Below are positions 1 through 64,000 of a DNA stretch of 64,000 nucleotides, one piece after another. The position numbers and the translations under genes are program-made. Origin of the DNA: Gemmatimonadales bacterium (GTDB lineage: Bacteria; Gemmatimonadota; Gemmatimonadetes; Gemmatimonadales; GWC2-71-9); the NCBI GenBank assembly GCA_035559715.1, contig DATMAW010000161.1, positions 2,271 through 66,270 of the forward strand. Direction: 5' to 3'. Below the pieces are notes generated by a model. The model ran no database searches. It saw only the letters and a list, made by a program, of their open reading frames with translations, and was not told the origin of the DNA. How positions within the stretch are numbered: the first letter of the stretch is position 1; each line of letters opens with the position of its first letter.

Positions 1-1
1 T

Positions 2-1228
2 CCGCGGGGCGGGCGGCCAGTTCTTCAGGTATTCCGTGAACGGGTTGGTCTTCCCCATGTAAGGATACGGATCGCCCGGTTTCACGTTCGGGTCGTTCCG
101 CTCCCAGTTGATCGTCTGCGCCCGCGCCTTGGCGTACTCCTTGGAGAGCAGCCCCTGCACCGGCTCCTCCGGCGGGTAGTAGATGTCGCCGTAGTAGAAG
201 TCGCGATCCGCGTACGCGAGGTTCAGCGCCTGATACAGCGTGTGGATGTAACGCGTGCTGTTGTAGCCCATCGCCTTGACGTCGAAGTTTTCCAGGATGT
301 TCAACGCCTGAAGCAGCGACGGACCCTGGGTCCACACGTTCAGCTTGTAGACCTCGATTCCTTTATATGTCGTCATGACCGGCTCTTCGATCTTCACCTG
401 CCAGCGAGCCAGGTCCTCGACGGTCATGGGGGAGCCTTCCTCGCGCGCTCCGCGCACGTACTCCTGCGCGATGTCGCCCCGGTAGAACCGATCGTACGCC
501 GCGTAGATGGCTTGCTTGCGGTTCTTTCCCGCGCGTAGCGCCTGCTGCTCGGCGTCCACCAGCTTGCGGAGCGTCGCCGCCAGGTCCGGCTGCCGGAAAA
601 TCTCGCCGGGATACGGCGCCTCGCGCGATTCGCCGAGGTGCGGGAGGTAGACGGCGGGCGAGTACTTCCATTGCTTGATGGTGGCTTTGTTCCGCTCGAT
701 GGAGTTCGCGGTCTGCTCCTCCATGGGATACCCGTCGGCCATCGCGATGGCGGGTTCCAGCACGTCCTTGAGCGACAGCGTGCCGAACTCCGCCAGCATG
801 GTCATGAGCCCGCCCGGCGTTCCGGGCGTCACCGCCGCGAGCACACCCTCGTCCGGCGGGTAGTGGAGCCCTTTCGCCTTGAGGAAATCCGCCGTCAGGC
901 CCGTCGGCGCCACGCCGAGCGCGTTGATGCCGAGCACCTTCTTGGTCTCGGGATTGTAGATCAGGGCCTGCGTCTCGCCGCCCCACGACAGCACGTCCCA
1001 CATGGTCGCGACCGCCGCGAGCATGGCGGCAGCGGCATCCACTGCATTGCCGCCCTTCTGGAACATCATGGCCCCGGCCGTGGCGCCGAGCGGCTTTCCG
1101 GTGATCGCTACCCAGTGACGGCCGTGCAGCACCGGCTTCACGGTGCGTTGCGCGGTGAGCGGCGCGGTCAGCGTGAGGGCGCCCGTGAGAGCGAGACCTG
1201 ATGCAACGAGCAAGGGACGTGCGTGCAT
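2..1228 (-). CDS. ggt: gamma-glutamyltransferase family protein, N-terminal 409 codons (3' end runs off the left window edge)
   Basis: Not in the supplied ORF track because it is edge-truncated. My reverse-complement translation from ATG (1228..1226) reads MHARPLLVASGLALTGALTLTAPLTAQRTVKPVLHGRHWVAITGKPLGATAGAMMFQKGGNAVDAAAAMLAAVATMWDVLSWGGETQALIYNPETKKVLGINALGVAP...TPGTPGGLMTMLAEFGTLSL... This shows a signal peptide plus typical GGT-family N-terminal motifs and is open to position 2. Track ORFs 363..1367(-) and 638..1201(+) are Arg-rich off-frame junk. Confidence 0.8.
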   Translation of the reverse strand, partial: MHARPLLVASGLALTGALTLTAPLTAQRTVKPVLHGRHWVAITGKPLGATAGAMMFQKGGNAVDAAAAMLAAVATMWDVLSWGGETQALIYNPETKKVLGINALGVAPTGLTADFLKAKGLHYPPDEGVLAAVTPGTPGGLMTMLAEFGTLSLKDVLEPAIAMADGYPMEEQTANSIERNKATIKQWKYSPAVYLPHLGESREAPYPGEIFRQPDLAATLRKLVDAEQQALRAGKNRKQAIYAAYDRFYRGDIAQEYVRGAREEGSPMTVEDLARWQVKIEEPVMTTYKGIEVYKLNVWTQGPSLLQALNILENFDVKAMGYNSTRYIHTLYQALNLAYADRDFYYGDIYYPPEEPVQGLLSKEYAKARAQTINWERNDPNVKPGDPYPYMGKTNPFTEYLKNWPPAPR

Positions 1229-1332
1229 GGTGAGACTCCGGATGATCTGGCTGTCGAAGATACGCCAGCGCGTTTCCGCGCGCAGCCTCATGGTCCCTTG
1301 CTTCCCGCGTGCGCGCTCCAGCACATTCGGGC

Positions 1333-2910
1333 ATGGCCGAGCCCGCTGTTTCGCCGCCCTCCGGCACTTCAGGGACCGAGCCCGGGCCGACGTTCCTCCT
1401 CGTTCACCTCTCCGGCGCCCAGCGTGGCGCCTCCCAGCGCATTCAGGGAGACATGCTCACCATCGGCACGGGACCGGAGCATACCGTGCGGGTCGTCCTT
1501 CAGGACGTGACGGAGCCGGCACTGTTCGCGAGGCTGGTTCGGCGGGATCAAACCTACGAGTTGCGAGTGGAACCCGGCCGCCAGATCTGGGTCAACGGAG
1601 CCCTGGCCACGCGGCTACCGCTCGCGCACGGAGACACGCTCGAAGTCGGCAAAGAAGGACCCGTCCTGCGGTTCCGCGTCTACCGCTCGGGACTCACCCT
1701 TCGCTCCGTTCCCGACGTTCTCACGGACAGCCTGACCGCCGCCCGTCTCACCCACACCAGCATGGTGGGCCGGACGGCTGTGTTCCTGTCGGGCGCTCCC
1801 GTGCAGCTCGCGCGCGAAACGTCCCGGGCATTCCGCTGGACCGTCGGTGCCATGCTGCTGGTGCTCGCCGCAGCCGTCGCGCTGCTCCTCCGGCGCAGCA
1901 TCGAGCTCGAGCAACGGTTGCTCAGCGAGCAGGCACGAGTCGCCGGTATTGCGGAGCTCCTCGCTCGCCGGACCGACAACCCGTCCACCAGTGAGGACGT
2001 GTTGCGGATGTTGGGCGAAGTCGAAGCCAACCTGTCGGCGACGTCGGAGCGGCTCCAGGCGCTCGAAGCGCAGACGGGCGCGGCGGCACGCGTGATTCGC
2101 GCGGCGGCGCGCTCGACCGTGTTCCTTCAGGGTGCATACGGCTTCACCGATCCGCAGTCCAACCGCCCGCTCCGCATCATCGTGAACGCCAATGGTGACC
2201 CGCAGCTGCTGCCCAGCGGTGACCCGTTGGTCACGCTCGACGAGGTGGGCCCGGAGTTGGAAGTGCTGTTCACGGGAACCGCGTTCGTGGCCACGAGGTC
2301 GGGATTGCTGTTCACCAACCGACACGTGGCAGCGCCGTGGGAGTTCGATGAGGCCGCCCGCCGTGTCGCCGCTCAGGGGTGGCGGCCCGTGATGCGACGC
2401 TTCGTTGGATTTCTGCCGGGCCAGCGACAACCGATGAACGTCGAGCTCATCACCGCAAGCGACGACGCCGACCTGGCGGTACTGCGGACCATGCCGCCCC
2501 TCGACGCGCCGGCGCTCCCCCTGGGCCCTCGCGTGCCCGAACCGGGTGAAGAGATCATTTCACTGGGCTACCCGCTTGGCCTCCGCGCCCTCATGGCGCG
2601 GGCAGATGCGCGGCTCGTGAGCGAGTTGCGGAATCAGCCGGACCTGGACTTCTGGGCGGTGGCGCGGCGGCTCGCACAGGCGAACGCCGTGGCGCCGCTG
2701 GCCACCCGAGGCATTGTGGGACAAGTCACGGATCAGGCCATCGTGTACGACGCCGAAACGACGCACGGTGGCAGCGGCGGGCCCGTGCTCTCCTTGCAGG
2801 GTGAAGTGCTCGCCGTCAGCTCGGCCGTCCTGCCGGAGTTCGGTGGGTCGAACCTCGGCGTGCCCGTCGCAAAGGCCCGCGCCCTTCTGCGGCGCGCGGC
2901 CGGGCGCTAG
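1333..2910 (+). CDS. FHA domain - TM - coiled coil - trypsin-like (S1/DegP-type) serine protease fusion protein
   Basis: Track ORF 1309..2910; ATG at 1333 (MAEPAV...) is the likely start, with GTG 1309 as an alternative. The N-terminus is FHA-like (TFLLVHLSGAQRGASQRIQGDMLTIGTGPEHTVRV...TYELRVEPGRQIWVNG). One TM follows (WTVGAMLLVLAAAVALLL), then a coiled coil. The protease triad context is present: FTNRHVA (His), DADLAVLR (Asp), THGGSGGPVL (Ser). Confidence 0.85.
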   Translation: MAEPAVSPPSGTSGTEPGPTFLLVHLSGAQRGASQRIQGDMLTIGTGPEHTVRVVLQDVTEPALFARLVRRDQTYELRVEPGRQIWVNGALATRLPLAHGDTLEVGKEGPVLRFRVYRSGLTLRSVPDVLTDSLTAARLTHTSMVGRTAVFLSGAPVQLARETSRAFRWTVGAMLLVLAAAVALLLRRSIELEQRLLSEQARVAGIAELLARRTDNPSTSEDVLRMLGEVEANLSATSERLQALEAQTGAAARVIRAAARSTVFLQGAYGFTDPQSNRPLRIIVNANGDPQLLPSGDPLVTLDEVGPELEVLFTGTAFVATRSGLLFTNRHVAAPWEFDEAARRVAAQGWRPVMRRFVGFLPGQRQPMNVELITASDDADLAVLRTMPPLDAPALPLGPRVPEPGEEIISLGYPLGLRALMARADARLVSELRNQPDLDFWAVARRLAQANAVAPLATRGIVGQVTDQAIVYDAETTHGGSGGPVLSLQGEVLAVSSAVLPEFGGSNLGVPVAKARALLRRAAGR

Positions 2911-2945
2911 TGTCATTGATCGCAAACGTCACCGTTGGAGGGTCT

Positions 2946-3359
2946 ATGCAATACCGACCTGGCAGGCTCCCGAGGCTCAGTCTCGTGCTCGGCTCGCTCG
3001 CCACCGCCGCGTGCGCCACCGCCGGCCAGAGCGGCACGGGCCAGGAGAGCGGCCAGCGATCATCCAACGTTGTCACGGCAGAGGATCTCGCCGCGCAACC
3101 CATGAACAACTTGTACGACGCCCTGCAGCGCCTCCGGCCGCGCTGGCTGGTCGAACGCGGAGCGACGACGCTGGGCGCCGGTGGCAATCCCGTCGTGGTG
3201 TACGTAGACAACCAGCGCATGGGCGGCGTTCAGGAACTGAGGAATATCGTGCTCGAAACCGTGCAACAGGTGCGCTATCGAGATGCCGCGGACGCCACCA
3301 CCCGATTCGGCACCGGGCACGCGAGCGGCGCCATTGAGGTCACCACCAAGCGACGGTAA
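2946..3359 (+). CDS. small lipoprotein with a TonB-dependent-receptor Plug-like domain
   Basis: Strong RBS, GGAGGgtctATG at 2946. Lipobox-like LGSLATAAC. The body (VVTAEDLAAQPMNNLYDALQRLRPRWLV...VVVYVDNQRMGG...IVLETVQQVRYRDAADATTRFGTGHASGAIEVTTKR) follows the Plug-domain pattern, but there is no barrel. Confidence 0.6.
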   Translation: MQYRPGRLPRLSLVLGSLATAACATAGQSGTGQESGQRSSNVVTAEDLAAQPMNNLYDALQRLRPRWLVERGATTLGAGGNPVVVYVDNQRMGGVQELRNIVLETVQQVRYRDAADATTRFGTGHASGAIEVTTKRR

Positions 3360-3373
3360 CGAAAAGACCCGCC

Positions 3374-3913
3374 ATGCCACGCAGGGGATCGCGAACGAAA
3401 CAGCCAACGCGGCGCCGGCGTTCGGTGCGTCGCCGACCACCCGGTGCCGTGCTCCGGTCGCAGGTCGCCACACTCCTCGACTGGAGGAACGCCCACGTTG
3501 ACTTCGATACGGCAGTCGCGGGCATCCCGCCCGACCTCCGCGGCAAACGGCCGGCAGGCCTGCCACACTCGCTGTGGGAGCTGATCGAGCACGTCCGCGT
3601 GTGTCAAGGGGATATCCTCGACTACTGCGTGAATCCCGACTATCGCGAGGGCACGTGGCCGGACGACTATTGGCCCTCCTCACCTGAGCCACCAACCGCC
3701 GACGCGTGGGACGAGAGCATCGCCGCCGTCCGGCGCGATCTGGCCACCCTCAAGCGCATGGCGATGGACCCAGAGATCAACCTCGAAAGCCCGCTCCCCT
3801 ACGCTCCACAGGCTACGTATCTACGGGAGCTGCTGCTGGTGGCGGATCACAACGCGTACCACGTGGGGCAAATCGTGCTGGTGCGGAGGCTGCTGGGGAT
3901 CTGGCAGGGGTGA
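3374..3913 (+). CDS. DinB-superfamily (DinB_2-like) protein
   Basis: SLWELIEHVRVCQGDILDY...LLLVADHNAYHVGQIVLVRRLLG is typical of the DinB four-helix-bundle family. The Arg-rich first ~25 codons are doubtful; GTG at 3449 is an alternative start. Confidence 0.75.
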   Translation: MPRRGSRTKQPTRRRRSVRRRPPGAVLRSQVATLLDWRNAHVDFDTAVAGIPPDLRGKRPAGLPHSLWELIEHVRVCQGDILDYCVNPDYREGTWPDDYWPSSPEPPTADAWDESIAAVRRDLATLKRMAMDPEINLESPLPYAPQATYLRELLLVADHNAYHVGQIVLVRRLLGIWQG

Positions 3914-3928
3914 AAGGCACGAGCCTTC

Positions 3929-5092
3929 TCACTTCAGCCACCGGCTGAACTCCTCGGTTCCGTTGCCCGCCCGATCCACCGTCACCACCCCCAACCTCAC
4001 TCGTCCATCCTTCCACGCCTCGAGCCGCATGAACCCGCTCGCCGTCCGCGCGAACAGCATTCCCTCGCGGAACGTTGTGGGACTCGTGTGACCGTAGTAC
4101 CCTCCGCCGCTCACCACTTCGAATTGGGTCGCAGCATCAGGGCCGAACACCTGCAGCGAGTGCTCGTGCCCTGCCGCGTACACAAGCGGGCGATTGGGCG
4201 CCAGCGCCGCAGAGAGCGCCAGGCGCATGTGGGCGTAGTGCTCGTGGGCGAGATCCTGGGGAATGGCACCCATCATTCGCACGATCGGGTAGACCGACCC
4301 GATCAGGGGCACGGGCACCCAGAGCCAATCCGCCGCGTGACGCAACGGGAAGATGTGGTCGGTCCACGGGAAGTAGCCCCCGTGGGGGCCCGCCGAGCGC
4401 AGCGGGTGGTGTGCCGCAACGATGACGTGGCGGCCCACCGCGCGCCCCAGTATCGCGTGCAGCGAATCGGCCACTTCCGTTTCGCTGTCTGCCGGACAAC
4501 TCGACGTCGGGTGCCGCGGTTTGGCATTCTGGTGCAACCACCACTGCGTGTCGAGGAAGACGAGCAACAACGCGCTGCCCGCCTCCCGCGCCACGGGACC
4601 GGGGCAGCCGTCCGGAGGTACGAACATCGCGCCGCGATACGGCTGCTGTTCGATAAAGCGCTGTTGGCGCCGCACGGCGTCCCAGCCCTCGGGCGCAAGC
4701 TTGGCCCAATCGTGGTTCCCGGGCAGGAAGTAGCCGGTCGCCCCGGTTTCCCGGAGCACATCCACCTGCGCCATCAAACGACGCTCGGCTTCCGCCCGGT
4801 TCCTGGCGGCTGAGTCCGGCATGCCGGCCGGATAGATGTTGTCGCCAAGAAAGACGACTACTCGCTCACCGCCCGCCTCGCGCAGCGCGCGAGCGAGCGC
4901 GATGAGCACCGGCTCTCCGTTCGGCGCCGGCAGGCCCGCGTCACCGATCAGGAACACCGTGGTCTCGACCTGCCCAGGAAAGGGGACCGGCGCCGGTGCG
5001 GACTGGATCGGCGCAATCGCTGCGCAGGCATCCAGGATCAGCGCAATGGAGACCAAAGGAATCCGCGACACTGCTCCCCTCCGACGCCGCAT
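3929..5092 (-). CDS. exported metallophosphoesterase (purple-acid-phosphatase-like motif set)
   Basis: Motifs LIGDAG, VVFLGDNIYP, LPGNHDW, VAAHHP and AAGHEHSLQ. Start re-called to MRRRRGAVSRIPLVSIALILDACAAI (signal/lipobox-like) at 5092; the 70 upstream codons of track ORF 3929..5302 look spurious. Confidence 0.8.
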   Translation of the reverse strand: MRRRRGAVSRIPLVSIALILDACAAIAPIQSAPAPVPFPGQVETTVFLIGDAGLPAPNGEPVLIALARALREAGGERVVVFLGDNIYPAGMPDSAARNRAEAERRLMAQVDVLRETGATGYFLPGNHDWAKLAPEGWDAVRRQQRFIEQQPYRGAMFVPPDGCPGPVAREAGSALLLVFLDTQWWLHQNAKPRHPTSSCPADSETEVADSLHAILGRAVGRHVIVAAHHPLRSAGPHGGYFPWTDHIFPLRHAADWLWVPVPLIGSVYPIVRMMGAIPQDLAHEHYAHMRLALSAALAPNRPLVYAAGHEHSLQVFGPDAATQFEVVSGGGYYGHTSPTTFREGMLFARTASGFMRLEAWKDGRVRLGVVTVDRAGNGTEEFSRWLK

Positions 5093-6737
5093 GGTGCTAC
5101 TCTTTACGCCGGGCGCGTTCACCGAACTCCCCGTGGCCGACAAACGCATCGCTCCGCAGCTCACTCCGGCAGGCAGGACAGGCCCCGAACAGCTCCCCGC
5201 CGACTTGGCGCGGGATGCGTCACGCCGCCTCGGCATCGTGTCCCTGGTGTACGCGAGCGTGTGGGCGCTGCAAGTCGGTTTCAACAACCTCATCGCGCCC
5301 ATCCTCTCGCCCGATCGCCCACTTGATGACGCGTTTCCCTACCCGGCGAATCCGGTAGCGGCCGTCATCATCGTGGCGTCCATCGCACTCTTCGTATATA
5401 CACGCCGCGCCGCCTGCGACTGCGAAATGTCGCTGAACCTCGGCCTGATCTATGAGGTCTTGGTGGCCGCCGGGATCGGCATCGTAAACCAGTGGACCCC
5501 GAACACGGTAGGCCTCTCGTGGCTCTGCGTGCTGGTGGTCGTCCATGCCGTCATCGTACCGCACACCCGCAACCGCACGCTCGTAGCCGCCGTAGTCGCC
5601 GCCTCAATGGACCTCGTGGGGCTCGGCATCGCCAACGCTCGCGGCGTCGAGATGCCGCCGAGCGCCGCCATCATTTGGTTCGTATTGCCGAACTATCTCT
5701 GTGCCGGTGTGGCCGTGGTGGTGGCGAGCGTCATGACGCAACTGGGCCGTGAAGTACGGACGGCGCGGGAGCTTGGCAGCTACCGGCTGGGAGAACTGCT
5801 GGGTCGGGGCGGCATGGGCGAGGTATACCTGGCGCGCCATCGGTTCCTCGCCCGGCCCGCGGCCATCAAACTGATTCGACTCGATCCGGCCGTGGCACGG
5901 AGCGCCCGTCAGGACGACGTATTGGTCAAGCGGTTCCGTCGGGAGGCAGAAGCCGCGGCGAGCTTGCATTCGCCCCACACGATCGGGCTGTACGATTTCG
6001 GCCTGACCGACGACGGAACGCTGTACTACGTCATGGAGTTGCTGAATGGGCTGGACCTCGAGACGATGGTCGAGCGATTCGGCCCCCAGCCGGCCACCCG
6101 GGTGGTGTACTTCTTGAGGCAAGCCTGCCACTCGTTGGCGGAAGCGCACGCCGTCGGGCTGATTCATCGCGACATCAAGCCCGCCAATCTGTTCGCCTGT
6201 CGCTTCGGCCTCCAGACGGATTTCATCAAGGTGCTCGACTTCGGCCTCGTGAAGTTGATGCGCGGGCCTGCCCCTGACGAGAGCCTCGCCACCGCACCCG
6301 GAGAAGCCATGGGCACACCCGCCTACATGGCGCCGGAAGTCGCGGTGGGCGAGCGGGATCTCGATCACCGCGTGGACATCTACGCATTGGGATGTGTGGG
6401 ATACTGGCTGCTCACCGGACGCACCGTGTTCGAGGCCGACACGCCTGTCAAGATGATGCTCGAACACGTGCGAACGCCGCCGGCGCCGCCCTCCGCGCGA
6501 TCCGAGCTTCCCATCCCGCCCGATCTCGACGCCCTAATCCTGGCCTGCCTCGCCAAGCGTCGAGAGGATCGTCCCGCCGACGCTCTCGAACTGGCGCGCA
6601 GGCTCGACGGGTGCGACGTGGGAGAGCCATGGACCGAGGAGCGGGCACGGACCTGGTGGGAAACCCACGCGCCCGAGGCCGGCGTGCCGCGGACCTCCCG
6701 AGCCTGGGAAGAGTCGCAGGTCCTCGCCGTCCATTGA
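5091..6737 (+). CDS. polytopic membrane Ser/Thr protein kinase (N-terminal ~6-TM domain, C-terminal Hanks kinase), paralog 1
   Basis: Kinase motifs GRGGMGEVYLARH, AIK, HRDIKPANLF, DFGLVK, GTPAYMAPE. They are preceded by ~270 aa with about 6 hydrophobic helices. Start chosen by alignment to the paralog at 43832..45481 (548 vs 549 aa); the exact start is uncertain because it abuts the divergent gene start at 5092. Confidence 0.85.
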   Translation: MVLLFTPGAFTELPVADKRIAPQLTPAGRTGPEQLPADLARDASRRLGIVSLVYASVWALQVGFNNLIAPILSPDRPLDDAFPYPANPVAAVIIVASIALFVYTRRAACDCEMSLNLGLIYEVLVAAGIGIVNQWTPNTVGLSWLCVLVVVHAVIVPHTRNRTLVAAVVAASMDLVGLGIANARGVEMPPSAAIIWFVLPNYLCAGVAVVVASVMTQLGREVRTARELGSYRLGELLGRGGMGEVYLARHRFLARPAAIKLIRLDPAVARSARQDDVLVKRFRREAEAAASLHSPHTIGLYDFGLTDDGTLYYVMELLNGLDLETMVERFGPQPATRVVYFLRQACHSLAEAHAVGLIHRDIKPANLFACRFGLQTDFIKVLDFGLVKLMRGPAPDESLATAPGEAMGTPAYMAPEVAVGERDLDHRVDIYALGCVGYWLLTGRTVFEADTPVKMMLEHVRTPPAPPSARSELPIPPDLDALILACLAKRREDRPADALELARRLDGCDVGEPWTEERARTWWETHAPEAGVPRTSRAWEESQVLAVH

Positions 6738-6768
6738 GCCGGTTCCGCGACCGGGGCGCCAGGGGCAC

Positions 6769-9015
6769 ATGACCACGCGGCTCGATCGCTCGGCCCGCCG
6801 GGCCGTGCTCACCGCGACCGCCGTGTCCCTGGCGATGATCACGTACCAGATCGCGGCGAAGGCCACGCGCGACGCGCTGTTCCTGTCGAGCTTCGACGTG
6901 GCCACGCTCCCGCGCATGGTAATGACCGCGGCGACGGCGTCTATCGTGCTGGCGGTTGCCGCCGCCCGCTGGATATCCGCGGCCGGCCCGCATCGCGCCG
7001 TTCCGGCGTTGTTCGGCCTGTCGGCCGCGCTGCTGCTCGTGGAGTGGGCCATGGTAGAGCCGTACCGCCGCGCGGCAGCCGTGCTCGTGTATCTCCACAA
7101 CGCCGCGCTCGGCGCGATTCTGATTTCGGGCTTTTGGTCGCTCATCAACGAACGGTTCGATCCCCGCACGGCCAAGCGGGAGGTGAACCGGATCGTGACG
7201 GGCGGGACCATCGGCGGGCTGCTCGGCGGGCTCGTCGCCGAGCGGGCGGGCGCTTGGGGGTCGGCGGAGGGCATGCTGCCCTTCCTTGCCGGAGTTCACG
7301 TCGTCTGTGCCATCCTCCTGCGCGGCGTCGTTGGATCGGCGGTGCGGCCGCCCCGAGCGGTGAGGACCGAGCCCGGCGTCCGGACACGGGGAGCCACGGG
7401 TTTCGCCGTCATCGCACAGACCCCGTACCTCCAGGCCATCATCGCGCTCGTGCTGTTGACAACGGTGGGTGAAGGCATTCTCGACTACGCGTTCAAAGCG
7501 CGCGCGGCAGGGGCAGGCGACGACGAGACGCTGCTGCGTCTTTTCGCCGTGTTCTACAGCGGCGTGGCGGTGTTCTCGATCGCAGTCCAGATGATCGTGG
7601 CGCGGCCGGCGTTCGGGACCCTCGGCATCGCGCGAACGGCCGCGTTGCTCCCCGGGACGGTGGTTGCCGGCGCCGTGGGGGCGCTCGCCGCGCCCGGGCT
7701 GGTCTCGGCGCTCACCGCACGCGGTCTCGAGGCCGTCGTTCGCAATTCGCTCTACCGGCCGGCCTACGAGCTGCTGTTCGCGCCGATCAGGCCCCAGGAG
7801 AAGCGCGCGACCAAGACGATGATTGACGTTGGCGCCGTCCGCATCGGCGATCTCCTCGGCGGAGCCTTCATTCAGCTCGTCCTGCTCGCCGCCCGCGCGG
7901 TCGCCGTTCCCATCCTGCTGGCCGTGGGTGCCGCGCTCGCTGCGGCCGGCGTGCTGCTGTCGTTGCGCCTGCACCGTGCCTACGTCCAGACGCTGGAGCA
8001 AAGCCTGCTCCAGCGAGCGGACCAACTCGATCTCAGCCACGTGCAGGATGCGGCAGTCCGCTCGACATTGCTTTGGAGCATCGGGATTCCCGTGCTCACC
8101 GAGGCCTCTGGGTTCCCCCGCCCGCCCACGAAGGTGAGCGGGGAAGCCGAGGCCCCGATGCCGGCGGCGGCGGCGCCGGCACTCGAGGGCCGGATCTTTG
8201 AGGACGCGGAGTTGCGCCGCTTGCTGGACCTTCGCTCCCGCGTCCCCGACCGCGTCCGGCGCGCGCTCGAGCAGGCGCCGCTCACGCCCGCCACGGGCGC
8301 CGACGCCATCCGACTGTTGGCCTGGGATGTCATGGCCCAGCACGCCGTCACCGCCCTGCGGAACGTGGCCAGCCGAATGACCGGCCAACTGGTGGATCGC
8401 TTGCTCGACCCCGACGAGGAATTCGCCATCCGCCGCCGAATCCCGCTCGTGCTCGCCGCCAGTCCCACGGCCCGCGCGGTGGAGGGATTGCTGCTCGCAC
8501 TGGAAGACCAGCGGTTCGAAGTGCGCTACCGCGCGGGGCGAGCCCTCAACCACCTGCTGGCCACCAATCCCAATCTTCGAGTGGATCGGGACCGCGTGAT
8601 CGCCGCCGTGCTGCGCGAGGTTGCCGTGGACCGCGGCGTGTGGGAGAGCCGCCGCCTGCTCGATCGCCACGAGGATGAGGAATGGTCACCGGTACTAGAC
8701 GAATTGGTGCGCGACCGCGCCAACCGAAGTCTGGAACACGTGTTCACAATGCTGGCGCTGCTCCTGCCGCGTGAGCCCCTCAAGGTGGCGTTCCGCGGCC
8801 TGCACACGAGCGACGCGGTATTGCGGGGGACGGCGCTGGAATATCTCGAAACGGCGCTTCCACCGGCCGTGCGCCGGCAACTGTGGCCCTTTCTGGAAGA
8901 CGATCGGCCGGCGAGCCCGGACAAGCGACCATCGAACGAGATCGTAGCCGATCTGCTGCGATCGCGCCTGTCCATTCAGGTCAACCTGGAGGAGCTGAAA
9001 CGGAGGAGCGGTTAG
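6769..9015 (+). CDS. TLC/Npt-type (ATP/ADP-translocase-like, MFS-like) transporter with C-terminal HEAT-repeat domain
   Basis: The N-terminal ~430 aa is polytopic with TLC-like motifs (MITYQIAAKATRDALFLSSF; GFWSLINERFDPRTAKREVNRIVTGGTIGG). The C-terminal ~300 aa is soluble and helical-repeat (EVRYRAGRALNHLL, LRGTALEYLETALP). It starts 31 nt after the kinase stop. Confidence 0.75.
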   Translation: MTTRLDRSARRAVLTATAVSLAMITYQIAAKATRDALFLSSFDVATLPRMVMTAATASIVLAVAAARWISAAGPHRAVPALFGLSAALLLVEWAMVEPYRRAAAVLVYLHNAALGAILISGFWSLINERFDPRTAKREVNRIVTGGTIGGLLGGLVAERAGAWGSAEGMLPFLAGVHVVCAILLRGVVGSAVRPPRAVRTEPGVRTRGATGFAVIAQTPYLQAIIALVLLTTVGEGILDYAFKARAAGAGDDETLLRLFAVFYSGVAVFSIAVQMIVARPAFGTLGIARTAALLPGTVVAGAVGALAAPGLVSALTARGLEAVVRNSLYRPAYELLFAPIRPQEKRATKTMIDVGAVRIGDLLGGAFIQLVLLAARAVAVPILLAVGAALAAAGVLLSLRLHRAYVQTLEQSLLQRADQLDLSHVQDAAVRSTLLWSIGIPVLTEASGFPRPPTKVSGEAEAPMPAAAAPALEGRIFEDAELRRLLDLRSRVPDRVRRALEQAPLTPATGADAIRLLAWDVMAQHAVTALRNVASRMTGQLVDRLLDPDEEFAIRRRIPLVLAASPTARAVEGLLLALEDQRFEVRYRAGRALNHLLATNPNLRVDRDRVIAAVLREVAVDRGVWESRRLLDRHEDEEWSPVLDELVRDRANRSLEHVFTMLALLLPREPLKVAFRGLHTSDAVLRGTALEYLETALPPAVRRQLWPFLEDDRPASPDKRPSNEIVADLLRSRLSIQVNLEELKRRSG

Positions 9016-10469
9016 CTCGCCGCCACCGCCGCCAGGCGCCGGTAGCGCCGCCCCACCGCAAGCGCCGTCACGAGCCAGGCCACGACGAGCACGATATTGA
9101 ACAGGGCGAACTGTCGCGTCGTGATGCCCAGCAGCGACGTGCCCGCATAGACCGTGATCGCCTGTAACACATCTCCCAGTCGCTGGGAGAAGCCGTCGGT
9201 CACCTGTTTCGCCTTGTATTTCTCCTCGCGCGTCGTGGGCAAGAAGAGCACGTTGCGAACCGTGTTCTGAATCGAGTAGTCCGTGGCGTTCTCCAGCGTC
9301 TTGGCCCAGCGAATCGCGAGCAAGACGGGTACGAAGGCCATCAGGGCATAGCCCGTGAGCGCGATGAGGGGGAGCACCAGCAGCGCGGCAGGCACGCCCA
9401 GGTAGCGGATGACCCGGGACGTCAGGAACAGCTGAATGATCAGCCCCGATAGCGCCACCGCCGTCTGGAATCCCGAATAGAAGCGCAACACCAGATCCTC
9501 GGCGGTCGGGCCGCCGGCGGGGCCGGCCGCAGCCGTACGTTCGGCGACGGCGATCACGGTCTTGGACAGGACGTACTCGCCATTGGTGTTCACCCAATTG
9601 AGCAGCACGACCAGCAGAGCAATCAGCAGGAGGTATGGATTGCGGAACACCAGCTGGAACGCGCCCCCCGTGGACCCCACGTCTTCTTCCGGCTCCCGCT
9701 GGTCGGGCCGCACCGCTTTGAAGTGCCCGCTCTCCTGGGCGTACTCGCCCGCGGGGACCCTGAACTCTCCCGTTTCGGTGCGGTACTGTACCGTCGCCGC
9801 CGGCAGGACGCCGCTGGTCTTCACGCTCGGCAGCGTGGCCTCACTGCGCCGGCGTTCACGGGCATCGAGCAGATTGGTGATGCCCGTCGCTCCCGCGAGG
9901 ATGGCCGCGGCCACGAGCAACAGCTCGTGGATGCCGACCGGCCCGGCGAGGCGCCCTGCCAACCAGGCGCCGAGGACGGCGCCGGACGACGCGCCGAATC
10001 CCACGATGGGGAAGAGGCGTTTGCCCTCGTTGGTGGTGTACACGTCGTTGGCGAAGGCCCAGAACTGCGCAATGATCATGACGTTGAAGATTCCGAGCCA
10101 GATAAAGAACGGCACTCCGACCCGCCACCCCATTCGGGCTGAGGCATAGAACAGCACCAAGCAGGCCACAAAGATCGCCGTCACCACATTGACGAGCCGG
10201 CGGCGCGGAACGCGCGAGGCCAGCCACCCGTAGGCCGGGACGACCGCCAGCAGCACGAGCGCCTGGCCCGCCGCCGAGTAGCTGCGAACTTCCGCTCCTC
10301 CGCTCGCCACGATCAACGGCTCCCGCACCACCCGCATGATGTAATAGGCCGTAAGGATCAGAAACACGTTGAACATGAGGAGCAGCGCCGTGGGGCTTTC
10401 CCCCGCTCGGACATCCGTGAAGAGCCGGAGGAATCGGTCGAGCCGGGTGGGGCGGGCAGTGGTGGGCAT
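9012..10469 (-). CDS. TLC/Npt1-Npt2-type nucleotide-transporter-like membrane protein
   Basis: LLLMFNVFLILTAYYIMRVVREPLIV and IIAQFWAFANDVYTTNEGKRLFPIVGFGASSG match the two hallmark TLC-family motifs (cf. ILRDTKDTLIV and FWGFANEITK..EAKRFY in Rickettsia/Chlamydia translocases). About 11-12 TM segments. Its stop codon overlaps the stop of the convergent gene (TTAG at 9012-9015). Confidence 0.8.
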   Translation of the reverse strand: MPTTARPTRLDRFLRLFTDVRAGESPTALLLMFNVFLILTAYYIMRVVREPLIVASGGAEVRSYSAAGQALVLLAVVPAYGWLASRVPRRRLVNVVTAIFVACLVLFYASARMGWRVGVPFFIWLGIFNVMIIAQFWAFANDVYTTNEGKRLFPIVGFGASSGAVLGAWLAGRLAGPVGIHELLLVAAAILAGATGITNLLDARERRRSEATLPSVKTSGVLPAATVQYRTETGEFRVPAGEYAQESGHFKAVRPDQREPEEDVGSTGGAFQLVFRNPYLLLIALLVVLLNWVNTNGEYVLSKTVIAVAERTAAAGPAGGPTAEDLVLRFYSGFQTAVALSGLIIQLFLTSRVIRYLGVPAALLVLPLIALTGYALMAFVPVLLAIRWAKTLENATDYSIQNTVRNVLFLPTTREEKYKAKQVTDGFSQRLGDVLQAITVYAGTSLLGITTRQFALFNIVLVVAWLVTALAVGRRYRRLAAVAAS

Positions 10470-10552
10470 GAACTCGTGGAGGTCGAGGGCTGCCCTAACC
10501 TACGAGTCCATTGAACATCCGTAAACCTCAGCGAGGGCCCCGGGGAAGTCCC

Positions 10553-10581
10553 TTGACGACGGCCGACACGGTGATTACTCA
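10553..10581 (+). promoter_or_regulatory. candidate sigma-70-type promoter of the tetR-efflux operon
   Basis: TTGACG (10553-10558), 17 nt spacer, TACTCA (10576-10581), directly upstream of tetR. The -10 element overlaps the first operator palindrome. Confidence 0.45.
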
Positions 10582-10615
10582 TACGCTCGTATGAGCAGAT
10601 CATACGCTCGTATGA
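10579..10615. promoter_or_regulatory. tandem palindromic operator (2 x TCATACG-CT-CGTATGA), probable TetR autoregulatory site
   Basis: The identical 16-mer TCATACGCTCGTATGA occurs at 10579-10594 and at 10600-10615, 21 bp centre to centre (two helical turns). Each has 7-bp inverted arms. Each palindrome contains one of the two candidate tetR start codons (10591, 10612). Confidence 0.6.
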
Positions 10616-11226
10616 ACACCCCGACGGGCACCCCGGCCGCGTTGGTCGCCGCCGCGAGACAGCTGTTCGCCCGTCACGGCTATGCCGGGGCGTCCGTTCG
10701 CGCCATCACGCGCCTGGCGCGCGCCAACCTCGGCGCCGTTACCTATCACTTCGGCTCCAAGGCGGCGCTATACGACGCGGCGCTCGCCTCCATCACCGAC
10801 CCGTTCCGGGAGCGCCTCGCACGCGCCGCCGCCACGGATGAACCGGCACTGGATCGCATCGAGCGGGTGGTGCGGGCCGTCTTCGAGTATCTGCACGAGC
10901 AACCGGACTTCGGGCGGTTCATCCCGCAGGTCATGGTGCGAGGTCGCAAGGTACCGGGCCCCGTTCGGCGCACGATGGAAGCCAATCACGGACTCATCGC
11001 GGGTCTGATCGCGCAGGGCCAGAGGGAAGGCACCATTCGCAGGGGCGACCCGCGCCTGATGGCGCTGTCGGTCGGGGCGCAGCCGTTTTTCCTCACCCTG
11101 ATGCAGGCCGCGCTACAGCGGGCCGTTGCCATTGATCAAAGCCAGCCGGCCGTCCGGGAGCGGCTGGTGCGCTCGGTGATCGAGTTCATCCGCGCCGGAC
11201 TCGCGGCTCGGCAGGAGGGATCATGA
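10591..11226 (+). CDS. TetR/AcrR family transcriptional regulator
   Basis: N-terminal HTH LVAAARQLFARHGYAGASVRAITRLARANLGAVTYHFGSKAALY. An alternative start is ATG 10612. The stop overlaps the next start (ATGA at 11223). Confidence 0.9.
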   Translation: MSRSYARMNTPTGTPAALVAAARQLFARHGYAGASVRAITRLARANLGAVTYHFGSKAALYDAALASITDPFRERLARAAATDEPALDRIERVVRAVFEYLHEQPDFGRFIPQVMVRGRKVPGPVRRTMEANHGLIAGLIAQGQREGTIRRGDPRLMALSVGAQPFFLTLMQAALQRAVAIDQSQPAVRERLVRSVIEFIRAGLAARQEGS

Positions 11227-12569
11227 AGGGATTGCATCGCACGGTGAGCACCGCAGCGCTGATTGTTGTGCCCAGGCTGGCCGCAGCCCAGGCGGACTCC
11301 GCGCTATCCCTGCCCCAGGCCGTCCGCCTGGCGTTGGGTTCCCATCCCGTCGTCGCCGCCGCGCGCGCGGCGGAAGACGAAACCGGGGCGCGGGTCGCAG
11401 AGGCCCGGGCCGCATGGCTGCCGCAGATCATCGCCCAGGGAACCGTCACGCGCTTCGAGTTGCCGATGATCGTGGCACCGCTGCACGGCTTCGATCCGAC
11501 GCGCCCCCCAACGTTCGATCGGACGCTCATACAGGGTGCCGGTCAGCTGGGGTACACGTTGTTCGACGGCGGCGCGCGGGGCGCCCGCATTGGCGCCGCG
11601 CGGGCCGAGGCGGACGGCGCGGAAGCCGGCCTCGAGTCCGCGCTGATGCGCGTCATTGCGGAAACGGCGCGCGCGTACCTCGCCGTACTATCCACCCATA
11701 GCCGGCGCGCGGCGCAGGACCAAGGCCTGGCGGCGCTCGCCGCCGAGCGCAGTCGCGTGATTCAGGCCCTGGACGTGGGACGCGCGGCCCGCGTGGACCT
11801 GCTCCGCGTTGAGGCGGCTATCGCCCAGGCGGAGGCCGAGCACGTCGCGAGCGAGGCGGAGCTCGACATGGCCGAACGCACCCTCGCGCGGCTCCTTGCC
11901 GTCGATCCGGAGCGTACGCGCGCGGCGCGGCTCGCGCCGATCCGTTCGCGCGACACCACGATCGCGTTCGACCGCACCCGGGCGCTCGGCCGCGCAGCCG
12001 CGACGAATCCGGAGCTCGCCCAGGCCCGCCGGCGCGCGGAGGCTGCCGAGTTCGCCAGGCGCGCGGCGCGAGCCGCGTGGTTCCCGCGGCTCGAGCTCGG
12101 CGGAGGGTACCTCGGCTTCGGGGGCGGGACGGTCGATTTCACCGCGGAATGGCAGGCCAGCGCGCGAATTACCTACCCTCTGTTTCAAGGGGGTGCCCGC
12201 GCAGCCGCCATCTCCGCCGCCACGTCGCGCGCCCGCGCCGCGGCTGAGCAGTATCGGGCGGCGCAGATGGAGCTCGAAGCCGCCCTGGATCGGGCGCTCG
12301 CCGCCGCCCGGGAGGCTCGCGCGCGCGTCACCGCGATGAGGCGGGCCGTGGACCACCTCGCCGAGGTCGTCCGCATCGAGCAGCTCGCCCTTGAGGCCGG
12401 CGCCGGCACGCAGACCGACTTTCTCCGGGCCGAGGCCGACCTCCGCCGCTCCCGGGCCGCGCTCATCGAAGCCGAACACGGGGAGATCCTGGCGCGCGTG
12501 GACCTGGCGCGTCTCACCGGCGAGCTGTCAGCCGAGTGGCTCGCGAACACCGTGGAGTCCGTTCCATGA
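11223..12569 (+). CDS. TolC-family outer membrane efflux protein
   Basis: Signal peptide followed by two repeats of the OEP pattern (LSLPQAVRLAL..., coiled Ala/Arg-rich helices, GGGYLGFGGG). ATGA overlap occurs at both ends. Confidence 0.9.
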   Translation: MKGLHRTVSTAALIVVPRLAAAQADSALSLPQAVRLALGSHPVVAAARAAEDETGARVAEARAAWLPQIIAQGTVTRFELPMIVAPLHGFDPTRPPTFDRTLIQGAGQLGYTLFDGGARGARIGAARAEADGAEAGLESALMRVIAETARAYLAVLSTHSRRAAQDQGLAALAAERSRVIQALDVGRAARVDLLRVEAAIAQAEAEHVASEAELDMAERTLARLLAVDPERTRAARLAPIRSRDTTIAFDRTRALGRAAATNPELAQARRRAEAAEFARRAARAAWFPRLELGGGYLGFGGGTVDFTAEWQASARITYPLFQGGARAAAISAATSRARAAAEQYRAAQMELEAALDRALAAAREARARVTAMRRAVDHLAEVVRIEQLALEAGAGTQTDFLRAEADLRRSRAALIEAEHGEILARVDLARLTGELSAEWLANTVESVP

Positions 12570-13570
12570 ACCGCGTCCGGCCCCTGGCTCTCGCTCTCGT
12601 GGCAATCGTCATCCTCGCCCTCGTCCTGGTCATCGCGTTCCGATCCGACACCTCCGGTGCCACGATCGTTGCCTCCGGAACCGTGGAGGCCACGGAGGCA
12701 GACCTTGGGTTTCAGATCCCGGGCCGCATTGACAGCGTCCTGGTGGACGAAGGCGTGACGGTTGAAGCCGGCACTCGACTCGCCACCCTGGATCGCGCCG
12801 AGCTGGAGGCGCGCCGCCGCAGTGCGGTCGCTCAGGTCGCCTCCGCGCGCGCGCGACTGGCCGAGTTGGAATCCGGCTTCCGCTCGGAGGAGGTGGCACA
12901 GGGTCGAGCGGCAGAGCGCGCCGCCGCGCAGCGACTCGCCAACGCGAGAGCGGAGTTGGAGCGTGCGCGACGTCTGTTCGATGGTGGCGCGGTCAGTCGC
13001 TCCGTCATGGACCAGGCGCAGACGGCATACGATGTGGCGGAGGCAGAGCACGAGCGCGTCCGGCAACAGCTGGAACTCCTGGAACGCGGGGCTCGCGTTG
13101 AACAGGTGGCTGCCCAGCGGGCGTTGCTCGCGCAGGCGGAGGCAGCCGTGGCCCAGCTCGATGCAGCGCTCGACGGCGCGGTAATCGAGGCCCCGTTTCG
13201 AGGCATTGTCACCGTGCGCCACCGGGAGCCGGGCGAGACCGTGCCCGCAGGGGCCCCGGTGGTCACCCTCATGAACCCCACGGACCGCTGGGTGCGCATC
13301 TACGTGCGCGGCGACGAGGTTGGACGCCTCGCGCTGGGCCAGCCCGCCACGATATCGGCCGATGCCTACCCGAATCGCGCCTACGCGGGCGAGGTCACCT
13401 TCATCGCCAGTGAAGCCGAGTTCACGCCCCGCAACGTCCAGACGACCGAGGATCGCGTGAAGCTGGTGTACCGCGTGAAAGTCCGAATCACGGACGACCA
13501 CGCGCTGGATCTCAAGCCCGGCCTCCCCGCGGACGTTCGAATCACCGTCGAAGGCGCCGCGGCGCGATAA
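12566..13570 (+). CDS. HlyD-family membrane fusion (periplasmic adaptor) protein
   Basis: Start ATG 12566 overlaps the tolC stop (ATGA). TM anchor LALALVAIVILALVLVIAF, then GTVEATEADLGFQIPGRI, a long coiled coil, and the barrel-sandwich motif APFRGIVTVRHREPGE...PRNVQT. Confidence 0.9.
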   Translation: MNRVRPLALALVAIVILALVLVIAFRSDTSGATIVASGTVEATEADLGFQIPGRIDSVLVDEGVTVEAGTRLATLDRAELEARRRSAVAQVASARARLAELESGFRSEEVAQGRAAERAAAQRLANARAELERARRLFDGGAVSRSVMDQAQTAYDVAEAEHERVRQQLELLERGARVEQVAAQRALLAQAEAAVAQLDAALDGAVIEAPFRGIVTVRHREPGETVPAGAPVVTLMNPTDRWVRIYVRGDEVGRLALGQPATISADAYPNRAYAGEVTFIASEAEFTPRNVQTTEDRVKLVYRVKVRITDDHALDLKPGLPADVRITVEGAAAR

Positions 13571-13581
13571 TCGGTAGCAAT

Positions 13582-14538
13582 GTGAGGCTGCCCGTGTCCC
13601 AGCCTGCCGTGTCTCTGCGCGCGCTGTCCCGTCGCTTCGGTGCCGTGCGTGCCGTCAGCGACCTCACGTTCGACGTGGCACCGGGTGAGCTGTTCGGGAT
13701 CGTCGGTCCCGACGGTGCCGGTAAGACGACCACGCTGCGCATGCTGGCCGGCGTGCTCCGCCCCAGCTCGGGCGATGCCATCGTGCTCGGCACCTCGGTC
13801 GCCACGGACCCCGAGGGCGTGAAGCATCACGTGGCCTACATGTCCCAGCGCTTCGGCCTGTATACCGATCTCACCGTACGAGAGAACATCGACTTCTATG
13901 CCGATCTATACGGCGTTGCCAAGATCGAACGTGCCAGGCGACTCGAGCGGTTGTATGCGTTTTCGGGACTGGGACCGTTCGCGCATCGCCTTGCCGGGCA
14001 ATTGTCGGGCGGGATGAAGCAGAAGCTGGGGCTGTGCGCGGCACTGATTCACCAGCCCGAGGTCATGATACTGGACGAGCCGACGTTCGGCGTGGATCCG
14101 ATCTCCCGCCGCGATCTGTGGCTCATCGTGCATGAGATGGTGGCGGCCGGCACTACGGCGATCGTGTCCACGGCATATCTCGACGAGGCCGAACGGTGCG
14201 ATCGGGTGGCAATGTTGCACGAGGGGCGGCTGCTCGCCCTCGATGCTCCCCTGCCCTTGCAGCGCCGCCTCGCAGGTCGCGTGCTCGCGGTGGAGTCCGA
14301 TCGCCCCAGACACGCGCAGGGCGTCTTGCGCACCGTGCCCAGGGTCCGGCACGCCGTGCTGTTCGGAGACGTCGTGCACGTGATGCTCGACAGTCCCGCA
14401 CAAGACTGGCCGGCAGCGGAGGCGGCGCTTCGCGCGGCGGGTCACACGATCCGCCGCGTTGCAGCCACGGAGCCATCGCTCGAGGACGTGTTCATCGACC
14501 TGGTCGGAACCGCTCCGGCGGAGCACTCGCGTGGCTGA
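13582..14538 (+). CDS. ABC transporter ATP-binding protein (efflux, subunit 1)
   Basis: Walker A GPDGAGKTT, signature LSGGMKQKL, Walker B ILDEPT. Confidence 0.9.
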   Translation: MRLPVSQPAVSLRALSRRFGAVRAVSDLTFDVAPGELFGIVGPDGAGKTTTLRMLAGVLRPSSGDAIVLGTSVATDPEGVKHHVAYMSQRFGLYTDLTVRENIDFYADLYGVAKIERARRLERLYAFSGLGPFAHRLAGQLSGGMKQKLGLCAALIHQPEVMILDEPTFGVDPISRRDLWLIVHEMVAAGTTAIVSTAYLDEAERCDRVAMLHEGRLLALDAPLPLQRRLAGRVLAVESDRPRHAQGVLRTVPRVRHAVLFGDVVHVMLDSPAQDWPAAEAALRAAGHTIRRVAATEPSLEDVFIDLVGTAPAEHSRG

Positions 14539-15469
14539 CGCGGTCCAGGTCACGGAACTCTCGCGTCACTTCGGCGACTTCATCGCGGTGGACCGCATCA
14601 GCTTCACGGTGGCGGAGGGAGAGATCTTCGGCTTCCTCGGGCCCAACGGCGCGGGTAAGACCACCACCATCAAGATGCTGACCGGATTGCTCTCCCCCAC
14701 GTCCGGCCACGCGGTCGTGGCGGGGCACGATGTCGAGACGGAGATCCACCACGTCAAGAACAATCTGGGCTACATGTCGCAACTCTTCTCCCTGTACGGC
14801 GACCTGACCGTGGAGGAGAACATCCAGCTGTTCGCTGCGCTATACGGCGTGACCGGTGAGCGCCTCCGCGCCCGCCGCGAGTGGGTGCTCGAGATGGCCG
14901 GGCTCACGGGAAAGCACCGGCGCCTTACGGCGGAGCTGCCTCTCGGTTGGAAGCAGCGTCTCGCCCTGGGGTGTGCCGTCCTGCACGAGCCGCCGATCCT
15001 GTTCTTGGACGAGCCCACGTCGGGCGTCGACCCGATGTCGCGACGGGCGTTCTGGGACCTGATCTACCAGCTCGCCGCCGGTGGTACGACCGTGTTCGTC
15101 AGCACGCATTACATGGAAGAGGCCGAGTACTGCTATCGCCTCGCGCTCATGAACCGTGGCCGGCTGATTGCGCTCGACCGCCCCGCAGCGCTCAAACAGG
15201 CCATGGTGGAACCCATCTTCTCCGTGAAGGCCGATGATCCCGCCCGCGCGGTGGAAACTTTGAAGGATACCCCTGGAGTCATTGAGGCCGCGATGTTCGG
15301 GCGGCTCGTGCACGTGGTCGTGACGGACGCGGGCGCGGCGCAGTCGGAGATCCCGTCGGCTCTGTCCCGTCGCGGACACCGGGTCGAATCCATCGAGCGC
15401 ATCACGCCGTCGCTCGAAGACGTTTTCGTGGCGCTGGTGCGGAAAGAAGGCGGAGCGGTCATCGGATGA
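14531..15469 (+). CDS. ABC transporter ATP-binding protein (efflux, subunit 2)
   Basis: GTG 14531 overlaps the previous stop (GTGGCTGA). Walker A GPNGAGKTT, signature-like LPLGWKQRL, Walker B LFLDEPT. The 24 upstream codons of track ORF 14459.. overlap the preceding gene and are not credited. Confidence 0.9.
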   Translation: MADAVQVTELSRHFGDFIAVDRISFTVAEGEIFGFLGPNGAGKTTTIKMLTGLLSPTSGHAVVAGHDVETEIHHVKNNLGYMSQLFSLYGDLTVEENIQLFAALYGVTGERLRARREWVLEMAGLTGKHRRLTAELPLGWKQRLALGCAVLHEPPILFLDEPTSGVDPMSRRAFWDLIYQLAAGGTTVFVSTHYMEEAEYCYRLALMNRGRLIALDRPAALKQAMVEPIFSVKADDPARAVETLKDTPGVIEAAMFGRLVHVVVTDAGAAQSEIPSALSRRGHRVESIERITPSLEDVFVALVRKEGGAVIG

Positions 15470-16587
15470 GGCTCGCCCGGCTGTGCGCCATGGCCCGGAA
15501 GGAAGCGATCCAGCTGCGGCGCGACCCGCGCAGCCTTGGGCTCGCCTTTGTGCTCCCGGCGCTCATGCTCCTGTTCTTCGGCTACGCCATCTCCTTCGAC
15601 GTGCGGGACATCCGCATGGCGGTCCTGGACGAGAGCCAGAGCCAGGACAGCCGCGGCCTCGTGCAAGCCTTCCAGGCCTCGGGGTACTTCGACCACGCGG
15701 TAACGCTCACCAGCTACGCCGAGGTGGATGACGTTCTGGGCTCGGGGCGGGCCCGTCTCGTCCTGATCATCCCGCCGGACTTTCACCGCAACCTCGCCGC
15801 GCGCCGCCCGGCGCCCATCCAGATCCTGCTCGACGGCGGCGACGCCAACACCGCCACGATCGCCCAGAACTACGCCGAAGCAATCGTGACCAAGTACACG
15901 GTGGACGCGCTGGCCGCACGCACGGGTTCGCGCCTCGTGCTGCCGGTGATCGCGGAGACACGGGTCTGGTACAACGAAACGCTCGAGAGCCGGAACATGA
16001 TCGTTCCCGGACTGGTCGCGGTCATCATGTCCATCATCGCCGCCCTGCTGACGGCGCTCACCATCGCACGCGAGTGGGAGCGCGGCACGATGGAGCAGCT
16101 CGCCGCAACACCGGTCCATCGGCTGGAGGTCGTCCTGGGCAAGCTGTTGCCCTACGTGGCCATTGGCCTGCTGGACGTGGTCGCCGCCCTCCTGGTCGGT
16201 GTCACGGTGTTCGGCGTGCCGTTCCGCGGCAACATACTACTCCTGGCCGTGCTGACGCTGCTCTTCCTCGTGGGTGCGCTGGGTCTCGGGATGTTCATCT
16301 CCGCAGCGGTGAAAACACAGGTACTCGCCACTCAGGTGGCGATGCTCGTCACCTACATGCCCGCGCTGTTGCTTTCGGGATTCATTTTCACGATCGCCAC
16401 GATGCCGATCGTGCTGCGTGCCGTCACGTACGTCGTCCCGGCGCGCTACTACGTCACGGTGACGCGCGGCGTGCTGCTCAAGGGCGTGGGTCCGGATGTG
16501 CTGTGGCCGCAGGCCATTGCGATGGTGTTGTTCACCATCGTTGGGCTCGGCCTCGCCATTCGAGTGTTCAAGAAGGAGATCGGCTGA
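15466..16587 (+). CDS. ABC-2 type transporter permease (subunit 1)
   Basis: ATGA overlap with the ATPase stop. N-terminal KEAIQLRRDPRSLGLAFVLP, a large periplasmic loop, then 5 C-terminal TMs (YbhS/YbhR-like layout). Confidence 0.9.
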   Translation: MRLARLCAMARKEAIQLRRDPRSLGLAFVLPALMLLFFGYAISFDVRDIRMAVLDESQSQDSRGLVQAFQASGYFDHAVTLTSYAEVDDVLGSGRARLVLIIPPDFHRNLAARRPAPIQILLDGGDANTATIAQNYAEAIVTKYTVDALAARTGSRLVLPVIAETRVWYNETLESRNMIVPGLVAVIMSIIAALLTALTIAREWERGTMEQLAATPVHRLEVVLGKLLPYVAIGLLDVVAALLVGVTVFGVPFRGNILLLAVLTLLFLVGALGLGMFISAAVKTQVLATQVAMLVTYMPALLLSGFIFTIATMPIVLRAVTYVVPARYYVTVTRGVLLKGVGPDVLWPQAIAMVLFTIVGLGLAIRVFKKEIG

Positions 16588-17732
16588 TGGCGCCGTCCGG
16601 ACTGCGCGTGCGCGAAATGGTGAAGAAAGAGTTTCGGCAGCTGCTGCGCGATCCCCGCTCGCGCGCGGTGATGTTCGTGGCGCCCGTGATTCAGCTCGTC
16701 ATGTTTGGCTATGCGGTGAACACCGACATTCGCGATACGGCAACGTGGGTCGTCGACCTCGATCGGACGGCCCAATCACGCGCCCTGGTTGAAGCGTTCC
16801 ACGCCACGGGCTACTTCCAAATCGTGGGACGATCGGAGCGCCCCCACGATCTCGCCGACGCGCTGGATGACGGCGACGCGCTGGTCGGCATCGAGATCCC
16901 TTCCGGATTCACCCAGAAGCTTGCCACCGGCGGCGCCAGGGTGCAGGTGATCGTGGACGGGAGCAACTCCAACTCTGCCACGATTGCCATGGGGTACGCG
17001 CAGCGCATCGTCCAACGGTTCGCCCTCGATTACGCCCGGACTGCGGGCCAGCTCCCCGGCGGCGGCGTGGACCTCCGGATCCGCGCCTGGTACAACCCCA
17101 ACCTCGAGAGCCGCATGTACAACGTCCCGGGCGTCATCGGCATCATCATCCTGCTGATGGCGCTGATCCTCACGGCGCTCGCGGTGGTGCGCGAGCGGGA
17201 ACTGGGCACACTCGACCAACTGATGGTGACGCCCCTGACCGCGCGAGAGCTGATTCTCGGCAAGACCTTGCCGGTTGGACTCGTCGCCCTGGCCGACCTC
17301 GTGCTTGTCTCGAGCATCGCCGTGTTCTGGTTCGACATCCCCATTCGCGGCTCTCCACCCGCATTGCTGTTCGGCGCCGTGCTTTACATCCTCGCCGGCC
17401 TGGGCGTAGGCCTCTTCATCTCCACCATTTCGCGAACGCAGCAGGAAGCGTTCATGTCCATGTTCATGTTCATCGTGCCAGCGATCATCCTGTCGGGATT
17501 CTTTTACCCCGTGAGCAGCATGCCCACCGTGTTCCAATGGATCACGCTGCTCAATCCGGTGCGGCATTTCCTCGAGATCGTCCGTGGCATCTTCCTCAAG
17601 GGCGAGAGCGTCCGCCTGCTCTGGCCCCAGTACCTGGCACTGGGCATCATGGCCGGCGCAATTCTCCGGCTGGCGGTCGGCCGGATAGCCGTCGCAGAGG
17701 GCGCGAGACGGCCGCGGCGAGAGCGGCGATAG
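16587..17732 (+). CDS. ABC-2 type transporter permease (subunit 2)
   Basis: The true start is the ATG in the ATGA overlap at 16587 (MAPSGLRVREMVKKEFRQLLRDPRS...). It is a paralog of the preceding permease. The first 171 codons of track ORF 16074.. are an off-gene extension. Confidence 0.9.
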   Translation: MAPSGLRVREMVKKEFRQLLRDPRSRAVMFVAPVIQLVMFGYAVNTDIRDTATWVVDLDRTAQSRALVEAFHATGYFQIVGRSERPHDLADALDDGDALVGIEIPSGFTQKLATGGARVQVIVDGSNSNSATIAMGYAQRIVQRFALDYARTAGQLPGGGVDLRIRAWYNPNLESRMYNVPGVIGIIILLMALILTALAVVRERELGTLDQLMVTPLTARELILGKTLPVGLVALADLVLVSSIAVFWFDIPIRGSPPALLFGAVLYILAGLGVGLFISTISRTQQEAFMSMFMFIVPAIILSGFFYPVSSMPTVFQWITLLNPVRHFLEIVRGIFLKGESVRLLWPQYLALGIMAGAILRLAVGRIAVAEGARRPRRERR

Positions 17733-17935
17733 GCATCGCGGGCAGACATGGCCCCCGTGCGGGCCAGGCGCGCCGCCCGCGGCGCCGACCAGCATCCCGA
17801 GGAGAATCAGCGCACCGAGGCCGAACCGCATGGCAGCGGGATCTCCGCCCCGGCTGCGGCCCGGGCAAGCCGCCCGCGACGAACTCTCGACCGGTCATTA
17901 GCTTTCTCACTTCGTCCGCCCACTTGGGAGAACCG

Positions 17936-19435
17936 ATGCGGTTCCTCGCGCACACGGCCGGCGTTTTCGCAGCCCTGGTCGCCTGCTCGACTCCGGCGCT
18001 CACTCAACAGGGCGCGGATGATCTTCGAGCACGTCTCATCGCCCGGGGCAAGTCGCTCGAGCTTCCCGGAAAATGGGACCCGCCACCGGGGAACGCGCTC
18101 GAGCATCACACCGCCGGGTTCGCCAAGACCCTGTGCTCCGCGGTGTTCATTACCGGTCTCGACCCGAGGGACGCTGCCGCCAACGTCGGTTTCTTTACCG
18201 GCCCGCCGCAATACCGCCGCTTCGTGGTGGACACCGTGGTCGATTACGCCCGCCAGGAGGTTCGGCTTCGTCTCAATACCGGCGTCACTCGGGTGGCCCG
18301 GCGGTTCAAGAGTCAGGGTTGTGTCGCGCTCCCCATCGGGCGCGACTCCGTCTTCTTTGTGCCGAGCGACGTCAGGCCGAACCTGCCCGAGCCAACCGCG
18401 ACTCCCTGGCCCATGGGCGACGTCATTCCCAGGACGCCGTGGCCGGCCGGGATCGACTCGGCGGCGTTCGCCGCGATCCTCGACACGGCGTTTGGCCCAC
18501 CCGAAGCGATGACGCTCGCCGTCGTCATCACGCACAACGGCCGGCTTCTCGGCGAGCGGTACGCGCCCGGTATCACCATTCACACGCCGCTCGAGAGCTG
18601 GTCCATGGGGAAGAGCCTCACCGGCACGCTCGTCGCCCGGCTGATCCACATGGGTGTGTACCGACTCGATCAACCGGCACCCATTCCCGAATGGCAGCAA
18701 CCCGGCGACCCGCGCCAGGAGACCCGCATCATGGACATCATGCGGATGTCGAGTGGGATCAGGATTCGGGCGCCTCAGGATCCCGATTGGAACGACTCAT
18801 TGGGCTATCCCGACCACCTGTACCTGTACACGGGAGGCGTGAACTCATTCCAATGGGCGGCCACGCGGCCGCAGCAATGGAAGCCCAATACGGTGGGCCG
18901 CTACCGCAACACCGACCCCGTGCTTGCGAGCTACCTGGTACGGCTCGGCGCTGAGAAACTCGGACAGGACTACCACGCGTTCCCGCAACGCGCGCTGTTC
19001 GACAAGATCGGGATCAGGAACGCCATCATCGAAACCGATCCCTATGGGAATTTCCTTGGTCAGGGATACGAGATGGTCGCCGCCCGCGATTGGGCGCGGC
19101 TCGCCAACCTGTATCTCCAGGACGGCGTGTGGAACGGCGAGCGCCTGTTGCCCGAGGGGTACGTGGAGTACGTGAAGACACCCGCGCCCGCGTGGGTCGC
19201 CGATGGACGTCCGGTGTACGGTGGCGGGTTCTTTTGGGTAAACGGCGACGGGGGCGATCCGATTCCTCGGGACGCATTCTCCATGCAGGGCGCAGGCGGC
19301 CAGAGCGCCACGATCATCCCATCCCACGGCCTGGTGGTGGTGCGCATCGGGAAGTACCGCGGCGCTCAGGCCGGCGGTCGCGCGTTGAACCGAGCGTTCG
19401 AGTTGCTCATGCGCGTGGTGCCACCGGTGCGGTAG
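17936..19435 (+). CDS. exported beta-lactamase-related serine hydrolase
   Basis: RBS GGGAGaaccgATG at 17936. Signal peptide MRFLAHTAGVFAALVACSTPALTQQ. SxxK nucleophile motif in SWSMGKSLTGTLV. The upstream 133 codons of the track ORF are Arg-rich junk. Confidence 0.85.
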   Translation: MRFLAHTAGVFAALVACSTPALTQQGADDLRARLIARGKSLELPGKWDPPPGNALEHHTAGFAKTLCSAVFITGLDPRDAAANVGFFTGPPQYRRFVVDTVVDYARQEVRLRLNTGVTRVARRFKSQGCVALPIGRDSVFFVPSDVRPNLPEPTATPWPMGDVIPRTPWPAGIDSAAFAAILDTAFGPPEAMTLAVVITHNGRLLGERYAPGITIHTPLESWSMGKSLTGTLVARLIHMGVYRLDQPAPIPEWQQPGDPRQETRIMDIMRMSSGIRIRAPQDPDWNDSLGYPDHLYLYTGGVNSFQWAATRPQQWKPNTVGRYRNTDPVLASYLVRLGAEKLGQDYHAFPQRALFDKIGIRNAIIETDPYGNFLGQGYEMVAARDWARLANLYLQDGVWNGERLLPEGYVEYVKTPAPAWVADGRPVYGGGFFWVNGDGGDPIPRDAFSMQGAGGQSATIIPSHGLVVVRIGKYRGAQAGGRALNRAFELLMRVVPPVR

Positions 19436-19454
19436 CAGCGACAAACAGAGACCG

Positions 19455-20111
19455 TCAGGCGGGTCCGGCGAGCGCCATGACGTCGCGCGGCGCCTCGAGC
19501 CAGAAGTCCGGCGCGTGGGGCTCGAGCCACTGTCTGGGGAACGGCCCCCACAGTGCCGCGGCTGTCTTCACGCCGGCGTCCCGGCCGGCCACAAGGTCGT
19601 GCGGCGAGTCCCCCACGAACACGGCGCTCGCCGGATCGGAACCAAGCTGCTCCAGCGCCACGAGCACCGGCCAGGGATCCGGCTTGTGGCGCGTCACGTC
19701 GTCCGCCGCGACGATGGCGTCGAACAGGCCCTCCAGGCCGCACTGCGAGAGACCCCGCAACGTGCCGCGGCGCAGCTTGCTCGTCACAACGCCCATGCGC
19801 ATGCCCTTCCCCTTCAGCGCCCGCACGACCTCGTCCACGCCCGGATACGGCTTCACCATGCTGTCGTGGTGGATGCCGTTGTACTCACGGTACGTGGCGA
19901 TCATCGCCGCGATCTCTGCCTGATCACTGGTGTAGGCTCGGAACTGATCCCACAGCGGCTGGCCCAATCCCTTGAGCCAGGCGTCCTCGCCCGGTTGTAC
20001 GCCGCGGTGCACTTCGAGCGTGTGACGGAACGTTCGGCGGATCAACTCGACGGAGTCGATCAGCGTGCCGTCCAGATCGAACAGATACGTGGTGAACGTG
20101 TTCTCGGACAT
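19455..20111 (-). CDS. HAD-superfamily hydrolase (phosphoglycolate phosphatase / PpaX-like)
   Basis: Motif I YLFDLDGTLIDS, motif II VVTSK, motif III/IV VFVGDSPHD. Start re-called to MSENTF... at 20111. Confidence 0.85.
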   Translation of the reverse strand: MSENTFTTYLFDLDGTLIDSVELIRRTFRHTLEVHRGVQPGEDAWLKGLGQPLWDQFRAYTSDQAEIAAMIATYREYNGIHHDSMVKPYPGVDEVVRALKGKGMRMGVVTSKLRRGTLRGLSQCGLEGLFDAIVAADDVTRHKPDPWPVLVALEQLGSDPASAVFVGDSPHDLVAGRDAGVKTAAALWGPFPRQWLEPHAPDFWLEAPRDVMALAGPA

Positions 20112-20133
20112 CAGACGTAATCTATCCTGACGA

Positions 20134-20163
20134 TTGACACCGCCGCCGCCGTAATGGTACAAC
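20134..20163 (+). promoter_or_regulatory. candidate sigma-70-type promoter with extended -10
   Basis: TTGACA (20134-20139), 18 nt spacer, TGgTACAAC (-10 hexamer 20158-20163), about 25-30 nt upstream of the zinc-ribbon ORF. Confidence 0.4.
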
Positions 20164-20188
20164 TCCGATTGCGTGAAAACGTGAGAAC

Positions 20189-20521
20189 TTGCCTGTGACC
20201 CTGATCGACTGCCCCGAGTGCTCGGAACGGGTATCCAGCCACGCCTGGGCTTGCCCGCACTGCGGATTCCCGGTGGTCGAGTATGAGCAGCAGACCCTCG
20301 AAGTCATCACCGGGTCCGATGCGGCGAAGACGGGCCGCCAGCGCTCCGCGTTGGCGCACCTGGCCAACTGGGCTCGGGCGTACACTGAACACAAGGGCGC
20401 GACCCCATTACCGTTCGCGGAGCCCGAGGGTCGCCGCGAGGCGCGCCGGCTCCGCTTCGTCGCAGGCGCCTTGGCCGCGGTGGTCGTTGCGCTGGTCATG
20501 CTGCTGTTGTACGGCAGATAG
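20189..20521 (+). CDS. zinc-ribbon protein with C-terminal TM anchor (hypothetical)
   Basis: CPEC...17 aa...CPHC zinc-ribbon spacing at the N-terminus and C-terminal TM FVAGALAAVVVALVMLLLY. The start is ambiguous (TTG 20189 or GTG 20195). Confidence 0.55.
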   Translation: MPVTLIDCPECSERVSSHAWACPHCGFPVVEYEQQTLEVITGSDAAKTGRQRSALAHLANWARAYTEHKGATPLPFAEPEGRREARRLRFVAGALAAVVVALVMLLLYGR

Positions 20522-20556
20522 CGGGCGGCAAGCACCCAACCCTGAGGAGCCCCTCC

Positions 20557-21741
20557 ATGCTTGGTCGGTTGCTCGGTTTCGCGATTGGCTCGGTCGCGTT
20601 TCTCGCTCCCACGCTCATGGCCACGGCGGCGGCTCAGGATCGTCCACCCGGTCAGTTTCGCCCGCGCCCGGGCGCGGGCCGGGAGCCGGAGTTCCCGCCA
20701 CCCACGATCCTCGAGTACAAGCCGCGCTCCACGCTCGTCGTTCCCGCGAACCCCGTGCCGCGGGCCAAGTTCCCTGCGGTGGACTTCCACGGGCACCCGC
20801 CGGCGCTCACGTCTCAGGACGTCATCAACAGCGTGGGCGCCGCCATGGACTCGCTCAACCTGCAGGTCATGGTGGTCAGTGGCCGAGGGGGTGAGCAGCT
20901 CAGACAGCAGATCGAGGCGGTGAAGGCCAGCCGGTACCGCGATCGCTTTGTGTTCTTCACCAACCTGAACCTGCGCGACGTTGGGCCGGGATCAGGCGCG
21001 AGAATCGCCGCGCAGCTGGAGGCGGACATCAAGGCCGGGGCCGTGGGCGTGGGAGAAATCGGCAAAGGCTTCGGCCTGTCGTTCCGTAAGGCCGACGGCA
21101 CGCGGCTCACGCTCGACGACCCCGAACTCGACCCCGTGTGGGAGACCGCGGCCCGCCTCAAGATCCCCGTGTTCATTCACGTCGCCGACCCGTCGGAGTT
21201 CTTCCAGCCGATCGATTACGAGAACGAGCGGTGGCTCGAGCTCGCGCTCTTTCCCGATCGGCGTTACAACGACAGGTCCCGGTATCCGTCGTTCGAGCAG
21301 CTGGCGGCGGAACGAGATCGACTGTTCGAACGGCATCCGAAGACCATCTGGGTGCTGGCTCACCTTGGCTGGCACGCGAACGACCTCGCGCGACTCGGCC
21401 GCATGTTCGACCGAATGCCGAACCTGTACAGCGAAGTCGGGGCCGTGCTGTACGACCTTGGCCGCCAACCGCGCACGGCTCGCGACTTTTTCACCAAGTA
21501 CCAGGATCGGCTGTTGTTCGGGAAAGACTCATTCCAGCCGGACGAGTATCCCTACTTTTGGCGGGTATTCGAAACGGAAGACGAGTACTTCGACTACTAC
21601 CGGGATTATCACGCGTTCTGGAAGATGTACGGGATGGGACTGCCGGACCCGGTGCTGCGGAAAATTTACTTCGAGAACGCACGCAAGCTTTTGCCGACGA
21701 TTGCAGCAGAGGGTTTTCCCGGCCAGGAGCCGAATGACTGA
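20557..21741 (+). CDS. exported amidohydrolase-family (TIM-barrel metal-dependent hydrolase) protein
   Basis: Signal peptide MLGRLLGFAIGSVAFLAPTLMATAAAQ. FPAVDFHGHP (metal-binding His pair), IPVFIHVADP, VLAHLGWH and LLFGKDSF fit the amidohydrolase_2 pattern. Confidence 0.85.
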   Translation: MLGRLLGFAIGSVAFLAPTLMATAAAQDRPPGQFRPRPGAGREPEFPPPTILEYKPRSTLVVPANPVPRAKFPAVDFHGHPPALTSQDVINSVGAAMDSLNLQVMVVSGRGGEQLRQQIEAVKASRYRDRFVFFTNLNLRDVGPGSGARIAAQLEADIKAGAVGVGEIGKGFGLSFRKADGTRLTLDDPELDPVWETAARLKIPVFIHVADPSEFFQPIDYENERWLELALFPDRRYNDRSRYPSFEQLAAERDRLFERHPKTIWVLAHLGWHANDLARLGRMFDRMPNLYSEVGAVLYDLGRQPRTARDFFTKYQDRLLFGKDSFQPDEYPYFWRVFETEDEYFDYYRDYHAFWKMYGMGLPDPVLRKIYFENARKLLPTIAAEGFPGQEPND

Positions 21742-21742
21742 C

Positions 21743-21964
21743 TCAGTTCAGGCTGCAACCGCCTCCGCAGCAGGTACCTGAGGGTGTGGGATCCGCGCAG
21801 CCGGCGGGCCCGCCGCGTTTCACCGCGATTCCCACCCACCCGGCGATTCGGCGGTCGGCCGGCTGGCCGCATTCCGGACATTCGGTCCGCACCTCGGCGG
21901 ACATTTTTTCCAACCGCTCGAACTCGTGACGGCAACTACCACAGCGGTACGTGTAAATCGGCAT
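21743..21964 (-). CDS. FmdB-family zinc-ribbon protein
   Basis: MPIYTYRCGSCRHEFERLEKMSAEVRTECPECG... with a C-terminal Cys/Gly tail (TCCGGGCSLN). This is the classic CxxC-CxxC FmdB regulator-like family. Start re-called to 21964. Confidence 0.85.
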   Translation of the reverse strand: MPIYTYRCGSCRHEFERLEKMSAEVRTECPECGQPADRRIAGWVGIAVKRGGPAGCADPTPSGTCCGGGCSLN

Positions 21965-22055
21965 GGGATGGATCGCCCGGCAACGGTTCACTGACAGAGT
22001 AAGGGTCCTCCGACTCGTCGCGCAAGCCGCCGGGCAAAATCTGGCGGGCCTCTGG

Positions 22056-22079
22056 TTGACGCGGAGTCTTGACGCGGAG
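22056..22079 (+). repeat. tandem direct repeat TTGACGCGGAG x2 (13-bp period)
   Basis: gg-TTGACGCGGAG-tc-TTGACGCGGAG-cg, read directly from the sequence in the 330-nt gap upstream of the DUF305 gene. Its function (duplicated -35 box or regulator site) is unknown. Confidence 0.9.
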
Positions 22080-22292
22080 CGCCAAACGGGAAATGCTGCG
22101 GATCGCGGGCGTCCACGCGATCCACGGGTTCCACTCCCAGTCCGTGGATGTTGTGCGCCGCATCACGGGTCGCGCCGGCGACTACCGGCCCGCGGGCATG
22201 CGGCACCGGGAGCCCTGGCGCTCCGCTGCGCGGTCCGCAGAGCTTCTTCACCCGAGGGCGGCGTGGATACAATCGTTGCACGGACCTGAGCG

Positions 22293-22985
22293 TTGAAAGG
22301 CGGTGTTCTTGGCATGAGCCGTTGGGCAGCATCCGGCGTTGTGTGTGGTCTCCTCGCGGCGATCTGCTTGGGAGCCTGCGGTGGAACCGGACGAGGGCCT
22401 GCGGCCGTGGGACCCACGGTCACTCCCCCGCCGCTCACCCCCGCCGCCCTGTCGCGCGCGGACGGCGGGCGGCCGCCATTCTCCCCCGCCGACGTGCAGT
22501 TCATGACCGGCATGATCCCGCACCATGCGCAGGCGGTCCTCATTGCGGGTTGGGCGGCCGCGCATGGCGCGAGCCCCGCCGTGCGCGTCCTGTGCGAGCG
22601 CATCGTCGTCGCCCAGCGGGACGAGATCGCGTTCATGCAACGCTGGCTGCGAGAGCGAAACCAACCGGTGCCGCCGGAGGACGCCTCCCACCACATGGCG
22701 GCCGGGGCCGACCACGCTCTCGCGCCCGGCATGCTCACCGGGGAGCAGCTGATGCGACTTGACGCCGCACGAGGCGCCGAGTTCGACCGCCTTTTCCTCA
22801 TGTACATGATCCAACACCATGAGGGCGCGCTGACCATGGTGGATCGGCTGTTTGCGTCGCAGGGCGCGGCTCAAGATGACGACGTCTACAAGCTGGCGGC
22901 GGACATCCATGCGGATCAGGTGACGGAGATCGAACGCATGCAGGCGATGCTCGCGGCGATGCCTTCCGCCAGCCGCAGCCCCTGA
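22293..22985 (+). CDS. DUF305-family (ferritin-like four-helix, metal-associated) lipoprotein
   Basis: Lipobox LLAAICLGAC and duplicated DUF305 motifs (FMTGMIPHHAQAV...; FLMYMIQHHEGALTMV...ADIHADQVTEIERMQAML). ATG 22314 is an alternative start. Confidence 0.85.
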   Translation: MKGGVLGMSRWAASGVVCGLLAAICLGACGGTGRGPAAVGPTVTPPPLTPAALSRADGGRPPFSPADVQFMTGMIPHHAQAVLIAGWAAAHGASPAVRVLCERIVVAQRDEIAFMQRWLRERNQPVPPEDASHHMAAGADHALAPGMLTGEQLMRLDAARGAEFDRLFLMYMIQHHEGALTMVDRLFASQGAAQDDDVYKLAADIHADQVTEIERMQAMLAAMPSASRSP

Positions 22986-23044
22986 GCATCTTGTCGTAGC
23001 GTCTTTCACCGACTCCGACTCCGTCCCTCACCGGATTCGAGGCC

Positions 23045-24916
23045 ATGAACTCGTTGTCGAACCACCAACGTCTGCCACTCTCCCTTTCGTTCGCGGCCGT
23101 TGCCCTGGCTGCCACAGCCTGCGGCGGCTCGTATGGCGGCCGCACCTCCGCGCCGGCGCCCTCCGAAGCCATGTCCGTCGAGCCGCCGCGCCCGGACCCA
23201 CGCGTGGGGCTTCGCGCCGGCTGGATGGACGCCGCCGAGGCGGTATGGAACCTCCGAGTGGTGTCGAAGACTCCGCCTTCAGATCCGTTCTTGAATCCTG
23301 AGACGCCGGGTGATCGCCGACTGACAAACTCGGACCTTGCCTTCACCCGGAACTACGTCATCCAGGGCAACTACAGCGGCCACCAGATCTGGGACGTGTC
23401 CAACCCGAGCCGGCCGACGTTGGTGAAGGCGTACGTCTGCCCCGGGTCACAGAGCGACGTGTCGGTGTACAAGCACTTGTTGTTCGTTTCCGGCGAGTCC
23501 ACCAGCGGCCGCCTCGACTGCGGGCTCCAGGGCGTGCCCGACTCCGTCAGCCACGAACGGCTGCGCGGCATCCGAATCTTCGATATCAGCGACATCCGGA
23601 ATCCGAAGTACATCGCCAACGTCCAGACCTGTCGGGGATCGCACACGCACACGGTGGTGACCGATCCGCGGGACAACGCCAATGTCTACATCTACGTCTC
23701 CGGCTCGGCACCGGTGCGTTCGCCCCGAGAGCTGCCGGGCTGCTCCGCGCTGCCGCTGGAAGAGGATCCGAACACGGCGCTGTTCCGCATCGAGGTGATT
23801 CAGGTCCCGCTCGCTCATCCGGAGCAGGCGCGCATCGTCAGCTCGCCGCGCATCTTCCAGGACCTCCCGGCCCCGCCCCGCCACGCCGAGCCGCCGGCCG
23901 ATTCCGCCGAGCAGGCCGCACGGATGCGAGCCGCCGGCATCGACCCATCCGTTCTGGCCGCTGCCGCGGCGCGCCGGCGGAGCGGGCCAACGCAGTGCCA
24001 CGACATCACGGTGTATCCAGCGATCGGCCTCGCGGGTGGTGCGTGCGGCGGCTACGGACTGTTGCTGGACATCCGGGACGTCGCCAACCCCAAGCGCATT
24101 GGCGCCGTGGCCGATTCCAACTTCTCGTTCTGGCACTCGGCCACGTTCAACAACGACGGCTCGAAGATCCTGTTCACGGACGAATGGGGCGGCGGATCCC
24201 AACCCCGCTGCCGCGCGACGGACAGGTACGAATGGGGAGCGAACGCGATCTTCACGCTGGCCAACAACCAGATGCGCTTCAAGAGCTACTACAAGATGCC
24301 GGCGCCGCAGACCCCGTACGAGAACTGCGTGGCGCATAACGGGTCTCTGATCCCCATCCCTGGACGCGACGTCATGGTCCAGGGATGGTATCAGGGCGGC
24401 ATCTCGGTGTTCGACTGGACCGACCCGGAGCGACCAGTGGAGATCGCGTTTCACGACCGCGGGCCCATGGACTCCACCCAATTGGTGCAGGCCGGCTCAT
24501 GGTCGGTGTACTGGTACAACGGCTACATCTACAGCTCCGAGATCGCGCGCGGCCTGGACGTGTTCGAGCTGGCGCCGAGCGCGTTCATTTCGCAGAATGA
24601 GATCGACGCGGCGAAGACCGTGCGGTGGGAGTACCTCAACGCGCAGGAACAGCCGCAGATCGTGTGGCCGCCGAGCTTTCCCCTGGCGCGGGCGTACCTG
24701 GACCAGCTCGAACGCGCTCGAGGTCTCTCGCCCGATCGCATCGCGGCCACCAGAGACGGGCTGGCGCAGGCGGAACGACTCTCGGGCCCCCGGCGTACCG
24801 AGGCCCTGAGCCAGCTCGCGACGCAGCTCGAAGCGGACGCACCACGCGCCGCGGACGCTGCCAAGGTACGGATGCTCACGGCGGCGGTCAGAGAACTGGC
24901 GAGTCTCCCTCGCTGA
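23045..24916 (+). CDS. exported LVIVD-repeat beta-propeller protein
   Basis: Lipoprotein-like signal (LAATACGG). Repeated LVIVD-type units: HQIWDVSNPSRPTLV, GIRIFDISDIRNPKYI, GLLLDIRDVANPKRI, GISVFDWTDPERPVEI, GLDVFEL. Confidence 0.7.
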   Translation: MNSLSNHQRLPLSLSFAAVALAATACGGSYGGRTSAPAPSEAMSVEPPRPDPRVGLRAGWMDAAEAVWNLRVVSKTPPSDPFLNPETPGDRRLTNSDLAFTRNYVIQGNYSGHQIWDVSNPSRPTLVKAYVCPGSQSDVSVYKHLLFVSGESTSGRLDCGLQGVPDSVSHERLRGIRIFDISDIRNPKYIANVQTCRGSHTHTVVTDPRDNANVYIYVSGSAPVRSPRELPGCSALPLEEDPNTALFRIEVIQVPLAHPEQARIVSSPRIFQDLPAPPRHAEPPADSAEQAARMRAAGIDPSVLAAAAARRRSGPTQCHDITVYPAIGLAGGACGGYGLLLDIRDVANPKRIGAVADSNFSFWHSATFNNDGSKILFTDEWGGGSQPRCRATDRYEWGANAIFTLANNQMRFKSYYKMPAPQTPYENCVAHNGSLIPIPGRDVMVQGWYQGGISVFDWTDPERPVEIAFHDRGPMDSTQLVQAGSWSVYWYNGYIYSSEIARGLDVFELAPSAFISQNEIDAAKTVRWEYLNAQEQPQIVWPPSFPLARAYLDQLERARGLSPDRIAATRDGLAQAERLSGPRRTEALSQLATQLEADAPRAADAAKVRMLTAAVRELASLPR

Positions 24917-24996
24917 GCCGGATCTTCAGGTCGCACGTGGCATGCGCCCACGCCCCTCCCCGTGGGAGGGGCGTTTCCTAGTCGGCGCCTGCACGA

Positions 24997-26811
24997 ATGT
25001 CCAGCCGCCCTCCCTCCCCCACCGGTCGCTCACGTCGAGTCCGCAAGAACCTTCGCCAGGGCATGGCGCTGGCCTGGGCGGCGTCGCCGCGCTCGTTGAT
25101 GCGCTATTCCCTGCTGGGAATGCTGAATGCGGCGATGCCCCCCATTGCGGTGGTACTGGGAGCCATGCTGGTGAACCGCATCGCCGAAGCGCAGGATCGG
25201 AACCTGAACCTCGATGACTTGCTCCCGATCGTCATCGGGTTGTGGCTCGTCGCGGTACTCCAACGCGGCATCGGATCGTACCTCGGCTACGGTAGGAACT
25301 TGTTCGTGCGGAGAGTCGAGTTGGAAGCTGAGCGACGCCTGCTGGCCAAGGCAGCCACCGTGGACCTGGGGCACTTCGACAACTCCGACTGGCACGATCG
25401 GCTCGCGCGCGCCAAGCGCGACGTGAATTGGCGTCCGGGGGACCTCACCTGGTCGGTCCTGGGCCTGTCGGGAAACATCGTGACAATCGTGCTCATGGCG
25501 GGGCTGCTGGCAAGTCTGCACTGGGTGCTGGTAATTCTGGCGCTCGCGGCGGCCGGACTGTCCCTGGCGCTCGAGCGGCGGGTCACGGCCAAGCTGTACG
25601 AATTCTTTTACCACGAGACACCGGAAGAGCGCGAGCGGAACTATCTGGGCGACCTGCTGGTGCAGCCACGCACCGCCAAAGAACTGCGAGCGTATGTCCT
25701 CGCCGACTATCTGCTCGACCGACATCGTGGGGTCTCGGAAGATCTGTTCGAGCGCCGGGCGCGGATGTACCGCTCGAGCACCCGCACGGCGCTGCTGACC
25801 GGGCTCGTGACCGGAACGGCATTGGCGCTCGCCTATCTGTTCGTGGCCATGCAGGGCGTATCGGGGACGATCAACCCGGGAGGCGTCGTGCTGGTGATCG
25901 GCGCGTTCACGTCGGTCTCGGGCACACTGGGCCAGATCTCGAGCACGTTCGTCGCCGTGGATCAGCATACGACGTTCCTCGATGACTATTTCTCCTTCCT
26001 CGCCGCCGAGACGCTGGTACCGGAACCGGCGAAGCCGCGCGCGCTGCCCAGCGGTCCGATCGGCGGGATTGCCATTGACGATGTGACATTCTCGTACCCT
26101 GGCGCGACCGAACCCGCCCTGCACGGGCTCACGCTCGACATCGGGCGCGGCGAGCTCATCGCCTTGGTGGGCGAGAACGGAGCCGGCAAGACCACGCTCG
26201 TGAAGCTGTTGCTGCGGTTCTACGACGTAAGCAGGGGCGCCATCCGGATCGGTGGGGTGGACATCCGCGAGTTGGATCCCCGCGCGCTCCGCGATCGGAT
26301 CGGTGTGTTGTTCCAGGACTTTGCGGCGTACGAACTGTCGGTTCGCGAAAACGTCGTCATGGGCCGGCCGGACGCCGCTCCCGGCGACGGCCGCGTGCTG
26401 GACGCGCTGCGCGCATCCCGAAGCGAGTGGCTGGTGGACAAGATGCCCAACGGACTGGATTCCAAGGTTGGCCGGTTGTTCGAGGGCGGGCATGACCTTT
26501 CCGGCGGGGAATGGCAGCGACTTGCGCTCGCCCGCCTGATGTTCCGCGACGCGGACATCTGGATCCTCGACGAGCCGACATCGTCCCTCGATCCCGAGGC
26601 GGAGGCGGCGGTCTTTGCCGAGTTGAAGGCAAACCTCAAAGGCCGGATCGGCATCGTCATCTCACACCGGTTCTCCACGGTGCGGATCGCCGACCGCATC
26701 GCGGTGATCGCAGAAGGACGCGTGACCGAACTGGGCACCCACGAGGAGCTGCTGGCCGCGGACAGGCGGTACGCGCGTCTGTTCGAGCTGCAGGCCGCGG
26801 GGTATCGCTGA
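24997..26811 (+). CDS. ABC exporter, fused permease/ATP-binding protein (MsbA/type-IV exporter-like)
   Basis: Six N-terminal TMs, then Walker A GENGAGKTT, signature LSGGEWQRL and Walker B ILDEPTSSLD. Confidence 0.9.
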   Translation: MSSRPPSPTGRSRRVRKNLRQGMALAWAASPRSLMRYSLLGMLNAAMPPIAVVLGAMLVNRIAEAQDRNLNLDDLLPIVIGLWLVAVLQRGIGSYLGYGRNLFVRRVELEAERRLLAKAATVDLGHFDNSDWHDRLARAKRDVNWRPGDLTWSVLGLSGNIVTIVLMAGLLASLHWVLVILALAAAGLSLALERRVTAKLYEFFYHETPEERERNYLGDLLVQPRTAKELRAYVLADYLLDRHRGVSEDLFERRARMYRSSTRTALLTGLVTGTALALAYLFVAMQGVSGTINPGGVVLVIGAFTSVSGTLGQISSTFVAVDQHTTFLDDYFSFLAAETLVPEPAKPRALPSGPIGGIAIDDVTFSYPGATEPALHGLTLDIGRGELIALVGENGAGKTTLVKLLLRFYDVSRGAIRIGGVDIRELDPRALRDRIGVLFQDFAAYELSVRENVVMGRPDAAPGDGRVLDALRASRSEWLVDKMPNGLDSKVGRLFEGGHDLSGGEWQRLALARLMFRDADIWILDEPTSSLDPEAEAAVFAELKANLKGRIGIVISHRFSTVRIADRIAVIAEGRVTELGTHEELLAADRRYARLFELQAAGYR

Positions 26812-26891
26812 ACGAGGACCGTGGCCACATCTTGGAGGCCATCGCCTCCACTCACGGGGGCTCTTTGCTGGAGGTGCGTGTGGGAAAAAAG

Positions 26892-27137
26892 ATGAAGGCG
26901 TACCTGCCGCGCTGGATGCTATGGATCGTGATGCCCATGCTGGTCCTGGTGTGGGGTGTCATCACCTACGTCACCTTCGGCACCCCGGAGGGGCGAGAGG
27001 AGCCCGGTGTCCTCGGCTGGCTCGTGTTGACCGTCATCGTGGTGTTGGTTGGCGTCATGGTGTACCTCATGGCGTCCGGTCGCCTGCCGGCCTACATCCT
27101 GGACATGGATGACGACGAGAGCCGTCCGTCGTCCTAA
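26892..27137 (+). CDS. small two-TM membrane protein (hypothetical)
   Basis: ATG 26892 lies within track ORF 26511..27137: MKAYLPRWMLWIVMPMLVLVWGVITYV...GWLVLTVIVVLVGVMVYLMA...DMDDDESRPSS. There are two clear hydrophobic helices. No homology was recognised. Confidence 0.5.
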   Translation: MKAYLPRWMLWIVMPMLVLVWGVITYVTFGTPEGREEPGVLGWLVLTVIVVLVGVMVYLMASGRLPAYILDMDDDESRPSS

Positions 27138-27164
27138 GGACACCGGGAGCGGCGCGCGCTCTCC

Positions 27165-27782
27165 TTGATCACAGCACACGAGGCGCTGAAGCGCCTGGAG
27201 GCGGGCAACCGCCGATTCATCAGCGACGCATCCGGATCAGCGCCGCGCCTGAGCCCCCTGGAGCGCGCCCGACTCGCCCAGGGCCAGGAGCCGTTCGCCA
27301 TCATCCTCGGCTGTTCGGATTCCCGGGTGCCAGCCGAACTGGTGTTCGATCAGGGGTTCGGCGACCTGTTCGTGATCCGAGTGGCCGGCAACGTCGTGGC
27401 ACCATCCCAGATCGGCAGCGTGGAGTTCGCCGCCGCACGCTTTGGCACACGTCTCGCCGTTGTGCTGGGACACACGCAATGCGGCGCCGTCATGGCAACA
27501 CTGGACGAGATCCGGCAGCCGGAGACCCGCTGGTCAAGGCACCTGAAGTCGATCGTCGATCGCATCAGGCCGGCGGTCGAGCCCCTCCTGCACGAGTTCG
27601 GCGATCAGCCGGCCGCCCTGCTGCGGCAGGCCGTGCGCGCCAACATCCAGGCCTCGGTGAATCAGCTGCGACACGGCTCCGCCATCCTGGAGCACCTGAT
27701 CAAGGCCGAGGGGCTCCTAGTGATCGGGGCCGAGTACTCGCTGGAGACGGGCGTCGTGGAGTTTCTCGACGCACCCACCTGA
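27165..27782 (+). CDS. beta-class carbonic anhydrase
   Basis: Zinc-ligand motifs CSDSRVPAE and HTQCGA, plus VIRVAGN. Confidence 0.9.
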   Translation: MITAHEALKRLEAGNRRFISDASGSAPRLSPLERARLAQGQEPFAIILGCSDSRVPAELVFDQGFGDLFVIRVAGNVVAPSQIGSVEFAAARFGTRLAVVLGHTQCGAVMATLDEIRQPETRWSRHLKSIVDRIRPAVEPLLHEFGDQPAALLRQAVRANIQASVNQLRHGSAILEHLIKAEGLLVIGAEYSLETGVVEFLDAPT

Positions 27783-27787
27783 CCGTC

Positions 27788-30484
27788 CTACAGTCCCAGC
27801 CAGTAGTTCAGCTTGATGAGGACGATGTTCTCCGCGGGCTCGCGCAATAACGCTCGGGCGTCATCCCCGAACACGATGCTGCCGCGCGCGAGTTCCGACG
27901 CGCTGCTCCGGGTCCAGACGACATACAGCGTGGATCCCGGCAGATACTCCCACCGCAACACGGCGTTGCCCCTGAGCGACCGAAGGGTGAAGCTGGGATC
28001 CTCCACGGTGAAGCTCGCGGCCGGACCGGACCCATCCGGGTCAATCGCGTACGTGTCTCGCGCTCCCGACGTAACCTGCACCGTCCCCACATCTTCGCCA
28101 TATACGACCCGCCGTTCGGACCGCGGGGCCGCGTACTCTTTGTACCGCGAGTACGCTCCGCTCGCGACCAATGGCTGAACGAACAACTCGAAGGTGAGGT
28201 CCGGCGAGAACGTGACGTTGAGTCGCGTGTTCATCGAGATCGAGTTCTGCTCCAGATCCGCGAACACGTAACGCCGGCTGTAGAACACGGTCGCCGTAGG
28301 ATCGGACACAGTGGCCACGTACTGGGCCCGGGACTCGTCGTGGCCCACCGATGGCCCAAGCGATACGGCGACGTTCGATACCGGTCGGACTTCGAGGTCA
28401 ACCTCGACGCTGCGATCGCAATCGCCGTCTGCCGTGCACCCGACGTTCCCGAATGCGCTCACCACAAGCGGCTTGCGGCGGTCTGTCGAGATGTTGGCGG
28501 ACCAGAAGTCGGAGCTTGCCCTTCGAAGCGCGGGACCACCGCGACTCAGCCGATCGTCGAGGACGCTGGGCCGGTGAATCCAGAACGCGCTGATATCCCA
28601 GTAGTTCAGCGGCTGGAGATACGCAAACAGGTGAGTCTGGCGATCCGTGAGATCGCCGTCGAAGTTGTATTGCTGCTGCACCCCGCCAAGGACGAACAGG
28701 TTGCGGTACCAGCCGGTGGGCTTGGTCCACTGCTTCATGACGTTGCCGCTCATCCACCAGTAGTCGGCGCGGGACAAGAACGCGATGTCGTTGTTCTCGA
28801 ACCCGGGCGTGCGGACGTTCGTGGACACTTCCCACAACACGCTGCCCTGCTCGCGCGCGAACCGCGCATAGGCACCGAAGCCGCGAAGCGCCGTGAGCGA
28901 TGAATCGTAGGCGTCGCTCAGGAGCCCGTTCGAGCCGTTGCCGCGGTCAGGCCGCTGGAAGTAGCGAGCACTCGAGCGCTGGAGGCGCAGGATGGCCGCC
29001 GGCTCGCCGGACGCCTGCGTGGCCGCCATTTGCACCATGAGCCGGTAGTTGCGGCTCGCGAACCACATGTCGCTGCTGAGCCCGAACGACTCGGCCCGCC
29101 GGGTCAGGTGGTCCCGGAAGTACGGATCATCGAGGTCGCGCGCCACCGACGTGCCCATGGCCCGGATTACCGTGGCTCCGCCGCGCAGGTCTTTCGCGAC
29201 CCGGCCCACGAAATAGTTCGTGAATGGCTCCACCGTCACGCGGCCGAGCGATCCATCGGCCTGCAGGATGGTTGCGCGCTCGCGCCGTGTCACGGCGTCC
29301 ATGAGGCCGATGGACCAGCCCGTGCGCGTGCGCCCGGTGAGCTTCGCGGCCCCGAGAATCGTCGTGTTGTCCGGCACGTCGGCGTACTGCCCCGACGCGA
29401 ACGCGTTGCCCGATCCCTGCGGGGCGCGGCCGATGCGCCGGCTGTAGAACAACCCGAGACTCGAGACGTTGGAGCAAAAGAAGCAGCTCAACCCGCCGAA
29501 CCCGAAGTATCCCGCCCCTTCAACGAAGAACGGCCGTCGCTCCTGAAAGAAGGTTTCGAACGCCGACAGGTTGACCACGGCCGGATCCACCTCGACCTGT
29601 CCGAAATCCGGATTGATCGTCGCGTTGACGGTGAGGTTGGAGGTGAGCAGCACGCGAGCGTCGAGTCCGGCCCGGCCGTCGAGCGCATGGGGCTCTTCGA
29701 AAGGGTTCGCGGGATCATCCACCGGCGCACTGGCGGAGCGGCCGACGACGTACGGGAGCAGTTCCGCCCGACCGGGCGCCCGGGGGATCACGAGCCCGGC
29801 GAGATGGCCAAACCGCGACGGGCCGCCGCTCTCCGTTCGGCCCCACCACGACCACATGGACAGCTCGTTGCGGAGATTCGCCTGTCGCCAGACCTGGAGG
29901 CCCCACGTTTGCGGCTCCGTGGTCCTTGCGTAGCGAAGCTGGGAAAACGGAATGCGCAGTTCCGCGGTCCACCCCAACGAGTCAATGGCCGTCGCCACGT
30001 CCCAGACGGGGTCCCACGACTGGTCTTCCCCACCGCCCAGTCCGTTGGCGTCCCCACGAACGCCGGACGGATTGACGCGGAAGAACAACCGTCCCACGTG
30101 GTCGTGATACGTGTCGAAGATCAGCTCGAGATAATCGGAATCCAGGTTGCCATCGCGCCGCACGAGCCGGGTGCGGACACCTGCCGCCCCGCCCTCGGCG
30201 AACATGCGGGCACCCACGTACAACGCCGCCGCATCGTAGGCGAATCGCACCTCCGTCCGCTGCGTCGCCGGCTCCCCTTCATTCGGCTGCGACTGCCGGA
30301 AGTCCGTTGCCGCCGGGGCCATGCGCCACACCTCCTCATCCAGAATGCCGTCCAGACGAATGGCGCCGCGCAACGCCTGGGCACCGATCTCGGGTGGCGT
30401 GGTCGGATGGATGTTCTGCGCAACGGCCGGCCGGGAAAGACCAGCCGCCGCCAGCGTCGCCATAGCGAGACGTAGCCGTACCAT
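27788..30484 (-). CDS. DUF5916 / carbohydrate-binding-family-9-like outer membrane protein
   Basis: Signal peptide, then N-terminal IRLDGILDEEVWRMAPAATDFRQSQPNEGEPATQRTEVRFAYDAAALYVGARMF (CBM9-like). This is followed by a long beta-rich region ending ...LIKLNYWLGL. Confidence 0.8.
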   Translation of the reverse strand: MVRLRLAMATLAAAGLSRPAVAQNIHPTTPPEIGAQALRGAIRLDGILDEEVWRMAPAATDFRQSQPNEGEPATQRTEVRFAYDAAALYVGARMFAEGGAAGVRTRLVRRDGNLDSDYLELIFDTYHDHVGRLFFRVNPSGVRGDANGLGGGEDQSWDPVWDVATAIDSLGWTAELRIPFSQLRYARTTEPQTWGLQVWRQANLRNELSMWSWWGRTESGGPSRFGHLAGLVIPRAPGRAELLPYVVGRSASAPVDDPANPFEEPHALDGRAGLDARVLLTSNLTVNATINPDFGQVEVDPAVVNLSAFETFFQERRPFFVEGAGYFGFGGLSCFFCSNVSSLGLFYSRRIGRAPQGSGNAFASGQYADVPDNTTILGAAKLTGRTRTGWSIGLMDAVTRRERATILQADGSLGRVTVEPFTNYFVGRVAKDLRGGATVIRAMGTSVARDLDDPYFRDHLTRRAESFGLSSDMWFASRNYRLMVQMAATQASGEPAAILRLQRSSARYFQRPDRGNGSNGLLSDAYDSSLTALRGFGAYARFAREQGSVLWEVSTNVRTPGFENNDIAFLSRADYWWMSGNVMKQWTKPTGWYRNLFVLGGVQQQYNFDGDLTDRQTHLFAYLQPLNYWDISAFWIHRPSVLDDRLSRGGPALRRASSDFWSANISTDRRKPLVVSAFGNVGCTADGDCDRSVEVDLEVRPVSNVAVSLGPSVGHDESRAQYVATVSDPTATVFYSRRYVFADLEQNSISMNTRLNVTFSPDLTFELFVQPLVASGAYSRYKEYAAPRSERRVVYGEDVGTVQVTSGARDTYAIDPDGSGPAASFTVEDPSFTLRSLRGNAVLRWEYLPGSTLYVVWTRSSASELARGSIVFGDDARALLREPAENIVLIKLNYWLGL

Positions 30485-30701
30485 TGGGAGGGTCCGTCCG
30501 TGTCACATCGTTCGACGCCCGAACCGGCGAATTGGTTGCGGCGTTCCCAAGTGTTACGGTCGGCGTCGCTCGACGGCCGTCTGGGTCGCCCTATCGCCAC
30601 CCGGGACTTCGCGGCAGTTTTTGGCGCGGCCGCGCTCGCCATCCACGGCGCCCCTGAAGTGGCGCCGGATCAGCGGCCGGACCCGGAACCGGAGATCAGC
30701 C

Positions 30702-30914
30702 ATGGCGGAAAGCGTCTACAAGGTGATCGAGTTGATCGGCACGAGTACCCAGTCGTGGGAGAAGGCCGCCGCGGCGGCCGTTGCCCGTGCCGCGAAAACG
30801 CTGCGGGACCTGCGCGTTGCGGAGGTGGTGCAACTCGACATGGTGCTCGACGACGGGAAGATCGAGACCTACCGCGCCAAGATCCGAGTGTCATTCAAGT
30901 ATGAAGGGGAGTGA
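30702..30914 (+). CDS. dodecin-family small flavin-binding-type protein
   Basis: RBS GGAGatcagccATG. MAESVYKVIELIGTSTQSWEKAAAAAVARAAKTLRDLRVAEVVQLDMVLDDGKIETYRAKIRVSFKYE matches the dodecin pattern (VYK..E..G.S..S...A...A...A.KT.R......V). It lies inside track ORF 30321..30914. Confidence 0.75.
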   Translation: MAESVYKVIELIGTSTQSWEKAAAAAVARAAKTLRDLRVAEVVQLDMVLDDGKIETYRAKIRVSFKYEGE

Positions 30915-32154
30915 CTTGCACCGCTTCGTGACGGCGATCGCGGCTGCCGCCATCGTCCTGACGCCGCGGGGAAGCGAGGCACAGGCGCCGGTCGTCCTTC
31001 ACGCCGGCAGGTTGATTGACGGCCGGGGCGGCACGCAGCGGAACGTCGCGGTCGTCGTCCAGGGCTCCCAGATCCAACGCATCGAACCGTGGTCAGGACA
31101 GACCGCGACGTACGACCTTTCGGGCTTGACGGTGCTGCCGGGGCTGATTGACACGCACGTCCACATCACGTCGCATTTCGGCAAGGACGGGCGTGCGAGC
31201 AACGAAGGCGAGACACCGGCCGAGCAGGCGCTCTACGCCGCGGCGAACGCCTACGTCACGCTGATGGCCGGGTACACCACGGTGCAGTCCATTGGAGCCC
31301 CGCTCGACGTTCCCCTGCGAGACGCCATCGCCCGCGGCGTGCTCCCGGGCCCGCGGCTCCTAACGTCCATCTCCTCGCTCACCGACACCGCCATGCCGCC
31401 GGCGCAGATCCGTCGGTGGGTTGGCGAGATGGCGGCGCGAGGCGCCGACTTGATCAAGATCTTCGCCTCCAAGAGCATCCGCGAAGGCGGGGCGCAGACG
31501 CTGAGCGACGCGCAGATCGCGGCCGCCTGCGAGGCCGCGCGCGCCGCCGGCAAGCGCATCTGGGTGCACGCGCACGCGGCTTCCGCGGTGCGAGCCGCGG
31601 CACTGGCCGGCTGCACGGCCGTGACGCATGGAAGCCAGGTGACGGATGAGGAACTGCGTCTCATGGCTCAACACGGAACGTACTTCGAGCCCAACATCGG
31701 CCTGGTGTCCCAGAACTACATCGAGAACAAGCCCCGCTATCTGGGCATTGGCAACTACGACGAGGCCGGCTTTGCCTACATGGAGCGCGGCATCCCAATG
31801 AAACTCGCCATGTTCAAGGCCGCGCTGAAGCAGCCGCAACTGCGTCTCATCATGGGCACCGATGCCACGGCCGGCGCCCATGGCCAGAATGCGCGCGAGA
31901 CCATGTACCGGGTGCAGGTGGCGGGACAGCCGGCGATGGACGCGCTCATCGGGACGACGTCACTCGCCGCCGCGGCGCTCGGCATGGCGGACCGGATCGG
32001 TGCCATCGCCTCGGGGATGGACGCCGACATCATCGCCGTAAACGGTGACCCGCTGAGCGACATCACCGCGCTCCAGCGGGTGGTGTTCGTGATGAAGGCC
32101 GGCAAGGTGTACAAGAACGACCCGGCCGCTGCCGCCTCGGAGGCCCGGCGCTGA
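30901..32154 (+). CDS. exported amidohydrolase (imidazolonepropionase-related metal-dependent hydrolase)
   Basis: Signal peptide, LPGLIDTHVHI (HxH), WVHAHA and ADIIAVNGDPL. The start (ATG 30901 or TTG 30916) overlaps the dodecin 3' end. Confidence 0.85.
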   Translation: MKGSDLHRFVTAIAAAAIVLTPRGSEAQAPVVLHAGRLIDGRGGTQRNVAVVVQGSQIQRIEPWSGQTATYDLSGLTVLPGLIDTHVHITSHFGKDGRASNEGETPAEQALYAAANAYVTLMAGYTTVQSIGAPLDVPLRDAIARGVLPGPRLLTSISSLTDTAMPPAQIRRWVGEMAARGADLIKIFASKSIREGGAQTLSDAQIAAACEAARAAGKRIWVHAHAASAVRAAALAGCTAVTHGSQVTDEELRLMAQHGTYFEPNIGLVSQNYIENKPRYLGIGNYDEAGFAYMERGIPMKLAMFKAALKQPQLRLIMGTDATAGAHGQNARETMYRVQVAGQPAMDALIGTTSLAAAALGMADRIGAIASGMDADIIAVNGDPLSDITALQRVVFVMKAGKVYKNDPAAAASEARR

Positions 32155-32213
32155 CTCGCGGCGCCACGCGGGAGGTCGTCGGAACCGCCACCCGGCGCAT
32201 CGGGTGGCGGTCC

Positions 32214-33815
32214 GTGCTGCTACGGGCCACCGTACTGTTCGCGCCCCTCTGCACCGAATGCGTGCTGCTCCCCGCGCAAGCGCTGGCACAGGCTGCCGGA
32301 GCGCCGGCCCCGGCTCCAGCTACCAGTCCGTCTGGTTTCACCATTGAGGAAGCCACGATCGCGGAGATCCAGGCCGCCTTCAGGTCTGGCGGCCTCACCT
32401 GTCGGGGTCTGGTCGAGCAGTACCTCCGCCGCATCGAGGCGTACGACAAGAACGGTCCGGCTCTGAACGCGATCGTCGTCGTGAACCCCGGCGCTCTGCA
32501 AACGGCAGACTCGCTGGATGGAGTCTTCCGCCGCAACGGTCCGATCGGGGCGCTTCACTGCGTTCCCATCATCGTCAAGGACAACTTCGAGACGGTGGAC
32601 CTGCCCACCACCGCGGGCTCCCTGTCGCTCGAGGGGTTCGTGTCCGGCCGCGATGCCTTTCAAGTCCGCCGCGTGCGCGAAGCAGGGGCGATTGTACTCG
32701 CGAAGTCCAACATGGCAGAATTCGCGTTCAGTCCGTACGAGACCGTGAACTCCATCCTGCCGGGCTACACCAAGAACCCCTACGCGCTTGATCGCGTGAC
32801 GGCAGGTTCGAGCGGCGGCACGGCGGCGGCGGTGGCCGCCAACTGCGGCGCGGTGGGACTCGGCACGGACACGGGCAACTCCATCCGCGGCCCGTCGTCC
32901 CATCAGGCGCTCGTGGGGATCCGCTCGACCATGGGGCTCACCAGTCGCTCCGGAGTCGTGCCGCTCAACCTTGCGGCGGACATTGCCGGACCCATGGCGC
33001 GGACGGTGGCCGACGCGGTGGCGGTATTTCAGGTGATCGCAGGGTACGACCCCGACGATCCCGTGACCGAGGCCAGTCGCGGGCGAGAGATTCCGAACTA
33101 CGCGGCGTCGCTCGTGAAGGACGGGCTGCGGGGGGCGCGGATTGGCGTCTTGCGCCAGGCGTACGAGCGACCCACCGCCGATGCCGAGGTGCTGCGGGTG
33201 TTTACCCGCGCGCTCGAGGACATGCGGGAGGCCGGCGCCACCATCGTGGACACCGTGTTGATCCCCGAGCTGGACTCGCTGCGACAGGCACAGACCGGCT
33301 CGTGCAGCCGATTCAAGTACGACTTCGAGCGCTGGATGGCGAGCACCGGGGGCCGCACACCCGTGAAAGACCTGGCGGAAATCATCCGGAGCGGGCGGTT
33401 CCATCCGTCCATCCGCCAGCGATTGGAGCAAGCGGAGGCCGCCGCGCTGCCGCCGGATCGCAGTCCCGGGTGCGAAAGCAATCAGCGGTTCCGCGAGGGG
33501 CTACGAGCCGCCGTGTTGCGGGTCCTGGATCGCCACCGCCTCGACGCGCTAGTGTACCCCACCTGGAGCAATCCCCCGCGCCTGATTGGCGACCTGAACA
33601 CGCCCCATGGCGACAACAGCCAGCTGTTCTCCCCGGCCACGGGCTGGCCCGCCATTCAAGTGCCCATGGGATACACGCGGGGCGGGACGCTGCCGGCCGG
33701 CATCACGTTCTTCGGACGCGCCTGGAGCGAACCCCTGCTGATTCGATTAGCGTTCGGCTACGAACAGACCACGCGCCATCGGCGCCCGCCACCAACGACC
33801 CCTCCCCTTCGATGA
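32214..33815 (+). CDS. exported amidase (amidase-signature family)
   Basis: AS signature GSSGGTAAAVAANCGAVGLGTDTGNSIRGPSS, with an upstream KDN.. Lys (IIVKDNF). Confidence 0.9.
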   Translation: MLLRATVLFAPLCTECVLLPAQALAQAAGAPAPAPATSPSGFTIEEATIAEIQAAFRSGGLTCRGLVEQYLRRIEAYDKNGPALNAIVVVNPGALQTADSLDGVFRRNGPIGALHCVPIIVKDNFETVDLPTTAGSLSLEGFVSGRDAFQVRRVREAGAIVLAKSNMAEFAFSPYETVNSILPGYTKNPYALDRVTAGSSGGTAAAVAANCGAVGLGTDTGNSIRGPSSHQALVGIRSTMGLTSRSGVVPLNLAADIAGPMARTVADAVAVFQVIAGYDPDDPVTEASRGREIPNYAASLVKDGLRGARIGVLRQAYERPTADAEVLRVFTRALEDMREAGATIVDTVLIPELDSLRQAQTGSCSRFKYDFERWMASTGGRTPVKDLAEIIRSGRFHPSIRQRLEQAEAAALPPDRSPGCESNQRFREGLRAAVLRVLDRHRLDALVYPTWSNPPRLIGDLNTPHGDNSQLFSPATGWPAIQVPMGYTRGGTLPAGITFFGRAWSEPLLIRLAFGYEQTTRHRRPPPTTPPLR

Positions 33816-35506
33816 CCGAGCCTGCCGCGAAGCGAATCTCCACGAGTGTCTGGGAAGGTGCGGTGTCGAGCGCCCTCTCCCGAGCTCGGCTGACAGGCAT
33901 CAAGAACCAGCTCGTGGCCTTCACGATCACCGCCACGCTGCTCCCCGGGCTCGCCACGGCGTGGATTTCGTACACACAAAACCGGCGCTCCCTGATCGAG
34001 AAGATCTCCCAGGAATTGGTGAGCGCGGCGTCGCAGGCCGCCCGAGAGGTCGATCTATGGACGAAGGGACGGCTATACGAGCTGCGCGTGTTCGGGAGCT
34101 CGTACGAGGTGTCGGAGAACCTGGACCGAATGCAGCGCGGTCAGGGGAGTCAGGCACGCGTTCGCCTGCGCGACTATCTGGAGTCCGTGAACGAACGGGT
34201 GGAGGATTACGACGAGCTGCTCGTGGTGGATCCCTCGGGCAGGGCCGTGGCCTCGAGCGAGTCGCAACCGGGAGCAATCCGGCTGCCCGAGAACTGGCAG
34301 CGCCGCCTGCGAACCGACGAGGTGGTGGTCGGTGACCCTTACCGCGACCACGACGGAGTGACTCGCCTTGCGATCGCGGTCCCGGTCATCGCCCCGAGCG
34401 GCCGGTTCTTTGGAGGAATCGTCGCCCGCACCAATCTCAAGTCCATGAGTCAGGGACTCGCCGGCCTGAAGCCCGGAGGCTCCGGCCACATCTCGATCGT
34501 GGATCGGTCGGGCGTCGTGATCGCCGCCAACGTCGAGGCGGACTCCATGCTCCCGGCCGCTGCCGCCGGCCGACTGCGCGCTGCGGGCGACACGGCGGTC
34601 GAGTATCGCGACGCGCGGGGCGTGCCGGTCTTGGGAAGTCTCGTCGAGGTCCCGCAGGTCGGCTGGTCTGTCGTCGCGGCCATCCCCCGGGCTGTGGCGT
34701 ACGCGCAGGTGACCCGCCTCCGTAACGTCACGCTCTTGCTTCTCGCGGCACTGCTCGTGCTCGTGGGGGCCCTCGCCTATGGCCTTGGCGCGCTGATGGT
34801 TCGCCCGCTGAATCGCCTGACTCGGGGGGCAGCGCAGGTAGCCGGTGGCGATCTCGCCGTGGACCTGCCGGTGACCGCGAGCGGCGAGATCGGATACCTG
34901 ACGCGCGTGTTCAACGACATGGTCGTGAGGCTGCGCGAGTCGCGACGCGAGCTGGAGCGACTGAGTGTGACCGACATACTGACGGGGCTGTCCAATCGCC
35001 GCCATCTGCTCACGGCCCTGGACCAGGAGATCCGCCGGAGCGCCCGTCATGAGCGCCCGTGCACGGTGCTGATGATCGACGTGGATCACTTCAAGCGGTA
35101 CAACGACACCTACGGACACCTGGCCGGGGATGAAGTCTTAGCACGCGTGGGCAAACTGCTGAAGGAAGCCGTGCGCGTGCTGGACGTGCCGGCGCGCTAC
35201 GGTGGAGAGGAGTTCGCCGTGGTGCTATCGGAAACCGACCTGGAAGGCGGCGCCGAAGTGGCCGAGCGCATCCGCACGCGCGTGGCGCAGGAACAGTTCA
35301 CGGTGGAGGGAGGATCTGCGAGCGTGACCCTGAGTATCGGCGTCGCGTCATTCCCGGACCAGGGCGAGACCGCCCAGGCGCTGCTGTCCGCCGCCGACGC
35401 GGCGCTCTACCAGGCGAAGAAGAAAGGTCGTAACTGCGTTGTGACCGCGAGCCCGCCCACCGAGCAGAAACCCCGCCGGTCGAGGGGGACTATTTCACGC
35501 TCGTAA
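33812..35506 (+). CDS. diguanylate cyclase with periplasmic Cache-like sensor and HAMP domain
   Basis: The start ATG overlaps the amidase stop (ATGA at 33812). Layout is TM, ~270-aa periplasmic domain, TM, HAMP (PLNRLTRGAAQVAGGDL), then GGDEF (RYGGEEFAVVL, with an RxxD-like site upstream). Confidence 0.85.
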   Translation: MTEPAAKRISTSVWEGAVSSALSRARLTGIKNQLVAFTITATLLPGLATAWISYTQNRRSLIEKISQELVSAASQAAREVDLWTKGRLYELRVFGSSYEVSENLDRMQRGQGSQARVRLRDYLESVNERVEDYDELLVVDPSGRAVASSESQPGAIRLPENWQRRLRTDEVVVGDPYRDHDGVTRLAIAVPVIAPSGRFFGGIVARTNLKSMSQGLAGLKPGGSGHISIVDRSGVVIAANVEADSMLPAAAAGRLRAAGDTAVEYRDARGVPVLGSLVEVPQVGWSVVAAIPRAVAYAQVTRLRNVTLLLLAALLVLVGALAYGLGALMVRPLNRLTRGAAQVAGGDLAVDLPVTASGEIGYLTRVFNDMVVRLRESRRELERLSVTDILTGLSNRRHLLTALDQEIRRSARHERPCTVLMIDVDHFKRYNDTYGHLAGDEVLARVGKLLKEAVRVLDVPARYGGEEFAVVLSETDLEGGAEVAERIRTRVAQEQFTVEGGSASVTLSIGVASFPDQGETAQALLSAADAALYQAKKKGRNCVVTASPPTEQKPRRSRGTISRS

Positions 35507-36236
35507 TCAGGTTGTGGAAGATCCAGCCGCGCCGTCCCTGGTCATCACTGACGCGGACCCACTGACCCGAGTACGAGTGCGCGAGGACCACCGCTCCGCG
35601 CTCCAGCGTGAACGCCACGCCGAATCGCGTTCCCGGCCCGTTCCGCACGTTGCCCCGCCCGGTGAGCCTGAGGCGCAATGGCACACTGAAACGAACTTCC
35701 CCCGGCAGGAGTGAATCCCCCGCCGACTCGGCCAGACGCCCGCGGGCCGTGGACGCGGCCGTCTTGGCCTGATTCGCGAGGTACACTGACCCACCGAAGT
35801 TCTGCCGGTTGAATTCCCCGCTGCTCATCTCGAGCAAGCGTTTGGCCTGCGCGTATTCCGCGGCCGTCCGGCCGCCGGGCCTGGTCTCGAGCTGCTGGAC
35901 GGCCACCTCGGCCTCCGCCATAGCCGACGCCGCTTCGGCTCGCGTCGCGAGCGTTTGCAGCCGCGCCATGGAGCGGACGACCTCCCGGATCGCGGCATCC
36001 ACTTGCTCGCGCAGATCGGCGATTTCGGCGTCCTTGCCGAGCAACTGGAGTTGGAGCATCGCGACCCGTTGTTCGAGATCTCGATCCGCAGCCGCGGCCA
36101 CGTGCACCGTGTCCACGATCCGAACGGTGTCTGGTGGTGGGGCCGGCGCCATGGCGACCGGCGCGGGCTTGGCAGCGCAGGCGGCAAGCAAGGCGGCCGC
36201 CATCAGTGGGGCGAAAAGACGTGCGGAGGGAAGCAT
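35490..36236 (-). CDS. lipoprotein with coiled-coil region and C-terminal SH3b domain
   Basis: Lipobox AALLAAC, a coiled-coil middle, and C-terminal VRNGPGTRFGVAFTLERGAVVLAHSYSGQWVRVSDDQGRRGWIF (bacterial SH3 pattern). Confidence 0.7.
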   Translation of the reverse strand: MLPSARLFAPLMAAALLAACAAKPAPVAMAPAPPPDTVRIVDTVHVAAAADRDLEQRVAMLQLQLLGKDAEIADLREQVDAAIREVVRSMARLQTLATRAEAASAMAEAEVAVQQLETRPGGRTAAEYAQAKRLLEMSSGEFNRQNFGGSVYLANQAKTAASTARGRLAESAGDSLLPGEVRFSVPLRLRLTGRGNVRNGPGTRFGVAFTLERGAVVLAHSYSGQWVRVSDDQGRRGWIFHNLITSVK

Positions 36237-36285
36237 CGAGCGAATCGCATTGAACGTGGGATCGCGCGAAGCTACGGTTGGGCCC

Positions 36286-36411
36286 CTACTCCCGCAACGC
36301 CCGGACCACGGGCATCGCGGCCCGGCGAGCCGGGAGGAATCCCCCGAGGAGACCCATCACGACGCCGAAGATCACGCCCGACAACAACAGTCCCGGCGTG
36401 ACCCGAAACCC
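36286..36411 (-). pseudogene. remnant of the C-terminal end of an FtsX/MacB-type ABC permease
   Basis: A minus-strand frame not in the track reads ...SGFRVTPGLLLSGVIFGVVMGLLGGFLPARRAAMPVVRALRE*. This is the last TM plus the P-A-R-R-A-A...ALR.E tail typical of FtsX-family permeases. Nothing FtsX-like lies upstream; the frame opens only at 36537 and the next gene is on the other strand. Confidence 0.35.
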
Positions 36412-36635
36412 CGACGTCGCCGCGCAACGCCCGCCGCACGGCAGGAGGCGCGTCGCGGTCAATCCGGCGCTTCGACAGGTCGTGCTCGAACGACGCCATC
36501 CGAGCCGGGGCGAGATCGTGTAGGGGCGCTGGAAACATCACGCTCCCGCCCCCGCTTGACCGTGGCGTCCCGGCGCGGTCTATTGGTCACCGTTCGCACC
36601 CACTCCACCGAACTCCACCGCTCCAGCACTATCAC

Positions 36636-37892
36636 GTGACCGCCCGCGTCCTCGTCGCGCTGCTCATGGGACTGGCGCTCGGCATCGGCGGGGCCGCGCT
36701 GGGCGGCCGGTCGCTGGCAATCGCCTTGGCCTTCGAACCGCTCGGCACGCTGTGGACCAACGCCATTCGCATGACCGTGATTCCGCTCGTCGTGGCGCTG
36801 GTCATCACCGGTGTCGCCGAGCACTCCGACCTGCGGCGCATCGGCCGGATGGGCGGCCTCGCCGCCCCCGTGTTCGTGGGGCTGTTGCTCGCGGGCGGCC
36901 TGTTCACCCTGGCCGTGGCCCCGCTGTCGCTCGACCTGCTGAACGTGACGCCGGCTGCTGCGGAGAGTCTCCGTGCCGGCGCGGCTGCGACGACAGCTCC
37001 GACACCAATGCCCTCGCTGACCCAGCGCCTGGTCGAGACCATTCCGGCTAATCCCATCAAAGCGGCCGCGGATGGCAGCATGCTCCCGGTCGTGGTATTC
37101 GCGCTCGTGTTCGCATTGGCCCTCACGCGCCTGGGTCCGGCGAGGCGGGAACCTGTGGTCCGCCTGTTTCAGTCGGTGAGCGAGACCATGCTCACGATCG
37201 TACGGTGGGTCCTGGCCGTGGCGCCCGTCGGCATCTTCGCCCTGGCCCTGGCACTCGGCGCCCGGATGGGCGCGGCGGCGGCTGGCGCGCTGGTTCACTA
37301 CATCCTGACGCTGTCCGCCGTGATGCTGGTGTACACGCTGCTCTTGTATCTCATCGCGGGGCTATTCGGGGCCGTGCCGATCCGCCAGTTCGCCTCTGCC
37401 GTCGCCCCGGCACAGGCAGTGGCTTTCAGCTCAAGGTCCTCGCTCGCCGCGCTCCCCGCGTTGATCGCCGGCGCGCGAGACCGACTCAGCGCCCCCCCGG
37501 CCGTCACGGGCTTCGCGCTCCCGCTGGGGGTGTCCGTGTTCCGAGTGAACGTGCCACTCGCGTGGGTCGTGGGCGTCTTGTTCCTCGGCAAGCTCTACGG
37601 CGTGAGCGTTGGGCTGGGTGCAATGTTTGGTCTCGTCGTCACCTCCACGTTGATCAGTTTCAGCGTGCCCGGGATCCCCAGCGCGAGCCTGTTCCTGCTG
37701 GCGCCGGTGCTGGTCGAGCTGGGCCTGCCCGCCGAAGGCGCCGGGATCCTCATCGCGGTTGACGCGATCCCGGACATGTTCAAGACCACCGCGAATGTCA
37801 CGGCGCACATGACGGCGGCCGTGATCCTCGCCCGTTCCGAGCGACGTCCACTCTCTCAAGGCACTGTTACGACTCATGAAGCGAGTACCTGA
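36636..37892 (+). CDS. dicarboxylate/amino acid:cation symporter (DAACS, GltP/DctA family)
   Basis: Typical DAACS features: IRMTVIPLVVALVITGV, SSRSSLAALP, FSVPGIPSASL, AVDAIPDMFKTTANVT. Confidence 0.9.
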   Translation: MTARVLVALLMGLALGIGGAALGGRSLAIALAFEPLGTLWTNAIRMTVIPLVVALVITGVAEHSDLRRIGRMGGLAAPVFVGLLLAGGLFTLAVAPLSLDLLNVTPAAAESLRAGAAATTAPTPMPSLTQRLVETIPANPIKAAADGSMLPVVVFALVFALALTRLGPARREPVVRLFQSVSETMLTIVRWVLAVAPVGIFALALALGARMGAAAAGALVHYILTLSAVMLVYTLLLYLIAGLFGAVPIRQFASAVAPAQAVAFSSRSSLAALPALIAGARDRLSAPPAVTGFALPLGVSVFRVNVPLAWVVGVLFLGKLYGVSVGLGAMFGLVVTSTLISFSVPGIPSASLFLLAPVLVELGLPAEGAGILIAVDAIPDMFKTTANVTAHMTAAVILARSERRPLSQGTVTTHEAST

Positions 37893-39024
37893 CTTCCGTT
37901 GGCTCGTCACTGCCGGGCTCGCGCTGCTCGTGGGGTGCGGGACCGAGGTCACAAGACACTCCGCTGCGGTGACGCGCGAGCTGTTTGGGTTCCTGCCCAG
38001 CGAGGACTCGGTGCACGTTCACACGTTGACCAACGCCAACGGCCTCGAAGTCCGTGTGGTGGATTACGGAGGAATTATCCTCTCGCTCAAGACACCCGAT
38101 CGCCACGGTGAGATGGCGGACATCGTGCTGGGTCATGACTCGCTCGAGGGCTACCTCCAGGCGTCCCCTTACTTCGGCGCCATCGTCGGCCGCTACGCCA
38201 ATCGCATCGCGCGAGGCCGATTCACGCTGGACGGCCGGACCTATCGCCTCGCCACCAACAACGGCCCCAACCATCTCCACGGCGGGGTCACCGGATTCGA
38301 CAAGGCCCTGTGGGCCGCCGAGCCGTTCCAGTCGGACAGCGGGGTGGGCGTCGTGTTCACGCACACCAGCGGCGACGGTGAGGAGGGCTACCCGGGAACC
38401 CTCAGCGTGCGCGTGCGCTATCTGCTCACGGACTCGAATCAACTGATCTTCGATTACCACGCCACGACGGACAAACCCACACCGGTCAACCTGACGCAGC
38501 ACAGCTATTTCAATCTGGCGGGCCACGCGAGCGGGAACATCCTGCGTCACGTGCTCATGATCAACGCGAGTCACTACACGCCGGTGGATTCCACCCTCAT
38601 CCCCACGGGCGAGATCGCGCCTGTGGAGGGGACACCGCTGGATTTCCGCACGCCGACGCCCATCGGGGCCCGGATCGCCGAAGGTCACGAGCAGCTCCGC
38701 CACGGCGGTGGGTACGACCACAACTTCGTGCTGGATCGGGCGGGGCCGGGCCTGGTGCACGCCGCGCGCGTGGTGGAGCCCGCGAGCGGGCGCACGCTCG
38801 ACGTCTATACGACCGAGCCGGGACTGCAATTCTACTCCGGCAATTTCCTCGATAGCACGATCACCGGTAAGAGCGGACAGGTGTATCCGCACCGCGCCGG
38901 GTTCTGCCTCGAGACGCAGCACTTTCCGGACTCGCCGAACCAGCCTTCGTTCCCGTCAACCATTCTCAGGCCCGGCGAGGAGTATCGGTCGCGCACCGTG
39001 TGGCGGTTCGGCGTGGAGCGCTGA
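37876..39024 (+). CDS. galM: aldose 1-epimerase (galactose mutarotase), with lipoprotein-type signal
   Basis: GAIVGRYANRIARGRFTLDGRTYRLATNNGPNHLHGG, TNLTQHSYFNL, GGYDHNF and FCLETQHFPDSPN are canonical GalM motifs. The N-terminal LALLVGCG lipobox suggests export. Confidence 0.9.
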   Translation: MKRVPDFRWLVTAGLALLVGCGTEVTRHSAAVTRELFGFLPSEDSVHVHTLTNANGLEVRVVDYGGIILSLKTPDRHGEMADIVLGHDSLEGYLQASPYFGAIVGRYANRIARGRFTLDGRTYRLATNNGPNHLHGGVTGFDKALWAAEPFQSDSGVGVVFTHTSGDGEEGYPGTLSVRVRYLLTDSNQLIFDYHATTDKPTPVNLTQHSYFNLAGHASGNILRHVLMINASHYTPVDSTLIPTGEIAPVEGTPLDFRTPTPIGARIAEGHEQLRHGGGYDHNFVLDRAGPGLVHAARVVEPASGRTLDVYTTEPGLQFYSGNFLDSTITGKSGQVYPHRAGFCLETQHFPDSPNQPSFPSTILRPGEEYRSRTVWRFGVER

Positions 39025-39121
39025 CAAGTCCAGCAAGCTGCTGGTAGACGAGCGAGATAGCGAGCGACCGAGCGGGTCGCGAGAACCCTGGAGCTCGGTT
39101 TTGAGCAGCCGACTGGAGAGG

Positions 39122-41980
39122 CTACCGTACGATCGCTTCGGCGTACTGCGGTTCCACGTTTTCGAAGAACAGTCCCTGAAACTGCCCCGGCCTGAGCGGC
39201 GGTAGCTCTAATTCCACGGTGTGCAGCTCGTCGGGACTGAGGTGTGACACGTCGGCGTAGAACCCGACGAACGCGCGGGCGTAGGGTCGGATTGACGAGT
39301 ACGCCTTCATAAGATCCACCGGCTGTCCGTCAATCCGCATGCGCACCACCCACCGATCGTCCGGCTCGGCGATTTGCACGAACAGCAGCAGGCGCTCCGG
39401 CACGAGCCAGGGCGTGCGATAATCCTCGGCCGTCCACGGAATTGGCCATGCGCGCCGCCGGGCGGCGAGCTGATCGAACACGCGGCGCGGAATGGAGAAC
39501 GTGCCGCGGAATGAACCACCCCTGAAGCTCGGATCGTAGTCGCCCACCTGCTGAAGCTGGCGGAACGGCGCGCCGGCGAAGCGCACGTCGAGCGTCACGA
39601 CGTGCTCGGCAACGCGGGCAAACGCGGCCGGGCGATCGCCCAACCGCACGGCCGTGACCGCGCGACCTCGCGGCAGCAGCACGAGGAGACGGTCACTCGT
39701 TCCTGCCTCGCCCCGCACGCCCGTGAGCTGCAACACGCTCCCGTCCAACGCGGCCGACCCCGTGGCGTTGAACAAGATGGGCGCCTCGATAACGCCCGGC
39801 GCCGGCGCGATCTCCAGCACTCGGGCCGATCCGCCGTCCATCGCCACGGGCAGGCGATCGCCGCGAGTCCATACGCCCGCCTCCGGCTTTCCGACGAACC
39901 GGCCGTCCAGCGGGTACAGTTCCCGGACGACGTACCGCGCACCCTGCGTCAAGCCGATCGTCGAATCCAGCGGCAACGCGGCGTCGAGCCGGCGGCCGTT
40001 GGGATTGAACAGGAACACATACCCGCGATCGCCCACCATCGCAGCGGTCCCATCCAGCTTGCCCAGCGCCGGCTGCCCCAGGATCGCGCGCGTGCGCCGC
40101 AAGAAGTCTTTGTTGTGATCGGTCCACGCAATCCATCTCCGGAACCACTCGATGTCCTCCGGGGAGAGGTGCCGGAACTCTGCGGTGTCGCGCGCCGGAA
40201 TCATGTTCAGCACGTTGTTCCAGCCTCCCGTGGCGATGGAGGAGAGCAGCGAGTACCGCCAGCCCAGGTAGTCCCAATCGCGCAGGCGGAACGGTGTGGG
40301 GAAGATGTCCCGCTCGGTGCGCATCTCCGGCATGCGGCCCGTGTCGTCAATCCGCGGGGTCTGGTGCGTAATGAACCCCGGAACGATCTCGTTCGGCGCG
40401 AACTCGTAGTTGCGATACAGGTAGGCCGTGTAGCGCTGCCGCGCTGCGGACACTCGGTCGAAGTGCACGTCCGGAAACGGCACGAAACTCTCGGGCTGCT
40501 CGTCGTTGAACGTGGGATGCGGGTAGCTTCCGGCCAGCCAGCTCCACGGGCCGTACAGGTGGTACGCCTGCCGCCCATCAATCACGATGTCGGGAATGCG
40601 GCGCCGCAGCTCTTCCATCACGCGCCGCCAACCCCACCACTGCGCGTACGGGCTCGTGCCGGGATAGTTGAGGAACGTGTGATCGAACGCGTAACCGCCG
40701 ATCCCGGTTCGATGGTAGAAGGCCACCAGAGTCTCGATCAGCCAATCCTGCAGGCTCCGCACGCCGAGGTCGGCGTAGAACCGCGTCGAATCGCGCGGCG
40801 ACCGAACCAGCCATTCCGGATTCTGCGCGAACGGCACCACCGGATACACATACGCCACGAGCTTCAGGTTCCTGGATCGCGCGTAGTCCAGCATCTCTTG
40901 AACGCTGGCCGGCACGGTGTCCCGCCGCGGATCCCACTCATTGCGCCGCAGCCGCTGGCCGAGGCCGAGCCAGAGGAGATTCTCCCAGCTCCAGTCGTCG
41001 GCGCTTTCGACGCGCCGCGAGAGAGCGGAGTTGGTCGGCGCGAACAAGACGTACTCGGCGCCCAGTTCGGCCGCGCGATCCATGACCCTGCGATACTCGG
41101 CACGTCCGGCGGTGGTGGCGATGTCAATCTGATAATCGTTCACGCACCAACCCACGAAGATGTTGGTGGGTCGCTGGGGCCGGTGGAGCAGGAACGCGCG
41201 CGCGAGATCGGTGAACGTCGCCACTTCCGCTTCATCCAAACCGGGCGCCTCGTCCGCCGCGCCGTAGCGCCACTCGGGCGTCATGTGCAGCGGCTGGCGC
41301 CGGCCCGTCAGGCGATAGGGCGCCAGCAGTCCACGATCGGCGGCGAAGGTTCCATCCGCCGTACGCCACGACATCGCGGGCGCGTAGCGCAGCGCGAACT
41401 CCCCTCGGCGATCGGCATCTCGCAGCACCTGGAGGAACGGATTCTGTACCACCGCGAGCAGGCCGCGGCCGTCAGCGAACCGAAGCGCTGCTCCGTAATC
41501 GGCGGTACCCACGCGGGGGCGCGCGGTGGGAGGAACGAACGCTTCCACCGGCGACTCGTCCAGCGCCGCGCGGAACACCGTCACCTCGTCCACCCGGTAC
41601 CCCGCCCCGCGGGGGCCCGTCACACGCAGCTGCTTGCTCACGAAGCGCCAGTCCGGCTCCAGCTCATAGACCACATCCAGCTGATACGGCCCGGCGCTCC
41701 ACGCATACGTCACACGCTGCGCCTCGACGCGCCGCAAGGGATTTCCGAGCGTCGCGCTCTCGTATCGCACACCGTCGAACGTCACGCTGAACTCATCGGT
41801 GCGGAACCGATAGGTGTCGCCCCGCGCTCGATCGGTGAGGGAGATCAGCCCCCGCGCCCCCAGCTCGGCTCGCAGGGCGGCGTTCTCGAGCCACACCGGC
41901 GCCTGCGCCACGGCCGACGCACGGCTGCCGAGCGAGAACGCAAGGCCCCACCACACGGCAACGCGGCCGAATTGCGGCAT
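39122..41980 (-). CDS. large exported hypothetical protein, putative glycoside hydrolase (TIM-barrel-like central region)
   Basis: Start re-called to MPQFGRVAVWWGLAFSLGSRASAVAQA (signal peptide), 6 nt after the SSF symporter stop. The central region (VGWCVNDYQIDI...AELGAEYVLFAP...LKLVAYVYP...GIGGYAFDH...IVIDGRQAYH) resembles clan GH-D/alpha-galactosidase-like barrels, but I cannot assign a family. Antisense track ORF 39602..42007 is junk. Confidence 0.75.
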   Translation of the reverse strand: MPQFGRVAVWWGLAFSLGSRASAVAQAPVWLENAALRAELGARGLISLTDRARGDTYRFRTDEFSVTFDGVRYESATLGNPLRRVEAQRVTYAWSAGPYQLDVVYELEPDWRFVSKQLRVTGPRGAGYRVDEVTVFRAALDESPVEAFVPPTARPRVGTADYGAALRFADGRGLLAVVQNPFLQVLRDADRRGEFALRYAPAMSWRTADGTFAADRGLLAPYRLTGRRQPLHMTPEWRYGAADEAPGLDEAEVATFTDLARAFLLHRPQRPTNIFVGWCVNDYQIDIATTAGRAEYRRVMDRAAELGAEYVLFAPTNSALSRRVESADDWSWENLLWLGLGQRLRRNEWDPRRDTVPASVQEMLDYARSRNLKLVAYVYPVVPFAQNPEWLVRSPRDSTRFYADLGVRSLQDWLIETLVAFYHRTGIGGYAFDHTFLNYPGTSPYAQWWGWRRVMEELRRRIPDIVIDGRQAYHLYGPWSWLAGSYPHPTFNDEQPESFVPFPDVHFDRVSAARQRYTAYLYRNYEFAPNEIVPGFITHQTPRIDDTGRMPEMRTERDIFPTPFRLRDWDYLGWRYSLLSSIATGGWNNVLNMIPARDTAEFRHLSPEDIEWFRRWIAWTDHNKDFLRRTRAILGQPALGKLDGTAAMVGDRGYVFLFNPNGRRLDAALPLDSTIGLTQGARYVVRELYPLDGRFVGKPEAGVWTRGDRLPVAMDGGSARVLEIAPAPGVIEAPILFNATGSAALDGSVLQLTGVRGEAGTSDRLLVLLPRGRAVTAVRLGDRPAAFARVAEHVVTLDVRFAGAPFRQLQQVGDYDPSFRGGSFRGTFSIPRRVFDQLAARRRAWPIPWTAEDYRTPWLVPERLLLFVQIAEPDDRWVVRMRIDGQPVDLMKAYSSIRPYARAFVGFYADVSHLSPDELHTVELELPPLRPGQFQGLFFENVEPQYAEAIVR

Positions 41981-41985
41981 CCGAA

Positions 41986-43749
41986 TCACCCGCCGAACGA
42001 CAGGTAGACCCCGAGGATGGTCGCGAGGACGACGGCGGACGCGATCACGTCCCAGTGATTCCAACTGGCCCGCGATTCCTCACGCTGGTTCGCCGTGAGC
42101 GTGGCGTACGTGAGGCCCTCGAGCGATGCCGCGTCCGGCGCCCGGGTCAGGTAGCTCACGCCGATCATCACGACGACCGAGACCGCGAAGATGAACAGGC
42201 TATAGTACTGGAAGTACAGGTTGTTCACGATCCACAGGAACGAGCCCGGTGCGTATCCCTGCGCCAACCCGCCGATACCGAGCGTGACGGGTGTGTCCAC
42301 GGCGAGCCGGAACGCGCCGAGTCCGAATCCCACCACGAGCGCCGCGAGGCAGCCTTGCGCGTTCAAGCGGCGATGGAACACGCCGAAGAAGAACACCGTG
42401 AAGATCGGCGCGCCGATGTACGCCGACATCCCCTGCAGATACTCGTACAACCCGCGCGCCCCCTGGATCACCGGGATCCACATCAACCCGATCAGCACCA
42501 TGATGGCCGTGGCGACCCGACCCGTCCACACGAGGCGGTGTTGCGTGGCGGCAGGCCGGAACTTGCGGTACAGATCCATGGTGACGAGGGTCGAAGCGGC
42601 ATTGAACACGCCGGCAAGCGAGCTCATCAAGGCGGCCAGGAGTCCCGCGACGACGAGACCACGCACGCCCGCGGGCAGCACGTGTTGCACCATCAGCGGG
42701 AACACCGCCTGCGCCGCGGGCCTCACCACTTCCCCGTCGGGACTCACGATCTGCGCGAGACCTGGCACCTTGCCCGTCTTCGCCAGCGCCAGCGCGATCA
42801 TTCCGGGGATGATGAAAATGAACACCGGCATCAGCTTGAGCCCGGCCGCGAAGATGCTGCCTCGGCGGGCCTGGCGTTCGTTGGCCGCACCCAGTACTCG
42901 CTGCACGATGTACTGATCGGTGCACCAGTACCACAGCCCGATGATTGGCGCGCACAAGAGCATGCCGGGCCATGGGAAGTTGCCGTTGAAGTACCAGGCG
43001 ATGCGGCCCGCCTCCTTCACCGGCGCCCACGTGCCCTCCATGCCGGTCGGGATGATCGGCTTCCAGAGGTTGAACATTTCCGGCGAGAGCGCGGCGCGAA
43101 GCTCGCTCCAGCCACCGAGCTTCGCCAGCCCGAGCGTGGTGAGCAGCACCGATCCTATCACCAGCACCAACGTCTGTAATGCGTCGGTGTACGCCACGGC
43201 GCGCATGCCACCCAGCACCGTGTACAGCCCCGTGAGCGTCACCACGATCCCCGAGCCGATCCAAAAGCCGTTGAGGCGCACTCCACCGAGGGAAAGGCTC
43301 ATCTCCGGCAGCAGCGTGGCGAAGACCACGCCGCCGGCAAAGATCCCCACGGCGATCTTGGTGAGCACATAGGCCACGAGGGAGATACACGCGAGCACCC
43401 AGCGCGACGCCGGCGAGAAGCGCCGCTCCAGAAACTCCGGCATGGTGAACACAAACGAGCGCATGTAGAACGGCACGAACACCCACGCGAGCACGAGCAG
43501 GCACCAGGCATGCAGCTCGAAGTGCGCCAGCGCCACGCCATCGGTGGCGCCGGACGCCGCGAGCCCCACGAGGTGCTCGGACCCAATGTTCGACGCGAAG
43601 ATCGAGGCGCCGATCACGAACCAGCCAAGATCGCGGTTGGCGAGGAAGTAGTCGGCGGCCGTGTCCTTGTTGCGCCGCACCACCCAGGTGATCAGACCGG
43701 CCAGTGCGGCGAAGTACGCGGAGATCGTCGCCCAATCGAGTGCGGTCAT
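41986..43749 (-). CDS. sodium:solute symporter family (SGLT-like sugar) transporter
   Basis: Start re-called to MTALDWATISAYFAALAGLITWVV... ADYFLANRDLGWFVIGASIFASNIGSEHLVGLAASG is the SSF signature region. About 14 TMs. Confidence 0.9.
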   Translation of the reverse strand: MTALDWATISAYFAALAGLITWVVRRNKDTAADYFLANRDLGWFVIGASIFASNIGSEHLVGLAASGATDGVALAHFELHAWCLLVLAWVFVPFYMRSFVFTMPEFLERRFSPASRWVLACISLVAYVLTKIAVGIFAGGVVFATLLPEMSLSLGGVRLNGFWIGSGIVVTLTGLYTVLGGMRAVAYTDALQTLVLVIGSVLLTTLGLAKLGGWSELRAALSPEMFNLWKPIIPTGMEGTWAPVKEAGRIAWYFNGNFPWPGMLLCAPIIGLWYWCTDQYIVQRVLGAANERQARRGSIFAAGLKLMPVFIFIIPGMIALALAKTGKVPGLAQIVSPDGEVVRPAAQAVFPLMVQHVLPAGVRGLVVAGLLAALMSSLAGVFNAASTLVTMDLYRKFRPAATQHRLVWTGRVATAIMVLIGLMWIPVIQGARGLYEYLQGMSAYIGAPIFTVFFFGVFHRRLNAQGCLAALVVGFGLGAFRLAVDTPVTLGIGGLAQGYAPGSFLWIVNNLYFQYYSLFIFAVSVVVMIGVSYLTRAPDAASLEGLTYATLTANQREESRASWNHWDVIASAVVLATILGVYLSFGG

Positions 43750-43831
43750 GGAGCGGAAGAGTCCACGCGCATGGAAGAGGCCGCATACAGTACGCTGCGA
43801 CCCGCGACTCAGGAAGGTGGTCGTGGAGTGG

Positions 43832-45481
43832 CTATGACACCGACGCCGGGGCCTGCTCTTCAACGGCTGCGGCTGGTCGCAGCACACCGGCGTCGCACGG
43901 CCCACATTCTTCGGGTGCCGGCAGGTGCGCCTCCCACCAGCGGCGCGCGCGCCCTTCGGTCCACGGCTCGGCGAGCGGCACGGCGTCGAGCCGGCGGATC
44001 ACATCGGTCACGCTCTGCGGGCGGCTCTCGGGCTTCTTCGCCAGACAGGCGAGCACGAGGTCGTCCAGCTCTCGCGGGACGTCGAATTCCGCGAGCTGCG
44101 AGGGTGGGACGGGCGGGTCCTGGATGTGGCGGTACATCATCTTCACGGGCGTATCGGCGTCGAACACGGTGCGACCGGTGAGCAACCAGTAGGCGACGCA
44201 GCCCAGCGAGTAGATGTCCGCTCGCGGGTCCACGGCATCGCCCACGGCCGCCTCCGGCGAGATGTAGGCCGGGGTGCCCGTGGCGATCTGCGGCGCCGTG
44301 AGGCGCGTGTCGCCGCCATTTCCCGTCACGGCCTTCACCAGGCCGAAGTCGAGCACCTTGATGAAGTCCACCATGAGACCCAGCCGGGCCGCGAAGATGT
44401 TGGAGGGTTTGATGTCGCGGTGGACCAGACCGTTCGCGTGCGCCTCGCCCAGGGAAAGGCAGGCCTGGCGTATGAAGTGGACGACGCGCTCGGGCGGCAC
44501 GGGACCGAAGCGCTGCACCAGAGCTTCGAGATTCACGCCGTCCAGCAGCTCCATGGCGTAGTAGAGCGTGCCATCGTCCGCCGTGCCGAAGTCGTACAGC
44601 TCGATCGTGTGTGGGGAGCGAAGGGCGGCGGCGGCGCGGGCCTCGCGCTTGAATCGCTCGACGACCACGCGACCGTCGCGTCCCGCGCGGGAAAGCGCCT
44701 CCGGCCGGATCAGTTTGATTGCGGCGGGACGGGCCAGCAGGCGGTGCTCCGCGCGGTGCACTTCACCCATGCCGCCGGCGCCGAGCACTTCGCCGAGGCG
44801 GTAGCTCCCCAGCTCCCGGGCTGAGCGCACCTGCCGCCCGAGCTGACGGATCAGATGCGCAGGCAGCACGGCGAGCAAAGCGGAGATGTAGCTCGGGACG
44901 AAGGCCTCGAACATCTGCCGGGCGCCCAGCGCCACCTCCGGGCCGCGAATCGCCTTGACGATGCCCCACGCCACGGGATCCATCGTGGCGGCGGCGAGGC
45001 TCGCGACGAGGATCTTCTTCGGCGTGTTGGGAGCGATCGAGGGGTACGCCAGAATGATGATGCAGGTGAACGAGATGCCGCGGAACTCCACCGGCGGCAC
45101 CCACAGCGTGTACAGGCCGGTGAGCAACGCCATGACGACTTCGAAGACGAGCCCGAGGTCAAGCAGCAGCGCGTGGCGGTCCTCGAATGCCCTGGACATC
45201 AGGACCATTCCCAGAGACACCACCACGCCGGCTCCCGCAATCAGTGCGCCGGGCATGGGCCACATCTGTGCGTAGCTCCCCATCAGGTCCGGGCCGAAGC
45301 GCGACAGCGAGAGGTACAGACCGAAGGGGATCAGCCACAGGAAGGCGAACGCGAGGGCCGCCGTGCCGACGCGGCGGCAGGCCTGAAACGCCACGTCTCC
45401 GGGCAGTGAGGCACCTGACCCCGGGGACCGGGCCGGGGTGCGCTCGGCAACGAGGCGGCGGGAGGGGGCGGGCACGGTCAT
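43832..45481 (-). CDS. polytopic membrane Ser/Thr protein kinase (N-terminal ~6-TM domain, C-terminal Hanks kinase), paralog 2
   Basis: Same architecture and clear full-length similarity to 5091..6737 (shared ...QLGRQVRSARELGSYRLGEVLGAGGMGEV...ARPAAIKLIR...HRDIKPSNIF...DFGLVK...GTPAYISPE...DTPVKMM...EPWTEGRARRWWE). Confidence 0.85.
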   Translation of the reverse strand: MTVPAPSRRLVAERTPARSPGSGASLPGDVAFQACRRVGTAALAFAFLWLIPFGLYLSLSRFGPDLMGSYAQMWPMPGALIAGAGVVVSLGMVLMSRAFEDRHALLLDLGLVFEVVMALLTGLYTLWVPPVEFRGISFTCIIILAYPSIAPNTPKKILVASLAAATMDPVAWGIVKAIRGPEVALGARQMFEAFVPSYISALLAVLPAHLIRQLGRQVRSARELGSYRLGEVLGAGGMGEVHRAEHRLLARPAAIKLIRPEALSRAGRDGRVVVERFKREARAAAALRSPHTIELYDFGTADDGTLYYAMELLDGVNLEALVQRFGPVPPERVVHFIRQACLSLGEAHANGLVHRDIKPSNIFAARLGLMVDFIKVLDFGLVKAVTGNGGDTRLTAPQIATGTPAYISPEAAVGDAVDPRADIYSLGCVAYWLLTGRTVFDADTPVKMMYRHIQDPPVPPSQLAEFDVPRELDDLVLACLAKKPESRPQSVTDVIRRLDAVPLAEPWTEGRARRWWEAHLPAPEECGPCDAGVLRPAAAVEEQAPASVS

Positions 45482-45575
45482 GTGGAATACCGGGTGATGA
45501 AACCTAATGCGATGAAGCGAGTAACGGTTCCTGCGGGCTCAGTCTCCGCGACGTTTCGGAAGCACGGCTCTCGCG

Positions 45576-45626
45576 CTTGCGACCCGAGCGGATGCACTCG
45601 CCTCCGCCATGCCCATGGGCCGAGCC
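45576..45626 (+). repeat. 51-nt intergenic repeat, copy 1 (contains ATG + MPMGRA codons)
   Basis: CTTGCGACCCGAGCGGATGCACTCGCCTCCGCCATGCCCATGGGCCGAGCC. It differs from copy 2 at 2 of 51 positions. Confidence 0.95.
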
Positions 45627-45959
45627 GCCCTGTTCTACGATCGCTTTGGCGAGGAGATCGTCACCGAACTCGTGAACTGGTTCAACGACGTGGATGCCAC
45701 GTACCGCACCGACCTGCGGGAGCTGAACGAACTGAACTTCACTCGGTTCGACGCCAAACTCGAGCAGCGGCTCGCCGAGCTGGCGGCAACTACGCGAGCC
45801 ACTGCCACGCTGACGTCCGTCGTTGCCGAAGAGTGGAGTAACGTGCGGCGGCGGGATGCTCCCGTCCCCCCGCCCGGGAGAGGCCCTATCGGGCGGGCAA
45901 GGACTCCGCGAGGAGGTCGTCCAGTTTGCGGACCTCGGCAGTCGCGCCCAAGCGGCTAA
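45609..45959 (+). CDS. small hypothetical ORF initiated inside repeat copy 1 (possibly truncated or decayed at its 3' half)
   Basis: MPMGRAALFYDRFGEEIVTELVNWFNDVDATYRTDLRELNELNFTRFDAKLEQRLAEL... looks protein-like for ~60 codons. It then becomes low-complexity Arg/Pro and overlaps the 3' end of the convergent TPR gene by ~70 nt. Confidence 0.35.
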   Translation: MPMGRAALFYDRFGEEIVTELVNWFNDVDATYRTDLRELNELNFTRFDAKLEQRLAELAATTRATATLTSVVAEEWSNVRRRDAPVPPPGRGPIGRARTPRGGRPVCGPRQSRPSG

Positions 45960-46890
45960 AAGCGCTGCGGGCTGCCAGGGCGGCGTCGCGGGCATCTCCG
46001 TGCCGTCCGAGAACGTTCAACAGGCGTGCGAGGTCCCGCCGACCCTCGGCGGCAAGCCATGGGCGCTCGTGTTCCTCGGCCTTCGCGATCACCGTGTGCA
46101 GCAGTGGTTCAGCCTCGGCCGGTCGCTCCGCGCCCGCGAGCGCCAGGGCGAGCACCCGGAGGTCCTCCGCCTCGCCGACTACGTCACCCAGCTCGCGATG
46201 CCTGCGCAGCGCGTGCGAGATTTCCCGCAGCCCCACGGCCACGTCGCCGGCGAGGATTCGGATCTCGGCCCGACCGGCTCTCGCCTGAGCAGCCAGCGCC
46301 AGGTCACCGGATGCGTCGGCCTGTTGTACCGCCTCATCCGCCTCTTCCAGCGCCCGGGTGAGATCTCCCTGCTCCCGATAGCAGCGAGCCATGTTGTGGC
46401 GCGCTTCCGCGATGCCGCGGGGGATTCCTGCCTGCTCGAACGCAGCCACCGCCATCGTGTGATAGCCCACGGCTCGCCCGTAGTCGCCCTGCATGATGGC
46501 GACGATGCCGAGGTTGTTGCAGGCCCGACCGACCGTGCTGTGGTCTCCGTCGCCGCGCGCCTCGGCGAGCGCCTTCATGAAGTACTCGGTTGCCTCAGCC
46601 GCCTTACCGCTCTCCAGGGCGATTGCCCCCCGGACGTTGAGCGCCCTCGCCTCCACGGCGCGGTCCCCACGCTCGCGCGCCTTATGAGATGCGACCTCGA
46701 CCCACCGCGCGCCTTCCCCATGGCGCCCCAGTCGCGCGTGCGCGATACCGCACAGCAGCGCGAGCGTGGGCGAACTCTCCAGCTCCTCCTGCGACGAGCC
46801 GCTGAGATGCTGCAGCACCGCCGCGTGCTGGCCAGTGTCCGAGTAGTAGATGGCCTGTCTGAGCTGCATGAGAGGCTGCCGATAGTCCAT
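45886..46890 (-). CDS. TPR-repeat protein
   Basis: Multiple TPR units (ALNVRGAIALESGKAAEATEYFMKAL, CNNLGIVAIMQGDYGRAVGYHTMAV, RHNMARCYREQGDLTRALEEADEAV). Start re-called to MDYRQPL at 46890, immediately after the upstream stop. Confidence 0.8.
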   Translation of the reverse strand: MDYRQPLMQLRQAIYYSDTGQHAAVLQHLSGSSQEELESSPTLALLCGIAHARLGRHGEGARWVEVASHKARERGDRAVEARALNVRGAIALESGKAAEATEYFMKALAEARGDGDHSTVGRACNNLGIVAIMQGDYGRAVGYHTMAVAAFEQAGIPRGIAEARHNMARCYREQGDLTRALEEADEAVQQADASGDLALAAQARAGRAEIRILAGDVAVGLREISHALRRHRELGDVVGEAEDLRVLALALAGAERPAEAEPLLHTVIAKAEEHERPWLAAEGRRDLARLLNVLGRHGDARDAALAARSAFSRLGATAEVRKLDDLLAESLPAR

Positions 46891-46891
46891 G

Positions 46892-47581
46892 CTACCAGGA
46901 GACGGCGAAGCCGGAGAAGTGGAACACGGCAACCGAGAACCGCTTCAGTGTGGCGTCGTGAGCCGCGGGCACGCGCACCCAGGGGATCCCGGTGAGTTCC
47001 TGATACCAGACGCCCAGGCGTTGCTCGCGGAGCAGTTCGTCGTCGGCGTCCACGTCCCCGTCGCCGTCGAGATCCTGCTCGGCTCCCCCGTAGTACACGT
47101 CGAGGGCCAGCGGGCTCGTGGGGTTGAACTGGAGACCGGACGGCCCGAACTTCACTCGCACCAGTGAGGAATCAATGGTGAGTGTGATCAGGACGGAGTC
47201 GCCCTCGGCGACGGCCGATCCGTCAGGCAGCCGTAAGAGGGCGTCTGCCGGCACCGTCACCTGGAGGAAGGGGGCGTTTCCGCCGCTGCCAGCGTAGTCA
47301 ATGCGCAGTTGTTCTGCGCGACCTCGGCGGGCCCAGATACTCGCCTGATACCGCTCGAGCGGGGTAGGTTCGGCCTGCGCGGACGCCAACACCCGGCCCG
47401 GCAAACGTGGCACCACAACGAATCGGGGTGCGCTCCCACGGTCGGGCCAACGGAGGAAGTGCATGGCGACTTCGGGCCGGCCGTCCAACACGGCTGTGGG
47501 GCGTGGGGGGCCGATCGGCTCCGAGCATGCCAGCGCGCCAAGCGTCGCGCCGATCACCCACGCTTTCAGGGCCCTACGCAT
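46892..47581 (-). CDS. lipoprotein, hypothetical, with acidic DxDxDG-type cluster
   Basis: Strong RBS AAAGGAGGatgtATG at 47581. Lipobox ATLGALAC. Contains QDLDGDGDVDADDE. The 111 upstream codons of track ORF 46892..47914 are not credited. Confidence 0.7.
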   Translation of the reverse strand: MRRALKAWVIGATLGALACSEPIGPPRPTAVLDGRPEVAMHFLRWPDRGSAPRFVVVPRLPGRVLASAQAEPTPLERYQASIWARRGRAEQLRIDYAGSGGNAPFLQVTVPADALLRLPDGSAVAEGDSVLITLTIDSSLVRVKFGPSGLQFNPTSPLALDVYYGGAEQDLDGDGDVDADDELLREQRLGVWYQELTGIPWVRVPAAHDATLKRFSVAVFHFSGFAVSW

Positions 47582-47823
47582 ACATCCTCCTTTGGGTCGA
47601 AAAGTCGTCTGCACCAGGCTTCCCCGCCTGTCGCCGCCCAGCCCTGTTGTTGGGCGCGCGACCCCGAACGCGGTGCAGTTCATCCACGCACACGGCATGC
47701 CCCATCTTCCAACTGTTACAACGTGTTGCGATTGAATGACTTGCGTTGTCATCCCGAGCCGTGAGCAGGGACTGAAACGTGCCAACTGGTTGATTTCAGA
47801 CCACTCGTTCACGTGGGACGACC

Positions 47824-49188
47824 CTAGTCCAGCTGCCCTGATTGGATCAGTCTCCGAAGCCGCTGTCGCGAAACGCCCAAGCGCTGTGCCGCATGACTCC
47901 GGTTGCCCTGGCACTGTTCGAGCATCAGGCGGGCGGCGGTGCGACTGATCTCCCGCAGCGACGCCGGAAACGGCAGGCTGCCACTGGAGGGGATTGGGGC
48001 TGCATCACCTCTAGGTACGAGCTCGGACGGCCGCACCTCCCCTGGCGGGGACAGCAGCAGGGCGCGTTCGACGGCGTTCTTCAGCTCGCGAATATTCCCG
48101 GGCCAGTGGTAACTGCGGAGCGCCTGGCGGACCTCGGGCGTCAGCGACGGGACCGGGAGGCCGTGCTGTCGCGCCAGCGACTCCAGTAGGGCCGCGCTGA
48201 TGAGGATCGTATCCTCTCCCCGTTCCCGCAGTGGCGGCAACTCGAGCACGATGACGCTAAGCCGGAAGTACAGGTCGCTGCGGAAAGTCCCGTGCTTCAC
48301 GGCGTGTTCGAGGTTCTCGTTCGTAGCGGCGAGAATGCGCACGTCCACGGTCCGGCTCTTCGTGCCGCCTACGCGCCGAATGCTCTTGTCGTCCAGGACC
48401 CTGAGCAGCTTGGCCTGCGTTTCGAGGGGGAGGGTCCCCACCTCGTCGAGGAACAGCGTACCTCCGTCGGCCACTTCAAACAGCCCCGGCTTGGCGACGT
48501 GGGCGTCGGTGAACGCGCCACGTTCGTGCCCGAACAACTCGGACTCCACCAGGCGTTCCGGCAGCGCGGAGCAGTTGACCGCGACGAACGGGGCCGCGCG
48601 CCGGGGGCCGCCGTCGTGAATGGCGCGAGCGAGTAACTCCTTTCCAGTCCCCGTTTCTCCGACAATGAGCGCCGTTGCGTCGCGCCGCTGCAAGATCATT
48701 GAAGCGCGGGCGAGGGTGGCCTTCAATGCGTCGCTGTCCCCGACCAGAGCGGAGAAGGCCTCGTCCTTCGCCTTCAGTTGCAGTTGCTCCGCGCGCCGCA
48801 TGTGATGGCGGTGGCGATCAACCGCGGCCCCGAGGGCATTGCGCAGGAGCTCGAGGTCTTCGGGGAGGGCGAAGTAGTCAGCGGCACCGCGCTGCACCAG
48901 TGCCGTGGCGGTGCGGCGGCTGGGGTCGGCTCCAACGACGAGAATAGGACATGACAGGCCTTCCCTCTGCGCATCGAGCCAGTTGCGGGCCTCTTGCTCT
49001 GCGCCACCCGCTGCGAGGACAACAGCGGCAACCTCCGGAGTCGCTATGCAGGCATCGTTCGCGTCCAGGAATGAGACTACCGCTCCGCCTCCTGGGACTT
49101 GCCCCCAGATGTCGGCGAAGGCCCTGGAAAGCTCGACAACAAGTACGCGAGTGACGCCCAACAGTCCTCCGTTTTCCTCTCGGTGCAC
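47824..49188 (-). CDS. sigma-54-dependent transcriptional activator (bacterial enhancer-binding protein) with degenerate receiver-like N-terminal domain
   Basis: AAA+ core GETGTGKELLARAIH, GAFTDA (GAFTGA loop variant), ESELFGHERGAFT, RSDLYFRLSV, and C-terminal Fis-type HTH NRSHAAQRLGVSRQRLRRLI. The N-terminal ~125 aa has a receiver-like layout but lacks the usual DD/D/K residues (VLVVELSRA; VVLAAGG; YFALP). Confidence 0.9.
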   Translation of the reverse strand: MHREENGGLLGVTRVLVVELSRAFADIWGQVPGGGAVVSFLDANDACIATPEVAAVVLAAGGAEQEARNWLDAQREGLSCPILVVGADPSRRTATALVQRGAADYFALPEDLELLRNALGAAVDRHRHHMRRAEQLQLKAKDEAFSALVGDSDALKATLARASMILQRRDATALIVGETGTGKELLARAIHDGGPRRAAPFVAVNCSALPERLVESELFGHERGAFTDAHVAKPGLFEVADGGTLFLDEVGTLPLETQAKLLRVLDDKSIRRVGGTKSRTVDVRILAATNENLEHAVKHGTFRSDLYFRLSVIVLELPPLRERGEDTILISAALLESLARQHGLPVPSLTPEVRQALRSYHWPGNIRELKNAVERALLLSPPGEVRPSELVPRGDAAPIPSSGSLPFPASLREISRTAARLMLEQCQGNRSHAAQRLGVSRQRLRRLIQSGQLD

Positions 49189-49298
49189 GGCTGCGTGTGG
49201 GTGAAGGCATGTCAGCTAGCACAAAACGTACCAGTACTTGGCTTCTGGGGTGTCATTGTAACACGTTGTCAATAAACAATTTCCAGAGATATGTGACG

Positions 49299-49314
49299 TG
49301 GCGCGCACGTTGCC
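49299..49314 (+). promoter_or_regulatory. sigma-54 (-24/-12) promoter upstream of the HD-GYP-like gene
   Basis: TGGCGC-gcacg-TTGCC against consensus TGGCAC-N5-TTGCW: the GG and GC dinucleotides have exact spacing and 14 of the 16 positions are consensus-compatible. It sits 58 nt upstream of ATG 49372 (RBS GGAG at 49361), in the AT-richer divergent region next to the EBP gene. Confidence 0.6.
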
Positions 49315-49371
49315 TCTTTCATCAACCGATACGCGACGCACCACCGCCACAGTCTGCTTCGGAGCTACAAC

Positions 49372-50112
49372 ATGGAACGAATCGTATCGGCGACGGCCCG
49401 CAGGCGGCTCCCGCCCCCGTTTTTCCCGGCTCGGACCAGGGCCCGAAGCAGGAGCAGCCGAATCGCCGAGAGACAGCGCTGGCGCTCTGTTATAGGCGTC
49501 GCGAGGCAGCTCGATGTGTCGGATCTCTGCACGGCGGGGCACTCCATCCGAGTGGGGGGCCTTGCCCACGCCATGGCCCGTCAATTGGGCCTGTCACGGC
49601 GGGAAGTCCGCCTGATTCGGATCGGGGGGCTGCTGCACGACATCGGCAAGGTGGGGGTGCCCAAGGCGTTGCTTTCCAAACCGGAGCCGCTCACGGACGA
49701 TGAGTACCGTCGAGTCATGGCTCACACCACGCTCGGCGCCCGCATGCTCGCGCCGCTCGGCACGCGATATCCGACGATCCTGGGGATCGTTCGGTGGCAC
49801 CACGAGCGCGTTGACGGGCGCGGTCTGCCGGATGGGTTGCGCGGCGACGCCATTCCCCTCGGCGCGCGCATCGTGGCCGTGGCGGACGCGTTCGACGCGA
49901 TGACGAGCGCGAGGCCGTATCGCCGCTTCCCGCTCTCGGCGGCAGAGGCCATCGTCGAGCTTGAGCACGGCGCGGGCACTCAATTCGACGCCACCTGTGT
50001 GCGGGCGCTCCGCTGTGCGTGGTCCACCGCCCTCGCCGACATCGCAAGCACGATGATGCGGTCCCCGACAGCCCCGGGAGGGCTGGTTGGCGCCCTGGCA
50101 CCTCTGACCTAG
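49372..50112 (+). CDS. stand-alone HD-GYP-like domain protein (probable c-di-GMP phosphodiesterase; GYP replaced by GLP)
   Basis: HSIRVGGLAHAMARQLGL, LLHDIGKVGVP, HHERVDGRGLPDGL, AVADAFDAMTSARPYR. Confidence 0.85.
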   Translation: MERIVSATARRRLPPPFFPARTRARSRSSRIAERQRWRSVIGVARQLDVSDLCTAGHSIRVGGLAHAMARQLGLSRREVRLIRIGGLLHDIGKVGVPKALLSKPEPLTDDEYRRVMAHTTLGARMLAPLGTRYPTILGIVRWHHERVDGRGLPDGLRGDAIPLGARIVAVADAFDAMTSARPYRRFPLSAAEAIVELEHGAGTQFDATCVRALRCAWSTALADIASTMMRSPTAPGGLVGALAPLT

Positions 50113-50393
50113 ATCCGGGTACGCTGGGAGGGACTACAAGCGGCTGGCCACAGAGCGGAGAATCGAGGTCTCCAAACAAGGGCTAAGCTCTTCGACCGAC
50201 CCGACGAGGTACGCAATTCCGAGAAGGGGAGCCTCGCCGGCCACCCCACCGCGGCGTTCGACGACGGCCGCATCTTCGACCTGACGCCCGGCACGGTGTT
50301 CTACATCCCCCGGAGCCGCACGACAGTCGGGTGGTGGGCAACGAGCCCTATGTCTCTCTGCATCTCCTGGGGGCCGATCGGTACGCGAAGTAG
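50113..50393 (+). pseudogene. possible frameshifted cupin-domain remnant
   Basis: One frame reads ...SEKGSLAGHPTAAFDDGRIFDLTPGTVFYIP. After a C5 run (50307-50311) a second frame continues PEPHDSRVVGNEPYVSLHLLGADRYAK*. Joined, this resembles cupin motif 2 (PG....IP...PH...N.g.EP). No intact ORF is present. Confidence 0.3.
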
Positions 50394-50479
50394 TCCCTCC
50401 ATGACGCGTGCCTGGAGCGCCGTCGAGTCACGCCACTTCTTGACACCGGCTTGACGCCGGGCCCGGACCTTGGCCCGGT

Positions 50480-52798
50480 ATGCATCAACGCGCATTGGCA
50501 TTCTTTCGCCGATTGATTCGTCATCGGACGGCTGTGCTCGGCGCCACGGGCGTCGTCGTCCTGGTGGCGGTCCTGGGCGCCCGCCGTGTGCGCGTGGACT
50601 TCAGCGTGGAGCAGTTCTTCCTCCCATCCGGGCCGGAGCGGGAGGCGTTCGACGCCTATCGCCACACCTTCCCCCGCGAGGACGCACAGGTCACCCTCTT
50701 CTGGCAGGACGCCCGCCCGCCCGGCATCGTCCTGTACCGCGACATGGAGCGCGCCGCCCGGTTGTTCGAGGAGGCGGGCCTCGAGGACGTGCGGTGGATC
50801 GGCAACGCGCTGGTGGCCGAGTCGGAAGGCGACGCCGGGCTGTCGCTGGTACCGTTGCTGGACTCGATCACCACCGACAACGTGGTAGCCGCGCGCCTCG
50901 CGCGCCATCGCGACGATCCCCTGCTCCGAGGTTTCCTGTGGGACGCTGGCCAGCACGTGTTCGCCCTGCACGGCTACCTGGCTCCCGAGCAGAACCACGA
51001 CGCCGGCCGGCGCGCGGTGGAAGAGACCCTCACCGAGCGGCTCGCCGCGCTCCGCGTGCAGTCCGCGCATCTGGTGCTGGGCGGCCTGCCCATCGCCCGA
51101 TCCCGCGCGCCCAAGCTGCTGGCCCGCGACCTCAACGTGCTGGCCGCCGCGGCCGTGGCGATCTCCGGAGTTGTCCTGTTGTACTTCCTGCGCCATCCCC
51201 TCCAGGTGGTGCTGCTGCTGGCCTCCGTGGCGCCAGCGTATCTCTGCACCGTGGGCCTCATGGGCGTTCTCGGGAAGCCCATCAGCGTACTGACCAGCTT
51301 CATCCCGGTGGTGGTCCTGGTGGTGGGGATGAGCGACGCCGTCCACCTCGTGGCCGAGTTCCGCCGGCGCCTGGCCGCGGCCGAGCCTGCGGCGGACGCC
51401 GTGACGCACACGTTCGCCACGCTCGCGGTGCCGTGCTTCTACACATCGCTCACCACCGCCATTGGCTTTGGGACCCTCGCCGGAACCGGCATCGGCATGG
51501 TCATGGATTTCGGCCTGTTCACCGCGCTGGCGATCCTCCTCACCTACTCGTTCACGTCCACGCTGCTTCCGGTCTTGCTCTCTTTCGTACGCCCCCGCGC
51601 GTTCGACGATTGCGGGCTGTCCGCTCCCTGGATCCGCCGTCTCGTGGCCGCCGGGGTGGCGCAGCTTCGCCGCCGGCGTCGCACGGTGGCACTGAGCCTC
51701 GGGAGCCTGAGCGTGGCGGGACTCATTCTCGGCCTTGGGCTCCGGGTCAACACCCTGCTGATAGACGACATCAACCGGCGGGCGGCGATCATGCGAGACA
51801 TCCGCTGGATCGAGTCGCGGGGATTCGGCCTGTTCCAGCTCGTGATCCACGTCAAGGCGGGCGGTGCTGAGCCGCTGCACCGCCCCGAAGCCCTGGCCTG
51901 GATGAACGGCGTTCGGGACTTCATGCGGAGCGACCCACTGGTGTTGAGCGCGTTCGCTCCAGCGGATCTGATTACGCCGCTCGCGCACGCGTTCGACGAT
52001 ACCGGCGGCAACGAGGGCGTGATCACCTCCACCGAAGAGGCAGCCCAGTTGTTGTTGCTGGTCGAAATGGCGGACCGCGGGGTGGTGCGCTCCCTCTATG
52101 CGCAGCCGGAGGGCGAGGCCCAGGTCATTGCCACCGTGCGAGACGCGGGGTCGGTCGAACTGCAACCGTTCCTCGATCGCGTGGACGCGTATCTCAACGC
52201 GCACCCCTTCCCGGATGGGACGGCCGGACCCACCGGGACGGTGATCATGATCCAGGCGTTCACCGCCAGGCTGCTCCGCAACCTGGTCCCGAGCGTGGCG
52301 CTGGCGATGATCCTGATCTGTGCCTGCGTCATGTGGATGTTCCGTTCGGTTCGACTCGGCCTGCTGGCGATCCTGCCCAACCTGATCCCGCTGGCCGTGT
52401 TACTCGGCGCCATGCGGCTCGGTGCGTTCGACCTCAAGCCGTCCACCATCCTAGTCTTCTCGGTGGCGTTTGGGATCGCGGTGGACAACTCCATTCATCT
52501 ACTGGGGCGCTTCCTCAGCGCCACGACACAGACGCCGGCTGTGGAGGCGGCGCTGGAGGAGGCGCTGCAAGCCGCGGGCCCCGCGCTGGTGATGAACACC
52601 GTGGTCGTGGTGGCGGGATTCGCGGTGCTGCTGGCGTCCAGTTTCCAGGTGCTCTTGCTCATCGGCCTCATGACGGTGGTGAGCGCGGTGGCCGCGCTGG
52701 CCGCCAACCTGTTCGTCTTTCCGGCGATCGTGGCCGTGGCATGGAGGCGCGCCCCGGCACGCGGGGCCCTGCCGCGCCGACTGGAGCGAGTCATATGA
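50480..52798 (+). CDS. RND-superfamily exporter of the MMPL/COG1033 (HpnN-like) type
   Basis: 772 aa with two 6-TM bundles, each preceded by a periplasmic domain. N-terminus FFRRLIRHRTAVLGATGVVVLVAVLGARRVRVDFSVEQFF; SSD-like regions (VVVLVVGMSDAVHLV...; VFSVAFGIAVDNSIHLL). Confidence 0.85.
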   Translation: MHQRALAFFRRLIRHRTAVLGATGVVVLVAVLGARRVRVDFSVEQFFLPSGPEREAFDAYRHTFPREDAQVTLFWQDARPPGIVLYRDMERAARLFEEAGLEDVRWIGNALVAESEGDAGLSLVPLLDSITTDNVVAARLARHRDDPLLRGFLWDAGQHVFALHGYLAPEQNHDAGRRAVEETLTERLAALRVQSAHLVLGGLPIARSRAPKLLARDLNVLAAAAVAISGVVLLYFLRHPLQVVLLLASVAPAYLCTVGLMGVLGKPISVLTSFIPVVVLVVGMSDAVHLVAEFRRRLAAAEPAADAVTHTFATLAVPCFYTSLTTAIGFGTLAGTGIGMVMDFGLFTALAILLTYSFTSTLLPVLLSFVRPRAFDDCGLSAPWIRRLVAAGVAQLRRRRRTVALSLGSLSVAGLILGLGLRVNTLLIDDINRRAAIMRDIRWIESRGFGLFQLVIHVKAGGAEPLHRPEALAWMNGVRDFMRSDPLVLSAFAPADLITPLAHAFDDTGGNEGVITSTEEAAQLLLLVEMADRGVVRSLYAQPEGEAQVIATVRDAGSVELQPFLDRVDAYLNAHPFPDGTAGPTGTVIMIQAFTARLLRNLVPSVALAMILICACVMWMFRSVRLGLLAILPNLIPLAVLLGAMRLGAFDLKPSTILVFSVAFGIAVDNSIHLLGRFLSATTQTPAVEAALEEALQAAGPALVMNTVVVVAGFAVLLASSFQVLLLIGLMTVVSAVAALAANLFVFPAIVAVAWRRAPARGALPRRLERVI

Positions 52799-53604
52799 AC
52801 GCGTCGAGAACGGTGAAGGCCCTGAGACTCGGCCGCGCTGCCGCATTCCTCGTGCTGGGCGCGCCGGTCCAACGCCTCGGGGCGCAAGAGGCGGCATCCG
52901 AATCGGGGCGGCAAATCGCCGAACGCGCGATTGCCCAGCTCAAGGGCTACGGTGACGTGGCGGCCGAGATCACGATCGTGCTCAAAGCCCGCCGGGGCGA
53001 TGCCAGAACCTGGACCGTGCGGTTGCTGAGTCTGGAGCAGCCCGGCGTCGAGCGAACCATCGTGGTCTTCGAGCGACCGCGGGACGTGCGGGGAACGGCG
53101 CTGCTCACGGCCACGCGGCCCGGGCGCGAGAACGAGCAGTGGCTCTATCTGCCGGCGGTGGGCAGGGTGAAACGCATCGCGTCGCAGGGCCGCTCCAGCT
53201 CGTTCATGGGGACGGAGTTCTCGTATGAAGACGTCGCGCCCGACGACGCGGCCCGATACCGCTACGGCGAGACGCGCGCCGACACGCTGGACGGCGTCCC
53301 GGTGACTGCGGTGGAGCGGTTTCCGCAGGATCCCGGATCCGCCTACGGTCGTCAGCTCCTGTGGGTGGACGGCGACGATCGGCCGATCCGCATTGACTAC
53401 TTCGACCGCGCCGGCTCGCAGGTCAAGACACTCCATTACCGCGGCTATCGGTTGCGGGCAGGTCGCTTCTGGCGCGCCGACGAGATGGAGATGGTGAACC
53501 ACAAGACGCTGGCCAGCACCACGCTGCTGTGGACCGCGTATCGGTTTGGCGCCGGGCTTCGCGCGAGCGATTTCGAGCCCGACGCCCTGGGTCGAACGCC
53601 ATGA
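52795..53604 (+). CDS. LolA-like outer-membrane lipoprotein-sorting-type protein
   Basis: The start ATG overlaps the RND stop (ATGA). Signal peptide present. TIVVFERPRDVRGTALLT....NEQWLYLPAVGRVKRIASQGRSSSFMGTEFSYEDV is the hallmark of the LolA_like family. Confidence 0.75.
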   Translation: MNASRTVKALRLGRAAAFLVLGAPVQRLGAQEAASESGRQIAERAIAQLKGYGDVAAEITIVLKARRGDARTWTVRLLSLEQPGVERTIVVFERPRDVRGTALLTATRPGRENEQWLYLPAVGRVKRIASQGRSSSFMGTEFSYEDVAPDDAARYRYGETRADTLDGVPVTAVERFPQDPGSAYGRQLLWVDGDDRPIRIDYFDRAGSQVKTLHYRGYRLRAGRFWRADEMEMVNHKTLASTTLLWTAYRFGAGLRASDFEPDALGRTP

Positions 53605-54827
53605 AACCTCGCAGGCTTCGGCGAGCGCATCCACTCGGTCGCTGCGCATCCCCCGTGTTTCCGCCGCCTGCTAGGGCTGTCCTGGCGTTCGGGTGCGCGC
53701 TGGCCTGGTTGCTGCCTGCGGCGGCCTCCGCGCAATGGCGCGGCGACATTGGCATCACGGAGCGGCTCTATGCGTCGCCGGGGGCCGGGGTCGGCCCGGC
53801 GCGCCATGAACCGGTCATCGTCGCCGGCGCCGCGGGCCGCACACGGTTGGGAGCGGCGCGCCTCGCGTTCGGGGCGTCGGTGCGGGCCGGTGATGAAGAT
53901 TATGGTGTTCTCGCCGACGTGCATGAGTTGAGCGCGGGGCTGACGCGCGGCCGGTGGTCCTTGCGAGCCGGCGTCTCCCAAGTGTCCTGGGGCGTGCTGG
54001 AGTCCGCGCAGCTGGTGGACGTGCTCAACCAGCGGGCAATGGTCCCCGGTGTCAGCGGCGGACTCAAGCTGGGCCAGCCTATGGTCAACCTGGGAGTCCG
54101 CGGGATCTGGGGGACGGGGACGGTGGACTTCTATCTGTTGCCGTGGTTTCGTGCCCGGCCGTTCGTGGGACGGGCCGCGCGCGTGTGGTCCGGTCAGATG
54201 GTGAGCGCAGACGAGCCGGCATTCGGTCCCGCGGACGGAAGGCATCGCATGGACTGGGCGGTGCGCGGCACGCGGGGCTTCGGCGAGTGGGACGTGGGCC
54301 TGAGTCTCTTTCGGGGCACGGATCGCGAGCCGGCATTCCAATCCCTCATCGGCGAGGAAGGCTTTGGCCGATTACTGCCGCGCTACGACGTGGTCCGGCG
54401 GGTGGGCGTGGACATCCAGTGGACTCACGGCCGCTGGCTGGGCAAACTGGAAGCCGCGAGCGGCAACCCGTCGTCAGGTCGCTACGTGGCCGTTGGTACG
54501 GGACTCGAATTCGCGCCGGCGGACTACGTGAGCGCGTTCGTGGAATACGTGCACGACAGCCGCGGAGCCAGGGCGCCCACGTCGTTGGAGCGTGACGTGT
54601 GTGTCGGCGGCCGCCTGCTCTACCGTGACGGACATGTGGGTCTCCGCGGCTCGGTGGACCGTGTCACCGGCAACGCTTCGGTGGGGTTCGAGACGGCGCG
54701 CCGGCTCTCCAATTCGACCGCGGTGACGCTCCAGGCCATGGCGTTCCTGGGCGACGCGGCCAGCGAGCCGCCGGTGGCGCTACGCCACGACAGCAACGTC
54801 GCACTCGGCGTGCATCGCTACTTCTGA
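53601..54827 (+). CDS. putative outer-membrane beta-barrel protein (hypothetical)
   Basis: The start ATG overlaps the previous stop (ATGA). Signal peptide (...LLPAAASAQ), alternating beta-strand-like pattern and aromatic C-terminus ...LGVHRYF. Confidence 0.6.
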   Translation: MKPRRLRRAHPLGRCASPVFPPPARAVLAFGCALAWLLPAAASAQWRGDIGITERLYASPGAGVGPARHEPVIVAGAAGRTRLGAARLAFGASVRAGDEDYGVLADVHELSAGLTRGRWSLRAGVSQVSWGVLESAQLVDVLNQRAMVPGVSGGLKLGQPMVNLGVRGIWGTGTVDFYLLPWFRARPFVGRAARVWSGQMVSADEPAFGPADGRHRMDWAVRGTRGFGEWDVGLSLFRGTDREPAFQSLIGEEGFGRLLPRYDVVRRVGVDIQWTHGRWLGKLEAASGNPSSGRYVAVGTGLEFAPADYVSAFVEYVHDSRGARAPTSLERDVCVGGRLLYRDGHVGLRGSVDRVTGNASVGFETARRLSNSTAVTLQAMAFLGDAASEPPVALRHDSNVALGVHRYF

Positions 54828-54982
54828 GCCGGGTCCTCCGCGCGGAACGCGGGACTAGCCGGTGGCTCGCCGGGCGGCTCAATTTGGTGCCGTTCGGTCG
54901 GCGGGTCCGCTCAAGAGTGAGATGAACGACGCGACGATTCGTGTGGTGGATCGCGCCGATCTACTCCGTGGCAACATTCAGT

Positions 54983-55033
54983 CTTGCGACCCGAGCGGAT
55001 GCACTCGCCTCCGCGATGCCTATGGGCCGAGCC
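54983..55033 (+). repeat. 51-nt intergenic repeat, copy 2
   Basis: CTTGCGACCCGAGCGGATGCACTCGCCTCCGCGATGCCTATGGGCCGAGCC, located between two convergent gene ends. The ORF it initiates (MPMGRANQPPRAS...) looks non-coding. Confidence 0.95.
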
Positions 55034-55256
55034 AACCAACCACCGCGAGCATCCGCAACCGCCGCTCCGCACGTCGCCGGTCACGACTTTGCGCGCGCCG
55101 GTCCGCGTTCATCCGCCGGTCGGATCGTGCTGACCCCTGGCCCCCGGAGCCCCCAGACGTCGAATCAGATGTCATGACTGCGCGTGGCTCCTTTGAAGGG
55201 AAAGGGTCTACTGGCAATGGCCACCCGGTCGCCCACCGCAGCACCGCAAGGTGACC

Positions 55257-57788
55257 TCAAAACGCCATTCCACCCCCCACATACACCCCCAACCGCCGCT
55301 GGTCGCCGCGCACCAACGCCACCGAGGCCGTGCTCGCCCGGGTGAGCAACGAGATCCAGAACCCGCCACCCACCGCCGTGTGCCACGTATCCGCGCCCGC
55401 GGGGTCCGCGTCGTAGAACACGCGGCCGGCGTCCGTAAGGCCGAACACGCCGAAGTGCCCCGGCAAGAGCAAGAAGATTTCCGCGAGCTGAAGCCGCAAC
55501 TCGGCGTTACCGAACACCGCAGCATCACCGGCGAAACGGTTCTCTCGCCCCAGCCGCACCGTTGACCTGCCGCCCAGGAACGCGGACTCCTGGAACGGAT
55601 ACGGGCCCCAGACCTTTCGCCCGCCGGCACGCAGCGCAAGCGTCGGCACCACGGTTCCCTGGCCCGCCGACAGATAGGTGGCGGCCTCGCCTTCCACCGC
55701 ACCGAACGTGCGCGCCACGTCCCACAGATCCGGACTCACGCTCCCCTGCGCGCGAAGCAGCACGCCGCTCCGAGCCGCCGCAGGTACATCGCGCGTGTCG
55801 AGACGGAACTCCGTCCGGAGACCGGTTTGACCGAACTTTCCCGCCCCATACAGGGGCAGCAGTGTGAACAAGTACCGAGTCGGATTGGTCTCCGTGCTCG
55901 AGTACTTGGCAAATGGTCCGATCGTCCAGTCAGCGCGATCACCCAGCGGAACGACGATTGACGGTGCCAGCATGAACTGACTGTGCGCCACGCGATAGAA
56001 CTCCCTGGGGCCCGGCGCCGGCGCTTCGTTGCCGAAGCCGTGGAAGTTCAACACCTCGATCCCCGACGCGCGCGCCGCGAGCTGAAACCGCAGGCGCGAG
56101 TTGGATCGGAACAACGTTGCCCCGAGATCGCCCCTGCCGGTCCGCGCCATGGTCGCGTAGCCACCGCGCAGCTGCAACCACGACTTGAACGGCACATGGC
56201 GGAATCCGTACCCCGTGCGGAACGTGCCCGCGCCGAGGAACGCGCCCACGTCCGGCGCGTAGCTGAGCCACACCACCGGCTGCCAGCGGGCGCCCCAGTC
56301 TCGCGGCGGCACGACGCGGTCGGGGGCCCAGCCTTCCGGATGGGGCCACGGCCTCCGGTCAACCGGTACGCTGCCCGCCACGCGGTCGCCGTCCGCCGAA
56401 TACACACGCACGCCACCGGTATTAGAGGAATCCACGATCTCGTCCGCGCCGCCGCCGGCCACCACGCGCAGCGTGATGGGACTCGCCCCCCCACGCACCA
56501 CGAGGCGATCATCACCACCGTACAGATAGACTCTGATCTCGGACGTCTCGGAAGGAACGAACCGCCGGCTCAGATACGGAGTGCCGGCGGCCGGTCCGAG
56601 GGTCACCAGCACCGCGCCATCGTCGCGCCGGTCCACCATCGCCACATCCGCCGCGTCAGTGCCGTGCACGTCCGACTGCCGAGTGAGCAGGCGGTAGAAC
56701 TCCTCTGCGGCGCGTGGCAGGTCGTCGCGGCGCCGCTTGAGCGCAACCACGAGCCGCGCGCTGTCGAGCGGCCGGTACTCGGGAGGCATGGCGCCCGCGG
56801 CTCGCTCGATCACTGCATCCGTCATGCGCCGCTGAAACGCCGCCGCCGTCGAGTCCCAGACGGCCTTCTCGAGCCCGGACAGCAGGAAGCGGTCAATCTC
56901 CCGGCCGTTCCAGTTGAGCCCGAACATGCCCGGGTACTTCTCGCCGAAGTTCACGAGCAACGGCGCCGCAAGCCGCGCGATGCCGAGCATCAAGCCATCG
57001 AAGCGGGCAAACGCCTGATCGCGATCTTCCGGGAGCGCGCGCCAGCGCCGCGTGGCCCCGTCCTCGAACCGCACGAAGTTCCACTGGCCGTCGTGCCGGT
57101 CCCAGTCGCCAATGAACACGTCGAACAAGCGGGCGTTGAGCAGCGATCGCGCGTCCACCCTGTCCGCGGCACTCGCCCGAACCCTGGGCAACAGTCCGTC
57201 CGCGTCCAGGATCTCCCGCGCGCCCGCGAATGGCCTCGCTTGTTCGGTGATCGCGCGCTCCTCGATGAACCCGAGAGTGCCACGGAACCGCTCGCGGAAC
57301 TCTCCCAGGCCCGGGTCGTCTGGCAACACGACCAGGATGGGATCGGTGTGCAGGATCCCGGCGGCTTCCATCAACGGAGCCGTGATGGCAGGTCCCGCCG
57401 GATGCGCCGAGCTGATCTGATCCTGCACCAGCCGCTCGACGAACGTGCCCGTGAAGATCTCGGGCAGCACGCCGGGGTCCTTGTCTATCGAGCGGAATCC
57501 GTACAACTGCCCGTTGGCGCCGCGGAACCGCAGGGATTTCGTCTGCCGGCCGCCGCCCGCGGTGGTGGGAGTGAGACCGCCGCCGAACGTGCGGAGATCG
57601 AGCACGGGCGCGCGGATGGGCGTGGTCCAGAGCGCGCGGTACTCCGTGCCGAACAACCAGCGGTGCAGCGCGCCTGCGCCGTAGTGCTCCCCTGCTGCAA
57701 TCGTGATCGTGTCTCCGGCGGTCTGCGCCGCCACGGCGAGGGGCCACAGCACAAACCCAAGCAGGACAACGACGATCGCCATGACCAC
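55257..57788 (-). CDS. Omp85/BamA-superfamily outer membrane protein with a non-POTRA N-terminal domain
   Basis: Signal peptide MVMAIVVVLLGFVLWPLAVAAQ. The C-terminal ~330 aa is a surface-antigen (D15) barrel ending GVYVGGGMAF. The N-terminal ~450 aa is unrecognised and contains FIGDWDRHDGQWNF. Confidence 0.8.
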   Translation of the reverse strand: MVMAIVVVLLGFVLWPLAVAAQTAGDTITIAAGEHYGAGALHRWLFGTEYRALWTTPIRAPVLDLRTFGGGLTPTTAGGGRQTKSLRFRGANGQLYGFRSIDKDPGVLPEIFTGTFVERLVQDQISSAHPAGPAITAPLMEAAGILHTDPILVVLPDDPGLGEFRERFRGTLGFIEERAITEQARPFAGAREILDADGLLPRVRASAADRVDARSLLNARLFDVFIGDWDRHDGQWNFVRFEDGATRRWRALPEDRDQAFARFDGLMLGIARLAAPLLVNFGEKYPGMFGLNWNGREIDRFLLSGLEKAVWDSTAAAFQRRMTDAVIERAAGAMPPEYRPLDSARLVVALKRRRDDLPRAAEEFYRLLTRQSDVHGTDAADVAMVDRRDDGAVLVTLGPAAGTPYLSRRFVPSETSEIRVYLYGGDDRLVVRGGASPITLRVVAGGGADEIVDSSNTGGVRVYSADGDRVAGSVPVDRRPWPHPEGWAPDRVVPPRDWGARWQPVVWLSYAPDVGAFLGAGTFRTGYGFRHVPFKSWLQLRGGYATMARTGRGDLGATLFRSNSRLRFQLAARASGIEVLNFHGFGNEAPAPGPREFYRVAHSQFMLAPSIVVPLGDRADWTIGPFAKYSSTETNPTRYLFTLLPLYGAGKFGQTGLRTEFRLDTRDVPAAARSGVLLRAQGSVSPDLWDVARTFGAVEGEAATYLSAGQGTVVPTLALRAGGRKVWGPYPFQESAFLGGRSTVRLGRENRFAGDAAVFGNAELRLQLAEIFLLLPGHFGVFGLTDAGRVFYDADPAGADTWHTAVGGGFWISLLTRASTASVALVRGDQRRLGVYVGGGMAF

Positions 57789-57865
57789 GACCGGGAGAGC
57801 GATGCGCCTTAATTAGCGCCTTTCCCAGCCCGTGAGCAAGCGCGATTATGTAGAAGGCTCGTTCC

Positions 57866-58186
57866 GTGAGTGAGCGCCCTCGCGTGACCATCCGCTTCGT
57901 GATCCGTGTGGCGACGCTGTTCGCCGGCATGGCGTTCGTTTCCGCGTTAGGTCTCCAGCACACGGACCACATCCCGGCCCTTGTAGTGCTGGCGCCCGGC
58001 TATGCCGTTCAGTCGTGGCTGTTCGTGAGGGACCTGGCCCTGGGAGGGCTGGGCTATCGGCTAACCATGATCGGCGTGTCCGCTCTGTTCTGGACGCTTC
58101 TCCTGTTCGGCTCGTGGCGCGGATTGGTGTGCGTTGCCCGCAAGCTGAAGCGTTTGGACAAGCGGGCAGCAGACCGCGCGGTCTAA
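57866..58186 (+). CDS. small membrane protein (hypothetical, ~3 TM)
   Basis: GTG start; hydrophobic segments VIRVATLFAGMAFVSALGL, ALVVLAPGYAVQSWLFV and MIGVSALFWTLLLFGSW. No homology was recognised. Confidence 0.45.
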   Translation: MSERPRVTIRFVIRVATLFAGMAFVSALGLQHTDHIPALVVLAPGYAVQSWLFVRDLALGGLGYRLTMIGVSALFWTLLLFGSWRGLVCVARKLKRLDKRAADRAV

Positions 58187-58190
58187 CGCC

Positions 58191-58751
58191 ATGACCAAAG
58201 AGATCCCGCTGCTCGAACTCGCAGACCGTCGCCAATGGCGGGCGTGGCTCGAGAAAAACCACACATCGAGCCCCGGCGTGTGGCTCATGTTTCACAAGGA
58301 GCACACGGGCCGGCCAACGATCGCTTACGACGACTCGGTGCGCGAGGCGCTGTGCTTTGGATGGGTGGACAGCCTCGTCAAGCGACTCGATGCCGACCGC
58401 TACGCCCGCAAGTACACGCCGCGCACACCCACCAGCAAATGGTCGGACAGCAATCGCAAGCGCTGGACCGAGCTCAAAGCGGCAGGGCAGCTGGCCCCCG
58501 CGGGACTTGCCGCCGCGCCGACCGGCGCGCGATATGCGCCGAAGCCCTCGGTCCCCGATTTGCCGCCCTACATCGCGAAAGCGTTCAGGGCGAACGCCAG
58601 GGCGTGGAAGTTTTTCCGGGAGCTGGCGCCGACGTACCGCCGGCAGTTTGTCGCGTGGATCCACCTCGCCAGGCAACCGGCGACGCGCGAGAGGCGGATC
58701 CGCGAGTCGGTGAGACTGCTCGCCGCGGGGAAAAAGCTGGGACTCAGGTAG
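58191..58751 (+). CDS. YdeI/OmpD-associated family protein
   Basis: WRAWLEKNHTSSPGVWLMFHKEHTGRPTIAYDDSVREALCFGWVDSLVKRLD...YRRQFVAWIHLARQPATRERRIRESV is the typical YdeI (DUF1801-related) pattern. Confidence 0.8.
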   Translation: MTKEIPLLELADRRQWRAWLEKNHTSSPGVWLMFHKEHTGRPTIAYDDSVREALCFGWVDSLVKRLDADRYARKYTPRTPTSKWSDSNRKRWTELKAAGQLAPAGLAAAPTGARYAPKPSVPDLPPYIAKAFRANARAWKFFRELAPTYRRQFVAWIHLARQPATRERRIRESVRLLAAGKKLGLR

Positions 58752-58865
58752 GAAGGTGAGAGCGGCTCAGGGTCGGCGAGGGGGCGCCGCGGCGTGACCG
58801 AGTGGGTGCCCTCGCCGGAGCGATGCCGGGACGCGAACCCGGTGGCCCGGTTGGCGATCGTAGTT

Positions 58866-58916
58866 GGCTCGGCCCATAGGCATCGCGCGGGCGAGTGCAT
58901 CCGCTCCGGTCGCCAA
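58866..58916 (-). repeat. 51-nt intergenic repeat, copy 3 (inverted orientation, more diverged)
   Basis: The minus strand reads TTGGCGACCGGAGCGGATGCACTCGCCCGCGCGATGCCTATGGGCCGAGCC (6 of 51 mismatches to copy 2). The following codons, MPMGRA-NYDR..., echo copy 1 (MPMGRAALFYDR...). It lies 30 nt downstream of the cyclase-family gene stop. Confidence 0.9.
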
Positions 58917-58946
58917 CTCCTTGAAGAGCATCGCGCAGGCGAGCTC

Positions 58947-59804
58947 CTAGGACCCCGGCATCACGGCCACGATCCTGAGCGGCCCGCCCGATCCTCCCTC
59001 GATCTTCATCGGCAACGCGATCACATACGCCCCCCTCACCGGCACCCGCTCCAGATTCGCCACGTTCTCGAACCCCGGAATGTCGGCGGCGTAGAGAATC
59101 CGGTGCGTGTCGAACGTCGTTGACTGACCGTAATCAATGCTCGGCGTATCAATGCCCACCGCGTCCACACGCCGGTTGGTCACGAGCCATCGGGCGGCGC
59201 TGGAATCGATTCCGGGAAAGTGAAGCAAGGGGACCGCTTCCGGCCCGGTTCGAGCCGTGCCGAGGTAGCGTGCGCGATCGGGCCAGCGGCTTCCCCATCC
59301 GGTGCGGAACAGCACGATGGCGCCGCCGGGGATGCGGCCGTGATCCCGCTCGAACGCCTCGAGGTCCGCGACGGAGACCAGGTAGTCCGGGTTCGCCGAC
59401 GCACTCGCCGAGACATCCACGACAACCGCAGGTCCAACGAGCTGCTCGAGCGGAATCCGGTCCGTGGTGTTCCTGCCTTCCGCGAAGTGAATTGGCGCGT
59501 CGAGATGGGTGCCGCCGTGCTCGGACGTCCGGAGGTTGTTCGCCGCGTAGTAGTAGCCCGCCGGCGTCATCCCGGCGGCAACCGTGTCCAGCTTGAAGCC
59601 CTCGGCGGTGGGCCAGTAGATCGTCTGCGCGTTGAACGCGTAGCTGAGGTCCACCCACCGGGCCTCGCTGAAGGCCTCGCTCAACTCGTCGGCTTCGTCA
59701 CGATCACACGCGGCGACGGCCGGTCCGATGACGGCTACGAGGCCGAGTAAGAACCGAGACGATGTGAGCTCGAGTCTGTTCCGGGAAAAGAGGGCGCGTG
59801 CCAT
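58947..59804 (-). CDS. cyclase-family protein (kynurenine-formamidase-like metal hydrolase)
   Basis: SEHGGTHLDAPIHF metal-binding motif, GIDTPSID, and a lipoprotein-like signal (GPAVAAC). Confidence 0.85.
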   Translation of the reverse strand: MARALFSRNRLELTSSRFLLGLVAVIGPAVAACDRDEADELSEAFSEARWVDLSYAFNAQTIYWPTAEGFKLDTVAAGMTPAGYYYAANNLRTSEHGGTHLDAPIHFAEGRNTTDRIPLEQLVGPAVVVDVSASASANPDYLVSVADLEAFERDHGRIPGGAIVLFRTGWGSRWPDRARYLGTARTGPEAVPLLHFPGIDSSAARWLVTNRRVDAVGIDTPSIDYGQSTTFDTHRILYAADIPGFENVANLERVPVRGAYVIALPMKIEGGSGGPLRIVAVMPGS

Positions 59805-60103
59805 AAGTGCTCCTCATGAGACTGCCAGAGTAAGGCGGCCGAACGCAACCGCCGGGGTCGCGAAACCGCCAGCTCTTAGCTGTGTCGTGGCAATAGGATG
59901 CGAGCCAGAGCGCGCGTGCGTCAACGCCGCCTAAAGATCCCTTCACGGTCATTTCCGGCTGCGCTCCGCCGTTTTCCTTTAAATCACAACACCGAACGAC
60001 GCGAACGGCCCGCCGCGTAGCGGCACGCGGCTGCGAGGCGCCCTTGAAGCCCTCCACGCTTCCGCCCGCAAACGGGCCGCCGCGCACAGCGAGAGAGTTA
60101 CCG

Positions 60104-62029
60104 ATGACGATGACACCCGTCGCGACGGTCGCCCCCACCGCCTTGCCGGAACGCGATGAGCCGGCCTCGAAGGAACCCGCCGTGCTCCGCGTTCCCGAGC
60201 ATACGATCGAGATCGTCTCCGACTCCGGCGAGGGCGCGCAACGCTGCGGCCAGATTCTCGGCCTGGTCTCGGCCCGCATGGGGAACGGCGTGTGGACCGT
60301 GGAGATCATCCCCGCCGAGATCCAGCCACCCGCGCGCACGCCCGGCGGAGCGAGCGGCAATCGCGTTCGCATCGGCACCGAGCCGGTGACCAATTGGGGC
60401 GACGCCGCGAATCTCGTGGTGGCCTTCAACGAGCAAGTCCTGCTGGCGCGCCATCGGCTCGACGCGCTGGCCGAGGACGCGATCATCCTTCTCGAAGACA
60501 TGTGGGCGGATCACGCCGATCCGGCCATCCGTGACGCCTGGACGAAGGCCATGGCGGAGCTGTCGCAGCGGCGCTATCGGATCGTGCGCGTGCCGATGGA
60601 GGAGCAATGCCTCACGATCGTGGACGACGCGCGCCGCGGCAAGAACATGTTCGCGCTCGGACTGTTGTCGTGGGTGTACTTCCGCGACGCTGAAAAAACG
60701 CGCGCGACGATTCGCCAGGCGTTCCGTAAGAAGGCGGCCGAGGTCGCCGATCAGAACGTGCGACTGTTCGACCTGGGATACGCGTGGGCCGCCGAGCACC
60801 TCAAGTTCCGCATCGAAGTGCCCGCCAAGCCCAGCACGCGGCGCATGGTGGTGATGAATGGCAATCAGGCCGTGGCGTTGGGCGCGATTGCCGCGGGTAT
60901 GGAACTCTGCGCCATGTATCCCATCACCCCGGCAACGTCGGTGTCACACTACCTGGGCGAGATCTTCGAGAGCTACGGCGGGATCGTGCATCAGGCCGAG
61001 GACGAAATCGCGGCGGCCGGCGTGGCGCTCGGCGCCTCGTTCGCGGGGAAGACCGCGTTCACCGTGACGTCGGGACCGGGCATGGCGCTCAAGACCGAGT
61101 TCATCGGCCTCGCCATCATGACCGAAACGCCGCTCGTGGTCGTGGACGTGCAGCGGGGCGGCCCGAGCACCGGGCTCCCGACCAAGGTGGAGCAGTCCGA
61201 CTTGCTCGCCGCGCTGTTCGGCCAGCCGGGCGACGCGCCGCGCATCGTCGTCGCACCAGCCACCATCGAGGAATGCTTCCACGTCATGACCACGGCGCGC
61301 CGGCTCGCAGAAGCGTTCCGCACCGTCGTGATCGTGCTGACGGACGCGAACCTCGCCACCGGCGTGCAACCGTTCCCGCGGCCCGAGCCGCTGGCAACGT
61401 GGCAGGGGCCGCCGCCGGACCTGGCGCCGGTGCCCGAGGGCACGCGGCCCTACGAGTGGGACCCAGAGACCGGCCTCTCGCGCCGCGTGATCCCGGGGCA
61501 ACCCGCCGGGATGTTCACCGCCACCGGGCTCGCGCACGACGAGCAGAGCCGCGTGGCGTACACGCCGGAGATCAACCAGCGCGGCATGGCGATGCGGAGC
61601 CGCAAGCTCGCCGCCTTCCAGCGCACGCTCATGCCGCCCGAGGTGTACGGACCCGAGCAAGGAGACCTGCTCGTCGTGGGCTGGGGCAGCACCAAGGGCG
61701 CGATCGAAGAAGCCGTGGATCGCGCGCGCGCCGACGGCTTGAACGTCTCCGCGCTCCATATCCGTTTCCTCTCGCCGCTCGAGCCCGGACTGCGCGAGAT
61801 CTTCCGCCAGTTCCGCCGCGTTATGACGGTCGAGATCAACTACAGCGACGATCTCACCGACCCGTTGATCACCGACGAGAACCGCCGTCGCGGACAACTC
61901 GCCTGGCTGCTCCGAGCCCAGACGCTCGTGGACGTGGATTGCTGGACGCGCGTCCCCGGGCAACCACTTCGCCCCTGCATGATCCACCGCGCCATTCGCG
62001 ACCGACTCGGCGCGGGGGAGGCCACATGA
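60104..62029 (+). CDS. korA: 2-oxoacid:ferredoxin oxidoreductase, alpha subunit (fused gamma-alpha type)
   Basis: N-terminal gamma-like IEIVSDSGEGAQRCGQILG, then alpha-subunit NGNQAVALGAIAAGMELCAMYPITPATS...AEDEIAAAGVALGASFAG..AFTVTSGPGMALK. Start ATG 60104 is preferred over TTG 60044. Confidence 0.9.
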   Translation: MTMTPVATVAPTALPERDEPASKEPAVLRVPEHTIEIVSDSGEGAQRCGQILGLVSARMGNGVWTVEIIPAEIQPPARTPGGASGNRVRIGTEPVTNWGDAANLVVAFNEQVLLARHRLDALAEDAIILLEDMWADHADPAIRDAWTKAMAELSQRRYRIVRVPMEEQCLTIVDDARRGKNMFALGLLSWVYFRDAEKTRATIRQAFRKKAAEVADQNVRLFDLGYAWAAEHLKFRIEVPAKPSTRRMVVMNGNQAVALGAIAAGMELCAMYPITPATSVSHYLGEIFESYGGIVHQAEDEIAAAGVALGASFAGKTAFTVTSGPGMALKTEFIGLAIMTETPLVVVDVQRGGPSTGLPTKVEQSDLLAALFGQPGDAPRIVVAPATIEECFHVMTTARRLAEAFRTVVIVLTDANLATGVQPFPRPEPLATWQGPPPDLAPVPEGTRPYEWDPETGLSRRVIPGQPAGMFTATGLAHDEQSRVAYTPEINQRGMAMRSRKLAAFQRTLMPPEVYGPEQGDLLVVGWGSTKGAIEEAVDRARADGLNVSALHIRFLSPLEPGLREIFRQFRRVMTVEINYSDDLTDPLITDENRRRGQLAWLLRAQTLVDVDCWTRVPGQPLRPCMIHRAIRDRLGAGEAT

Positions 62030-62979
62030 CCGTCGCCTGCTCGCTGCTCTCCTGCGCCTACGAGGACGAGGACCGCGCGCTCACCATCGAGGACTACGCG
62101 GGCGCGATCCCGCGCTGGTGCCCCGGCTGCGGTGACCACGCGATCCTCACGGCCGTGGAGAAGCTGCTCGAGGCCGAGCAATTACCGCCCGAGCGTACGG
62201 TGTTCGTGTCGGGGATCGGCTGCTCCAGCCGTTTCCCGCACTACCTCAAGACGTACGGGTTCCACGGCATTCACGGCCGCGCGCTGCCCGTGGCAACCGG
62301 CATCAAGCTGCGCCGCCCCGACCTGCACGTGTTCGCCGTGATGGGAGATGGGGATTGCTGCTCGATCGGGGCCGCGCACTGGGTGCACGCCACGCGGTAT
62401 AACACGCACATGGTGGCGCTGCTGCTGGACAACGCGATCTACGGGCTCACCAAGAACCAGACGTCGCCCACCACGCCGCAAGGGTTCCCCAGCAACACGC
62501 AACCCAAGGGCACCTATCTCCGCGCGCTCAATCCGCTCACGGCGACACTCGGCGTCACCAACGCTTCGTTCGTGGCCCAAACCGCCGACTGGATACCGGC
62601 ACATCTCTACGCCACGCTGCGCGCGGCATACCACCACGGCGGCTTCGCGTTCGTGCGGATCCTCCAGCGCTGCCCCCAGTATTCGGACTCGCTGTTCACC
62701 CCCGCGGCTCGCGAGCCCGGGAGGAACCAGATCCTGGTACATCCCAACGGGATCACGGTGCCGGAGCTGGATCACGTCTATCGTAACCGGTTGGAGCACG
62801 ATCCCAGCGACCTCCACCGGGCCCGCGAACTGGCCGAAGATGCAAGCGTGTTCCGGCTGGGTCTGTTCTACCGCGATGCCGCCGCGCCGCGGTACAACGA
62901 GATCCGCGCCGTGCCGCAGCGCACGCCCGCGGAGAAGGTCGAGCTGCTGGATCGAGAGCTGGATCGCTATGCCGTCTGA
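62026..62979 (+). CDS. korB: 2-oxoacid:ferredoxin oxidoreductase, beta subunit (TPP-binding)
   Basis: The start ATG overlaps the korA stop (ATGA at 62026). WCPGCGDHAIL, SGIGCSSRFP and MGDGDCCSIGAAH are canonical KorB motifs. It is embedded in the long track ORF 60784..62979. Confidence 0.9.
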   Translation: MTVACSLLSCAYEDEDRALTIEDYAGAIPRWCPGCGDHAILTAVEKLLEAEQLPPERTVFVSGIGCSSRFPHYLKTYGFHGIHGRALPVATGIKLRRPDLHVFAVMGDGDCCSIGAAHWVHATRYNTHMVALLLDNAIYGLTKNQTSPTTPQGFPSNTQPKGTYLRALNPLTATLGVTNASFVAQTADWIPAHLYATLRAAYHHGGFAFVRILQRCPQYSDSLFTPAAREPGRNQILVHPNGITVPELDHVYRNRLEHDPSDLHRARELAEDASVFRLGLFYRDAAAPRYNEIRAVPQRTPAEKVELLDRELDRYAV

Positions 62980-63985
62980 TCCCCGTACCGCCGCGGCACT
63001 GGAGGCGCTCGCACCCGCGATCGCCTCGTTCAGAGCGCTGCTGCAATCCACAGCGACCGAGGTGGAGCACCGGCTCGTGGCCATCACCACCACCGCCGAA
63101 GATCGCGCGGGCCGCATGGCGGGCGAGCTGGGGCCGTTCGGGGCCGGCCGCGTGGACGTGGCGCGTCTCGCCGCCCTGCTGCAGCAGCCGGAGGCGACGA
63201 ACGGCCACATGCTGGAGACCGTGGAGCACGCGCTCGCCACGCTGCGCGAGCTGACCATGTCGGAGAACGGCGTGCACGTGATCGAGGTGCCCCCCGGCGA
63301 GCGGCTCCAGGACGCGGTGGAGTGGGCGCTGGCGCGGATCGGGCGTGCGTTCGGCGCAGCGCGGGCCGTGGCAGCGGTGCGGGCGGGCAACTACCGGTTC
63401 GCGGACCACGCGCGCTCGCTCGGATCGTTTGCCTTCGGTCGGTGGACACGCACGGAACGCATGCTCGCACCGCCGCTCGTCGTGCAGGTCAACGGCTCCG
63501 AGCTGAACGCGGCGGGGCTCGCCGCATACCTCGACGGGAATCTGAAGATCGTGCTGGTGGTGATCGGTCCCTGCTCGCCCGCACCGCTCGCTCGCCTAGT
63601 CACGCCCGGCACGTTCGTGATGCAGACCAACGACCCCGCGCGGCTGAAGCGTCTCGCAGAGTGGAATGGCCCAGGGATCGCCGCCCTGGTGCCGGATGGC
63701 TGCGCGCGGTTCGCGCACGATCCGGCCGCGACGGGCGCGCGACTCGTGATTGACCACCTGCCGGACGCCGCCGCGCGTCGCCCGATTGGCGGGCTTTCCG
63801 TGGCGCAACAGCAGGAAGAGCTACGGTTGCTTTCGACGCTCGCTTCGACTCCGCCCGCTGCGGTGAGTGCCGCGCCCGCCGCAGAAGGCAACGGAGCTGC
63901 CTCCGCCACCCCCGCCCCCACGGACCCGGCCGCCAAACTCGCGGCCTGGCTCCTGTCCCAGGCCGACCTCTCCGACGTGGGCTGA
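62969..63985 (+). CDS. hypothetical protein translationally coupled to korB
   Basis: ATG 62969 overlaps the korB 3' end by 11 nt. 338 aa, Ala/Leu-rich, with no motif I recognise (…GNYRFADHARSLGSFAFGRWTRTERMLAPPLVVQVNGSEL…). Confidence 0.6.
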   Translation: MPSDPRTAAALEALAPAIASFRALLQSTATEVEHRLVAITTTAEDRAGRMAGELGPFGAGRVDVARLAALLQQPEATNGHMLETVEHALATLRELTMSENGVHVIEVPPGERLQDAVEWALARIGRAFGAARAVAAVRAGNYRFADHARSLGSFAFGRWTRTERMLAPPLVVQVNGSELNAAGLAAYLDGNLKIVLVVIGPCSPAPLARLVTPGTFVMQTNDPARLKRLAEWNGPGIAALVPDGCARFAHDPAATGARLVIDHLPDAAARRPIGGLSVAQQQEELRLLSTLASTPPAAVSAAPAAEGNGAASATPAPTDPAAKLAAWLLSQADLSDVG

Positions 63986-64000
63986 AATGGACCTGCTTCT

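Follow-up and report, generated by a model that had tools for sequence, protein, structure and literature searches.

What is a 51-nt sequence that recurs within a short stretch of a Gemmatimonadales contig, each time ending in an ATG and the codons for MPMGRA? The original prediction offered two answers: a conserved 5' control region attached to the start of a small gene family in partial decay, or a scar left by recombination or insertion. We addressed the question in a 64-kb window (the whole stretch of 64,000 nucleotides that was analysed), which has a G+C content of 64-70% throughout.

Copies, edges and core of the repeat

The 51-mer lies at three sites over 13 kb (45576-45626 and 54983-55033 on the forward strand, 58866-58916 on the reverse strand), accompanied by more diverged relatives:

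45576-45626, forward strand: copy 1, 33 nt followed by ATG CCC ATG GGC CGA GCC and fused to a family-gene fragment.
54983-55036, forward strand: copy 2, an orphan stub of 51 nt plus AAC, in a 429-nt spacer between two convergent outer-membrane-protein genes.
58850-58917, reverse strand: extended unit of copy 3, made up of the 51 nt, AAC, CTACGATCGCC (derived from the family gene) and AAC.
58794-58827, forward strand: copy 4, an older partial copy, about 75-80% similar, covering element positions about 6-38 and facing copy 3.
53615-53643, reverse strand: a diverged core-only copy, GCGAC-CGAGTGGATGCGCTCGCC (nhmmer E = 0.043), at the junction of a LolA-like and an outer-membrane barrel gene.
58791-58914, no strand assigned: a long imperfect hairpin formed by copies 4 and 3, lying in the gap where the YdeI/OmdA-like and cyclase genes converge.

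A degenerate 51-mer pattern matched copies 1 and 2 on the forward strand, with 0 matches in 100 shuffles and a chance expectation of 0. An independent repeat search recovered copies 1 and 2 as a direct pair at 96% identity, and copies 2 and 3 as inverted arms (54986-55036 and 58863-58913) at 94%. Since an nhmmer profile built from the three copies also detected every one of them at E = 1e-16 to 1e-17, the prediction of three copies, the third inverted, is borne out. Pairwise identity among copies 1-3 is 86-96% over the 51 nt. Copies 1 and 2 differ by 2 mismatches, as had been counted (positions 33 and 39, both substitutions silent when read in the frame of the ATG); copies 2 and 3 differ at 5 positions (1, 3, 10, 28 and 29) rather than the 6 first given, and copies 1 and 3 at 7.

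All three copies had been placed in non-coding gaps. This holds for copies 2 and 3, which like copy 4 lie in spacers between annotated genes; the gaps at copies 2 and 3 carry no annotation, and the gene numbers of the source metagenome-assembled genome (MAG) run consecutively there. Copy 1 is located upstream of a pseudogene, and its final 18 nt are inside the annotated 116-aa ORF VNL18_10410. The flanks are indeed unrelated: local alignments over 100-150 nt on each side of the copies were not significant (p 0.06-0.96), and a longer shared homology around copies 2 and 3 was rejected (p = 0.06-0.6). The sole exception is a 10-nt block, CTACGATCGC, immediately after both copy 1 and copy 3; the 'YDR' echo noted between their peptides stems from this block.

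The 5' edge is common to the three copies to within 1-3 nt. At the other end, AAC directly follows the 51-mer in both copies 2 and 3, the copy-3 unit reaches 58850, ending in ...CTACGATCGCCAAC, and copy 2 resembles copy 3 minus 13 nt between two GCCAAC repeats. The ends of the copy-3 unit form a short inverted repeat of 10-12 nt, GTTGGCGA(C/T)CG. Terminal inverted repeats, which the original prediction had found lacking, are therefore present on this unit only; in copies 1 and 2 the ends are not seen as a pair, the right end coinciding with native gene sequence in copy 1 and being missing in copy 2. No duplicated flank that would indicate a target-site duplication was found at any copy.

Within the non-coding segment of the 51-mer lies a quasi-palindromic core of about 25 nt, GCGACC-GAGYGGATSCRCTCGCC, with pairing at 6 of the 8 positions of CGAGCGGATGCACTCG. 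Copy 4 scored E = 0.07 in nhmmer with the three-copy profile and 2e-4 with a core model that was itself built partly from copy 4. The core-only copy at 53615-53643 falls either in the first codons of the gene at that junction or in a 50-nt spacer, depending on the start codon, as two alternative starts (408 or 390 aa) are on record. The five window sites all fall within 45.5-58.9 kb, and none was found in the other 50 kb; the description 'low-copy and local' rests on this one 64-kb window.

The hairpin of copies 4 and 3, about 120 nt long, is more stable as a DNA fold than expected (-41.2 kcal/mol, z = -3.37; none of 200 shuffles reached this stability), and the RNA fold of the whole spacer that holds them has z = -2.1. 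Such an inverted doublet with a hairpin occurs at this one locus only; the partner of copy 2 is a 12-nt vestige. On their own, the copies fold no more stably than shuffled sequences do (z -0.1 to -0.8). The covariation check proposed at the outset, run on the copies, returned 0 compensatory pairs in the consensus structure and 4 predicted pairs broken by copy 3, in agreement with the earlier statement that single copies have no convincing conserved hairpin and that the substitutions in copy 3 break pairs.

A discrete unit with unrelated flanks, two of its three copies between convergent genes, an imperfect palindromic core, an inverted doublet with a significant hairpin, a terminal inverted repeat on the copy-3 unit and copies of differing age would all suit a lineage-specific REP/REPIN- or MITE-like non-autonomous element, moved in trans by a transposase outside the window and abutting the copy-1 pseudogene by chance. 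We consider such an element rather unlikely, and it is nevertheless the main rival to the patch copying proposed below. The lack of a significant fold in single copies argues against it, as do the arms of the doublet, which are about 75-80% alike compared with 94-98% for REPINs (PMC3337134).

The gene fragment behind copy 1

Two overlapping features follow copy 1:

45609-45959, forward strand: the annotated 116-aa ORF VNL18_10410, judged to be a chance extension of a gene fragment.
45630-45782, forward strand: an internal fragment of a 'MPVTAKLS...' family gene (LFYDRFGEEIV...KLEQRLAEL), recognised by homology.

The ORF is identical to the NCBI protein VNL18_10410 of a Gemmatimonadales MAG. 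A protein database search returned 3203 matches, with 42-50% of the query covered in most of the matches listed. The only family-like part is codons 9-58, and residues ~9-58 are about 85-88% identical to the nearest family members and contain the conserved N-terminal domain (...FY.R.GE.....LV.WFN.VD.TYR.DLRELNELNF.RFDAKLEQR). Members of the family are proteins of 100-200 residues that start with MPVTA[KR]LS; a conserved domain of ~55 residues is followed by coiled-coil repeats, which vary, and by a hydrophobic (membrane) helix at the C-terminus. The family is very large and uncharacterised; its named matches come from Gemmatimonadales/Gemmatimonadota MAGs, no Pfam or NCBIfam model scored above threshold for VNL18_10410 or the family, and no family loci were found among viral contigs.

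A single fragment of the family domain is present in the window, as determined by tblastn. VNL18_10410 is without the native N-terminus, the C-terminal coiled coil and the membrane helix, and its G+C by codon position changes from 0.66/0.33/0.86 in codons 1-58 to 0.71/0.78/0.61 in the remainder. We judge it to be a truncated, pseudogene-like gene remnant and no intact gene; as a correction to the annotation, it is best handled as a gene remnant. Only copy 1 had been said to continue into a plausible ORF. The ORFs after copies 2 and 3 indeed have no coding composition and nothing in common beyond MPMGRAN, but the ORF of copy 1 is itself a decayed fragment.

Among the 120 best homologues, the start is MPVTA[KR]LS in at least 105 and MPMGRA in none; within this set, MPMGRA(A) is peculiar to VNL18_10410. 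Comparison of the upstream DNA of six distinct family loci gave the same picture. Three of them (L002, L003 and L012) have a common upstream motif, and the leader of the L021 type is different and longer. The 33 non-coding nucleotides of the element have no significant similarity to the leaders of L002, L003 and L012 (p 0.2-1.0). A candidate native-leader match of TTGGCGACC to TTGGCGGCC in L003 was rejected, as its alignment scores were not above those of shuffles, and so was a derivation of the MPMGRA codons (18-21 coding bases) from the native start (p 0.23-0.84). The fragment is ~88-90% identical in nucleotides to L002 and L003 from CTGTTCTAC onward; this high identity begins at CTGTTCTACGATCGC and vanishes abruptly upstream. 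On these comparisons, the normal 5' region of the family is something other than the 51-mer. The first of the original alternatives is thus correct in that the ORF belongs to a family and is decayed, and incorrect in taking the 51-mer for its 5' region.

The tail of the copy-3 unit connects the repeat with the gene. Its 11 nt, CTACGATCGCC, are identical to native family coding sequence of L002 (p = 0.001), and copy 3 would therefore have been copied from the element-gene junction, and not have arrived as an independent, free-standing insertion.

The explanation that we tentatively place first is that the 51-mer is a non-functional low-copy repeat, in which the start of a broken gene has been copied into two other gaps. 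With the same reserve, we read the 51-mer as a non-coding segment with a quasi-palindromic core, joined to the opening codons of a paralogue, now broken, of a gene for a small coiled-coil membrane protein. The ATG and the MPMGRA codons would then be a by-product and no gene-family start. The patch may have been copied from the element-gene junction into spacers already holding a core-like hairpin, either by ectopic gene conversion or by template switching while DNA was being repaired or replicated. A core hairpin already in place is invoked as the seed because a common 5' edge would be unusual under random decay. Patch copying would explain this common edge, which lies where the core homology starts, together with the ragged 3' edges at short repeats. 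It would also explain the local clustering, the gene-derived bases in copy 3, the pairing of old copy 4 with young copy 3, and the non-clean replacement of alleles between strains (see below). If there is any activity, it would plausibly reside in the hairpins alone, acting as 3'-end or terminator-like structures between convergent genes. The recombination or insertion scar of the original prediction therefore comes closer to the evidence, which consists of discrete patches with unrelated flanks, family-gene bases in one of them, and a stretch that varies in structure among strains.

Some observations count against patch copying. The spread of similarities, ~75-80% for copy 4 and 86-96% for copies 1-3, also fits a slowly proliferating repeat family; the 10-12-nt terminal inverted repeats of the copy-3 unit and the resemblance of copies 3 and 4 to a REPIN doublet point the same way.

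Genomic setting and close strains

Copy 1 has a membrane Ser/Thr kinase and a TPR protein around it, copy 2 two converging outer-membrane barrel proteins, and copy 3 a YdeI/OmdA-like protein and a cyclase, also converging. Between the copies are genes for a sigma-54 activator, an HD-domain protein, an MMPL transporter and a LolA-like protein. No transposase, integrase or Y1/RAYT was found among ~48 ORFs scanned with Pfam, which comprise most long ORFs of the 64-kb window; the absence of a transposase had been noted from the start. The window has no tRNA genes.

Searches beyond the window gave chance matches at most. Exact-pattern scans, tolerating no mismatch at specified positions, found one chance match in 185,579 GTDB species genomes (in Alteromonas) and one in JGI metagenomes, in an unrelated CDS (peptide ADALADAMP) without synteny. 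Plasmid records held no match to the repeat. Six-frame translations of the three copies had no score against proteins at E up to 10 among at most 8000 candidates, a limit that probably makes the comparison uninformative. For the REP/MITE-like element, these scans, the clustering of all sites within 13 kb and the absence of both a transposase or RAYT in 64 kb and a target-site duplication are all unfavourable, and the family-gene bases carried by copy 3 are not expected from canonical transposition.

The direct and inverted pairs of copies bracket segments of 9.4, 3.8 and 13.2 kb, which raises the possibility that a larger element left them behind, either as attachment sites flanking an integrated island (copies 1 and 2, direct and 9.4 kb apart) or as residual ends of an insertion sequence behind the local rearrangements. 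Consistent with this, the gene order usual around the Omp85-like gene, with a divergent Ser/Thr kinase as in L006 and L008, is disrupted in the window, where the kinase is found next to copy 1. Yet the kinase is 42-53% identical to either paralogue, making its orthology ambiguous, and the relatives compared are distant (56-70% protein identity). Moreover, no integrase, transposase or tRNA was found in or near the segments; of the ORFs scanned in the 9.4-kb and 3.8-kb segments, several of them without a Pfam match, none showed a recombinase domain, and the genes are ordinary chromosomal ones (TPR, sigma-54 activator, HD, MMPL, LolA-like, barrels). Together with the lack of plasmid matches, this makes a larger element improbable. 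A transposon bounded by copies 2 and 3 was rejected because the 843-aa and 432-aa ORFs are outer-membrane barrel proteins. An attC-like site was rejected by inspection, the GTT/AAC ends being in the wrong order and an integron integrase absent. An inversion with copies 1 and 3 as its ends might in principle account for the broken kinase/Omp85-like synteny, but indistinguishable kinase paralogues and distant relatives put this beyond proof.

A functional cis-element could also be imagined: a 5' leader or promoter-proximal region for small ORFs, a small RNA, or an operator for a dimeric protein at the 16-bp quasi-palindrome CGAGYGGATSCACTCG. This 16-mer is over-represented: 11 sites in the window match it with 2 or fewer mismatches, where 0.6 would be expected. 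A gene for a sigma-54 activator is located between the copies, and the 51 nt are kept at 86-96% identity with only synonymous substitutions between copies 1 and 2. Against this, Rfam gave no match at the element, neither at the gathering score nor at E up to 5, and the predicted pairs are broken by copy 3 with none compensated. No sigma-70-type promoter was found at the copies, and a sigma-54 promoter or activator site was rejected since copy 1 has the wrong spacing for it, copies 2 and 3 lack it, and matches to the consensus show no enrichment. The ORFs that follow copies 2 and 3 do not look coding and diverge past MPMGRAN, and homologous family genes elsewhere are without this leader. Adding the losses seen in a sister strain (the ATG frame at copy 1, copy 3, and copy 2 in a deletion variant), we regard a cis-acting function as having only a slim chance of being correct.

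That sister strain is represented in Logan contigs, which include the same strain as the window (L009 and L010, 99.97-100% identical) and a sister strain B (L005 and L011, 98.7-99.5%). Contigs L009 (99.97%) and L011 both terminate precisely at window position 45576, and L010, a 100% match to the window, stops 30 nt inside copy 2. Contig ends at the copies are the expected branch of a k = 31 de Bruijn graph at a repeat, so that the sequence must be repeated in both samples, an independent confirmation of the repeat. The source is a MAG and short-read graph assemblies break exactly at the element, as might occur if contigs had been joined by error via a shared k-mer. Nonetheless, independent Logan contigs, assembled from two sequencing runs, read into the element and recover one side each of copy 1 (L009 and L011) and copy 2 (L010). 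The sequence on either side of copy 3 is collinear with strain-B contig L005, and the copies differ from each other like real paralogous copies. An assembly artefact is thus the least probable of the explanations considered, and very much so.

The strain-B contig breaks at the element even though neither copy 2 nor copy 3 is present in the strain-B contigs examined, a hint of another copy elsewhere or of a mixture of strains in that sample.

Copy 1 itself is identical in strain B (51/51 in L011), and the sequence after it is altered. An extra C between the element and the fragment, a 1-nt insertion causing a +1 frameshift, puts the MPMGRA ATG out of frame, and the invariant Tyr of DATYR is changed to Asp. 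Because of the frameshift, the Tyr change and the missing ends, we take the fragment to be a pseudogene and the MPMGRA codons to be accidental. In strain B the fragment reads from a second ATG inside the element, giving MHSPPPCPWAEPP-LFYDR... (MHSPPPC start). The same fragment thus has two starts, MPMGRA in the window and MHSPPPC in the sister strain. One could envisage a small hairpin element in Gemmatimonadota, so far undescribed and either mobile or able to copy itself, that takes along a few adjacent bases and whose outward ATGs in two frames give neighbouring gene fragments new starts; we see this as a long shot.

Strain B differs more strongly at copy 3. In L005, 118 nt at 58806-58923 are replaced by 24 nt, within flanks that are 99.1-99.5% identical. 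Most of CCGAGTGGATCCACTCGG, a perfect 18-bp palindrome, comes from these 24 nt, whose sequence agrees with positions 1-27 of the element at 20 of 27 sites. The copy-3 unit is absent from L005, yet removing it from the window allele does not give the strain-B allele, whose sequence at this spacer is no subsequence of the window's. The alleles are related by replacement between diverged relatives of the same core, and not by a clean insertion or deletion. For the REP/MITE-like element this result cuts both ways: the core is a perfect palindrome in strain B and the locus is polymorphic between 99%-identical strains, but removal of the unit does not recreate the other allele. Patch copying would account for a non-clean replacement.

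Copy 2 lies within a 3.6-kb segment that is missing from a strain-B deletion variant. The same stretch has a strain-specific 189-nt indel, bounded by TCTCC and holding another gene remnant, a frameshifted cupin-like gene tail. These two further strain-specific indels and the remnant fit a region in flux. The 13-kb stretch is thus one that is decaying and being reshuffled between very close strains, and the replacement of one hairpin by another would be a handy natural marker of turnover if this proves to be a true repeat family genome-wide.

Comparison with known repeat systems

REP sequences and REPINs, the latter being REP doublets that form hairpins, are mobilised by RAYT transposases (Bertels & Rainey, PMC3337134, PMC3116915). 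Similar to these, the repeat described here is short and extragenic with an imperfect palindromic core, has two of its three long copies between convergent genes, includes one locus where two inverted copies fold into a ~120-nt hairpin, and varies in content at that locus between close strains. Unlike REP families, which have tens to hundreds of dispersed members, it has 3 long and 2-3 short copies in 13 kb of the 64-kb window; no RAYT was found in that window, and the repeated unit includes a start codon and bases of a protein-coding gene. In a limited search of the REP literature, we found no mention of REP-like elements or their transposases in Gemmatimonadota.

The resemblance to MITEs lies in small size (51-68 nt), lack of coding capacity, discrete ends and, on one copy, short terminal inverted repeats. 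The differences are that a target-site duplication is absent, inverted ends are clear in copy 3 only, an empty site was not recovered in the sister strain, and no parent insertion sequence for the 51-mer is known.

Pseudogene fragments and short patches of ectopic gene conversion or repair are known parts of bacterial genome decay. The locus shares with them a gene piece truncated at both ends, orphan stubs with first codons, other remnants and indels nearby, and boundaries at short homologies (GCCAAC around the 13 nt missing from copy 2, TCTCC around the 189-nt indel). Three copies with the same 5' edge to within 1-3 nt are unusual for random decay. The 'MPVTAKLS...' family is matched by residues 9-58 of the ORF behind copy 1 and differs in that the 51-mer is not its usual leader. 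Overall, the 51-mer repeat is of an ordinary kind, decayed gene-start stubs with a REP-like flavour, and its importance would be greater if a whole-genome count showed a true repeat family.

Rearranged genes around the repeat copies

The window encodes a pair of membrane Ser/Thr kinases that are paralogues of about 50% identity and also show up as an inverted similarity of 337 nt:

4836-6737 (+), membrane Ser/Thr kinase
43832-45481 (-), membrane Ser/Thr kinase

In relatives (among loci L006, L007 and L008), the gene for the 843-aa Omp85-like protein has a kinase gene lying divergently beside it, and kinase, TLC-like and MFS genes then follow. In the window they are dispersed (4.8-10.5 kb, 43.8 kb and 55.3 kb), so the ancestral cluster has come apart.

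Further changes were found in the sister strain. Its contig L005 carries a 3.6-kb deletion junction at 6964-7005, where window position 55181 is joined to 51559 and positions 51560-55180 are missing. Gone with them are the 3' half of the MMPL transporter gene, both the LolA-like and the outer-membrane barrel gene, and copy 2 of the 51-nt repeat. A chimeric contig may be the source of this junction; since L005 and L011, another contig of this strain, overlap by exactly 30 nt (window 51518-51547), the sister-strain sample probably contains both the deleted and the undeleted form.

L011 itself is missing 189 nt of the window (50174-50362), a segment with a TCTCC direct repeat at both bounds. Together with the next 30 nt, it encodes a small cupin-like protein's tail, interrupted by a frameshift (...FDLTPGTVFYIP / PHDSRVVGNEPYVSLHLLGADRYAK, then a stop), with a below-threshold match to Cupin_2 (E = 0.0065). 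This tail is a further gene remnant in the same neighbourhood as the repeat copies.

Partial, chance and regulatory-like matches

The outer-membrane barrel gene has two recorded starts, at window 53601 (408 aa, Logan gene calls) versus 53655 (390 aa, NCBI), and the diverged copy of the repeat's core (53615-53643, -) sits exactly between the two start codons. Because of this position, it falls either in a spacer of 50 nt or within the first codons of the gene, which would then encode a signal peptide whose n-region is unusually long.

The sole metagenome match to the 23-base pattern, at 2010-2035 of L004, was rejected as a true repeat copy: it lies within an unrelated coding sequence (peptide ADALADAMP) and shares no neighbours with the window. 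Exact patterns of 21-23 bases can thus turn up by chance in high-G+C coding DNA.

One sigma-54-like site falls between a sigma-54 activator gene (47824-49188, -) and an HD-domain gene (49372-50112, +), and such matches were not enriched across the whole window:

49299-49314 (+), -24/-12 match TGGCGCGCACGTTGCC, 2 mismatches

The MPVTA[KR]LS family and its upstream motif

The small-protein family whose fragment is fused to copy 1 is very large (3203 matches, 100-200 residues). An almost invariant MPVTA[KR]LS start is followed by a conserved domain (about 55 residues), by coiled-coil repeats of the type 'LDAKLEQRLAEL...', which vary, and by a C-terminal hydrophobic helix. Neither Pfam nor NCBIfam gave a match at threshold, the single hint being a faint one to LA_3696_Nterm (E = 0.018).

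Window 45630-45782, family fragment
L002 3001-3468, family gene
L003 3001-3507, family gene
L012 1501-1914, family gene
L021 948-1391, family gene

A GMC-oxidoreductase gene adjoins the family gene in L002, L003 and L012, as does a gluconate-2-dehydrogenase-subunit-3-like gene in the first two. These three loci also have in common the motif TTT[CG]-N19-20-TA[CG]GTTGT, about 35-70 nt 5' of the family start codon; the leader of L021-type members differs.

L002 2925-2965, upstream motif
L003 2915-2955, upstream motif
L012 about 1415-1455, upstream motif

If a true promoter, the motif would be informative on promoter usage in Gemmatimonadota; in sequence and spacing it resembles the Bacteroidetes -33/-7 promoter type.

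Follow-up and report, generated by a model that had tools for sequence, protein, structure and literature searches.

Two genes of this Gemmatimonadales contig, one for an enhancer-binding protein (EBP) and one for an HD-GYP-type protein, point away from each other, and the region between them raises the question of whether the sigma-54-type motif within it is a promoter and, if so, which genes that promoter would serve. We examined the whole stretch of 64,000 nucleotides, here called the window, together with related loci. The reading that we favour, and hold to be likely, is that 49189-49371 contains back-to-back RpoN promoters, P_HD and P_EBP, which would be activated by the EBP, and that the unit served by P_HD ends with the HD-GYP gene, the RND cassette beyond it being independent.

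The motif at 49299-49314 and its neighbouring genes

The EBP gene lies at 47824-49188 on the minus strand, and its product matches Pfam Sigma54_activat (2e-66), AAA_lid_14 and HTH_8. The protein begins with a divergent receiver-like region, and it carries GAFTDA within an AAA+ sigma-54 interaction domain as well as a Fis-type HTH; the GAFTDA form is kept in the EBP clade and is listed among the EBP variants that retain activity (PMC4641369). Alignment to the NtrC family (NCBIfam, PDB) is found only from residue ~65-80 onward. The EBP gives no Pfam match to Response_reg even at E<=10, and a receiver with a phospho-acceptor aspartate was not found in it; an invariant segment, AAVVLAAGGAE, is present. 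The true start of the gene may be TTG 49161, which stands behind GGAGGA at 49170-49165. Past the EBP gene on the same strand (45886-47581) are genes for a hypothetical protein (~46892-47581) and for a TPR protein (45886-46932, with TPR Pfam matches). The order EBP-hypothetical-TPR is kept in L001, L012 and many metagenome loci, and both genes probably share a transcript with the EBP gene. A search for an RpoN-box peptide found none in the 64-kb window or in the 166 loci; for the order's type species, Gemmatimonas aurantiaca T-27, a sigma-54 gene and several EBPs are on record (PMC3162934, supplementary file 1).

On the other side is a stand-alone HD-GYP-type gene on the plus strand (49361-50112 including its ribosome-binding site), which runs from ATG 49372 to a stop at 50112 and encodes 246 amino acids. 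The protein matches Pfam HD_5 (7e-33) and HD and contains LHDIGK, and its signature reads HHERVDGRGLP, with L for the Y of HHExxDGxGYP, orthologues having HHE..DG.G[Y/L/T]P. By these sequence signatures the product would be a cyclic-di-GMP phosphodiesterase. The NCBI record places the start at GTG 49516; ATG 49372 and the first codons after it are kept at the DNA level in L001 and L082.

P_HD is the -24/-12 element TGGCGCgcacgTTGCC at 49299-49314 on the plus strand. The sigma-54 consensus is mrNrYTGGCACG-N4-TTGCWNNw (Barrios et al. 1999, as quoted in PMC2725144), and the first-pass annotation had described the motif as a near-consensus match to TGGCAC-N5-TTGCW with GG and GC at exact spacing. 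The spacing is indeed exact, with the GG at 49300-49301, the GC at 49312-49313 and 10 nt between them, and the TGGC and TTGC cores are intact, but the sequence TGGCGCGCACGTTGCC (TGGCGC-N5-TTGCC in core form) has two mismatches to that consensus; its spacer is G+C-rich. The label "near-consensus" was too generous, as the window holds 22 sites with two mismatches or fewer against 23.7 expected from shuffles, so that the string itself is unremarkable. A weight-matrix scan, suggested earlier for the whole genome and run here on the 64-kb window, gives P_HD 7.8 bits and rank 25 of 127,968 positions, using a matrix drawn from 90 Geobacter RpoN promoters that are predicted rather than mapped and that belong to a phylum other than the host's. 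This score is low but inside the range of the training sites (5.3-22.4 bits, median 15.7), and P_HD is the best match on its own strand of the 600-nt region in the window. In related DNA, scores of at least 8 bits occur ~0.36 times per 600 nt of one strand, and sites of P_HD quality are expected to arise by chance several times per 64 kb. What distinguishes P_HD is only its position and its conservation in relatives.

The position agrees with the earlier description: the motif is noncoding and co-oriented with the HD-GYP gene, 58 nt separate its end from ATG 49372, and a GGAG ribosome-binding site stands at 49361-49364. The surrounding stretch is A+T-richer, as had been stated, with the G+C minimum of 47-56 kb at 49175-49399 (0.51-0.53 vs 0.65-0.75). 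Among the orthologues inspected, leaders of ~56-80 nt with a ribosome-binding site are seen again, and the distances from P_HD to the start codon are similar in L003 and L012, the only syntenic hits in a scan of genome contigs with the HD-GYP protein, which returned mostly paralogues. Exact-product look-ups with the window's HD-GYP protein and with its 99%-identical NCBI version returned no contigs. Rfam gave no matches in 49000-50600, the fold of the predicted leader (z = 0.18) does not go beyond shuffles, and an 8-bp pairing between leader and coding sequence in the window is not conserved in L001.

Conservation is where P_HD stands out. The pattern TGG[C/T]-N7-TTGC occurs on the same strand, upstream of the gene diverging from the EBP gene, in all 14 related Gemmatimonadota loci, on the opposite strand in none of them, and in none of 66 control loci with an EBP orthologue and no divergent arrangement, while its chance of matching is 0.017-0.035 per locus. 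The pattern was set after the first four loci had been viewed, so that only the other ten are a clean test. The spacers of the orthologous motifs vary and the flanks are unalignable across the 14 loci (anchored identity 25-50%), and information content peaks only at TGGC, at the C in position 6 (present in 13 of 14) and at TTGC, which are exactly the positions contacted by sigma-54. P_HD is the top weight-matrix match of its region in 10 of the 14 loci. Most EBP orthologues fall in a clade located downstream of glmS-dtd-maf, and this clade has no consistent sigma-54 motif. From the 14 loci and the 66 controls, we conclude that the earlier proposal of a sigma-54-type promoter divergent from the EBP gene and serving the HD-GYP gene stands, and that P_HD is very likely a genuine, if ordinary, sigma-54 promoter of a small HD-GYP signalling gene.

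A second element facing the EBP gene and candidate activator sites

The opposite strand carries P_EBP, a sigma-54-type element CTGGTACGTTTTGTGCT at 49234-49218 that points at the EBP gene and was recognised by weight matrix and conservation. Its core is TGGTAC-N5-GTGCT (49233-49218, minus strand), with the GG at 49232-49231 and the GC at 49220-49219. With 16.5 bits, P_EBP ranks first among the 127,968 positions of the window, the next best scoring 10.3, and the corresponding element ranks first in all 12 regions tested. TGGTAC or TGGCAC followed by N5-GTGC is kept in 11 of 14 loci, with the site in L012 placed differently, and the gap between P_HD and P_EBP is 65-68 nt in 13 of 14 loci, 65 nt in the window. 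In every locus inspected, the start predicted from this element precedes a ribosome-binding site and a start codon. The first-pass annotation had passed over this stronger sigma-54 match, 65 nt from P_HD on the opposite strand.

Two sets of candidate upstream activator sites accompany the promoters, namely YAA-N4-TTR dyads in the spacer and a palindrome ~120 nt upstream, the copies in the window being partly degenerate. Dyad 2 (TAACACGTTG, 49259-49268), of the form YAA-N4-TTR, lies between the promoters and in 5 of 14 loci keeps a fixed offset, 40-41 nt ahead of the T of the P_HD TGG, and a GTAACAC block at this dyad is common to the window and L001. Dyad 2 is a candidate protein-binding site, either an EBP enhancer or an IHF-like bending site. 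The dyad 1 position (TAAACAATTT, 49273-49282) is a near-match to the same form in which the final base is T and not R; CAA/TAA-N4-TTR is found at an offset of 25-27 in 9 of 14 loci, with an imperfect copy in the window, and CAA-N4-TTR has a background rate of 2.2e-4 per nt and strand.

The palindrome, TGGnnC-N5-GnnCCA, has a degenerate copy in the window (TGGGTGaaggcATGTCA, 49198-49214), which stands 3 nt past P_EBP on the EBP side, at ~-120 from the P_HD start, and overlaps the predicted P_EBP start. Good copies occur at the same offset in L083, L108, L114, L125, L130 and L149 and near-matches in L085 and L133, the copies in the window, L001 and L082 being weak; none of the 66 control loci has the strict pattern. 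No mirror of this palindrome downstream of P_HD is consistent across loci. Palindromes ~120 nt into the HD-GYP coding region were considered and set aside, as they coincide with conserved Trp...Gln codons and G/C third positions and may be a by-product of coding.

These palindromes also allow another interpretation of P_EBP, which we regard as possible if somewhat doubtful, namely that it is one of two adjacent EBP enhancer dyads at ~-100 and -120 of P_HD and not a promoter, with the EBP gene being transcribed from an unrecognised promoter of another type. The positions -100 and -120 are classical for enhancers in NtrC-type systems, and P_EBP and the adjacent palindrome, exactly 3 nt after it, fall there. 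The element is moreover a perfect palindrome, TGGCAC-N5-GTGCCA, in L095 and L130, and L108 and L133 have palindromes at its position without the GC at -12. Against this, the right half of P_EBP in most loci is GTGC[T/G] followed by variable bases and not the mirror GTACCA, which makes the element asymmetric like a -24/-12 promoter. It is also the best sigma-54 matrix match of the window and of every region tested, the starts predicted from it precede ribosome-binding sites and start codons throughout the loci inspected, and no sigma-70-like promoter was found in the region.

The downstream boundary and other readings of the motif

Beyond the HD-GYP gene, and after a gap of 368 nt, the plus strand carries an RND gene of MMPL/HAE3 type (50480-52798), a LolA-like gene (52795-53604) and a third gene (53601-54827), assigned with Pfam and NCBIfam; the 408-aa product of the third gene has no match to a Pfam or NCBIfam family. 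The first-pass annotation had noted that these genes are linked by ATGA overlaps, had seen no convincing promoter in the gap, and had proposed a single sigma-54 transcript covering 49.3-54.8 kb. Both overlaps are real (52795-52798 and 53601-53604), and only these last three genes are tightly coupled. What had been missed in the gap is TTGACACCGGCTTGACG (50440-50456, plus strand), a tandem repeat of TTGAC that precedes the RND start codon by 23 nt and whose exact pattern has no other match in the window. The element TTGACAnnGGCTTGACG stands 23-26 nt before the start codon of the cassette in each of the five loci with an RND cassette (L162-L166), and the 161 others lack it. The 50440-50456 element is the cassette's own conserved upstream element, a putative promoter or regulator site, and sets the RND cassette apart as a unit of its own.

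A long transcript from P_HD through the HD-GYP gene, the gap and the RND, LolA-like and third genes is in our view unlikely. All of these genes are on the same strand, and a consensus scan for sigma-70 promoters over 49000-55200 found nothing, in the gap or elsewhere. A consensus scan showed no intrinsic terminator behind the HD-GYP gene, and the fold of 50095-50240 has z = +1.05 vs shuffles, so that some read-through into the cassette is possible. However, the linkage of HD-GYP and RND genes is unique to this genome, with no RND, LolA-like or third-gene homologue near the HD gene in any of the 84 related loci from the EBP and HD searches, and synteny with the closest relative, L001, stops directly after the HD-GYP gene, at its stop codon. 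The gap contains an apparent frameshifted cupin-like remnant, which suggests a rearrangement junction. The RND/LolA-like/388-aa cassette, moreover, stands on its own in L162-L166, where it follows unrelated genes and always carries TTGACAnnGGCTTGACG, an element seen nowhere else in the 166 loci. Kept gene order, short gaps and freedom from internal elements, by which a single operon would be recognised, are not what we find here, with 0 of 84 loci, a 368-nt gap and an element within it. The single-transcript proposal is not supported by these observations, and P_HD probably does not serve the downstream transporter genes.

Two further readings bear on 49299-49314 itself. An inverted repeat with 5-bp arms, ACGTG-N5-CACGT, overlaps the motif, and it was this repeat that a terminator scan reported as a hairpin at 49293-49313; the "terminator" is merely the palindromic part of P_HD and was rejected as such. 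With its ACGTG-GCGCG-CACGT symmetry, and at ~90-106 nt upstream of the predicted P_EBP start, a typical enhancer distance, the motif could be read as the site of a dimeric transcription factor or as an enhancer of P_EBP and not as a promoter. We think this very unlikely, as the repeat is limited to the window, L001 and L082 (where it is shortened), while the other 11 loci keep TGG[C/T]-N7-TTGC without dyad symmetry, and the conserved positions, with the C at position 6 among them, are those that sigma-54 contacts. That the motif is a functionless chance match, as its ordinary count against shuffles and modest matrix rank would allow, is highly improbable given its recurrence at the same place and strand in all 14 diverged loci (summed log10 probability -22.6 if the loci are independent, a value that overstates the significance because they are related and the pattern was chosen after four of them), its fixed spacing to the partner motif and its absence from the controls.

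A proposed divergent module and its relation to known systems

In the arrangement that we favour, with two outward-facing RpoN promoters, P_HD would direct transcription from ~49325, giving a leader of ~47 nt with the GGAG and a message for the HD-GYP gene (49372-50112), and P_EBP would direct transcription from ~49207 into the EBP gene and probably on through the genes for the hypothetical and TPR proteins. The EBP would bind conserved dyads that lie within the 65-nt spacer or beside it, and with ATP it would open the complex at one promoter or at both; in this way it would govern the level of the predicted cyclic-di-GMP-degrading enzyme and perhaps also how much EBP is made. The sigma-54 unit would end at the HD-GYP gene, and the RND, LolA-like and third genes would form an independent operon with its own control element. 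We infer the dependence on RpoN, the transcription starts, the dyads bound by the EBP and the enzymatic role of the HD-GYP protein from the features described above.

The module shares with classical sigma-54 promoters adjacent to their EBP genes (glnAp2/NtrC, pspA/PspF, zraP/ZraR) the GG-N10-GC arrangement with TGGC and TTGC cores, a distance of 56-80 nt to the start codon, an adjoining EBP gene with an AAA+ domain and Fis-type HTH, and an A+T-richer upstream region with dyad repeats. It differs from them in having G/C and not A at -22, C/G and not W at -11, and a G+C-rich spacer, and in its EBP the sigma-54 contact loop reads GAFTDA and the receiver-like N-terminus gives no match to Pfam Response_reg.

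Divergent sigma-54 promoter pairs that share activator sites are familiar from Klebsiella nifJ/nifHDK and rhizobial nifH/fixA. As in those systems, two -24/-12 promoters face outward with regulatory sites between or around them, and one activator could serve both. Unlike in those systems, the -24 elements here are only 65-68 nt apart, with the spacing conserved, and one of the promoters drives the gene of the activator itself. Such spacing can accommodate no more than two 10-bp dyads, at ~-43 to -76 of each start. A tentative extension of the two-promoter arrangement, which we consider quite doubtful as a whole, is that this is a compact bidirectional module in which a single EBP oligomer, bound at ~-43 to -76 relative to either start, would activate the two promoters from close by with no long-distance looping, so coupling EBP and HD-GYP synthesis, and in which control of the EBP would come from its receiver-like domain, taken to be non-phosphorylatable, together with the hypothetical and TPR proteins co-transcribed with it, and not from a histidine kinase.

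A close parallel in approach is the study in which EBP regulons of D. vulgaris were inferred by comparative genomics (Kazakov et al. 2015, PMC4641369). There, as here, an EBP gene beside a conserved -24/-12 motif is accompanied by conserved dyads and a small local regulon, but the present locus belongs to another phylum and its target is a stand-alone HD-GYP gene.

Gemmatimonadota are a widespread and poorly studied soil phylum, and we know of no experimentally mapped sigma-54 promoter from it; a literature search for one in this phylum brought none to light. The analysis corrects the annotation at two points, namely where the HD-GYP gene starts and where the operon boundary ahead of the RND cassette falls, and the phylum-specific promoter variant TGGC[C/G]C-N5-TTGC[G/C/A] could seed genome-wide scans. 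The general understanding of sigma-54 systems is unchanged by these findings. If confirmed, the locus would to our knowledge rank with the earliest sigma-54 promoter/activator modules to be defined in Gemmatimonadota, as a small and testable regulon of one or two promoters, and it would tie sigma-54 control to cyclic di-GMP turnover in this phylum.

The P_HD motif and its conservation

The sigma-54-type motif directed at the HD-GYP gene, P_HD, is TGGCGCGCACGTTGCC at 49299–49314 of the plus strand, and its GG-to-GC gap is exactly 10 nt, as the first-pass annotation had reported. That annotation called the motif a near-consensus sigma-54 promoter, and its core call is right, but on weaker grounds than "near-consensus" implies. 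The window contains 22 sites with at most two mismatches to TGGCAC-N5-TTGCW, compared with 23.7 in dinucleotide-preserving shuffles. We also scored the window with a weight matrix of 90 17-mers from Geobacter sulfurreducens RpoN promoters (PMC2725144, Additional file 3), which are themselves predicted sites and from another phylum. On this matrix P_HD scores 7.8 bits and ranks 25 of 127,968 window positions, and across 2.65 million positions of related DNA taken as background, scores of at least 8 bits arise at a rate of about 0.36 per 600 nt on a given strand. Taken alone, P_HD is no more than chance.

The surroundings of P_HD are as first described, and by its best protein matches the window belongs to a Gemmatimonadales MAG. 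Pfam and family matches agree for the divergent enhancer-binding protein (EBP) gene (47824–49188, minus strand; Sigma54_activat 2e-66, AAA_lid_14 and HTH_8) and, on the plus strand, for the HD_5/HD protein gene (49372–50112), the MMPL/HAE3-type RND protein gene (50480–52798), and the LolA_like protein gene (52795–53604). The stretch at 49175–49399 is the G+C minimum of 47–56 kb (0.51–0.53 versus about 0.65–0.75), and a GGAG at 49361–49364 precedes the ATG at 49372. The NCBI record of the HD protein starts at GTG 49516 (198 aa). Because this ATG and the first six codons (MERIVS) form a block kept at the DNA level in the related loci L001 and L082, the HD-GYP gene probably comprises 246 codons from ATG 49372 rather than starting at GTG 49516. 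On the other strand, the mechanical GTG start of the EBP reading frame at 49188 has no ribosome-binding site, and GGAGGA at 49170–49165 followed by TTG 49161 is a better fit to the N-termini of EBP orthologues.

For comparison we used related loci, of which L001 holds the nearest HD-protein relative with a contig (66% identical along its full length and 75% along the called product) in the same gene order as the window: TPR, hypothetical, EBP on the minus strand, then the divergent HD gene. Aligning the two intergenic regions revealed a conserved 15-mer, TGGCGCGCACGTTGC, a conserved minus-strand element that reads AGCAC-N5-GTACCAGT on the plus strand, and further blocks consisting of a short GTAACAC, part of the leader, and the ATG with its six codons. 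A genome scan with the HD protein returned chiefly paralogues and added the syntenic loci L003 and L012, and searching metagenomes with aligned sequences of the EBP's ortholog-specific N-terminal domain yielded 80 loci that belong to its orthogroup. The divergent arrangement is present in 14 loci including the window. The HD gene was detected in 11 of these; L083 and L095 are truncated contigs, and L133 faces a lipoprotein-like gene. The controls were 66 loci with the EBP in other contexts, for example on the same strand downstream of glmS-dtd-maf.

The pattern TGG[C/T]-N7-TTGC is found on the strand of the divergent gene in all 14 loci, on the opposite strand in none of the 14, and in none of the 66 EBP-orthologue control loci. 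By dinucleotide shuffling, the chance of at least one match on the strand of the divergent gene is 0.017–0.035 for each 600-nt region of the 14 loci. The motif reads TGGCGCgcacgTTGCC in the window, TGGCGCgcacgTTGCG in L001, TGGCGCacacgTTGCC in L082, TGGCCCcgtcgTTGCG in L003, TGGCCCgctcgTTGCA in L012, TGGCCCcgcagTTGCA in L083, TGGCCCacggcTTGCG in L085, TGGCCCggtcgTTGCC in L108, TGGCCCctcgaTTGCA in L114, TGGCCTggcggTTGCG in L125 (with a second copy, TGGCTCtcagaTTGCA, 16 nt downstream), TGGCACcaaggTTGCC in L133, TGGCGTaccatTTGCG in L130, TGGTCCtccgcTTGCG in L149, and TGGTCCaagcgTTGCC in L095. The pattern was drawn up once four loci had been seen and was loosened after two more, so the clean test is confined to the remaining loci, and on these alone the conservation is still overwhelming. 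Applied blindly, the Geobacter-derived matrix places the P_HD site first on its strand in 10 of 14 regions and at rank 2–3 in the others.

With the 14 loci anchored on the motif, TGGC, the C of position 6, and TTGC are the only positions of high information content. The flanks show essentially no conservation: over the 30 nt before the motif and the 40 nt after it, pairwise identity is mostly 25–45%. An inverted repeat overlapping P_HD, ACGTG-N5-CACGT, which the window scan called a hairpin, is confined to the three closest relatives. Selection acts on the −24/−12 pattern and not on a dyad. In L133 (3319–4400), the divergent motif scores 12.1 bits and the gene it faces encodes a 276-aa lipoprotein-like protein, not HD-GYP.

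A partner element and candidate enhancer sites

The best matrix match of the window is CTGGTACGTTTTGTGCT, at 49234–49218 on the opposite strand, 65 nt from P_HD and directed at the EBP gene. It scores 16.5 bits versus 10.3 for the runner-up, and this stronger partner promoter, P_EBP, was overlooked in the first-pass annotation. Read on the EBP strand, TGGTAC or TGGCAC followed by five variable bases and GTGC (GCGC in L114) occurs in 11 of the 14 loci, and L012 has a differently placed site of this type, TGGCACaggacCTGCA. In every locus inspected, Shine-Dalgarno-like sequences and start codons follow the predicted start, which falls near 49207 in the window. The distance between the 5′ T of P_HD and that of P_EBP is 65–68 nt in 13 of 14 loci, so that two conserved, correctly oriented −24/−12-type elements stand at a fixed distance.

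The P_EBP element could instead be an enhancer dyad for P_HD, centered at about −100. It is a perfect palindrome in L095 and L130, and L108 and L133 have palindromes without the GC at −12 in its place, and because of these four loci the dyad reading keeps some weight. We nevertheless consider it unlikely, as the bases after GTGC vary among loci, which makes the element asymmetric in the manner expected of a −24/−12 promoter, and in all 12 regions scored, the top matrix match on the EBP strand is a P_EBP-type site.

Two sets of candidate enhancer elements emerged. On the EBP side of P_EBP, after a gap of exactly 3 nt, six loci carry a strict TGGnnC-N5-GnnCCA palindrome, with near-matches at that position in L085 and L133; the strict pattern is absent from all 66 control loci, and the window copy (49198–49214) is degenerate. 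The palindrome sits at about −120 relative to the P_HD start, where enhancers are classically found, and it overlaps the start predicted for P_EBP; this placement suggests a candidate site for P_HD activation plus autoregulation. L133 has two tandem palindromes at the EBP-side partner-element position. Among L083–L149, palindromes of this pattern recur in several relatives inside the 5′ part of the HD-GYP gene, roughly 120 nt after its start, where the window has no counterpart; these copies coincide with conserved Trp...Gln codons and so may be a coding by-product rather than a second operator.

The second set lies in the spacer, as 10-bp YAA-N4-TTR dyads at fixed offsets, counted upstream from the T of the TGG in P_HD: 25–27 nt in 9 of 14 loci and 40–41 nt in 5 of 14. 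The window has a candidate, TAACACGTTG, at 49259–49268 and a near-match, TAAACAATTT, at 49273–49282. The IHF consensus includes a CAA-N4-TTR part, a pattern with a background rate of 2.2e-4 per nucleotide and strand, and because of this resemblance the spacer dyads could be bending sites and not EBP sites.

An independent RND cassette

The first-pass annotation had extended the sigma-54 transcript from the HD-GYP gene through the RND, LolA-like, and third genes to 54.8 kb. The two ATGA overlaps that join the cassette genes are both present, including that with the third gene (53601–54827, plus strand), which has no family match. We found no terminator after the HD gene, so some read-through into the cassette is possible, but a single transcript is improbable: RND, LolA-like, or third-gene homologues lie near the HD gene in 0 of 84 loci from both searches, convergent Ham1/RNase PH genes come next after the HD gene in L001, the 64-kb window contains none of that locus's downstream genes, downstream genes differ among the remaining loci, and in other Gemmatimonadota the trio (RND, LolA-like, and a 388-aa protein) recurs as an equally compact cassette preceded by unrelated genes. 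The extension, judged from these arrangements, is most likely wrong.

Homologues of the RND protein in other Gemmatimonadota are 59–80% identical, and the cassette is preceded there by a GFO/IDH/MocA oxidoreductase, a small ORF, or a divergent YdjM. None of the five RND-cassette loci (L162–L166) contains an EBP gene, and in none is the cassette preceded by an HD-GYP gene. The 368-nt gap between the HD and RND genes is not A+T-rich, and at 50230–50393 it contains an apparent frameshifted C-terminal cupin-type remnant (..FDDGRIFDLTPGTVFYIP / PEPHDSRVVGNEPYVSLHLLGADRYAK*; Cupin_2 weak, E = 0.008), which may mark a rearrangement junction. Convergent to the cassette, at 55257–57788 on the minus strand, lies a gene for an 843-aa protein with an Omp85-family C-terminus.

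The annotation saw no convincing promoter in this gap, yet it contains a conserved element, the tandem repeat TTGACACCGGCTTGACG at 50440–50456, 23 nt before the RND start codon. The pattern TTGACAnnGGCTTGACG (TTGACGgcGGCTTGACG in L164 and L165) stands 23–26 nt before the start codon in the window and in all cassettes examined (L162–L166); it is found once in the window, and of 166 loci just the five RND loci have it, the other 161 lacking it. Because the pattern precedes every cassette and is absent from those 161 loci, the cassette carries its own control element, and the 11-bp period suggests either the −35 region of a promoter or a response-regulator direct-repeat site.

The activator and the proposed module

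The adjacent EBP has the required domains. Its nearest solved relatives are Aquifex NtrC-family proteins, FleQ, ZraR, and NifA, with alignments starting at residue 65–80 at the earliest, and Response_reg gave no Pfam match in the EBP even at E ≤ 10. In the N-terminal domain (residues 1–147; 48750–49188, minus strand), AAVVLAAGGAE is invariant in a four-sequence alignment. The N-terminus is probably a divergent receiver-like domain, presumably non-phosphorylated.

The sigma-54 contact loop is GAFTDA throughout the clade of this EBP. Kazakov et al. (PMC4641369) list GAFTDA among variants retaining activity and, citing Fievet et al. 2011, assign a regulon to the GAFTDA protein DVU2106. In the majority clade of the orthogroup (L096 and most of L084–L161), glmS, dtd, and maf precede the EBP gene on the same strand, and GSFTDA or GSYTDA stands in place of GAFTDA (L096 itself has GAFTDA). 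We found no consistent sigma-54-like motif upstream of the EBP in that clade, whose target promoters must be sited elsewhere.

The order EBP, hypothetical protein, TPR protein is constant across the whole orthogroup, which hints that the two partners may control the EBP. A Ser/Thr protein kinase gene (43832–45481, minus strand) lies downstream of the TPR gene. The conserved target, an HD-GYP-type protein that stands alone, contains LHDIGK and HHERVDGRGLP, and its orthologues have Y, L, or T at the "Y" position. Our rpoN search covered the 64-kb window and the locus-sized DNA of the relatives and found no such gene there; in the survey of Francke et al. (PMC3162934, supplementary file 1), the order's type species, Gemmatimonas aurantiaca T-27, is listed with a sigma-54 gene (YP_002761129.1) and roughly a dozen EBPs.

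Overall, the locus is an ordinary sigma-54 promoter/EBP module, identified with the comparative approach already applied to other phyla. Its distinctive features are the host phylum, a TGGC[C/G]C ... TTGC[G/C/A] promoter variant, the compact back-to-back layout at a fixed 65–68 nt spacing, the atypical EBP N-terminus, and the HD-GYP gene as local target. In the mechanism we propose, sigma-54 holoenzyme would form closed complexes at P_HD and P_EBP, and the EBP, bound to the conserved dyads and once active, would remodel them by ATP hydrolysis. The EBP operon (EBP, hypothetical protein, and TPR protein) would be autoregulated, with EBP activity perhaps set by the co-transcribed proteins and not by a kinase, and synthesis of the HD-GYP protein would lower cyclic di-GMP or a related dinucleotide.
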